32,000 nucleotides of DNA, from positions 60,001 through 92,000 of the forward strand of contig DXJG01000009.1 in NCBI GenBank assembly GCA_019056805.1, written 5' to 3'. Position 1 is the stretch's first letter. Every line of letters begins with the position of its first letter. The position numbers and the translations under genes were made by a program. Source of the DNA: Candidatus Baldrarchaeota archaeon (GTDB lineage Archaea; Asgardarchaeota; Baldrarchaeia; Baldrarchaeales; DXJG01). Below, piece after piece: positions 1 to 32,000 of this stretch. The notes under the pieces were generated by a model. That model saw only the letters and a program-made list of their open reading frames with translations, ran no database searches and had not been told where the DNA came from.

Positions 1-1
1 T

Positions 2-334
2 GAAATACCAAAAACCATCAGTTTTATAGAAGGAAAGAAAACAGTTGTTCAGAATTTTAAAGAGATAGCTGACATACTAAATAGAGATGTCAAGCACATC
101 TTAAAGTTCTTTCTTAGAGAATTAGCAACAGCAGGTGAAATTGAAGGTACTAGGGCAGTGTTTAAAGGACAATTCTCAAATTACGTATTAAACGACATTG
201 TTAAAAGATACGCTAATCTATATGTTATCTGTCCAGAATGTAAAAAGCCAGACACAAAGATTGTTAGAGAAGGAAGATTCCTGTTCCTTGTTTGTGAAGC
301 TTGTGGCGCAAAAACTCCAATTAAACCGCTCTAG
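2..334 (+). CDS. eif2b: Translation initiation factor aIF-2 beta subunit, C-terminal part (5'-truncated by window edge)
   Basis: Not in the ORF track. Frame 2 from base 2 reads EIPKTISFIEGRKTVVQNFKEIADILNRD...LATAG...YVICPECKKPDTKIVREGRFLFLVCEACGAKTPIKPL*, the C2-C2 zinc ribbon of aIF-2beta; TAG at 332-334. Confidence 0.93.
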   Translation, partial: EIPKTISFIEGKKTVVQNFKEIADILNRDVKHILKFFLRELATAGEIEGTRAVFKGQFSNYVLNDIVKRYANLYVICPECKKPDTKIVREGRFLFLVCEACGAKTPIKPL

Positions 335-357
335 TCCCTTTAATGTTGGTGCAAAGA

Positions 358-657
358 ATGCGTGTCTACCTGAAAGTAAGGCGGGTTCAGAAAGAAATTG
401 TTGTAGCTGTATGTGACGAAGAACTATTAGGTAAGAAGTTTCAAGAAGGAGAATTAAGATTACATGTTAAAGAAGATTTTTACGGAGGAAAACTAGTTTC
501 AATAAAGGAAGGCATTGATGCTATTAAAGAGTCAACCATAGCAAATATAGTTGGTAAAAATATTATTCAAAAATTGATTGAAGAGGGTTTGATAATCGAA
601 GAGGCTGTTATAAAAATTGCCGGGATTCCTCATGTGCAAATAATCAAAATGATATAA
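358..657 (+). CDS. DUF424 family protein
   Basis: VVAVCDEELLGKKF..G.L.L.V...FYGG...A.IANIVG pattern. ATG at 358 preferred over track start 343. Usual neighbour of aIF-2beta/NMD3. Confidence 0.85.
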   Translation: MRVYLKVRRVQKEIVVAVCDEELLGKKFQEGELRLHVKEDFYGGKLVSIKEGIDAIKESTIANIVGKNIIQKLIEEGLIIEEAVIKIAGIPHVQIIKMI

Positions 658-719
658 ATTTCCAACTGTTTTCTTCTTTTGATGCTATAATAACTCATTA
701 TATATTTTGGGGAGAAAAT

Positions 720-1838
720 ATGTCAAAAAATCAAAAAAAGCTATTTTGTATAGAATGTGGTAAGAGTCTTGAAAAAGATGAAATAATTAATGGGCTATGT
801 ATTGATTGTTATCGCAAATTTTACTCTCTTTTTGATGTAAAAGATACAGATATCGATATTTGTCGTAGATGTTTTTCCTTCAGACATCGTAATAAATGGA
901 TAACGGTTAAAACTTCGGATCTAACAGAGGTTGTACAGCAAATATTAAAAGTAAAATCATCATTTCTCACCGAAAAGCATGGAAAAGTTGAGATATCTTT
1001 TGAAAATATAGAATTCGAAAGGAAGAGTGTAGAAGATACGATTACAGCCGTGGTTAGAGTTGTAGGAATAGGAAAACCGATCCCCAAAGTTCCTGTATAC
1101 AAAGAAGTGAAAAATCTTAAATTGAACTTACATTTTACATTATGTCAAAAATGTGCACAATTTACCCGAGAATATTTTGAAGCGATTATTCAACTCAGAG
1201 GAGAGCCAGAACACGTTGATGAAGCTTTAAATATAACACTGAATATCATTGATAACATTTTTAACAAAAGGAAGATGGATGAAAAAGCATTTGTAACAAA
1301 AATCAAAAAGACTAGAGGCGGAATAGATATTTATTTCGGATCTAACAGAATTGCACGTATGGTTGCTTATCAATTACGTGATGAATTAGGAGCAAAAATC
1401 ATAGAAACTAGAAAAATAGTTAGTAAGGATAGACAAACAAGTAAAAATGTTTATAAACAAACATTTTCTGTCAGACTTTTACCTTTTAAAAAGGGAGATA
1501 TACTTGAAATTAATGAAACTGCTTTTCTTGTTTTGGACGATATTCCTTCTAGGGGGAAACTAAGATCATTTAACATTATATCGGGTAAAGAAGAAAATAT
1601 TCCAGTTAAAAATCTTTGGAAAGAGGATATCAAAATTCTTGCACGAGAAAACATTGAAAAATTCATGGTTGCTTCCGTCTCTAAAAATTACGTAACACTT
1701 ATGAATTTACGGGACTATTCTCCCTTAGAGATTAGTAAAGATGATATTCCATTCAAAATTAGTGAAGGAGAAGAAGTAGAAGCCATAAAAATCAAGGGAA
1801 AACTTTATCTACTCCCTAAAGTAATGAAAAAGAAGTAA
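720..1838 (+). CDS. nmd3: NMD3 family ribosome biogenesis protein
   Basis: N-terminal CxxC..CxxC..CxxC zinc motifs, later CQKC followed by YFEAIIQLRG and GGIDIYFGS. Confidence 0.9.
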   Translation: MSKNQKKLFCIECGKSLEKDEIINGLCIDCYRKFYSLFDVKDTDIDICRRCFSFRHRNKWITVKTSDLTEVVQQILKVKSSFLTEKHGKVEISFENIEFERKSVEDTITAVVRVVGIGKPIPKVPVYKEVKNLKLNLHFTLCQKCAQFTREYFEAIIQLRGEPEHVDEALNITLNIIDNIFNKRKMDEKAFVTKIKKTRGGIDIYFGSNRIARMVAYQLRDELGAKIIETRKIVSKDRQTSKNVYKQTFSVRLLPFKKGDILEINETAFLVLDDIPSRGKLRSFNIISGKEENIPVKNLWKEDIKILARENIEKFMVASVSKNYVTLMNLRDYSPLEISKDDIPFKISEGEEVEAIKIKGKLYLLPKVMKKK

Positions 1839-1863
1839 TATAGTACTTAGAAGAGGGATAAAA

Positions 1864-2172
1864 ATGCCCAAAAGAAAAAGAATAGAGGAACCAACCGAAG
1901 TTAGAGAAGTACCATTACCTGGGCCTGGAGAAGTTCTTGGAGTTGTTCTTCAAATGCTAGGCGGAGACAAGGTCAGAGTAAAATGTGTTGATGGATATAC
2001 CAGATTATGTAGAATACCAGGAAGAATGCGCAAAAGAATATGGATAAAAGAAGGTGATATCGTAGTTGTTGCACCTTGGGACTGGCAATTTGAGACAAAG
2101 GGCGACATTACATGGAGATATACAAAAGCACAAGCGAGGTGGTTAGAAGAAAAAGGCTTACTCAAATTTTAA
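1864..2172 (+). CDS. eif1a: Translation initiation factor aIF-1A
   Basis: EVLGVVLQMLGGDKVRVKCVDGYTRLCRIPGRMRKRIWIKEGDIVVVAPWDWQ OB-fold signature. Confidence 0.97.
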   Translation: MPKRKRIEEPTEVREVPLPGPGEVLGVVLQMLGGDKVRVKCVDGYTRLCRIPGRMRKRIWIKEGDIVVVAPWDWQFETKGDITWRYTKAQARWLEEKGLLKF

Positions 2173-2175
2173 ACG

Positions 2176-2964
2176 GTGAGGATTATTTTGGATGATTATG
2201 AAAAAAGAATGAGAAAATTAGAAAAGAAACTAAGCCGTAGAGAAAAAAGAATTAAAGGTGTTGAAGATTTAAAAATTTCTGAAGGAGTTTTTGATAAAGA
2301 CACTCTTTTCACACTCTACTGGTTCGTTAATAAAGGAATATTTGAAGTTCTTTACGGTATTGTAAGTACCGGTAAAGAAGCTAACGTTTACTGGGCCAAA
2401 GATGAAAAAGGCAGAGAATACGCTGTAAAAATATACAGAGCTGCAACATCTGATTTTAAGAAGACTATGCAAATCTATATTCACGGTGATCCACGGTTTA
2501 AACATGTAAAGAGGACTATGCGGGCTTTAATTGTAGCTTGGGCTGAAAAAGAATACAAAAATTTAAGAAGAGCCTATGAAGCAGGTGTTAGAGTTCCCAA
2601 GCCCATAGCTGTCCGTAAAAATGTGCTTGTTATGGAGTTTATCGGCAAGGACGGTGTTCCAGCACCGATTATGAGAGAAAGTCCACCCGAGGATCCTGAA
2701 AAAATATTTAACATTCTCCTAGATTACGTCAAAAAACTGTATAAGTTTGCAAACCTGGTACATGGAGATTTAAGTGAATATAATGTTCTTTTATGGGACG
2801 AGAATCCCGTATTAATTGATATGGCTCAATCTGTTGTTTTAAATCATCCACTCTCTCAAGAATTCTTAATGAGAGATCTTAAAAACCTTTTAAAATATTT
2901 TAGAAATTTAGGCGTAGACGTACCGACATTAGAAGAAGCTTTCAAGTACGTTACGGGGGGATAA
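2176..2964 (+). CDS. rio1: RIO1 serine/threonine kinase
   Basis: STGKEANVY, AVKIYR, LVHGDLSEYNVL, IDMAQSV motifs. Confidence 0.96.
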   Translation: MRIILDDYEKRMRKLEKKLSRREKRIKGVEDLKISEGVFDKDTLFTLYWFVNKGIFEVLYGIVSTGKEANVYWAKDEKGREYAVKIYRAATSDFKKTMQIYIHGDPRFKHVKRTMRALIVAWAEKEYKNLRRAYEAGVRVPKPIAVRKNVLVMEFIGKDGVPAPIMRESPPEDPEKIFNILLDYVKKLYKFANLVHGDLSEYNVLLWDENPVLIDMAQSVVLNHPLSQEFLMRDLKNLLKYFRNLGVDVPTLEEAFKYVTGG

Positions 2965-2967
2965 ACA

Positions 2968-3540
2968 GTGATAAACAAAGAGTTCGTGAAAGTTCCAAGG
3001 GAAAGAATAGCTGTAGTCATAGGTAGACGCGGTGAAGTAAAAAGATACATAGAAAAAGAGACAAAAACAAAAATTACCGTAGATAGCAAAACTGGAGAGA
3101 TTATAATAGAGAGCACTCCAAAAACTGAGGATCCTCTTGCCGTTTGGAAAGCAAGAGATGTAATTTTAGCGATTGGAAGAGGTTTCAGTCCTGAAAGAGC
3201 AAAAAGACTTCTGAAAGATGATCAATTAATCGAAATAATCGACATCTCACAGTTCACTGGAAGATCTAAAAACTCTTTAAGAAGAGTAAAGGGAAGAATT
3301 ATTGGAGAACATGGAAAAACCAGAAAAATCATCGAAGAAATTACAGGTGTAAGCTTATCCATATATGGACGAACTGTTACCTTAATAGGAGATTATGAAT
3401 GGGTTAGAATCGCCAAAAAAGCAATACTAATGCTTATAGAAGGAGCTCCACACGGTACCGTATACAAATTCTTATCAAGGAAAAAGAGAGAATATAAAAG
3501 AGAAAAATTTTCCATACTAAAACCTGCGGAAGCTCCCTGA
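2968..3540 (+). CDS. dim2: KH-domain pre-rRNA processing protein (Dim2/PNO1/Krr1 family)
   Basis: Two KH motifs (VIGRRGEV; RIIGEHGKTRKIIE), AIGRGFSPE; follows RIO1. Confidence 0.92.
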   Translation: MINKEFVKVPRERIAVVIGRRGEVKRYIEKETKTKITVDSKTGEIIIESTPKTEDPLAVWKARDVILAIGRGFSPERAKRLLKDDQLIEIIDISQFTGRSKNSLRRVKGRIIGEHGKTRKIIEEITGVSLSIYGRTVTLIGDYEWVRIAKKAILMLIEGAPHGTVYKFLSRKKREYKREKFSILKPAEAP

Positions 3541-3579
3541 CAAAACGATTTAACACCTACCCTAGACTATATAGATAAA

Positions 3580-4800
3580 TTATATCCAGTCTCCTGTTTC
3601 TATTTTTATTGGTAAATAATGGTCGGTTAAATATTTGAAACCGTGACTTGCCAATGCCTGTATCTCCGCTTTCTCTTTTCTATAAAGCATTAATTTAAGA
3701 TCCTCAACCCACTTCTTATTTCTTTGAACAAACGGTTCTTTAAGCAGTTGTTCAGTCCTTTCTATGTCCGCCTTTGTCATAGGTAAACGAACCTCCTTCG
3801 GAATGTTAAACTCGTCAAGGTCTTTACTTAAAACCCCTAACAACTTGATCTCTGGAGTTGCGAGGAAGGGGCTTTCATAACTAAGCTTCTTACTACCTCT
3901 TAAATAAACAGAGAAAATATAATGTCCATAAGGATCACTATCTACAAGTGCAAAAGCAGGAATTTTAAGTTCTTTTACAAGTTTCCTTAGAAACGCTCTA
4001 GTAGCAATATCTGCAGACCCCTTACCCGTTATAATAATACATGGCAATTTATTCCAATATTTTGCCTCAGCAAGACGAATCAATGCAGCATCCTTTTCCA
4101 CAACTAAGATCAGTTCCGCATCGCTTTCAACAATTTCAACTTGGTCTAGAAACGGAGTTATCGCCCATCCACCACTCCCAAGCCTGGTTAAATCTATGAG
4201 ATCTCCCGAATCTCTAATTATAAGTCTTCCTATAGCAGCTCCCTTTGCTGCTGCAACAACATGAGTACTATTACGTGTAGTTCCAAGCATAGCAGCTATA
4301 TCTTCTATAACATGGTCGCTAAATCTTTGTTCTTTGAAAAGCTTTACATCATTATAAAAGATTTCTCGCTTTGTTGCATGTATTCCTTCCTCTATTAACT
4401 CATGTATTATTTCTAAAATTCTTATAGTGCGTGTAGCATCTGCAACACTAGATAAACTATGAAATACTCTCCTTATCCTTTTTTGACCAAGAAGTAAAAG
4501 ATCGTGATCTTCATCATAAATAATATTGTCAGAAGTTCTTGCAGGAATCTCAAAGACAGGTCTTCCAGATTCTTCAATTTGTCTATAAAGTTCCCTAGCA
4601 GTTTCATGAATTCGTCGATGTACCTCTTCTGCTGGCAACTCTTCTACAACAATTACGTGAGATGGAAGTTTCCCCAGACGTTCTCTCCTCTTGGCCAGTT
4701 GTTCACGAAGTTCTCTAACCCGTTTTAAAAGTTTCTCAAGTTCCCAAACGGGTTTTCTATCAGCAAATTTTTTACGTGTTTTCTTTTTCTCCGTGGCCAT
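3580..4800 (-). CDS. top6A: DNA topoisomerase VI subunit A (Spo11 family) with basic N-terminal extension
   Basis: EIPARTSDNIIYD, winged-helix HATKREIFY with catalytic Tyr, Toprim VVEKDAA and DSDPYG, KAEIQAL. Confidence 0.93.
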   Translation of the reverse strand: MATEKKKTRKKFADRKPVWELEKLLKRVRELREQLAKRRERLGKLPSHVIVVEELPAEEVHRRIHETARELYRQIEESGRPVFEIPARTSDNIIYDEDHDLLLLGQKRIRRVFHSLSSVADATRTIRILEIIHELIEEGIHATKREIFYNDVKLFKEQRFSDHVIEDIAAMLGTTRNSTHVVAAAKGAAIGRLIIRDSGDLIDLTRLGSGGWAITPFLDQVEIVESDAELILVVEKDAALIRLAEAKYWNKLPCIIITGKGSADIATRAFLRKLVKELKIPAFALVDSDPYGHYIFSVYLRGSKKLSYESPFLATPEIKLLGVLSKDLDEFNIPKEVRLPMTKADIERTEQLLKEPFVQRNKKWVEDLKLMLYRKEKAEIQALASHGFKYLTDHYLPIKIETGDWI

Positions 4801-4811
4801 AATGCTTCCCC

Positions 4812-6668
4812 CTAGCTACCACCAGTTTCAATAACCGCAAGTTCTTCAACGGGTGTCTCAACACGTTCAATCGTAGATTTTATCTTCTCTATGAGCATTT
4901 CAGGATCAATGGTACCATCAAATTCGGTATCCGTTTTTAAAATGTTATATAAACTTCTTGCAAATTTTTCAGCGTATTTAGCCAAAACATATGCTCTTTT
5001 AGCTTTTCTCTCCGCGGTTTCTTTTCCTGTAATATAAGCTCGTAATTTCCTAGCTACCTCTTCCAACGCTAGCTTAATTTCCTTTACAAGTAGCTTATCC
5101 TCAGCCAAAGCCTGTTTGCTTTGACCTTTGAACATAACATGAACAAATGGGCCTGCAACATGTACAAATACCCTTACTGGGCCTCTAGGAAGCCCGTTTT
5201 CAAAAACATCAAGCTTATAATTCTTCCAATTAACAGAAGCAGCTGCTTTCCATATAGCACAATCACTATTATCTCTAAGTTTAGGTGTACGATTAACAAA
5301 CCGCCATAACACCTGCGAAGAAGACGTGGTATACGGTATTTCACCACCATATGCTATACAAGCTTCAACAACATAACTTAGTCCTTTACCACTTGTTGGC
5401 GGTCTTGTAACAGCAGCCACAAACTCCGGCTTAAATACCTCTCTCACAACTTTCTCAAAAACTTCGCTTCCAACAGGAACAACGGTATCCTTTGACGGTG
5501 CAAGATATTTTTGCGAAGTAAAAACTTTGAAAAGCACCTCTATTTGTTCCTTTGTTAACTCCCTTGGACTTGTTCTCTTCTTTATCTGAGGTAAACCTAA
5601 CTCTTTTAGTTCTTTATTTGCTTCCTTAAATATTTTTCTCGCTTTTTCCTCGCTCATTCTAGAAAAAGTTTTAGATAGAAAAGATAGAACAGTTTTACAT
5701 TTTGTATCTCTAAGTAAGTCTTGGAATTCTCCAATATTTACAGATGCTGGATGCGGTTTTGCATATTTTGGTTCCGGAGGAAACTCAGATACTCTTCTTG
5801 GATAAACATGAACCTCATTATACGGATCAATAAAAACGATGGTTATATGAGCGTTTAGTAGCGAAGCTCTTTCCACATAAACATCCGCGTATCCTCTCTT
5901 GTATATAATATTTAAGTAATACAGCTTAACAAAAGTGCCGTGAGGAAAAGGAGAATCTACTTTCTTAGGATTAATAGCATAATCCTTTGTGTTCTTTGTT
6001 GTTGTAAAGAAACTGGTAACAGTTGCCTTATCTTTGAGATAATGCTTACTAACCACAGTAATAGGCTTACCAGTAGTATTTTGAGCATCTGTAAATGCAG
6101 ATGGGGCACCAAAACCTTGAGATCCACGAGTTTGTCTAAGTCTCTCACTTTTGCTAGAAGCAAGATAAATACCAAACTTCTTCAAATCTTGCGGAATCAT
6201 TCCTGCACCATTGTCAAAAATAGTAAACTCGTATACACGAACCTTCTCACGATGAGCATCCGAAAGAAAAGTAGGAGTTTCCACTTCCCTAAGCCAAATA
6301 ATAACTACAGGCTCCTTTCTATCTATCAACATTTTAACAGGTTCAATAAACTCCTCAACATGTTCAATAACTTCTTTAGCAGTCTTAAACTCTTTCAAAT
6401 TATTTCCTTTATACTTCCCAATCATTTCCTTAGCTTTTCCAACTATTTCATTCACAACATCCTCGGTAATCTTATTACTAAGGTCATAGGCCTCAGGAAA
6501 TTTCCAATAAAAACTTTCAATAGCATCAAGAGCATTATCCAAAAACTCAGCAACATATTGCATATGTTTATTAAAACCAAATTCAAATCCCACTAACTGT
6601 GTACGTTTCCTCATAAATTCCGCAATCGTACTTTGCTTAATTTCACCTACAAATTTTTCTTGCTCCAC
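4812..6668 (-). CDS. top6B: DNA topoisomerase VI subunit B with large insertion in the GHKL domain
   Basis: GHKL motifs EFLDNALDA, DNGAGM, QTRGSQGFGA, HGT; H2TH region; transducer RFVNRTP and Lys in FKGQSKQAL. GTG start with GAGGG SD. Confidence 0.92.
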   Translation of the reverse strand: MEQEKFVGEIKQSTIAEFMRKRTQLVGFEFGFNKHMQYVAEFLDNALDAIESFYWKFPEAYDLSNKITEDVVNEIVGKAKEMIGKYKGNNLKEFKTAKEVIEHVEEFIEPVKMLIDRKEPVVIIWLREVETPTFLSDAHREKVRVYEFTIFDNGAGMIPQDLKKFGIYLASSKSERLRQTRGSQGFGAPSAFTDAQNTTGKPITVVSKHYLKDKATVTSFFTTTKNTKDYAINPKKVDSPFPHGTFVKLYYLNIIYKRGYADVYVERASLLNAHITIVFIDPYNEVHVYPRRVSEFPPEPKYAKPHPASVNIGEFQDLLRDTKCKTVLSFLSKTFSRMSEEKARKIFKEANKELKELGLPQIKKRTSPRELTKEQIEVLFKVFTSQKYLAPSKDTVVPVGSEVFEKVVREVFKPEFVAAVTRPPTSGKGLSYVVEACIAYGGEIPYTTSSSQVLWRFVNRTPKLRDNSDCAIWKAAASVNWKNYKLDVFENGLPRGPVRVFVHVAGPFVHVMFKGQSKQALAEDKLLVKEIKLALEEVARKLRAYITGKETAERKAKRAYVLAKYAEKFARSLYNILKTDTEFDGTIDPEMLIEKIKSTIERVETPVEELAVIETGGS

Positions 6669-6743
6669 GTCGCAACCCTCACTAAACTATTAACACCGAA
6701 ATAAGATAAACTTGTCTAAACAACAAAACACAACAAATTAAAT

Positions 6744-6763
6744 TCTGGTATTAAAATACCAGA
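6744..6763. promoter_or_regulatory. 9-bp inverted repeat (TCTGGTATT-AA-AATACCAGA) upstream of top6B
   Basis: Perfect arms read directly; lies 76-95 bp upstream of the top6B start. Function inferred only. Confidence 0.35.
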
Positions 6764-7087
6764 TATGCCGCGAAGCAACTATCTTAAAGTTGCAAAATAT
6801 ATTATAATGAAACCTAAAAAGTTTTCTATTCCCCATTTCAAACTAAATAGATACCTACACCAACAAAATCCTGATTCCAATCGTTTCAATTCTACAATAC
6901 TTTATTTCTCCACAAAGATGCCCAATACATATACCCTAAACCCTAAATAAGCACAGAACAACACAACATCCACAGAATCCAAAAAACCTCTAATCACCTC
7001 AGAATACAAAAAACCTAAAAAACGCATCAAAACATAAAATTAAAATACCCAACCAACAAACTTAAAATAAAATAACACTAAAAACGT

Positions 7088-7215
7088 GCCGCCGTAGCTC
7101 AGATGGTAGAGGAAACCCGCTGAAAGCGCCGGATGTGGCTTAAAACCACAGGCGAAGCTGTTAACAAAAGGTAGAAACCCGGCGGTCCCCGGTTCGAGTC
7201 CGGGCGGCGGCGCCA
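7088..7215 (+). tRNA. tRNA-Asn(GTT) with three introns (22/23: 7110-7124; 30/31: 7133-7156; 37/38: 7164-7176), CCA encoded
   Basis: Removing the three segments gives a perfect 76-nt cloverleaf GCCGCCG-TA-GCTC-AGATGGTA-GAGC-G-CCGGG-CTGTTAA-CCCGG-CGGTC-CCCGG-TTCGAGT-CCGGG-CGGCGGC-G-CCA. G73 fits Asn. BHB-type motifs at the junctions. Confidence 0.9.
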
Positions 7216-7334
7216 CATACTTGCCTTTCACTCTAAACGCAAAATTAAAGAACCATCTGTAAAATACTGAGAAAAGTAAACTTTTAATCATCAACATTAT
7301 ATTAAAATAGTAGAAGTAAAAGTTATCAATAAGT

Positions 7335-7448
7335 GGGCCCGTAGCTCAGCCCGGTTAGGCAGCACAAACCACGGAAAGAGCGACAGGCTCATAATCCTCG
7401 AGAGGAGAAACCTGTTGGTCGTGGGTTCAAATCCCACCGGGCCCACCA
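7335..7448 (+). tRNA. tRNA-CAT, most likely tRNA-Ile2 (agmatidine type), with two introns (20a/21: 7357-7376; 37/38: 7394-7409), CCA encoded
   Basis: Spliced form GGGCCCG-TA-GCTC-AGCCCGGTTA-GAGC-G-ACAGG-CTCATAA-CCTGT-TGGTC-GTGGG-TTCAAAT-CCCAC-CGGGCCC-A-CCA. The GGGCCC acceptor stem is the archaeal Ile type; no A1-U72, so not the initiator. Confidence 0.88.
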
Positions 7449-7451
7449 TAT

Positions 7452-7495
7452 CAATTTTGTTTTTTAACTATTTCTATTATAATTTCTTTTTGTTA
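7452..7495 (+). terminator. T-rich putative terminator after the tRNA pair
   Basis: Oligo-T tracts (ttttgtttttt; tttctttttg) directly 3' of tRNA-Ile. Confidence 0.4.
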
Positions 7496-7752
7496 AAATT
7501 CCTGATCATTCTTTTTCAGGCTCGGTTCAAAAGAAAATACGTCAATGTATTATTTATGTTATGAAATCAGAGAATTTCTTAAGCACATTTTTAGACGGTT
7601 TTGCATCTATAACAGAGTGAAGCATTATCGATATCTTCATTATTTTTAATTGCTGTAATAATTAACAATGTGGAATAGCTTTTTGATTGGTTTGAAGTTA
7701 ATTTGTGAGCAAAGTTGAAAAAAATTCTTAACAACCTGTAGGTGTGTTGTTA

Positions 7753-8532
7753 ATGTCCGATATAAGGGGTGAGATAGAGGTTTTTCTTAGAAAATTTGGT
7801 GTGTTCAAAGTTGGTATTGCTGACCCTACGCTTGGGTTCAAAATGGCTAAGAGTGGGTGCCATCCAAAGGATGTTATGAAGAATTGTAATTCGGTGATTG
7901 TTTTTGCCTTCCACGCCGGTTTAGATTATTATACCACTTTAAGTTATTATCAGATGCCGAACGTTGAATCTCGAGTGCTTAGCATTTATAGTGATTGGGT
8001 TTCTATGCAGCTTATCCACTTCCTGGAAGATCTGGGCTACAACGCCATTTACCCTCATGGTTATGCCGATGAAAAAATGAGAATTGCACGCCTATCATTT
8101 AAATTAGCAGCCTATGAGGCAGGAATAGGCGTATTTGGAAGACCAAGCATTTTAATAACACCCGAATACGGACCAAGGGTAAACCTTAGAGTGATTCTTA
8201 CAAACGCTTCCATACGACCCGATAAACCTTTAACAAACTTCAATCCTTGCCAAAAATGCGATGTATGTGTTAAACTTTGCCCAGTAAACGCCATTGACGA
8301 TAAACTGCCACCACCTACAGGATTCGATAGAAATCGTTGCCTTCAATTCGTCTATAAAATTCGAGAAAAAACCAATAGGAAGATAATGTTTTGCGGATAC
8401 TGCTATAACTATTGTCCAGCAGGAGAAATATCAAAGAAAACATTCCACTTGAGTAAATTAAGAACTCTACTTGATTTAAGCGAAAAAGAAAGAGAAAAAC
8501 TACTACAAATGCTAAATATAAACAAAAAATAA
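7753..8532 (+). CDS. QueG/reductive-dehalogenase-like (COG1600-type) cobalamin-binding 2x[4Fe-4S] protein, function unknown
   Basis: SFKLAAYEAGIGVFGRPSILITPEYGPRVNLRVILT, then CQKCDVCVKLCP and C-x18-CGYCYNYCP. Lacks the DYH and VDTG motifs of true QueG. ATG 7753 preceded by AGGTG. Confidence 0.8.
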   Translation: MSDIRGEIEVFLRKFGVFKVGIADPTLGFKMAKSGCHPKDVMKNCNSVIVFAFHAGLDYYTTLSYYQMPNVESRVLSIYSDWVSMQLIHFLEDLGYNAIYPHGYADEKMRIARLSFKLAAYEAGIGVFGRPSILITPEYGPRVNLRVILTNASIRPDKPLTNFNPCQKCDVCVKLCPVNAIDDKLPPPTGFDRNRCLQFVYKIREKTNRKIMFCGYCYNYCPAGEISKKTFHLSKLRTLLDLSEKEREKLLQMLNINKK

Positions 8533-8686
8533 AATTAAACAATTCCTCCCGCAAAATAGGAAAAGACGAGTCTTACAGAGACCAGTTTATTCAACTTCTT
8601 CTTAAAGCTTGTTAATATCCTAAAGTTTGGGTTTAAACTTATCTTCTACGACGCATTTGACTAAGAAGCTTCTATATAGGCAATTA

Positions 8687-9778
8687 TTAAAGGTTGTTTT
8701 CATAAGCTTCGGTTAGAGCTGAACATGCCCCACATCTTACACATCCTGCAAGATTTTTACGCGGGTCAATTCCATAATCTCTAAGAATTTGTGCAACCTC
8801 CCGATAAATATAAGTTAATTTTTCTGGCGAGGGAGGAGACCTATTTTCAAAAGGAGTTCCAATAATTGGACGCAAAGGCACAATATAAGGAATCACACCT
8901 ATCTCCGCCGCTTTCTCAGAACCTTTCAAAACACTTTCAACGCCTTCTCCTAATCCAACAATAACGTACGTACTAACTTGACATTCTCCAAAAAGTTCTA
9001 CGCACCTTGCCCAAGTCTCATAAAATTTCTCCATTCCAATACGTCCCTTCCCCGGACAAACCTCACGAAATATTTTCTTGTCAAAGGTCTCTATATGAAC
9101 ACCCACCGTATCCGCCCCAGCATCAGCAAGTTCTTCTATATACCTCAAGTCATTTGGCGGCTCTAATTGAACGTGAATTGGAATCTCGTAATGATTCTTT
9201 ACCTCCCGAACAATCTCTGCAAGTAAATTTGCACCTTTATCCGGAGTTCCAGGAGTACCAGTAGTCAAAGTAATATGTTTACAAACCCCTTCTCCAACTG
9301 CTGCATCAACAACCTCTCTAAATTCCCTCGCCTTCTTAAGAAGAATAGTTTTTCCATACTTTAACGAAAGTTCTATTCCACAAAACTTACAGCCCAAACC
9401 CTTACTCCAATAAATACATTTTTGAAAAACCGTGGTAGCTAAGCAATCAGTACCATGTAAAAGAGCTACCTTCCACATAGGTGTCCCATTAGAAGTACAT
9501 TTTCTATAAAACTGAGGATAAGGAACTAAACCCACCTCAGAAACCTTTTCTCCATCTTCCTTAATCACATAAAATTTTTCATCTCTTTCTACCAGAACAT
9601 AGGGAGACTTTTCAACAAACCTACCCCACATCGCCGCATTAACACAACGCCCAGACGGAAGAATAATATATCTTCCTCCAGCCGGACCAGCTCCCCCCTT
9701 TCTTCCCCTATCAATATTAACTCCAAGCTTAATACCCCTACAAAGCAAAGCAACCTTAAGTTCACCAAAACTCTCCAT
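8687..9778 (-). CDS. Radical SAM protein, MSMEG_0568/NitD-like family
   Basis: GRKGGAGPA, LLHGTDCLATTVFQK, expanded cluster motif C-x8-C-x2-C (CIYWSKGLGCKFC), HITLTTGT, C-terminal GCVRCGACS. Confidence 0.82.
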   Translation of the reverse strand: MESFGELKVALLCRGIKLGVNIDRGRKGGAGPAGGRYIILPSGRCVNAAMWGRFVEKSPYVLVERDEKFYVIKEDGEKVSEVGLVPYPQFYRKCTSNGTPMWKVALLHGTDCLATTVFQKCIYWSKGLGCKFCGIELSLKYGKTILLKKAREFREVVDAAVGEGVCKHITLTTGTPGTPDKGANLLAEIVREVKNHYEIPIHVQLEPPNDLRYIEELADAGADTVGVHIETFDKKIFREVCPGKGRIGMEKFYETWARCVELFGECQVSTYVIVGLGEGVESVLKGSEKAAEIGVIPYIVPLRPIIGTPFENRSPPSPEKLTYIYREVAQILRDYGIDPRKNLAGCVRCGACSALTEAYENNL

Positions 9779-10284
9779 TATTCATCACGACCCACAATTT
9801 TCTCATAAAGATGCACAAGCATCCCAGGTATCTGCTCATACTCTTTTATCTTTCGAAAACCATACTTTTTAACAATCTTCACACTAGCTATCTGTGTGGG
9901 CAAAATATTAACCCGAACACTAACACAACCCCTTTCCCTAGCAAACCTCAATATATGCTCATACATAGCCTTCGCAAGTCCTCGCCCCCTATAATCAGGA
10001 TGAATAGAAAGATGCTCTCCCAAACAAATATCACCCTCAATCTTCGCCTTATACACAGCTACCAACTTTCTATCAAGCCTAATACCAAAATAACAATAAC
10101 CCTCCAACATTTCCCTTATAATCTCCTCACTAGAAAGACATCTCCTCCGACGCCACTCCGCTGGATACTCCTCAGCAAAAGGCCAAACCAAGCGAAACAA
10201 CAACTCTATCTCAGAAGCATCCTCTACACCCAACTTTTCAACGACATACCTTTGTATGTCAATAAACTTCCTAACATCCCTCAT
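9778..10284 (-). CDS. GNAT family N-acetyltransferase
   Basis: Acetyl-CoA motif A IHPDYRGRGLAKAM, motif B ASVKIVKKYGF. Its stop overlaps the radical SAM start (TAATG at 9776-9780). Confidence 0.88.
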   Translation of the reverse strand: MRDVRKFIDIQRYVVEKLGVEDASEIELLFRLVWPFAEEYPAEWRRRRCLSSEEIIREMLEGYCYFGIRLDRKLVAVYKAKIEGDICLGEHLSIHPDYRGRGLAKAMYEHILRFARERGCVSVRVNILPTQIASVKIVKKYGFRKIKEYEQIPGMLVHLYEKIVGRDE

Positions 10285-10454
10285 TTCAAACGCCCGAAAC
10301 CAATAAATAAACCAACAAGCTCCCTAAACCATACCTAAAACATAATCCTAACTCTATAAAAGAAACAAAAATAAATGTAAACCTTTCGCACAAACAAGCA
10401 ACAACCACCAAAATCACAAAAACAAGTAAAAATAATAGAAGAACAGAAAAGAAG

Positions 10455-10559
10455 TGGTGCCGCCGCCCGGATTTGAACCGGGGACATCCGGATCTTCAGT
10501 CCGGCGCTTTTGGGTTTTTTGTTGTTTTTGTTCTTTCTCCCAGACTGAGCTACGGCGGC
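10455..10559 (-). tRNA. tRNA-Phe(GAA) with one 28-nt D-arm intron (22/23; 10509-10536), CCA encoded
   Basis: Spliced minus strand GCCGCCG-TA-GCTC-AGTCTGGGA-GAGC-G-CCGGA-CTGAAGA-TCCGG-ATGTC-CCCGG-TTCAAAT-CCGGG-CGGCGGC-A-CCA. Perfect TGGG/CCCA central helix with 3-nt bulge. Confidence 0.92.
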
Positions 10560-10631
10560 TTAGTGTTCATTTATAGTGTTGAGGTGTTTTGTCCTAAAAA
10601 GTTTACTCTTGTTGGGTTGTATTTGTTGGTG

Positions 10632-11942
10632 TTATTTTTCTTTTATTTTTGGTTCTTTTACCTTTAGGATTATTATTGCTAGGGATATTAGGTTTAGGAT
10701 GAGGAGTGTTATAAATGGTGTTATTTTGTTGAGGTATTGATAGGTGTATCCTCCATAGATGTTTCCTGGTACCATTGCTAGGAAGGATGACATTAGAGAT
10801 ATAGCTGCCATGGTTCTTCCTCTAAGTTCGCGCGGTATTAGGTCTGCTTGTAGGGCTGATATTGCTACACCTAGTATTCCTAATGATAGTGCAAATAGGG
10901 CGAAGTTCATGACGAGTATGTGATATTTTTGGAGTATTATTGTACTTGTTGGTAGAGTTATTGTTATTGTTGTGAACATTGGTGTTAATAGGTAGATTAT
11001 AGTTGCTGTGGCGAAGAGTGTATGTGATAGGGCCCAAGATTTTTTTCTTCCAATTTTATCTACGATGAATCCTGCAGGGAATAATGCTAAGGGGTAAGTA
11101 AAAATGGAGGTGAAGTATAAAATTGCCCATTGTTGGTTGGTTATTCCTATTTCATCTGTTGTGTAGAATATCCAGTATTGTGAACATGCTGCGTAGCTAA
11201 AGGTAAAAATGATATATGCGATGATTAGCCAGACTAAGCTTTTTTTCATGGATTTTATTGCATGTTTATAGGATGTTAAAGTGTCTTTAAGGAATTCTTT
11301 TAATCCTTCTGTTGTTTTCTTGTTTTTGGTTTGTAATGTTTCTTTGAGGAAGAAACTCCTTAGTATAGCTGCTATTATTGCGCATGTGGATGCGATGAGG
11401 AATGCTATTTTTACTCCCTGAATTAGTCCGTGTTGTGTTATTAGAATTCCTGCAACTAGGGCTGAAGGGGCTGCTGCTAGATATGTTATTAGATATGTTA
11501 GGGAGTACCCTTTTCCACGTTTTTCTGGTGGTATGCTGTCAGCTATCATTGCTTGGAGCGCGGGGATATAAATAGATGTTAATGCCAGCGTTGATTCGGC
11601 TACTATTAGCCATTGCCAAGTTGGCGCTGCTGCATACAATAAGTATGAGAGAGCTACAAAAAACGTGAATGTCGCTATTATGTTTTTCCTTCCATAGCGG
11701 TCGGCTACATATCCTCCTATTATTGCTACTATTGCGTATATTGCTGTGTAAAGTGCTTGAAGTAAACCTGGGACAATTTCCGGGGCCCCAAGTCCCACGA
11801 CGTATTTCGGATAATATGTGCCTGTAGTTCCTCTCGCAAACTCTATGAATGCCCATGTAACTATTATTATCAGCAGGTTCCCCCTTAGTAAGGAGAAATA
11901 TTCGCGAAGTTCTTTTAGTTTTCCTTCCCCCAAAACGGTCAC
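10632..11942 (-). CDS. Major facilitator superfamily transporter
   Basis: About 12 hydrophobic segments; motif A GGYVADRYGRK and its repeat GFIVDKIGRKK; ADSIPPEKRG and ADLIPRELRG. Confidence 0.93.
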   Translation of the reverse strand: MTVLGEGKLKELREYFSLLRGNLLIIIVTWAFIEFARGTTGTYYPKYVVGLGAPEIVPGLLQALYTAIYAIVAIIGGYVADRYGRKNIIATFTFFVALSYLLYAAAPTWQWLIVAESTLALTSIYIPALQAMIADSIPPEKRGKGYSLTYLITYLAAAPSALVAGILITQHGLIQGVKIAFLIASTCAIIAAILRSFFLKETLQTKNKKTTEGLKEFLKDTLTSYKHAIKSMKKSLVWLIIAYIIFTFSYAACSQYWIFYTTDEIGITNQQWAILYFTSIFTYPLALFPAGFIVDKIGRKKSWALSHTLFATATIIYLLTPMFTTITITLPTSTIILQKYHILVMNFALFALSLGILGVAISALQADLIPRELRGRTMAAISLMSSFLAMVPGNIYGGYTYQYLNKITPFITLLILNLISLAIIILKVKEPKIKEK

Positions 11943-12067
11943 CGTAAGGAACTATACATGATGTAAGGTATTCGGTTTTGTAAGGGGTTTACATATATTT
12001 TGCTGGTGAGAGACAAATAAATAAATTATTATATTTTTATTTTATTGTTTTTTCGCTTGTATATGGT

Positions 12068-13621
12068 ATGGTGATCTTTTTGTTGGATCGTATCTTGGAG
12101 GTTAATGTAGTTAAAAAAGATTGGAGGAAGGTTGATCTTAGGTTTGCCTTTGTTTATCCAAATGTTTATAGGGTTGGTATGTCTTCTTTCACTACTCAGC
12201 TTTTGTATTTTCTTTTGAATTCTAGAGAGGATGTTGCTTGTGAGCGGTGTTTTTTACCTTATCAGAGGAATGTTTCTCCAATTTCTTTAGAATCTGGACG
12301 TGGTTTAAGAGATTTTGATGTTATTGGTTTTACTTTGCAGTTTGAAACTGACTATGTTAATGTTGTTGATATACTTCGTAGATCTGGTATTCCCTTGTAC
12401 ACTAAAGACCGTTCTGAGAGAGATCCTTTGATTATTGCTGGGGGACCGTGTGCTTGGGAGAATCCTGAACCAGTAAGTGATTTTTTTGATCTTTTCATTA
12501 TTGGGGATGCTGAAGCTGTGTTAGATAAGTTTATCGATGTTTTTTTGGAGGTTAAGAAGCCTAGGGAAAATTTAGAGGTTTTTGCTGAGATTGAAGGTAT
12601 ATATGTTCCGTCGTTGGGTAAACATTATGTAAAGCGTGCTTGGATTAGGAAACTTGATGATTGTCCTCATCCAATTGCTGAAGTAATTCCTCAAGTTGAT
12701 GAAAATAGTTCTTTTGCTCCAGTTTTTGGCAAGTCTTTTCTTCTTGAAGCTACCCGCGGTTGTAGTCGTGGTTGCAGTTTTTGTCTTATAGGTTTTCAAA
12801 ATAGACCCATGAGAGCTAGAAGCTTTGAATTTTTAAGGAAGTTGATTGATGAGGGACCGAAGTTCTCTGGGGTTAATAAGGTTTCTTTGATAGGTTCTGC
12901 TGTTGCTGATCATCCTAATTTTGAAGATTTGTGTTGGTATGTTGTTGATAGTGGTTTTGAGCTTTCTGTTCCATCTCTTCGTATTGATGGTTTTTCTGAG
13001 TCTATTGCTGAAACCTTGATTAAGGGTGGGCAGAAAACAGTTACTTTTGCTCCTGAAGCAGGGACTTTTAGACTTAGACAAATCGTAAATAAACCCTTTA
13101 CTGATGAACAGATTTTATCTGCTATTAGTATCGCTAAGGAGTGCGGTATTAAGCACGTGAAATTATATTTTATTGTTGGTTTACCGAATGAGACGGAAGA
13201 AGATTTGAAGAGTATTACAGATTTAATTCGTAAAATTATAGAATTAGGTTATTCTGCTAGGGATCTTCATGTGAGTATTACTCCATTTATTCCAAAGCCA
13301 CATACACCTTTTCAATGGGTGGCTCAACTTCCTTTGAAAGAAATTAGAAGGCGTTTAAACTTTTTAGTGAGTGATTTGAGAAAGCTTGGTTTAAATTACA
13401 TCGATTATCTTGATCCTAGGTGGGCTAAGATTCAAGCAGCATTATCTCTGGGAGACAGAAGACTTGGAAAACTAATTGAATATGTTGCTGAGCATGGAAA
13501 TAATTTAGGTACATGGAGGAGGGCTCAGAAAATATTTAACATTGATTTAACACGATATGTTGATGAAGCTAGAAGTTTAGATAAAGAGTTACCTTGGTCC
13601 CATATTGATGTAGGTGTATAA
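12068..13621 (+). CDS. Radical SAM protein with N-terminal B12-binding-like domain (COG1032, TIGR03960-like)
   Basis: YPNVYRVGMS, FDVIGFTLQFE, IIAGGPCAWENPEP, EATRGCSRGCSFC, TFAPEAG, FIPKPHTPFQW. Confidence 0.85.
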   Translation: MVIFLLDRILEVNVVKKDWRKVDLRFAFVYPNVYRVGMSSFTTQLLYFLLNSREDVACERCFLPYQRNVSPISLESGRGLRDFDVIGFTLQFETDYVNVVDILRRSGIPLYTKDRSERDPLIIAGGPCAWENPEPVSDFFDLFIIGDAEAVLDKFIDVFLEVKKPRENLEVFAEIEGIYVPSLGKHYVKRAWIRKLDDCPHPIAEVIPQVDENSSFAPVFGKSFLLEATRGCSRGCSFCLIGFQNRPMRARSFEFLRKLIDEGPKFSGVNKVSLIGSAVADHPNFEDLCWYVVDSGFELSVPSLRIDGFSESIAETLIKGGQKTVTFAPEAGTFRLRQIVNKPFTDEQILSAISIAKECGIKHVKLYFIVGLPNETEEDLKSITDLIRKIIELGYSARDLHVSITPFIPKPHTPFQWVAQLPLKEIRRRLNFLVSDLRKLGLNYIDYLDPRWAKIQAALSLGDRRLGKLIEYVAEHGNNLGTWRRAQKIFNIDLTRYVDEARSLDKELPWSHIDVGV

Positions 13622-13772
13622 GTAAAAACTTCCTAATTAGAGCGTATAAAGGAAGTTTGAGGTAAAAGTAAAAAATTATTACAATTTTCTTCTTGTTTCG
13701 AGTTATTTAGTTTTGAGTTCTAGATACTTTTAAATATCGCTTTTTAAACTACCTTCTATATAGGGGTTAAAT

Positions 13773-14288
13773 TTGACTACAACTAAACGAAGAAAAAGAG
13801 AAGCAACAAGAAGGAAAATATCTAAAATGGTAGATGACTTCATAGAGAAACAAATCATAAAAATGCAGAAAGCTATAAGAGGGGAGGAAGAAAATCAAAG
13901 TTTAGATGAAGAGGAAATAGAGGATTTTCAATCTTTGTCGTTCGATAAAGAAGTATTTAAAGAACTTTTTCCTCATTTAGCTGAAGAATTAGAAACTAAT
14001 ACATTTAGTGTTGAAATTCACGGAGTAAGAGGGAAAGTAACTGATGAAACTGTGGTTGATGAACTAAGACATCCTGATGTAATTAGTTTTATACGACGTG
14101 CTGAGACTGAAGAACAAGCATTAGAAGTTATTGATTACATGGAAAGAAAAGGCGAAATATCAAAGGAATATGCAGATAAGCTTAGAAAGCAGCTTAAGGA
14201 TAAAGGTCTTCGGAGTTTTGGACCCAAAAAGGAACCTGGTTATTATTTCAAGCGATATTATAAAAAATCTCGCCAAGAGACGGTGTAA
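13773..14288 (+). CDS. DUF2095 family protein with N-terminal extension
   Basis: FKELFPHLAEEL...PDVISFIRRAETEEQALEVIDYMERKGEI...GLRSFGPKKEPGYY. Start uncertain (TTG 13773 or a later ATG). Confidence 0.8.
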   Translation: MTTTKRRKREATRRKISKMVDDFIEKQIIKMQKAIRGEEENQSLDEEEIEDFQSLSFDKEVFKELFPHLAEELETNTFSVEIHGVRGKVTDETVVDELRHPDVISFIRRAETEEQALEVIDYMERKGEISKEYADKLRKQLKDKGLRSFGPKKEPGYYFKRYYKKSRQETV

Positions 14289-14348
14289 ACATTTTTTTCA
14301 CTAAATTTTAATATATAGGTTTAATGTTAAGTGTTTCAGGTGTTGAGG

Positions 14349-15563
14349 TTGCTTATAGGTCTTTTAGGTAAGCCTTCATCAGGTAAAACTACGTTTTTAA
14401 ATGCAGCTTGTTTAACTTCATATAAAACTGCTGATTATCCCTTTACAACAATTGAAGCACAACCAGGTACTGCTTATGTTAGAGTTAAATGTGTTTGTAA
14501 GGAACTTAGTGTTACAGATAATCCTCGTAACAGTTTTTGTATAGACGGCATTAGATATGTTCCAATAAACATGTTAGATGTTGCAGGTCTTGTTCCAGAT
14601 GCTTGGCGAGGCAGAGGCCTCGGAAATAAATTTCTAGACGATTTACGTAGAGCAGATGCTCTCATACATGTTGTCGATGCCAGTGGAACTATAGATGCGG
14701 AAGGACGTCAAGTGGAACCCGGAAGCTGGGACCCTCTCGAAGACGTGAGGTTTCTTGAAAGAGAAGTTGCAATGTGGCTTACTCAAATAATTATGAGGGA
14801 CTGGCGGAGATTAACCGGTCGCGTAAGAGCCGAGAAAATCTCTTTTGCTGAATTAATGAGTGAAAGACTTTCAGGACTCAAAATAACTAAAGAACACGTA
14901 TTACAAGCCCTTAAAAACACGGATCTGGAAACTAAAACTCCAGATAGATGGAGCGAAGATGAAATCTATAATTTCGCTTTAGAACTCAGAAGAGTCTCAA
15001 AACCCATGATTATTGCAGCAAATAAAGTTGATTTGCCTACTGCTCAGAAAAATGTTGAAAGACTTCAACGAGAACTAAAGGATGAATATATAGTTATTCC
15101 ATGTTGTGCAGCAGGTGAATATGCACTTCGCCAACTTGCTGAAAGAGGAATAATAAAATATAGACCCGGAGACCCGGATTTTGAAATTTTAAAACCTGAG
15201 AAGTTAACAAACAAAGCAAAAGAAAAACTCGAAAAATTAAGAGAAGAGGTTCTACACAAGTATGGGTCGACTGGTGTTCAGCAAGTGCTTGATGAAGCTG
15301 TTTTCGGGCTTTTAAAAATGATACCAGTTTTTCCTGTAGAAGATGCCACAAAATACACGGATCATGAAGGAAACGTTCTGCCAGATGTTTTTCTTTTACC
15401 CGAAGGATCTACGCCTCGAGACCTTGCCTATAAAATACATACAGAACTTGGGGAAACCTTTATTTACGCAGTAGATGCAAGAACTGGAATAAGATTAGGA
15501 GAAGACTATAAACTTAAAAATAGAGACATAATAAAGATTGTTGCAGCAGCTAGGCGGCGATAA
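14349..15563 (+). CDS. ychF: Obg-family ATPase/GTPase YchF (archaeal type, TGS domain)
   Basis: GKPSSGKTT, YPFTTI, DVAGLVP, ANKVD, C-terminal AYKIHTELG TGS domain. TTG 14349 has an AGGTG SD (track start 14331). Confidence 0.92.
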   Translation: MLIGLLGKPSSGKTTFLNAACLTSYKTADYPFTTIEAQPGTAYVRVKCVCKELSVTDNPRNSFCIDGIRYVPINMLDVAGLVPDAWRGRGLGNKFLDDLRRADALIHVVDASGTIDAEGRQVEPGSWDPLEDVRFLEREVAMWLTQIIMRDWRRLTGRVRAEKISFAELMSERLSGLKITKEHVLQALKNTDLETKTPDRWSEDEIYNFALELRRVSKPMIIAANKVDLPTAQKNVERLQRELKDEYIVIPCCAAGEYALRQLAERGIIKYRPGDPDFEILKPEKLTNKAKEKLEKLREEVLHKYGSTGVQQVLDEAVFGLLKMIPVFPVEDATKYTDHEGNVLPDVFLLPEGSTPRDLAYKIHTELGETFIYAVDARTGIRLGEDYKLKNRDIIKIVAAARRR

Positions 15564-15634
15564 ACTATTCATGCGTGAAGTTTTTAAGATCAACACAGTT
15601 TCCTTACTTGTCCTTGCTTAAATGGGGTGATTGA

Positions 15635-16594
15635 ATGAAAAAAGTCTTGGTGGCCGATCCAATTCATCCAGATGGCATAAAAATGCTTAGAGATGCAGGC
15701 TTCGAAATTGTGGAAGAACCTGATATAAGTTATGAAGAGTTAAAAGAAAAAATAAAGGAATTTAACGTTTTAATTGTGAGAAGTAGAACTAAAGTTACTC
15801 GAGAAATTATCGAAGTAGCTGAAAAATTATCTATAATTGCAAGGGCTGGTGTAGGTTTAGATAACATTGATGTTAAAGCAGCACAAGAGAAGAACATTAC
15901 TGTAGTAAATGCACCAGAAGCTCCAACACATTCTGTAGCCGAACTTGTAATAGGACTTATGATAGCAGCTTCAAGGGGAATTTCAAGAGGTGATGCAGCG
16001 TTAAAAGAAGGAAAGTGGATAAAAAAGGAACTTTTAGGCAAGGAATTAAACGGTAAAATTCTTGGAATAATCGGTTTTGGTAGAATAGGGCAAGAAATAG
16101 CCAAACTTGCACTTGCATTTAACATGAAGGTTCTAGCATATGATGTGATTGAAAAATTAGCTAAAAAGGCAGAAGAATTGGGAGTAGAGTTTGTAGGCAC
16201 AACGAGAGAAGCCTTAAATAAACTTCTTAAAGAATCAGACGTTATAACTTTACATGTTCCTCTTTTACCAGCAACTCGTCATATGATCGGTAAGGAAGAA
16301 TTATCTATGATGAAAAAGAATGCATTACTCATAAATACATCAAGAGGCGGAATAATAGATGAAGAAGCGCTTTACGAAGCATTAAGACAAGGAAAAATTG
16401 CAGCTGCAGCTCTAGACGTATTTGAAAATGAACCACCAAATGGAATATCCCTAAAACTTGCACAACTACCAAATGTAGTCGCAACTCCTCACATCGGAGC
16501 ATCAACCGAAGAAGCTCAAAGAAGGGCTGCAACGATAATAGCACAAAAAATAATTAACCACTTTTCATCTAAAGAAGAACAATATTCAAATTAA
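15635..16594 (+). CDS. serA: D-3-phosphoglycerate dehydrogenase-like 2-hydroxyacid dehydrogenase (no ACT domain)
   Basis: RAGVGLDNID, GIIGFGRIG, LHVP, NTSRGG, LDVFENEP, TPHIGASTEEAQ. Confidence 0.85.
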   Translation: MKKVLVADPIHPDGIKMLRDAGFEIVEEPDISYEELKEKIKEFNVLIVRSRTKVTREIIEVAEKLSIIARAGVGLDNIDVKAAQEKNITVVNAPEAPTHSVAELVIGLMIAASRGISRGDAALKEGKWIKKELLGKELNGKILGIIGFGRIGQEIAKLALAFNMKVLAYDVIEKLAKKAEELGVEFVGTTREALNKLLKESDVITLHVPLLPATRHMIGKEELSMMKKNALLINTSRGGIIDEEALYEALRQGKIAAAALDVFENEPPNGISLKLAQLPNVVATPHIGASTEEAQRRAATIIAQKIINHFSSKEEQYSN

Positions 16595-16692
16595 GAAGAC
16601 TTAAAAGATAATTTATGTAGTAAACTTTAAGTTTAATAGTGTTTGTGCAACTTATCGAAACCTTTAATTAAGATTTTGTATTTGCTAGTGCG

Positions 16693-16746
16693 ACGGTGGC
16701 GGGAGTTTCCCACAGGGATGTACCCGTAGTTAAATGGGTGAACCGT
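16693..16746 (+). promoter_or_regulatory. Structured eL15 ribosomal-protein leader (three-way junction)
   Basis: P1 ACGGT(16693-97)/ACCGT(16742-46), P2 GGGA-GTT-TCCC(16701-11), P3 ACCCGT(16722-27)/ATGGGT(16734-39); GC-rich island in an AT-rich spacer, just before the GGAGGT SD. Confidence 0.7.
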
Positions 16747-16768
16747 AATCAACGACGGAGGTAAAAAA

Positions 16769-17359
16769 TTGGCGAAAGGAATGTATCATTACATTAGAGA
16801 GGCATGGAAAAAACCTGACGAATCATATGTAGATGAACTTCTACGTGAAAGACTTCAAAAATGGAGAAGAGAACCAACAGTAGTTAGAATAGAGAAACCT
16901 ACACGCATAGATAGAGCTAGAGCTCTAGGGTATAAAGCTAAGCAAGGTTTCGTTGTAGTTAGAGTTAAAGTTAGGCGAGGTTCCCTACGAAAATCTAGAC
17001 CTAGAATGGGTAGAAAACCTAAGAAAATGGGTACAGTAAAGATTACACCAGGGAAAAACTTACAGTGGATCGCTGAAGAACGTGCAGCCAGAAAATTTCC
17101 AAACCTAGAAGTTCTAAACAGCTACTGGGTAGGAGAAGACGGGAAACATAAATGGTTCGAAGTTATAATGGTTGACCCCCATCACCCAGCCGTTAAAAAC
17201 GACCCAGATGTCAATTGGATCTGTAACAGAGAACAAAGAGGAAGAGTTTTTAGAGGACTAACAGGGGCAGGCAAAAAAGCAAGAGGACTTAGAGGAAAAG
17301 GCAAAGGAAGAGAAAAAGTTAGGCCAAGTCTTAGGGCTAATGAAAGAAGAGGAAAGTAA
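16769..17359 (+). CDS. rpl15e: 50S ribosomal protein eL15
   Basis: [56 protein letters not shown] start with GGAGGT SD. Confidence 0.98.
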
Positions 17360-17474
17360 TCTTAAAAGCCTTTAAGCTTCAGTCAATACAACTACTTTTA
17401 TATCTTACGCGTAAAGTTACTTTAGGAAAGAGAAAAGTAGCAATTAATATACTCGATTTTATTAGGTGATTTCG

Positions 17475-17930
17475 ATGAGCGCCATTAGAATTGTGTCTGT
17501 AGAAATTGAAACCTTTGCTCATGCAACTGAGGATCCCGAAAAAGTTCTTAAAAGCCTTAAATTTATTTTACCAGAAGAAATTCATGACGAAGTTAATATA
17601 AAACGGGGAGAACTTAAAGGTCATTATAAAAATCCAATAATATTTTTTCGAACATCCATAAGGAAAAAACGTTTAGTTGAGAAAGTAATTTTGCATCTAA
17701 TAAATCTTTTATCCGAAAAAGAGAAAAAACGAATAAAATCGTCTTTTGAAAAGAGATTAGATCCTTCGGGAAACTTATATTTACGCTTCGATAAACAGAA
17801 GGCTTACTTAGGTGAAGCAGCTTTGACAGAAGGTGGAGATGCAATACGTGTTAAAATAGCTTTCAGTTCCCACCCTTTGGAGTTAAATAAAATTTTAGAT
17901 TTCTGCGAAAAGATCAAACTGGTGGCATGA
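17475..17930 (+). CDS. DUF54 / COG1325 predicted RNA-binding protein of the exosome superoperon
   Basis: HATEDPEKV, GHYKNPI, LYLRFDKQKAY; conserved position after rpl15e. Confidence 0.88.
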   Translation: MSAIRIVSVEIETFAHATEDPEKVLKSLKFILPEEIHDEVNIKRGELKGHYKNPIIFFRTSIRKKRLVEKVILHLINLLSEKEKKRIKSSFEKRLDPSGNLYLRFDKQKAYLGEAALTEGGDAIRVKIAFSSHPLELNKILDFCEKIKLVA

Positions 17931-18691
17931 TAGTGAAAAAATACGTAGACATGTATGTAAACCAAACGGTTTTTCAACCCAAAGAACAAATAGACAAAAT
18001 TTTAGAAATTATATCAGAACTAGGATTCTCAGTTATTTGCGTCTCTCTCGACGTTAAAGATAGACGCTACATTTTTGAAGAAATAAAGAAAAAGGCAGAA
18101 AATTTCAACTTAGAATTGTATCGAAGAATAGATCTTTCACCTAAAAACGTTGAAGATTTGAAGAACAAATTACGTCAATTTCGTAGAAAATGCGAAATTT
18201 TATCAGTTAAGTGTGTAGAAAAAAAGATATGTACATGGGCAGCTCGAGACCGAAGAGTTGACATATTAAACTTTCCATCTTTTGAATATTTGAAAAATTT
18301 TACCGAATCAACAGCAAATTTAGCTGTTGAAGGAGAAACAGCTATTGAAATATGGTTTAAACAATTTCTAGGTGTAAGAGGAATAAAGAGAGCTAGGCTT
18401 ATTGCTGAGACAAGAAGAGTTGCAAAAATAGCTTTGGAAAAGGGAGTTAAGATAGTAATAGATAGTGGTGCAGGAAATATATTTGAAATGCGTGCTCCTC
18501 GAGAACTAGGTGCGTTGGGATATCTACTAGATATTCCTGAGAAGCACATGGAGCTAGCGATTTCAGAAACCCCTCTTAACATTATTAAGACAAATTTATG
18601 TAAATTGTCTCCGAATTTTGTTCTTCCAGGTGTTGAGATAGTTGATATGGAGGAAGAAAATTGGTTAAAAAAGAAAGAAACAGATACATAG
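17927..18691 (+). CDS. rnp3: RNase P protein Rpp30
   Basis: AARDRRVDIL, IVIDSGAGNIFEMRAPREL, AISETP; superoperon position. Confidence 0.9.
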   Translation: MIVKKYVDMYVNQTVFQPKEQIDKILEIISELGFSVICVSLDVKDRRYIFEEIKKKAENFNLELYRRIDLSPKNVEDLKNKLRQFRRKCEILSVKCVEKKICTWAARDRRVDILNFPSFEYLKNFTESTANLAVEGETAIEIWFKQFLGVRGIKRARLIAETRRVAKIALEKGVKIVIDSGAGNIFEMRAPRELGALGYLLDIPEKHMELAISETPLNIIKTNLCKLSPNFVLPGVEIVDMEEENWLKKKETDT

Positions 18692-18978
18692 TCTTTAAAC
18701 TGTATTCTAGTAATGATATCTCTAAAGAGAATTTAATTAAAGACATGTGGAGGAACTTGCTAACAATTTACGGCGAATATGGGGCAAGTAAAACAAATTT
18801 TTGGTTAATTGAATATGATGAGGAGACAAAAAAAGGCATAGTAAGATGCACGCATACAACAGTTAATATGATGCGCACGGTTTTAGCTCTTACAACTAAG
18901 ATAGCAGAAGCTCCAGTCATCGTAAAAATTTTAGGAGTCTCTGGTACAATAAAAACCGCAAAAGAAAAATTTTATTAA
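18661..18978 (+). CDS. rnp2: RNase P protein Pop5/Rpp14
   Basis: ERNRYIVF, YGEYG, GIVRCTH, ILGVSGTIKTA. Confidence 0.92.
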   Translation: MVKKERNRYIVFKLYSSNDISKENLIKDMWRNLLTIYGEYGASKTNFWLIEYDEETKKGIVRCTHTTVNMMRTVLALTTKIAEAPVIVKILGVSGTIKTAKEKFY

Positions 18979-19109
18979 ATTTCAATAATGAACCATTATA
19001 GCTTAATGGTTAAAGAGAAATTAAAAACAGCTCAGAATTTACTTAATTTTGAAATAAAGAATTATTAGTCATACCAAAAACCTTAAAGCCACATAAAATA
19101 TCTAAGTTT

Positions 19110-19174
19110 TGGAGATGATGACGCCGTCCCAGACAGAGTTGCTGCAATGATGAGCTCGCGACGATCGTGATCCA
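19110..19174 (+). ncRNA. Box C/D sRNA (2'-O-methylation guide)
   Basis: C box ATGATGA 19115-21, 12-nt guide, D' CAGA 19134-37, C' ATGATGA 19147-53, 13-nt guide, degenerate D GTGA 19167-70, terminal stem TGGA/TCCA. Both guides are complementary to conserved 23S domain V sequences as recalled from known rRNAs. Confidence 0.8.
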
Positions 19175-19205
19175 CTATATTCTAATTCAAATTCAGAGCA
19201 ATAAC

Positions 19206-19628
19206 TCATTCTTCTACGATTTCTACAGGTTGTATTTTTCCCTCAAACAGCTGCCAAGCTGAAACTTCATAATGTTCTTTATTTCTTATTCCAATTATTA
19301 GCCATACGATTGGATTTAATTTCATATATTCAATATCTATCGCTGATGGTTGGGAAGACGATGGATGTGAATGAAATATTCCGATAATCTCTTCTCCTCT
19401 TTTTTCTGCTTCCATATAAGTTTCATAAAGAGTTAGAGGATCTATTGTAAAAAGAATAGGAGATTCGGATACATTGGGTGTAAACTTTATTTTTTTAACT
19501 ATTGCTGTCTTATTTTCAATTTTTCCGATTAATAATCCACAAATTTCTATACCTAAGTTTTTTATAGATTCTTCAATTATCTTTCTCAAATCTTTCTTAG
19601 AAATCTTTATTTTCTCGATTATTTGCAT
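19206..19628 (-). CDS. JAMM/MPN+ (Mov34) metalloprotease, desampylase/deubiquitinase-like
   Basis: EICGLLIG ... IFHSHPSSSQPSAID zinc-binding motif. Confidence 0.9.
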   Translation of the reverse strand: MQIIEKIKISKKDLRKIIEESIKNLGIEICGLLIGKIENKTAIVKKIKFTPNVSESPILFTIDPLTLYETYMEAEKRGEEIIGIFHSHPSSSQPSAIDIEYMKLNPIVWLIIGIRNKEHYEVSAWQLFEGKIQPVEIVEE

Positions 19629-19633
19629 AATTT

Positions 19634-20071
19634 TTACTCCTGAAGAAGGTCTTTAAGAATCAAGTAAGTTTCTATATTCCTTGTTTCTCCCAAAATTTCC
19701 AATTTTTCCTCTAAAAATTTGCTTAAAGCATTTAAATCTTCAACATTAATTTTCAGTAAAATAACTGTTCGACCTGCTAGAAAATATGCTTCAGAAACCT
19801 CTTCCATTTCTCTTAGTTTTTCAACTAATTTACTGGTTTCTTTAACATCCACTGGTATGCTGACAAAGGCTTGAATACTTTTCCCGATTTTGGCAGGATC
19901 TATCACAACCGTAAATCTTCTTATCACTCCCTCCTTGATTAGTTTTCTAACTCGTCTTCTAACCGTAACTTCGGTTCTCCCGATTTCTTCGGCAATTTTT
20001 CGATAACTTATTCTTCCATCCTTTTTTAGCAGTTCTATAATCTTTTTGTCTATTTTATCTATCTTTACCAA
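19634..20071 (-). CDS. Lrp/AsnC family transcriptional regulator
   Basis: IDKKIIELLKKDGRISYRKIAEEIG..EVTVRRRVRKLIKEGVIRRF HTH plus C-terminal RAM domain. TTG 20071 follows a GGTGA SD (track start 20107). Confidence 0.93.
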   Translation of the reverse strand: MVKIDKIDKKIIELLKKDGRISYRKIAEEIGRTEVTVRRRVRKLIKEGVIRRFTVVIDPAKIGKSIQAFVSIPVDVKETSKLVEKLREMEEVSEAYFLAGRTVILLKINVEDLNALSKFLEEKLEILGETRNIETYLILKDLLQE

Positions 20072-20203
20072 CCCTCTCACCAATACAACTTTATAATATG
20101 AACTCACAAAGGTTCCTATGTAACAATTATGTGATAAGCGAAAAATTAATTTTGCATCTTAATAGGTTTGTCATACATCAATTTATTTGGATAGGTGTTA
20201 GGG

Positions 20204-20608
20204 ATGAGTCGTAGAGGTCTTGTATATAGTAGTGAAAGAAGTGAGCTTTTAAGAACATTAATTATCTCGATAGTTTTAGTTGTAGTGTTTCTAGCCTTTA
20301 TATTTGGGTTTTGGGGTGAAATATACCCATTTAGTGATGTTGCGGAGTTTATCTCTAATATAAACCCCATCTTGCTAGATGCATCAGAGGTTATATTACT
20401 CATACTGACATATGCATTTTCTTTAATCTTCGTAGCGATGATAAGGGAGTGGACAAGAGAGGTTGCAGGGTGGGTAGAGGTGATTGGATTAGGAATTATA
20501 GTAGTAACTTTGGCGGGGGTCTTGTTTTCATGGATACACGCGCTAACTACGTTTGCAGGGTGTGCATTGTTTGTAACTTATTTGTATTTCATTCAAAAAG
20601 AGGAATAA
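20204..20608 (+). CDS. Orphan small membrane protein (about 4 TM segments)
   Basis: Four hydrophobic stretches, AGGTG SD, clean stop; family not recognised. Confidence 0.7.
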   Translation: MSRRGLVYSSERSELLRTLIISIVLVVVFLAFIFGFWGEIYPFSDVAEFISNINPILLDASEVILLILTYAFSLIFVAMIREWTREVAGWVEVIGLGIIVVTLAGVLFSWIHALTTFAGCALFVTYLYFIQKEE

Positions 20609-20733
20609 CATAAAATTTATAACCTTCAGAATGTAAATCGGTTAAGCTATTAATCAATCTCTTATATCAAGTTTTAACCTAAGTCAATAACTTTTTACTT
20701 TCTTAAGATCAACATTATATGGGGGACAAATTC

Positions 20734-21444
20734 ATGTTCACACCCGGGTTTGGCTATGATCGTGCTATAACTATATTCAGTCCTGACGGCAGATTATTCC
20801 AAGTTGAATACGCTTTGGAAGCTGTAAAACGCGGCACAACAGCTGTTGGCGTAAGATGCCCTGAAGGAGTAGTTCTAGCTGTAGAGAAGAGAGTAGTACC
20901 ATTACAAGAGTCCGTTGAAAAAATTTATATCATCGATGACCATATTGGAACCGCAATTGCTGGATTAACTTCAGATGCCAGAATTTTGGTAGCTGAGGCT
21001 AGACTTCAAGCACAAATTAATAAATTAAATTATGATACTCCAATATCTGTTGAAATTTTAACTAAAAGAATTGGGGATTTAAAGCAGTTATATACTCAAC
21101 ATGCTGGAGTAAGACCCTTTGGAGTATCGCTTTTAATCGCAGGTGTAGATGACTATGGTTCACATCTATTTGTCACAGATCCTTCTGGGACATATTGGGG
21201 TTATAAGGCAACAGCAATCGGGGCAGGAGCTTCTTCAGCCATGGAAATACTTGAAAAAGAATATCGTGATGATTTAGACATAAATTCAGCTATTTTATTG
21301 GCGTTAAAGTCTTTAAAAAATGCAATGGGAAGTGAATTTGATTCTAAAAAAGTAGAGGTTGCCGTAGCCCTTATGAAAACCAAAAAGTTCGAAAAACTTC
21401 CAGCAGAGGAAGTTGAAAATTTCATTCAAAAACTTAAGGAATAA
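20734..21444 (+). CDS. psmA: Proteasome alpha subunit
   Basis: [44 protein letters not shown]. Start 20719 or 20734. Confidence 0.98.
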
Positions 21445-21457
21445 GGATGGTGTATCC

Positions 21458-22189
21458 TTGAGCGATATTAGAGGTGAGAAATGGGTTAGACTTGAAAAGG
21501 CTGTCATTGCAAGACTTGAAACTCACGGAACACGGTTTGAAGTTGTTGTTGACCCTGATAAAGCATGGGAGTTCAAACAAGGTAAAGATGTGGATATCAG
21601 GGAAATATTAAAGGGCTACATGGTTTTTGAAGATTTAAAACATGGGAAAAAGGCATCTGAAGAAAAGCTGATTGAAGCTTTCGGGACAGATGATATATTT
21701 GAAGTTGCAAAGATTATTATTAAGAAGGGACAGCTTCAGCTAACTGCTGAGCAACGTAGAAAAATGATTGAGGAGAAAAAGAAACGAATAATCGACCTTA
21801 TTTCAAAGTACTGTATCAATCCTCAAACAGGGCTTCCACACCCTCCTGCAAGAATTGAAAAGGCTTTAGAAGAAGCTAAGGCTGCAATAGATCCATTTAA
21901 AGATCCTGAAACCCAACTCAAGGATATTGTCAAAGCATTGCAGCCAATTATACCTATTAGAATGGAAATGGTGACTCTTAAAATTAGGGTCCCAGCTGTG
22001 TTTACAGGAAAAGTTTATGGCTTGATATTGAGTGCTGGCAACCTACTTGAGGAAAAATGGTTGTCAGACGGGTCACTTGAAGCTCAGGTAGAGCTTCCAG
22101 CAGGAGTAAAAGTAGATTTTCTAGAAAAATTGAATAAAATTACAAAAGGCCAAACGAGAGTTGAAGTCGTTAAAAGTCCTGGTGGGTGA
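21458..22189 (+). CDS. sdo1: SBDS/Sdo1 ribosome maturation factor
   Basis: [47 protein letters not shown] 21458 preferred (track start 21413). Confidence 0.95.
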
Positions 22190-22193
22190 TAAA

Positions 22194-22892
22194 ATGCCAA
22201 TATATTTTCAAAGTAAAGATATAGTTTTGCCCGGAGATCTCTTAGCTGAGGGAGATTATAAAGCAGGTACGGGCACATTTAAAGAGGATTCAAAAATATA
22301 TTCCGCAGTTATTGGATTATTTGAAATTCGAGGGAAAATACTTCGAGTAATCTCTCTTGAGGGTACCTATATTCCAAGACCTAATGATGTTGTAATTGGG
22401 AAAATTGTTGACGTATCGGCGACAAATTGGAAGGTAGAAATAAGAGCGCCATATCTCGCAAATCTACCCGCTGCAAATTACTTTGATAAACCAATAGATC
22501 CCTTAAAAAGCGACATTAGACGTTATTTAAATGTAGGTGATATAATTGTAGCAAAGGTAGTATCATTTAATAGAGCTCAAGACCCTCTTTTAACTACAAA
22601 AGAAAGGGGTCTTGGAAAACTTAGAGGTGGGAGAATAATAGAAATGTCACCTACAAAAATCCCGAGGCTCATTGGACGTAAAGGATCGATGGTAAATATG
22701 ATCAAAGAAGAAACTGGGTGTAGAATAACAGTTGGTCAAAATGGAAGAGTATGGGTTTCATGTAAAACCCCTGAATATGAAGAATTAATTGAGAAAGTTA
22801 TTAGAAAAATCGAACTAGAAGCACATACATCTGGACTTACAGATAGAGTAAGAGAACTTATAAGAAAAGAAAAGGAGAGGTTGAAAAAATGA
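22194..22892 (+). CDS. rrp4: Exosome RNA-binding subunit Rrp4
   Basis: [18 protein letters not shown] (S1), [12 protein letters not shown] and GQNGRVW (KH). Confidence 0.96.
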
Positions 22893-23665
22893 AGTTCATT
22901 AAGCATGAAATACCTCAAAAATTAATTACTGAAGATGGTTTAAGGACGGATGGAAGAAGATTTCACGAGCTTAGACCAATAAAATTAGAAGTTGGTATCT
23001 TGAAAAGAGCTGATGGATCAGCCTATATAGAACAAGGCAGAAATAAAATAATGGTTGCTGTATATGGTCCAAGAGAACTACATCCGAGACATTTAGCTTT
23101 ACCAGATAAAGCACTCTTAAGATGTTTTTATAGGATGGCTTCTTTCTCTGTAGAGGATAGAAAAAGTCCAGCTCCAAGCAGAAGAGAAATAGAATTATCA
23201 AAAGTTATTAGGGAAGCATTAGAGCCTGCTATATTCCTAGAAAGGTTCCCAAAAACTGCAATTGATGTTTTTATAGAAGTGCTTCAAGCAGACGGAGGAA
23301 CACGATGCGCCAGCATAACATCTGCAGCCCTTGCCTTAGCTGATGCAGGAATACCCATGAGGGATCTTGTATCAGCTGTAGCGGTTGGAAAAGTTGATGG
23401 ACATATAGTGTTGGACATAAACGATTTAGAAGATAAATATGGCGAAGGTGATATGCCGACCGCTATGATGCCTAGAAAGAAAGAAGTTACACTTATTCAA
23501 CTTGACGGGCAATGGTCAATCGAAGAATTTAAACAAGGATTTGAACTTGCATTAAAAGGTTGTGAACAAATATATCAACTTCAAAGAGAAGCTCTAAAGA
23601 AGCGATATATTGAAATAAGAGAACAAGCAGCCAAGGAGATGGGTGAAAATGCAGAAAATACATAA
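22889..23665 (+). CDS. rrp41: Exosome catalytic subunit Rrp41
   Basis: [44 protein letters not shown]. Confidence 0.97.
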
Positions 23666-24464
23666 AATAGCATCGGAGATAGAAAAAGATAGCATAATAT
23701 CCCTTGCTGAAAAGGGCAAAAGATTAGATGGAAGAGGGCTAGAAGACTTCAGAGAGGTTACAATTGAAGCCGGAGTAATAGAAAAAGCAGAGGGATCTGC
23801 GTATGTAACCCTAGGTGATACAAAAATAATGGCTGGAGTCAAATTAGAAATCGGAGAACCATTTCCGGATACTCCTGACAAAGGGGTATTCACGGTTAAT
23901 GCTGAATTCGTTCCACTTGCGTCACCAGTTTTCGAACCCGGACCACCTGATGAAGATGCTATTGAACTTGCTAGGGTAATTGATAGAGGTATAAGAGAAA
24001 GTGAAGCAATAGACCTAGAAAAATTATGTATAATTCCAGGAGAGAAGGTTTGGATCGCTTTTATAGACATATATATTCTTGATCATGCTGGAAATTTATT
24101 CGACGCCTCAACACTTGGCAGTATAACCGCCCTTTTAAATACAAAAATGCCTGAAGTAAAAGTGGAAAACGGAGAAGTAAAAATATTAGATAAACTGGTT
24201 TCATTCCCTATTAGAAAAATACCAGTATCAGTAACGTTTGCTAAAATAAACGATAAACTTGTTGTGGATCCATGTATTGAAGAAGAACATGTAATGAATG
24301 CTAGACTCACCATAACGATGGATGAAAACGATAATATTGTAGCGATGCAAAAAGGCGGGGCAGGAACATTAAAAACAGAAGATATATACAAAGCTATCGA
24401 AATAGCCAAAGTAAAAACCAAAGAACTCCGCGAGAAAATACCGAGAGGTGTTTCTAATGGGTAG
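23643..24464 (+). CDS. rrp42: Exosome subunit Rrp42
   Basis: [55 protein letters not shown]. Confidence 0.97.
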
Positions 24465-24714
24465 AACAAAGAAAGTTGGAATAGCAGGAAGATTTGGCCC
24501 AAGATACGGGTCAACCATAAGAAAAAGGGTAAGAGAAATAGAAGAACGAATGAAACAACCACATAAATGTCCAAAATGTGGAACTAGGGCTGTTAAACGA
24601 ATAAGCGTTGGAGTATGGCAATGTAGGAAATGCGACTTCACTTTCACTGGAGGAGCTTATGTACCAGTAACAGGAACAGGAAAAGCAGTAGCACGTGCCG
24701 CACAAAAGAAGTAG
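24457..24714 (+). CDS. rpl37ae: 50S ribosomal protein eL43 (L37Ae)
   Basis: [34 protein letters not shown]. Confidence 0.98.
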
Positions 24715-24721
24715 TAGCAAA

Positions 24722-25318
24722 ATGTCAGTCCTTATAACCACATCACGTAGACCCACCAGAAGAACCCGTTCTCTTTGTAACGATTTAGCAAAAGTGATAC
24801 CTGGCGCAATTAAAGTAAATAGAGGCAAAATGAGCATTAAAGACGTGGCCGCTAAAACTCTCGAACTAAACGCAAATGTAGCAATAATAGTAAGTGTGTA
24901 CAGAGGGAACCCTGGGAAAATATGGTTTTTACATGTTACCGAAAACTCTTATCAATGGATTCCACCAGACATACTTCTTGCGGGTGTAAAACTACAAAGA
25001 GAATTTGGTCGAATCAAAATTCCAACACCCCATAAACTTGCCATAATGGTTTCCAAAGAGGCAGAGGAGGAACAGAAAAAACTAGCAGAAGCATTATCCA
25101 AAATACTTGAAAGCCCCCTAATATATGGTTCACCAAATCGAAAAAACAACTTAACGAAATACCAAACCAAAGGCTTCGATATCATACTTTATATCGATCA
25201 TGATCCACAATTTAAAGCAGCTCTAAAATTTATACAAACTGAAAATACTAGGGAGATAGGACCGCGTATCCGTATTAAAAAGATGTTTTGGCAAATAAAA
25301 AGGGTGTTTGAAACTTGA
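24722..25318 (+). CDS. Brix-domain (IMP4-like) ribosome biogenesis protein
   Basis: LITTSRRPTRRTRSLCNDL, KVNRGKMS, GNPGKI, EIGPRIRI. Confidence 0.9.
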   Translation: MSVLITTSRRPTRRTRSLCNDLAKVIPGAIKVNRGKMSIKDVAAKTLELNANVAIIVSVYRGNPGKIWFLHVTENSYQWIPPDILLAGVKLQREFGRIKIPTPHKLAIMVSKEAEEEQKKLAEALSKILESPLIYGSPNRKNNLTKYQTKGFDIILYIDHDPQFKAALKFIQTENTREIGPRIRIKKMFWQIKRVFET

Positions 25319-25596
25319 AATACGTTTCAAACGAGGCAACTTTAGAAGTAGACTTTAAAGAAGAAAAGTATGCACAAATAGCTTTCCAAGTAATTTCGCA
25401 AGAAACTTGCAATTTAGTTAGCCCAAGAAGTAAAAGTTCATTAAAAATAGAAAACAGAAAAATAAAATTAGACGTTTGGGCAAAAGACCTTACGTCCTTA
25501 AGAGCTACCCTTAACTCATATTTAAAATGGATCCTTATAATAAAAAACATGTTCCAAATAATAGAAACAGAAAAAGACAAGGAGGAAGATAAATGA
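25315..25596 (+). CDS. pcc1: KEOPS complex subunit Pcc1
   Basis: PRSKSSL, I.AKDLTSLRATLNSYLKW; superoperon position. Confidence 0.88.
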   Translation: MKYVSNEATLEVDFKEEKYAQIAFQVISQETCNLVSPRSKSSLKIENRKIKLDVWAKDLTSLRATLNSYLKWILIIKNMFQIIETEKDKEEDK

Positions 25597-25958
25597 CAGA
25601 AGAATTACCTCCACAATTGCAACACCAAATTTTACAACTACAACAAGTCCAACAACAACTTGAACTCCTTACCGTTAGACGAAGACAACTTGAAGGAGAA
25701 CTAAAAGAAACAGAAAGAGCAATTACAGAATTAGAAAAACTAGAATCCGATACTACCGTATACAAGTTCATAGGAGCAATTCTGGCACAGGTAGATAAGA
25801 ATAAACTTGTTGAGGAATTAAAAGACAAAAAAGAAACATTAGAAATGCAAATAAAAGTAGTACAAAGACAAGAAGAAAGAACAAGAAACCAGTTAAAAGA
25901 GCTTAGAAACAAAATTCAACAAGCCTTAGCCAAGCGAGGATCAAAAATTGCAGAATAA
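25593..25958 (+). CDS. pfdB: Prefoldin beta subunit
   Basis: ELPPQLQ, two coiled coils flanking VYKFIGAIL. Confidence 0.95.
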   Translation: MTEELPPQLQHQILQLQQVQQQLELLTVRRRQLEGELKETERAITELEKLESDTTVYKFIGAILAQVDKNKLVEELKDKKETLEMQIKVVQRQEERTRNQLKELRNKIQQALAKRGSKIAE

Positions 25959-26268
25959 AAGACACCCTTACGACTTAACACCAGAAGAACTTGAAAAACT
26001 ATGTGAAATAGCTGAGGATACCGCAAGAAAACACATATTTACAAAAGTATCTAAAAGCGATGTCATAAATTTCGCCACAATCGTAGATATAGAGACAAAA
26101 GAAGATCAACTAAATGTAGATGTACGTGTAGAACTTGATCTAATGCCATTTATCAGGTTTAACGCTGATACATTGGCAAATGAAGCTGCAGAAAAAGCAA
26201 TTAAAGCCGTAGAAAAGAAACTGAGGGAACTAACCGGTGAAAACACAAGAACTAATAAAATTTCTTAA
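25948..26268 (+). CDS. DUF3194-like protein
   Basis: LTPEELEKLCEIAE..AR..IF..V, LNVDVRVELD, LANEAAEKA; position between pfdB and DHH. Confidence 0.7.
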   Translation: MQNKRHPYDLTPEELEKLCEIAEDTARKHIFTKVSKSDVINFATIVDIETKEDQLNVDVRVELDLMPFIRFNADTLANEAAEKAIKAVEKKLRELTGENTRTNKIS

Positions 26269-27220
26269 TAGCCTTTCTCCAAGGAAAATAGCAATAATAG
26301 GACATAAAAATGCAGATCCCGATGCAATTTGCAGTATGTATGCTCTTTCATATTTTTTAAAAAATTTACATAAAGATGCTGAGATATCAATAATTGCTGA
26401 AAACGTCAATAAAGTTTCTGAAAAAATAATATCAGAACTAAACCTTACAGTAGAATCAACCCTTACTTTTAAACCTGAAATAATAATACTTGTTGACGCA
26501 AACAATTTAGTACAAATAGGAAAAATCAAAGAACACCTACCAAGTAACACGCCTATCATAGTTATAGATCACCATATATCTCATCCCGAAACAGACAAGA
26601 TTTCACAATTTAAAATAATAGATGAAAAAGCAACATCAAGCTCAGAAATAATTTACAAAATTCTCAGGGACACAACTTTAAAAATAGAACCAAAGATCGC
26701 TTTAAGCCTACTAATAGGCATCCTATACGACACAAGAAGATTTACAATAATAAGCAATGAAACCTTTTCAATAGTACTAAACTTATTAAAAGCAGGCGCA
26801 AATTATGAAAAAGCCCTCGACTTACTGAGAACAACCATGGATAGATCAGAGAAATTAGCCAGACTAAAAGCTGCACAAAGAGCCACAATACACAAAATAG
26901 GAGACTGGATAATCGTAACATCCCACGTAAGCGCCTATGAAGCAAGCGCATGCAGAGCCTTTATAGATTTAGGAGCTGACGCAGCTTTCGTTGCAGCTGA
27001 AAAAGAAGACGAAATACGTATAAGTGCGAGAGCAACCCAAGAATTCTTTGAAAAAACTGGCATAAATTTAGCAAAGGTAATGGAGAAAGTTGGACATGTA
27101 ATAGGCGGTGTAGGAGGAGGCCATCCAACAGCTGCAGGGGCCAACGGAACAAAAAACGCACAGGAAGGAATAAAAGAAGCCCTTAAAATATTAGAAAAAG
27201 AAATAGCTAAATTATCCTAG
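26237..27220 (+). CDS. DHH/DHHA1 phosphoesterase (NrnA-like)
   Basis: GHKNADPDA, VDANN, IDHH, GILYDT, GGGHPTAAG. Confidence 0.92.
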   Translation: MKTQELIKFLNSLSPRKIAIIGHKNADPDAICSMYALSYFLKNLHKDAEISIIAENVNKVSEKIISELNLTVESTLTFKPEIIILVDANNLVQIGKIKEHLPSNTPIIVIDHHISHPETDKISQFKIIDEKATSSSEIIYKILRDTTLKIEPKIALSLLIGILYDTRRFTIISNETFSIVLNLLKAGANYEKALDLLRTTMDRSEKLARLKAAQRATIHKIGDWIIVTSHVSAYEASACRAFIDLGADAAFVAAEKEDEIRISARATQEFFEKTGINLAKVMEKVGHVIGGVGGGHPTAAGANGTKNAQEGIKEALKILEKEIAKLS

Positions 27221-27294
27221 CTTCTTACTCGTTTTTGAGTAAAAATTTTAAAATTCTTTATATACTTTACATTTGTCGAAAATTTATGCGGGGA

Positions 27295-28143
27295 ATGCTA
27301 GTGGTTCTCATTGAAATAAAGAATCTTTCTTTCACCTATGCTAATACAGAAGAACCAGCAATAAAAAACATAGATTTAACTATAAATGAGGGAGAGTTTG
27401 TACTTTTAACCGGACCAAGTGGATGTGGAAAAACAACATTATGCCGTTGTCTAAATGGTTTGATTCCACATTTCTATAATGGAGAAATGGAAGGCGACGT
27501 AATAATAGATGGCTTAAACACTAAAGAACACCCGGTCTATGAACTTGCTCAAAAAGTCGGTCTAGTTTTTCAAGACCCAGAAAATCAGCTAGTTTCTTTA
27601 AATGTAGAAAAGGAATTAGCTTTCGCACCAGAAAATCTCGGACTTCCAAGAGAAGAAATTAGAAAGAGAGTAGAAGAAACTCTTCAACTTTTAAAAATAG
27701 AACATCTCAGACATAAAGCACCATACGAGCTTTCAGGAGGCGAACAGCAAAGGGTTGCCATTGCTTCAGTTTTAACACTTAAACCTAAAATACTTGTCTT
27801 AGATGAACCAACCTCAAATTTAGATCCAAAAGGTGCAGAACAGGTTCTTAAAACGATTAAAAAATTAAATGAGGAATTAAATGTAACAATTATACTTATA
27901 GAACACCGATTAGATTTAATTTTACCCTATACTAGCAGAGTAGTTCTAATGGATAAAGGAGAAATAATACTAGATGCTCCGCCCTATGAAGCTTTTTGTT
28001 CAAGTATCCCGGAAGAAATAGGAGTTGATGTACCTGTTTCCATTAAATTATATAATGAACTTTTAAAAATAGGCATGAAATTCAATAAAGTTCCACTTTC
28101 CACAAAAGACGCAGCAGAACTACTAACGGAGGTCCTTAAATGA
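27295..28143 (+). CDS. ecfA1: ECF transporter ATPase A
   Basis: GPSGCGKTT, VFQDPENQL, LSGGEQQRVAIA, LDEPTSNLDP, IEHRLD. Start 27295 or 27301 (track start 27235). Confidence 0.93.
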   Translation: MLVVLIEIKNLSFTYANTEEPAIKNIDLTINEGEFVLLTGPSGCGKTTLCRCLNGLIPHFYNGEMEGDVIIDGLNTKEHPVYELAQKVGLVFQDPENQLVSLNVEKELAFAPENLGLPREEIRKRVEETLQLLKIEHLRHKAPYELSGGEQQRVAIASVLTLKPKILVLDEPTSNLDPKGAEQVLKTIKKLNEELNVTIILIEHRLDLILPYTSRVVLMDKGEIILDAPPYEAFCSSIPEEIGVDVPVSIKLYNELLKIGMKFNKVPLSTKDAAELLTEVLK

Positions 28144-28961
28144 TCGAAGTAGCCGATCTATGGTTCACTTATCCCGAGGGTACAATAGCTCTTAGAGGGG
28201 TATCGCTTAGAATCGGGGATGGAGAATCCATAGCCATAATGGGTGAAAACGGTGCAGGGAAAACGACATTAGTTAAACATTTTAACGGTCTCTTGAAGCC
28301 ACAAAAGGGAACAGTCTTAATAGATGGAGTTGATACTAGAGAGGTATCAGTTGCAAAACTGGCTAAAAAAGTTGGGCTTGTTTTTCAAAATCCAGATCAT
28401 CAACTTTTCTCCTCAACCGTTGAAGAAGAGGTAATGTTTGCCCTTAAAAATCTTGGATTTACAAGCGAAGAAATAAAAGAGAGAACGAATTGGGTATTAA
28501 AATTTCTAGATTTGGAAAAATATAGAGAAAGGTCGCCTTTATCTTTAAGCGGCGGGGAACGGAAAAGGGTAGCATTAGCTTCAGTTTTATGCGTCAAGCC
28601 TAAAATACTTGTCTTAGATGAACCAACTATTGGACAAGATGCAAAACAAAAAAGAAAACTAGGAGAACTTCTTAAAAAATATCAAGAAGAGGGAAATACT
28701 GTTATTGTAGTAACTCATGATGTTGAGTTTGCTTCAAAATACTTTAAAAGAATTGTAGTAATGGCAAAAGGCAAAGTGATTGCTGATGGACCACCAAACA
28801 AAGTGCTAACAAACCCAACTATATTAAACGAGTCTTCTCTTACTCCTCCACAAGTAGCTATTCTATCATATGAAATAGCAAAGAAAATTAACAACTTTCC
28901 TAAAGACATCGTTCTCTTCAATGACCTACTGCAAGAAGTTATTACGAGGGTTAAGAGGTGA
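28140..28961 (+). CDS. ecfA2: ECF transporter ATPase A'
   Basis: GENGAGKTT, VFQNPDHQL, LSGGERKRVALA, LDEPTIGQD, VTHDVE. Confidence 0.93.
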   Translation: MIEVADLWFTYPEGTIALRGVSLRIGDGESIAIMGENGAGKTTLVKHFNGLLKPQKGTVLIDGVDTREVSVAKLAKKVGLVFQNPDHQLFSSTVEEEVMFALKNLGFTSEEIKERTNWVLKFLDLEKYRERSPLSLSGGERKRVALASVLCVKPKILVLDEPTIGQDAKQKRKLGELLKKYQEEGNTVIVVTHDVEFASKYFKRIVVMAKGKVIADGPPNKVLTNPTILNESSLTPPQVAILSYEIAKKINNFPKDIVLFNDLLQEVITRVKR

Positions 28962-28965
28962 TTTT

Positions 28966-29730
28966 ATGTCCTATACAATGTTTAGCGCATTTGAATTTAA
29001 ACGAAAAGACACATATATTCACAATTTGGACCCGAGAACAAAGATGTTCATGACCCTCATATTTATGACCGTTGCCTTACTATTTACCAGCATAGTCCCT
29101 TTACTCATAACATTTATTGCTACTCTAATACCTGTTTTACTCGCAAAATCAGTAAAAGAATGGCTAAGTAGCTTAAAAGGAACCACAATGCTACTAGTTT
29201 TCATTTTAGTGATAAACAGCTTTGTAAGAGACCTCAACTTCGCTGTCGCTATGGTACTACGTTTAATAGTATTAATTACAGCATTCTCTGCATTTTTCCT
29301 AACAACTCATCCCGATGACTTAGCTCAAGCATTAATACAAATGAAGGTACCATTTGATTTCGCCTTTGCCCTATCAATGGCCACACGATACGTTCCAACA
29401 TTAGCAAGAGAAGCACAAACAATAATGGATGCTCAAATGTCTAGAGGACTAGAACTCCAAAGAGGAGGCTTAACCCAGAAAATAAGAAATCTTATACCTC
29501 TTATAATACCGTTAATTGTAAATTCTGTGAGAAGAGCCATGTCGATTGCGGAAAGCCTTGAATCTAGAGCCTTTGGAGCAATAAAAAAGAGAACCTATCT
29601 TTACCAGCTAAAACTAACGAAAGGAGATTTTCTTTTCCTATGTTTCCTCATCATGTATTTTGTAACAATGATATATCTCAAGTTCTACTTCCCGTTCACT
29701 ACTTGGATGGAATGGAAACTACCATTATAA
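28966..29730 (+). CDS. ecfT: ECF transporter transmembrane T component
   Basis: HNLDPRTK, FFLTTHPDDL, RYVPTL, AQMSRG and SLESRAFG (two XRX motifs). ATG 28966 follows GAGGTGA. Confidence 0.93.
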   Translation: MSYTMFSAFEFKRKDTYIHNLDPRTKMFMTLIFMTVALLFTSIVPLLITFIATLIPVLLAKSVKEWLSSLKGTTMLLVFILVINSFVRDLNFAVAMVLRLIVLITAFSAFFLTTHPDDLAQALIQMKVPFDFAFALSMATRYVPTLAREAQTIMDAQMSRGLELQRGGLTQKIRNLIPLIIPLIVNSVRRAMSIAESLESRAFGAIKKRTYLYQLKLTKGDFLFLCFLIMYFVTMIYLKFYFPFTTWMEWKLPL

Positions 29731-29816
29731 TCCTCCTAAATCAAAACTAGAAAGTTCACTGCATCTATAAATACTATTTTCTGTTTATTTTAATCTTTGC
29801 CATTATATGAAATAGA

Positions 29817-29846
29817 ATCGGTTTAAAACCGGCGTTTTACACCGAT
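29817..29846. promoter_or_regulatory. 30-bp imperfect palindrome upstream of the ThermoDBP-related gene
   Basis: ATCGGT-T-TAAAAC-CGGC-GTTTTA-C-ACCGAT: 12 paired positions, one mismatch, 4-nt loop, followed by a T tract. Confidence 0.35.
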
Positions 29847-29934
29847 ATCTTTATTTTTTCAAATTATAATAAATAATAATAGAGATATTTGAATTCTTTC
29901 GACGTTATTAAGATAAAATCAAGGGGGGATGGAT

Positions 29935-30369
29935 ATGCCCACGCTTTCAACGGGATTCGTAAGAGCAGCTGTATATGCAGATAAAGTAAGAAGAGTTCTA
30001 TTTGCAAGAGCAAAAGGCTTAGATCCACAAGAAATTGTAAGAGCAGCGGCAGAGTTCAACATGAAGATTTTTGACATAATGCAGGAACGTAAAGTAGATA
30101 AAAGCGACGTAGTTAGAATTAGATGCGACTTTAATATAAAAGATGGTAAAATTGAGTGGAACTGGGATTCTCTCGAACTTGAAGTGTATTCACGAGAAGA
30201 AAAACCACTACTCAGCGAAGCGATGGGAGAAGTTGAAGAAAGCAGAGAGGCTCTAAAGGAAATAGTAACCGAACTTAGCGGGCTATCAACCGAATTAATG
30301 AACATTGCGCAAAAAATTAACGAACTTATAAATAGAGTTAGAAGAGAACACATAGGAGAAGAAAGATAA
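29935..30369 (+). CDS. ThermoDBP-related single-stranded nucleic-acid-binding protein (DUF2258)
   Basis: MPTLSTGFVRAAVYADKVRRVLFA..EIVRAAAEFN..DKSDVVRIR..DGKIEWNWDSLELEVY plus C-terminal heptad coiled coil. Confidence 0.82.
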   Translation: MPTLSTGFVRAAVYADKVRRVLFARAKGLDPQEIVRAAAEFNMKIFDIMQERKVDKSDVVRIRCDFNIKDGKIEWNWDSLELEVYSREEKPLLSEAMGEVEESREALKEIVTELSGLSTELMNIAQKINELINRVRREHIGEER

Positions 30370-30548
30370 GGACACGAGTAACTGAAATATCTGGACAATA
30401 TACTTGTTGAATTTCCCCAAATTTTTATAAATCGATTACTATAACAAAATCAATCTCACTGGTAGTTCTTAGGATTTTAAGGAAGACATTTCTAGATTTT
30501 AAAATAATAAAAAGTTGTTGAAGTTTACACAGCACGAAGTAACACGCG

Positions 30549-31127
30549 TTAAAGTTCTAGTTCTAGAAAATAATTGACTAACACGTTTTTTATTCCAGTT
30601 TTTAAAAGTTCTTCCCTTATTGCTTCTTTAGATTTTTTCTCGCTTTTTAGCTTGCTTACAAGTTTACTAATAGTTTCCCTTATTTCCCAGGGATAAATGA
30701 TCCATGCATCGGTTTCAACAACGAAATAATCAGGCTTGTAAGCAGACCACGGCTTCAAGTGTAAAGTAGCTACTTTTACATCTTTTGCACCGTGTTCCTT
30801 CACGTGTTCCACCGCGGCAATCAGACTGTGACCTGTATCCGCAACATCATCGCAAATTAAAACTCTCTTGTCTTTCACATCTACTATGAGAGGTTGAGTT
30901 ATCTGAGGTTTCTCCCCTGTTTCCGCAATACCCTTGTAAAATTCTATTCTAATACTTGTGACATTGCTGTTATCCAGAAAATCTGAGAGTAATCTTGCAA
31001 CTATCCAGCCACCCCTAGCAATACCGACAAGAATATCAGGATTAAATCCTGATTTCCAAATTTTTTCTGCAACTTTAAGAGTTAAATCATAGACTTCATC
31101 CCACCACAGAGCTAAGAACTTAACCAA
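30549..31127 (-). CDS. Purine phosphoribosyltransferase (xanthine/guanine PRT-like)
   Basis: VGIARGG, PRPP motif VLICDDVADTGHSL, KPDYF, WIIYPWE. Confidence 0.9.
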   Translation of the reverse strand: MVKFLALWWDEVYDLTLKVAEKIWKSGFNPDILVGIARGGWIVARLLSDFLDNSNVTSIRIEFYKGIAETGEKPQITQPLIVDVKDKRVLICDDVADTGHSLIAAVEHVKEHGAKDVKVATLHLKPWSAYKPDYFVVETDAWIIYPWEIRETISKLVSKLKSEKKSKEAIREELLKTGIKNVLVNYFLELEL

Positions 31128-31330
31128 CCTCTACACCCCTACAAGTGAGTGCCAAGACTACCATCACTGTCTGTGGAAGTAAAGTATTTGAAAGTTTATC
31201 AACTTTTTTAATCCAGCTTCGCTGTAAATATCACCCATTCGGTAATTCGTAACTAAACTAATTTAATTTAAAAATCATATTAACAGCAAATGTTAAAATT
31301 ATCGAGACATTTAAGTCTTAGGTGACATGC

Positions 31331-31918
31331 ATGAGGCTAATTCAACTAAATAAAAACGATGTCTACAAAAATTATCGTTACATGAGTATTTCAGCTCTAA
31401 CACAGATAAAACCAATAACCAAGGATGTACTCGAAAAAATCATGCTAATATCAGAAAAAGAAAACGTCGTCATTCAACTTTTTGATGCAAGAAAAATTGC
31501 AACTTGGAAACACGTATTCATCGCAACATTAAATGCGATCGCAGCATTTAAACAAAAACGTAACATAGCGTCCAGATTATCTTTAGAAATTTTACTCTAT
31601 GCAACAGCACAGAGACAGATAAAAGATGCCATAAATATATTAGGAGTTTCTGAACAAACTAAAGAAGTAGCAATCTTAGTGTTAGGAGAAACCAAAGAAA
31701 AAGTAACCACCGTGTTTAAACAGGTAGTTAGTTTTCTTAATGGAAAAGAGGAAGAAAATTTACTCGAGATTTATAGTAAAGAAAAGTTTAACCAGCTATT
31801 AAATACTTTTAAAATAGACGAGGAAGAAATAAGCGCTGTTACAATGGAAGAAAATGAAGAGGAAGCGGTTGTTAAGTGTATCATAGATAGAATATCAATT
31901 TTCGCTGTAGAAAAGTAA
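31331..31918 (+). CDS. cgi121: KEOPS complex subunit Cgi121
   Basis: IQLFDARKIATWKHV..A..NA..AF...RNIA..L..EILLYATAQRQI.DAI..LG. Confidence 0.9.
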   Translation: MRLIQLNKNDVYKNYRYMSISALTQIKPITKDVLEKIMLISEKENVVIQLFDARKIATWKHVFIATLNAIAAFKQKRNIASRLSLEILLYATAQRQIKDAINILGVSEQTKEVAILVLGETKEKVTTVFKQVVSFLNGKEEENLLEIYSKEKFNQLLNTFKIDEEEISAVTMEENEEEAVVKCIIDRISIFAVEK

Positions 31919-31999
31919 TCATCTTCCTCTAATTTTTGCTATAGATAATATATCATCAGGTTTTAAGACGGAAATACCTGTCCATTTCCCAACAATTTC
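31919..31999 (-). CDS. C-terminal fragment of an unidentified protein running off the window
   Basis: Minus frame reads EIVGKWTGISVLKPDDILSIAKIRGR*; its stop abuts the cgi121 stop. Too short to assign. Confidence 0.4.
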   Translation of the reverse strand, partial: EIVGKWTGISVLKPDDILSIAKIRGR

Positions 32000-32000
32000 A

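Follow-up and report, generated by a model that had tools for sequence, protein, structure and literature searches.

Mirror-image keto/amino skew centred on tRNA genes of a Baldrarchaeia genome, and its possible origin in strand-polarised break repair

The window (the whole stretch of 32,000 nt analysed here) belongs to a Baldrarchaeia (Asgard) MAG and carries two tRNA loci set among protein-coding genes. The left locus is a pair on the plus strand, a tRNA-Asn(GTT) with three introns at 7088–7215 (Rfam match 7088–7212, introns removed by eye) and a tRNA with a CAT anticodon (elongator Met or Ile2) and two introns at 7335–7448 (Rfam match 7335–7445). The right locus is a tRNA-Phe(GAA) with a D-loop intron, on the minus strand at 10453–10559 (Rfam match 10458–10559), its anticodon being taken from the sequence. 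These calls are based on Rfam matches and manual checks; ARAGORN without intron search returned zero tRNAs in the window and, with relaxed settings, many false ones. Between the two loci are a 4Fe-4S protein gene of QueG/reductive-dehalogenase type (7744–8532, plus strand; matches below cut-offs) and a GNAT acetyltransferase and radical SAM gene pair (8687–10284, minus strand). An MFS transporter (10632–11942, minus strand) and another radical SAM protein (12068–13621, plus strand) follow to the right. The region is syntenic in a congener. Neither a sigma-70 promoter scan nor a repeat search of the window gave anything informative.

At both loci the plus strand changes from A/C-rich to G/T-rich, and this flip is real and unrelated to gene direction at fourfold-degenerate sites read on the plus strand. 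The hand counts in four 60-nt lines that first pointed to it were all reproduced exactly (18 C/2 G, 3 C/19 G, 18 C/2 G and 0 C/20 G). The axis is keto/amino (G+T versus A+C), with a T/A component at least as large as the G/C component. By composition, an A/C-rich flank lies left of the tRNA pair (4812–7087), extreme in the intergenic stretch 6800–7087 and extending into topoisomerase VI-B. A short G/T-rich flank to the right of the pair (7449–8050) stops in the 4Fe-4S protein gene, where the opposite flank of tRNA-Phe cuts it short. The two gradients cross in this gene, where the skew reverses as had been noted (fourfold sites A9 C10 G10 T22, then A27 C6 G2 T12). From 8050 to 10452 the A/C richness increases toward tRNA-Phe, and from 10453 to 13621 a G/T-rich flank opposes the weak A/C background of the contig. 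Synonymous sites follow the flanks on the plus strand: A/C-rich in the GNAT/radical SAM pair (GNAT A34 C11 G3 T8; right half of the radical SAM gene 8687–9778, A51 C15 G3 T15), and G/T-rich both in the MFS gene, which lies on the same strand as GNAT (left half A10 C1 G24 T64), and in the oppositely oriented radical SAM gene 12068–13621 (left half A11 C6 G8 T74).

The jump at tRNA-Phe is 0.65 (genome s.d. 0.096), a value reached at 0.03% of genome positions, and this tRNA is the centre of the second-strongest two-sided switch of the genome; the jump at the tRNA pair is 0.40, reached at 0.24% of positions. Cumulative skew minima fall at 10453 and 7454, the tRNA 3′ ends. The D-loop and intron of tRNA-Phe (10509–10544, minus strand) have the composition A22 C7 G5 T2 on the tRNA strand, which is of the upstream type and places the switch 3′ of the D-loop. 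Orthologues in two congeners have an anticodon-arm intron that is likewise A/C-rich.

The original prediction, that tRNA genes are the centre of a lasting, bidirectional mutational footprint independent of the coding strand, proved to be general across tRNAs and related genomes. The flip is positive at 39 of the 40 tRNA loci in this genome, opposite-sign switches being few and weak, and the seven sharpest two-sided switches are all at tRNAs. Skew decays from 0.62 to 0 by 4.5–5 kb from the tRNA, with a half-decay of about 1.5 kb. The switch sits in the 3′ half of the tRNA rather than at its promoter, and skew on the upstream side equals or exceeds that downstream. The footprint is common to congeners and several Asgard classes. 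Introns were rejected as its cause, as intron-less tRNA-Gly and tRNA-Ala are strongly skewed, and no shared motif, ORB or other, was found at the tRNAs. The literature searches, which covered few subscription papers, turned up no account of such a mirror skew around archaeal tRNA genes.

A pattern of this kind could in principle be an artefact or a one-off history, produced by assembly joins, by inversions that end at tRNAs, by foreign islands, or by selection on codons or amino acids. The 4Fe-4S protein gene is missing from the corresponding place in two congeners, and some one-sided peaks elsewhere reflect the codon usage of single genes. Independent contigs from other samples nevertheless cross both tRNA loci without difference. 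Congeners retain the gene order and the skew of individual genes (r 0.78–0.87), the sign is the same at nearly all loci, decay is graded, both gene orientations give an equal result and GC3 is mostly ordinary. The flip is not an assembly join or an inversion, which the original prediction had named as a possible undoing. This explanation has negligible probability and is refuted.

Similar scars occur away from tRNA genes. They flank six of eight intein loci, with jumps of 0.40–1.74 and empirical p-values from 0.011 to <0.001, while the intein interiors are neutral (about 0). The mcm exteins have K4 values of −1.0/+0.7, the same in congeners, while the second mcm intein, which is 88% identical in one congener, is neutral. 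Gene islands have neutral cores with mirror-image flanks, and the junction of the CRISPR array is marked likewise. The intein loci show that the scar forms where tRNA, promoter and ORB are all absent. Recent arrival could account for neutral insert interiors, a possibility that weighs against a break-repair origin. The Hel308 intein has no footprint; it is short (310 aa, one unbroken Pfam match) and probably has no endonuclease. The second PolB intein is long and also lacks a scar. A scar at an empty intein site in thyX was considered and dropped, as none of 40 Asgard thyX matches bears an intein, and upward intragenic jumps are no more frequent than downward ones.

Strong transcription without translation is common to the tRNAs, the CRISPR array and the rRNA promoter region. 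Untranslated read-through or antisense transcripts, or R-loops, running outward from tRNA genes might leave the non-template strand exposed or promote repair of the template. The lower rates on the inward (template) strand do resemble transcription-coupled repair. Such a cause is improbable given that transcribed introns in the tRNA 5′ half are A/C-rich like the upstream side, that the upstream flank matches or exceeds the downstream one, that sense strands of protein genes carry no G/T excess, and that inteins are scarred in mid-gene. Mammals show a bidirectional asymmetry at transcription start sites and CpG islands. The tRNA scar shares with it a mirror form and a transcription landmark as centre, but differs in being centred on the tRNA 3′ half, in leaving protein genes without sense-strand bias, and in including inteins. 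A paper related to the mammalian asymmetry is PMC13712754.

The tRNA footprint is unlike an ordinary origin, having neither ORBs nor a long-range step. As had been stated, the window contains no cdc6 gene and no ORB-like site; the two cdc6 genes of the genome are on contigs C6 and C9, and the tRNA loci here have no adjacent orc1/cdc6 gene of the kind that marks oriC. The ORB cluster of the ORB-cdc6 origin is at G000:C6:59098-59476. The window and the 500 nt around every tRNA contain neither the canonical ORB motif nor a match to a genome-specific ORB-like matrix, the best score there being 8.9 bits, against 22–31 at true sites. The step measured at 4–25 kb is −0.03 ± 0.02 over 27 tRNAs, i.e., there is no replichore-scale step (tRNA-Phe −0.12 to −0.15; oriC 0.14 to −0.11). 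The C-rich to G-rich change had been taken as the polarity expected at origins, and this was not supported: for the genome analysed here, as for Freyarchaeia and an Asgard chromosome of 1.42 Mb, the chromosome-scale switch at the ORB-cdc6 locus runs from G-rich to C-rich, and this locus lies at the GC-skew maximum in three Asgard chromosomes. Skew-based origin calling thus fails here, since local and chromosome-scale skews have opposite signs.

The origin does have the same local flip (K4 −0.33 to +0.60), and in three Asgard genomes this flip has the same sign as, and a similar width to, those at tRNAs. This supports the earlier idea that tRNA genes are Orc1-independent sites of short-range initiation or restart, primed by R-loops or D-loops. 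For the first few kb the outward strand would be an exposed lagging template and the inward strand a protected leading template, giving a local redistribution of changes with a nearly constant total, as observed, and tRNA-born forks would soon merge with those from oriC. In this genome jumps are larger at head-on tRNAs, those facing the oriC fork (0.37 vs 0.20, p = 0.034), an effect that did not recur in four other genomes. The missing ORB-like motifs and long-range step count against initiation at tRNAs, as do intein flanks with neutral interiors, which it leaves unaccounted for. The reversed chromosome-scale polarity at oriC means that it also needs a second, unexplained polarity. We regard it as rather unlikely.

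Replication leaves a GC/keto skew with switches at origins in bacteria. Archaeal chromosomes with multiple origins have skew switches at those origins (PMC3269012), and inverted skew polarity is known in haloarchaea (PMC1868953). The tRNA scar resembles such replication asymmetry in its abrupt keto/amino switch, independent of gene direction and present at synonymous and intergenic sites, and in the saw-tooth between adjacent sites. It differs in vanishing within about 4.5 kb with no replichore-scale step or ORB/cdc6, in its number of sites (about 40 tRNA sites, plus inteins and islands), and in a sign opposite to the genome's own replichore skew.

Substitution rates were estimated at two-fold sites, with blocks classed by independent four-fold sites. 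Up to about 4.5 kb from the tRNA 3′ half, G and T accumulate on the outward strand (5′ to 3′ away from it) and A and C on the inward strand. Keto-gaining changes occur at about 1.9 times background and keto-losing changes at about 0.45 times, with totals within about 30%; a fixation bias B of about 1.4 predicts factors of 1.86 and 0.46. Across skew classes on the long branch, which is near saturation, G>A goes from 1.37 to 0.62, A>G from 0.57 to 1.08, C>T from 1.31 to 2.40 and T>C from 0.44 to 0.26. On the short branch, which varies much between genes, T>C goes from 0.114 to 0.046 and G>A from 0.232 to 0.113; all rates assume stationarity. Transversion asymmetries are small and involve few events (A>T above T>A, C>G above G>C), with the sign predicted by a conversion bias. 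Majority-rule polarisation was dropped as unsound because two of the genomes are close relatives, and a four-gene rate estimate was too noisy to be used by itself. The bias suffices to fix nearly all synonymous sites close to a centre, so it may mislead work on codons, composition and phylogeny in these relatives of eukaryotes.

These rates bear on an added mutagenesis of the outward strand only, either by deamination of long-lived ssDNA (C>T, A>G) or by error-prone gap filling after resection. The favoured changes are the deamination pair, and on the long branch both become more frequent where blocks are most skewed; resected, refilled strands would have the right polarity. A candidate enzyme for the gap filling is the Pol-delta-like polymerase encoded by Baldrarchaeia (PMC12680538). 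The reverse changes, however, drop by half or more, with non-overlapping intervals. A purely additive process would leave them untouched, and we consider this source quite unlikely. Persistent ssDNA exposure as an added mutagen, suggested in the original prediction, is likewise disfavoured, since rates are redistributed rather than raised. The heavy/light strand gradient of vertebrate mitochondria (PMC3269012) is similar in its G/T-rich and A/C-rich strands, its grading with distance and its favoured C>T and A>G; unlike it, the scar is two-sided, lies at many chromosomal sites and does not raise the total rate.

Recurrent break repair by recombination is a likelier source of the scar than additional replication origins. 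The explanation we lean toward, with somewhat less than even confidence, is that tRNA genes are recurrent points of breakage or fork collapse, mended by strand-polarised homologous recombination. Resection in the 5′–3′ direction after a break would turn the inward strands into 3′ tails, which would then invade a homologue. Repair of the heteroduplex would act on G:T, T:T and G:G mismatches at a cost to the invading strand and would overlook A:C, A:A and C:C mismatches, and the inward strand would consequently lose G and T alleles. The outcome would be a keto/amino-biased gene conversion, reaching as far as the heteroduplex, and, as a fixation bias, it would need only rare events in a large population. 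Breakage at tRNAs might come from transcription-replication conflict, or from integrases targeting att sites within the tRNA 3′ half. Intein footprints, islands with neutral cores, the absent long-range step, reciprocal rates and the 3′-half switch speak for break repair. Against it, initiation more directly explains the local flip of oriC in three genomes, and a local change of fork direction equally predicts redistribution with a constant total.

Recombination hot spots of eukaryotes undergo GC-biased gene conversion (PMC12341927), and intein homing involves co-conversion (PMC10643990, PMC3024317). The scar is comparable to both as a local, distance-decaying, reciprocal rate change around break-repair sites that leaves heterologous inserts unaffected. 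The reciprocal rise and fall with near-constant total that marks biased conversion was seen, stationarity assumed; co-location with known break-repair sites was seen at the six scarred intein loci, and breakage at tRNA genes is presumed. Unlike GC-biased conversion, the axis is keto/amino, not GC/AT, and mirror-image by strand polarity, and for the tRNA scar we only infer a fixation bias. If the conversion reading is true, this would be an archaeal counterpart of GC-biased gene conversion, and a single genome sequence would suffice to locate the recombination hot spots of an uncultured archaeon and to gauge its tract lengths. The scar could act as a sequence-readable map of sites of chromosome breakage or copying restart; being strong and conserved, it points to named sites, sets a length scale and yields opposite predictions under initiation and under break repair. 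Most Asgard lineages are uncultured. An Asgard-wide version, with mismatch-type-specific repair giving the mirror scar at tRNA 3′ halves, inteins, CRISPR arrays, island borders and oriC alike, is a tentative extension that may well not hold.

The mismatch specificity is assumed to be that of EndoMS/NucS, and MutS likewise prefers G:T. EndoMS cuts G/T, G/G and T/T, and hardly C/C, A/C or A/A (PMC4838380). NucS was found in this genome, and MutS was not. Across genomes, NucS/MutS content fails as a predictor of the footprint: some NucS-bearing genomes lack it, and one genome with MutS and no NucS match (89% complete) has a strong footprint (0.21).

The window corresponds to positions 60001–92000 of contig C17. 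The genome (18 contigs, 1.92 Mb, 35% GC) is placed within the Baldrarchaeia (Asgard) by its topoisomerase VI-A, which is 92–93% identical to those of MAGs labelled Baldrarchaeota/Odinarchaeota and 81% identical to that of Ca. Baldrarchaeum yapensis. Genes were called with a score based on amino acids, and strand composition was measured as keto skew (K = G+T−A−C) at fourfold sites of the + strand, with the coding-strand mean subtracted (K4).

Three intron-containing tRNA genes occur at two loci in the window, tRNA-Asn (our reading; 7088–7215) and a tRNA with anticodon CAT (7335–7448), both on the + strand, and tRNA-Phe (10453–10559, − strand). The original prediction, that composition flips at both loci independently of gene direction, was borne out: its four hand base counts were all exact on recount, and synonymous-site composition tracks the + strand whichever way genes point. 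Read on the + strand, fourfold sites are A34 C11 G3 T8 in the GNAT gene and A10 C1 G24 T64 in the first half of the MFS gene (both − strand), and A11 C6 G8 T74 in the radical SAM gene beyond MFS (+ strand). The reversal noticed inside the gene at 7744–8532 marks where the G/T-rich stretch belonging to the tRNA pair runs into the A/C-rich one beside tRNA-Phe. Positions with a jump at least as large as that at tRNA-Phe make up 0.03% of the genome.

An assembly join or inversion was rejected as the cause, since independent contigs are identical across the loci and a congener is syntenic. One contig from another sample spans 8899–10978, and contigs from another study span 10374–11161 and 6883–7303, all with no differences; in the congener, the topo VI to GNAT gene region is syntenic with a matching skew profile.

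The switch proved general, as had been predicted, with an upward jump at 39 of 40 tRNA loci (p = 3e-14 against 691 intergenic controls). Within 500 nt of the tRNAs, left flanks have a K4 of −0.26 to −0.37 and right flanks one of +0.26 to +0.28; strength per tRNA ranges from nil to an upstream side of almost nothing but A/C and a downstream side of almost nothing but G/T. Ranked by sharpness, the top seven two-sided switches in the genome are all at tRNAs (tRNA-Phe is second), and at strong loci, chosen by jump, the bias decays from 0.62 nearby to zero by 4.5–5 kb. Introns of the D-loop or anticodon arm have upstream-type composition and cumulative skew minima lie at tRNA 3′ ends, so the switch is centred on the 3′ half of the gene and not on the promoter. 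The same footprint is present in three congeners (0.16–0.26), Freyarchaeia CP147778 (0.22) and several further Asgard genomes (0.07–0.21), and is slight or absent in five; these genomes are kin rather than independent, and the values describe a distribution, not a test. The G/C component is the dominant one in the two footprint-bearing MutS genomes (G004 and G018) and the T/A component in most genomes with NucS, a contrast confounded by GC content.

This tRNA-centred local strand asymmetry is real, conserved and undescribed: a literature search found no description of tRNA-centred mirror skew in archaea, and two Asgard papers (PMC11291895, PMC9246712) deal with skew at chromosome scale only. 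New as well are the test for a long-range step, the finding that three genomes have the opposite polarity at chromosome scale, the rate analysis, the full intein test with its negative cases and the mapping to the tRNA 3′ half.

Both cdc6 genes lie outside the window. Immediately upstream of one are four palindromes resembling origin recognition boxes (ORBs), at C6:59098–59476, and a canonical ORB; canonical ORBs occur at the homologous locus in five other Asgard genomes. The probable oriC (C6:59098–62684) comprises ORBs, cdc6 and the polD small subunit, and is conserved in six Asgard genomes. When contigs C6, C9 and C11 are put together (1.06 Mb, connected through overlaps of 15–22 nt), K4 takes positive values to the left of about C6:60–80 kb and negative ones over ~1 Mb to the right, in genes on both strands. 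In Freyarchaeia and in a 1.42-Mb Asgard chromosome, the stretches sampled also turn from G-rich to C-rich in fourfold GC skew at the ORB-cdc6 locus. The expectation that origins switch from C-rich to G-rich thus fails at chromosome scale, and the leading strand is probably A/C-rich, as is on record for haloarchaea (PMC1868953). Skew-minimum origin calls (Odinarchaeum, PMC9246712) may therefore mark the terminus instead, as may the iRep replichores of Freyarchaeia (PMC11291895). The strongest broad A/C to G/T switch in the genome (C18:42600–45700; K4 −0.58/+0.33 over tens of kb) is a candidate terminus region, surrounded by toxin-antitoxin-like and other variable genes, with no tRNA.

The main rival to the repair-based cause favoured below is short-range replication initiation or restart at tRNAs. 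A local A/C to G/T flip like that at the tRNAs, of 2–3 kb, is found at oriC in three genomes, and to this extent the origin-like reading in the original prediction stands; the tRNAs have neither an ORB-like site nor a long-range skew step, so they are not ordinary origins, and we regard initiation or restart as possible but rather unlikely.

Significant jumps of the same kind were found in the exteins at six of the eight intein loci, all of which were tested; the largest (1.74) is in mcm, where it is common to the congeners. Intein interiors are skew-neutral, and no flanking jump was seen at the short Hel308 intein or at one PolB intein. Mirror flanks also border the CRISPR junction and three islands whose cores are neutral. 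Inteins, CRISPR, islands and tRNA genes have in common that insertion, breakage and recombination occur at them. Contig C8 (28139 nt) has inverted, near-identical ends, arms that are A/C-rich on the left and G/T-rich on the right, and a neutral, glycosyltransferase-like core. The PolB whose intein lacks flanking jumps (C17:5181–9209) has a C-terminal zinc-finger region and probably corresponds to the Pol-delta-like enzyme reported from Baldrarchaeia (PMC12680538).

Relative to congeners, C>T and A>G are raised on the outward-running or keto-rich strand, and G>A and T>C are lowered. Blocks were classed by independent fourfold sites, and tRNA flanks were also analysed alone. The strongest-skew class shows about ×1.9 for keto gain and ×0.45 for keto loss, with sums within about 30%, figures subject to stationarity, a near-saturated long branch and gene-to-gene variation on the short branch. 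A purely added mutagen (ssDNA deamination, including the persistent ssDNA exposure proposed originally, or error-prone filling) is disfavoured because it would leave the reverse changes unaltered, though these fall; additive damage thus fits less well and seems unlikely. Transcription-linked asymmetry also fits less well, and we consider it improbable. The reciprocal change is compatible with fixation bias (B of about 1.4 predicts ×1.86 and ×0.46) and equally with a local change of fork direction, as under initiation or restart.

Our favoured cause, held tentatively, is recombinational repair with a strand-polarised conversion bias, each enzymatic step of which is conjectural; recombination-primed forks would blend it with initiation or restart. 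EndoMS (NucS) cleaves G/T, G/G and T/T mismatches and hardly C/C, A/C or A/A (PMC4838380); the genome carries NucS, and a search of it for MutS found none. The agreement of the keto/amino axis with this specificity is suggestive only, since the footprint is also present in one MutS genome that has no NucS match.

Away from oriC, the ORB-like palindrome recurs at about 14 intergenic sites (including C6:55911, C8:2712, C9:311639, 380800 and 596830, C11:38373 and 249174, and C17:47808, 100855 and 334424), and these show a slight upward jump in skew (p about 0.002); dispersed copies occur in congeners too, and are candidate Orc1 sites or operators of some regulator. The window tRNAs have one to three introns per gene at non-canonical positions, and tRNA-Phe of the congeners has an extra anticodon-arm intron that is missing here; multi-intron tRNAs are on record for Freyarchaeia (PMC11291895). 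The gene at 7744–8532, directly behind the CAT tRNA, encodes a QueG/reductive-dehalogenase-like 4Fe-4S protein and is missing there in two congeners, suggesting a gain or loss event next to a tRNA. Proteasome alpha, SBDS, Rrp4, Rrp41 and Rrp42 (20719–24464) form the usual archaeal exosome-proteasome string. Topo VI-A (3580–4800) shows 1.3% synonymous differences between two congeners and its neighbours 5–16%, possibly reflecting recent recombination.

Follow-up and report, generated by a model that had tools for sequence, protein, structure and literature searches.

The window analysed here is a stretch of 32 kb (G000:C17:60001-92000) from an assembly of 1.92 Mb in 18 contigs, which is 91 % complete and has a G+C content of 35 %. 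A tRNA gene lies on the forward strand of the window at 7088-7215 (positions are those of the window unless another genome is named). It consists of four exons that join to give 76 nt, typed by ARAGORN as tRNA-Asn(gtt). The exons and introns, with the corresponding tRNA positions, are as follows.

7088-7109 (+): exon 1, 22 nt, tRNA positions 1-22 (acceptor 5' strand, U8, D-stem 5' strand, D-loop and G22)
7110-7124 (+): intron 1, 15 nt, at D-arm position 22/23, with a relaxed HBh' motif
7125-7132 (+): exon 2, 8 nt, AGCGCCGG, positions 23-30 (D-stem 3' strand, G26 and anticodon-stem nucleotides 1-4)
7133-7156 (+): intron 2, 24 nt, at anticodon-stem position 30/31, with a strict hBHBh' motif
7157-7163 (+): exon 3, 7 nt, GCTGTTA, positions 31-37 (G31, C32, U33, the anticodon GUU and A37)
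7164-7176 (+): intron 3, 13 nt, at the canonical position 37/38
7177-7215 (+): exon 4, 39 nt, positions 38-76 (anticodon-stem 3' strand, variable loop, T-arm and acceptor 3' strand)

A tRNA-Asn(GTT) gene with three introns of the BHB type and micro-exons of 8 and 7 nt had been proposed in an initial annotation of this sequence, together with the claim that the exons join into a perfect 76-nt tRNA. Both proposals hold at exactly the coordinates listed, with the introns at positions 22/23, 30/31 and 37/38. The spliced product has an acceptor stem of 7 bp, a D-stem of 4 bp, and an anticodon stem and T-stem of 5 bp each. The D-loop is 8 nt, the anticodon loop is CUGUUAA, the variable loop is 5 nt and the T-loop is UUCGAGU. 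In a strict cloverleaf test, 21/21 stem pairs and 8/8 conserved positions were found, and the conserved tRNA features U8, A14, GG, U33, A37, the T-loop UUCGAGU, G73 (at 7212) and an encoded CCA (7213-7215) are all present. The features that define tRNA-Asn(GUU), namely GUU at 34-36 in a 7-nt loop, U33, a purine at 37 and the discriminator G73, were likewise found; G73 is an identity element of tRNA-Asn. The exons are 74 % G+C, compared with 35 % for the genome.

The exon boundaries were checked with our own solver, which recursively removes candidate BHB introns and scores each product against the strict cloverleaf. In the initial version, the products were judged by ARAGORN, and this proved to be over-permissive (Val, Leu and Phe 'solutions' with odd arms were accepted), so the strict cloverleaf test was used instead. 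A threshold of at least 2 bp for either the outer helix (h) or the inner helix (h') failed on two neighbouring tRNA genes in which the D-arm introns have the central helix (H) only, and the criteria were relaxed. Among solutions with a BHB core in every intron, the Asn(GTT) product is the sole one for this locus. If a BHB is not required for intron 3, other 13-nt removals also keep 21/21 pairs and generate the anticodons AGA, GGA or GTA. The Asn(GTT) assignment depends on the exact cut at intron 3 and thus rests on the BHB register together with G73 and the homologues described below. The product is unchanged when the cut at intron 1 slides by up to +2 nt or the cut at intron 3 by +/-1 nt, and it is the BHB register that sets these cuts at 22/23 and 37/38, respectively.

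The motifs at the three introns are of unequal quality (a caret marks the predicted cut within each bulge). Intron 2, previously described as a textbook BHB, forms a strict hBHBh' motif with an outer helix of 2 bp (A23-U33/G24-C32), the central helix CGCC/GGCG (four G-C pairs, score 12/12), an inner helix of 5 bp (UGUGG/CCACA), the bulges GG^A and AA^G, and a loop of 7 nt. Intron 3 had been described as canonical at 37/38 with a CTGT/GTAG helix, which is what was found: the central helix CUGU/GUAG has four pairs, two of them wobble, the inner helix is 1 bp, and the bulges are UA^A and AA^A. Intron 3 uses the anticodon stem as its outer helix, and this stem becomes complete only once intron 2 has been removed. 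The description of intron 1 as having only a wobble-rich TGGT/GCTG helix was also accurate. Its central helix pairs UGGU (U17-U20) with GCUG through three G-U pairs and one G-C pair (score 6/12), the inner helix is 2 bp (GG/CC), the bulges are AG^A and AA^A, and there is no outer helix (h 0). Intron 1 has the weakest motif of the three.

The presence of such motifs should be read with the background in mind. When both strands of the 32-kb window were scanned for 'strict' matches (central-helix score >=9, both flanking helices >=3 bp, 12-90 nt), about 70 were found. These were treated as chance matches, as they are mostly inside ordinary, intact ORFs. Because chance matches are frequent, a BHB motif taken by itself has little predictive value in this AT-rich genome.

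Among 40 relatives searched at the DNA level, two genomes from the same genus were found to contain the 128-nt gene in full, namely G003 (91 % identity) and G001 (89 % identity). In both, the tRNA-Asn gene has the same three introns as here. Exon 1 is identical in these two genomes and colinear with intron-less homologues. Across the three genomes, the 76 exon positions are identical except for a compensatory T-stem pair, 49:65, which is C-G here and G-C in G001 and G003. All unpaired substitutions, and a 5-nt indel, are confined to the introns or the flanks. Identity of the exons alongside divergence of the introns and flanks points to purifying selection on the spliced product. Within the introns, the pairing is kept. 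For the central helix of intron 1, the 3' strand GCUG of this genome corresponds to GCCA in G001 and G003 (three Watson-Crick pairs and one G-U), and both pair with UGGU. The differences in intron 2 are in the hairpin loop only. Intron 3 is 18 nt in G001 and G003, where the central helix 3' strands, AUAG and AUGG, still pair with CUGU. We note that the exact architecture is present in only three genomes, two of which are near-identical at the locus, and the covariation statistics are therefore thin.

More distant homologues provide a separate check on the boundaries. Relative to the Asn(GTT) genes of six other Asgard genomes, the spliced product is 79-88 % identical and the alignment is free of gaps at all junctions. 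Two of these genes (in G013 and G029) have no intron, and relative to the intron-less Asgard tRNA-Asn genes the identities are 88 % and 79 %, again with no gap at a junction. This gap-free alignment with homologues is the strongest evidence that the predicted exon boundaries are correct. In three of the genomes (G008, G022 and G033), the tRNA-Asn(GTT) gene has the 37/38 intron only, and this intron is also present in the sixth, G012, which represents another Asgard family. The G012 gene (L012:1501-1646, -) has three introns and is 88 % identical when spliced, with a product of 21/21 pairs for exon boundaries placed by hand. It resembles the gene described here in two of its introns: one of 15 nt in the D-arm at 22/23, whose central helix is 4 bp long (AGGU/ACCU), and one at 37/38 (24 nt). 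It differs in that the third intron (31 nt) is in the T-stem at 50/51 and not in the anticodon stem at 30/31, and its intron sequences are, by eye, unrelated to those here. The distribution is suggestive of a gain of the 30/31 intron in the host genus alone. Candidate Asn genes in G004 and G002 were rejected as they are Phe and Thr genes that share the acceptor stem, and a tRNA-Asn gene from the sister family was not located in the search of the relatives' genomes.

Metagenomic DNA contigs from four runs were also compared with 6950-7500. Contigs from runs X2, X4 and X5 match the gene, or the part of it that they cover, with no differences. Three apparent 'joints' within contigs (7107>7172, 7111>7184 and 7215>7334) were set aside; their short sides are 22-24 nt with 85 % likeness and they are probably tRNA genes of other organisms. 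In one contig from run X3, only 8 nt separate an Asn-like gene from the CAT-tRNA-like gene that follows it, compared with 118 nt here; with sides of 22 nt and 85 % likeness, this contig may come from another organism. The sequencing runs found to contain this DNA point to subsurface and marine sources, and no RNA run was among them.

The D-arm intron was considered more closely, as the gene could be real with the 15 nt of intron 1 retained, or cut in another register, leaving an enlarged D-loop and a D-stem of 3 bp. Such a reading would agree with the weakness of the motif (H 6/12 and no outer helix), with the Rfam model, which aligns the insertion within the D-loop using AAGC as the 3' strand, and with the report in a 2026 preprint that tRNAscan-SE leaves D-arm insertions in 'mature' tRNAs (10.64898/2026.10.13.758758). 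However, removal at 22/23 restores the D-stem GCUC/GAGC and a D-loop of 8 nt that are colinear with the intron-less homologues, the central helix is not only kept in the same-genus genomes but is stronger there, and at least four further tRNA genes in this genome show the same position and bulges. A D-loop of 23 nt would also disturb the contact between G18G19 and the T-loop. We consider retention improbable and continue with removal of intron 1 at 22/23.

The D-arm position and the bulges (AG^A ... AA^A) of intron 1 of tRNA-Asn are seen again in a tRNA-Phe(GAA) gene and three tRNA-Thr genes of this genome. The D-arm intron of tRNA-Thr(TGT) (G000:C9:4085-4209, +) is homologous in sequence to intron 1 of tRNA-Asn. 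The Thr(TGT) sequence is AGGAAA[TAAA]CCCGCCAAA and the Asn sequence is AGGAAACCCGCTGAA; they differ by a 4-nt indel and are otherwise nearly identical, sharing the pattern AGGAAA...CCCGC[C/T][A/G]AA. This similarity suggests a common origin for the two introns, which could have arisen either by gene duplication with a change of anticodon or by copying of the intron between tRNA genes. The tRNA-Phe(GAA) gene is in the window at 10455-10559 (-). It has a single D-arm intron of 28 nt with the central helix UGGG/CCCA and no inner helix, its acceptor stem, GCCGCCG, is common to tRNA-Asn, and it is missed by ARAGORN with default settings.

Standard pipelines had been expected to miss or mistype the tRNA-Asn gene, and this was borne out for both programs used. 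With default settings, ARAGORN found nothing in the window, and with introns allowed (-i) it called the locus Phe(gaa) with a 52-nt intron. With the Rfam filters, the Infernal search with the Rfam tRNA model missed the gene in both the whole window and the whole genome; with lax filters it was found at 35.8 bits with the anticodon region unaligned. Over the whole genome, the Rfam model gave 26 matches above threshold, many of them 100-190 nt long, with the tRNA-Asn gene absent, and ARAGORN with introns allowed gave 31 genes, many of them mistyped. The ARAGORN -i output would make the locus a tRNA-Phe(GAA) gene with one 52-nt intron, and a BHB-like candidate does span 7112-7163 (H score 7, h 2). 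Against this, the product has mismatches in both the D-stem and the anticodon stem and does not pass the strict cloverleaf test, the genome has a clean tRNA-Phe(GAA) gene with A73 at 10455-10559 (-), and the homologues of the locus are Asn(GTT) genes with G73. The identification as Phe(GAA) is effectively refuted, and hardly any weight can be given to it.

The identity of the host was examined using the topoisomerase VI B gene that lies upstream (4812-6668, -). It shares 85 % identity with its counterparts in 'Candidatus Baldrarchaeota archaeon Yap30.bin4.67' and in the MAG AUK032, which is labelled as Odinarchaeota, and the next matches are MAGs of Thor-, Odin-, Hod- and Promethearchaeota. 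As all of these matches are Asgard, the host is an Asgard archaeon of the Baldrarchaeia lineage and not a member of the Thermoproteales.

A heuristic census of the tRNA genes in the genome decoded about 28 with reasonable confidence, comprising 5 without an intron, 11 with one, 7 with two and 5 with three. The census is rough: about 28-34 of the approximately 46 species expected were decoded, leaving about a dozen, and low-scoring solutions (e.g. Ser AGA, Phe AAA and 'Stop' TCA) are probably wrong. It was used only for the frequency of genes with multiple introns and for the absence of a second tRNA-Asn. Three-intron tRNA genes are clearly not exceptional in this genome. The initial annotation had treated them as rare and tied mainly to Thermoproteales/Thermofilum, a view that does not carry over to this Baldrarchaeia-like Asgard host, in which tRNA genes with two and three introns are common. 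In about 33 of 38 anchored tRNA candidates the sequence is followed directly by CCA, and most tRNAs of this genome appear to have their 3' CCA encoded in the gene.

The possibility of another Asn-GTT gene, raised at the outset, was pursued in three ways, and none was found in the 91 % complete assembly. BLAST with the gene as query matched Thr, Phe and Gln genes but no further Asn gene, the solver census included no second tRNA-Asn(GTT), and nothing tRNA-like was found when the whole genome was scanned for a continuous GTT anticodon arm with a T-arm after it. This bears on whether the locus might be a decaying or silent copy, with a working, intron-poor tRNA-Asn gene in the unassembled ~9 % of the genome. 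The incompleteness of the assembly (91 %) and of the tRNA census (~28-34 of ~46 species decoded) would allow for such a gene. However, the exons are identical in three species bar one compensatory pair while the introns and flanks diverge, the conserved tRNA positions, G73 and CCA are all intact, and both same-genus assemblies share the architecture, with no second Asn gene in G001 or G003 by DNA search. A silent copy is therefore very improbable, and the interrupted gene is probably the functional one. As it is the only tRNA-Asn gene found in the assembly, automatic annotation would report a genome without tRNA-Asn, and the common tools either miss the gene or call a second tRNA-Phe.

Two further features were noted near the gene. 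The first is a tRNA with the anticodon CAT at 7335-7448 (+), some 118-119 nt 3' of the tRNA-Asn gene, which scores 53.2 bits with the Rfam model. The presence of G1-C72 makes it an elongator Met or Ile2 tRNA. It has two insertions, one in the D-loop (about 20 nt) and one at the anticodon loop (16 nt). By the criteria applied, a central helix of 4 bp with bulges of 3 nt is formed at neither of them, and the solver decoded no product for this gene. The second is an ORF of 85 aa at 7040-7297 (-), antisense over the whole tRNA-Asn gene. It is almost certainly spurious, because a 5-nt indel falls within it in the same-genus genomes. This ORF could still be annotated by gene callers that overlook the tRNA-Asn gene.

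The genome encodes two homologues of the splicing endonuclease EndA, and RtcB (a match of 608 bits). The two EndA genes are located at L084:1465-2019 (-) and L085:1474-2010 (-). The 184-aa EndA is closest to the catalytic alpha subunit from Aeropyrum pernix (3P1Z_B, E 1e-44) and retains the active-site Tyr, His and Lys, with a Lys-bearing segment aligned with the Crenarchaea-specific loop. The 178-aa homologue is without the catalytic His, as expected of a structural beta subunit. From these sequences, the two subunits would be predicted to assemble as an (alpha-beta)2 heterotetramer. According to Kaneta et al. 2018 (PMC5829648), the EndA of Asgard archaea is an (alpha-beta)2 enzyme with the L1 loop, which is linked to the cutting of relaxed motifs, and a broad-specificity enzyme of this type would fit the weak motif of intron 1.

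Taken as a whole, the locus is very probably the sole tRNA-Asn(GUU) gene found in this assembly, with three BHB introns and a transcript that EndA and RtcB would splice to a 76-nt tRNA. That splicing takes place, and the order in which it does so, are what we infer from the sequence. In the model proposed, a precursor of about 128 nt would contain three short protein-spliced BHB introns, the heterotetrameric EndA would cut inside the 3-nt bulges, and RtcB would ligate the four exons to give the 76-nt tRNA with the CCA already encoded. Introns 1 and 2 would fold their motifs in the primary transcript, and the outer helix of intron 3 (the anticodon stem) would form only on removal of intron 2. 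This predicts a partial order, in which intron 2 is removed before intron 3 and intron 1 is independent.

Ordered splicing had been put forward in the initial annotation on the premise that the anticodon stem closing the intron 3 BHB forms only after intron 2 is removed, and this proposal is supported in part. When formal motif criteria are applied to the primary transcript, introns 1 and 2 qualify and intron 3 fails (the outer and inner helices are 1 bp each). On removal of intron 2, the outer helix of intron 3 extends from 1 to 7 bp, producing a canonical hBH motif. In addition, C32 and U33 take part in the full intron 2 motif and are also needed for the central helix of intron 3, and the complete motifs are therefore mutually exclusive. 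The strictness of the order is less secure. In an alternative conformer, the anticodon stem is closed around the intron 2 hairpin and the intron 3 core is formed, EndAs of broad specificity cut minimal motifs, and every BHB conformer lies well above the unconstrained minimum free energy (MFE); all three points count against a strict order. The MFE of the naked precursor is -49.0 kcal/mol unconstrained, compared with -33 to -25 kcal/mol for the BHB conformers as drawn and -35.5 to -31.7 kcal/mol for the best folds containing the drawn BHB set. None of the three BHB conformers is the MFE fold of the precursor, and as the MFE folds are without BHB motifs, the energies cannot decide the splicing order. 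Around intron 1, RNAfold favours a different helix (UCAG/CUGA), and this one is destroyed in G001 and G003. On balance, the predicted structures incline us slightly towards removal of intron 2 before intron 3.

A more speculative proposal, which we put forward only tentatively, has two parts: that splicing is obligately nested, a younger, genus-specific anticodon-stem intron having imposed an order on an older 37/38 intron, and that introns have been copied between tRNA genes. If true, this locus and its relatives would be a natural test case for nested splicing and intron copying among Asgard tRNA introns. The gene, at 128 nt with three graded motifs, one of them nested, is in any event a compact substrate for studying the specificity of an Asgard EndA and the processing order in vitro. 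The tRNA-Asn genes listed above also form a comparative series for one tRNA, with no intron, one intron or three, and with two different sets of three, and this series would date the 30/31 intron as a gain at the level of the genus.

The closest known systems are other Asgard tRNAs. Valentin-Alvarado et al. (2024) reported introns in 92-95 % of the tRNA genes of Atabeyarchaeia and Freyarchaeia, with several introns in over half (PMC11291895), and a preprint by Goswami et al. (2026) gives 2.2 insertions per gene in its focal families, with up to five in one gene, and states that D-arm insertions are systematically under-called (10.64898/2026.10.13.758758). The likenesses to the gene described here are the phylum, multiple short introns at non-canonical positions, overlooked D-arm insertions, BHB boundaries and EndA. 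Their focal lineages reach up to five insertions per gene, compared with three here. Neither source contains an analysis of this gene at the level of the locus or of the nested motif, and Baldrarchaeia do not appear in either main text. A literature search found no paper on tRNA introns in Baldrarchaeia.

In the Thermoproteales and Thermofilum, tRNA genes with multiple introns were published in 2007-08 (SPLITSX, Sugahara 2007, 2008; reviewed in PMC4033280). The likenesses are genes with as many as three BHB introns, introns at non-canonical positions, relaxed HBh'/hBH motifs, an (alpha-beta)2 EndA with the specific loop, and the recurrence of related introns across tRNA genes. However, those archaea belong to the phylum Thermoproteota whereas the host here is Asgard, and, as far as tested, the family of D-arm introns with AG^A ... 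AA^A bulges is specific to the host lineage.

Nested introns and ordered processing are an already described idea and are not new here. Soma et al. (2013) noted that in some archaea the last intron forms a BHB only after the others have been processed, and used RT-PCR of intermediates to show that the 37/38 motif is processed last in Cyanidioschyzon merolae (PMC3728597). The C. merolae tRNAs are similar to the one described here in having three introns with the 37/38 motif last. They differ in that the order was shown by RT-PCR in a eukaryote (PMC3728597), whereas here it is predicted from structure alone. The tRNA-Asn gene is thus a well-supported example of a known phenomenon and not a new phenomenon. 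It leaves the understanding of how tRNA introns work unchanged; with it, a Baldrarchaeia-like lineage joins the Asgard groups whose tRNA genes are heavily interrupted.
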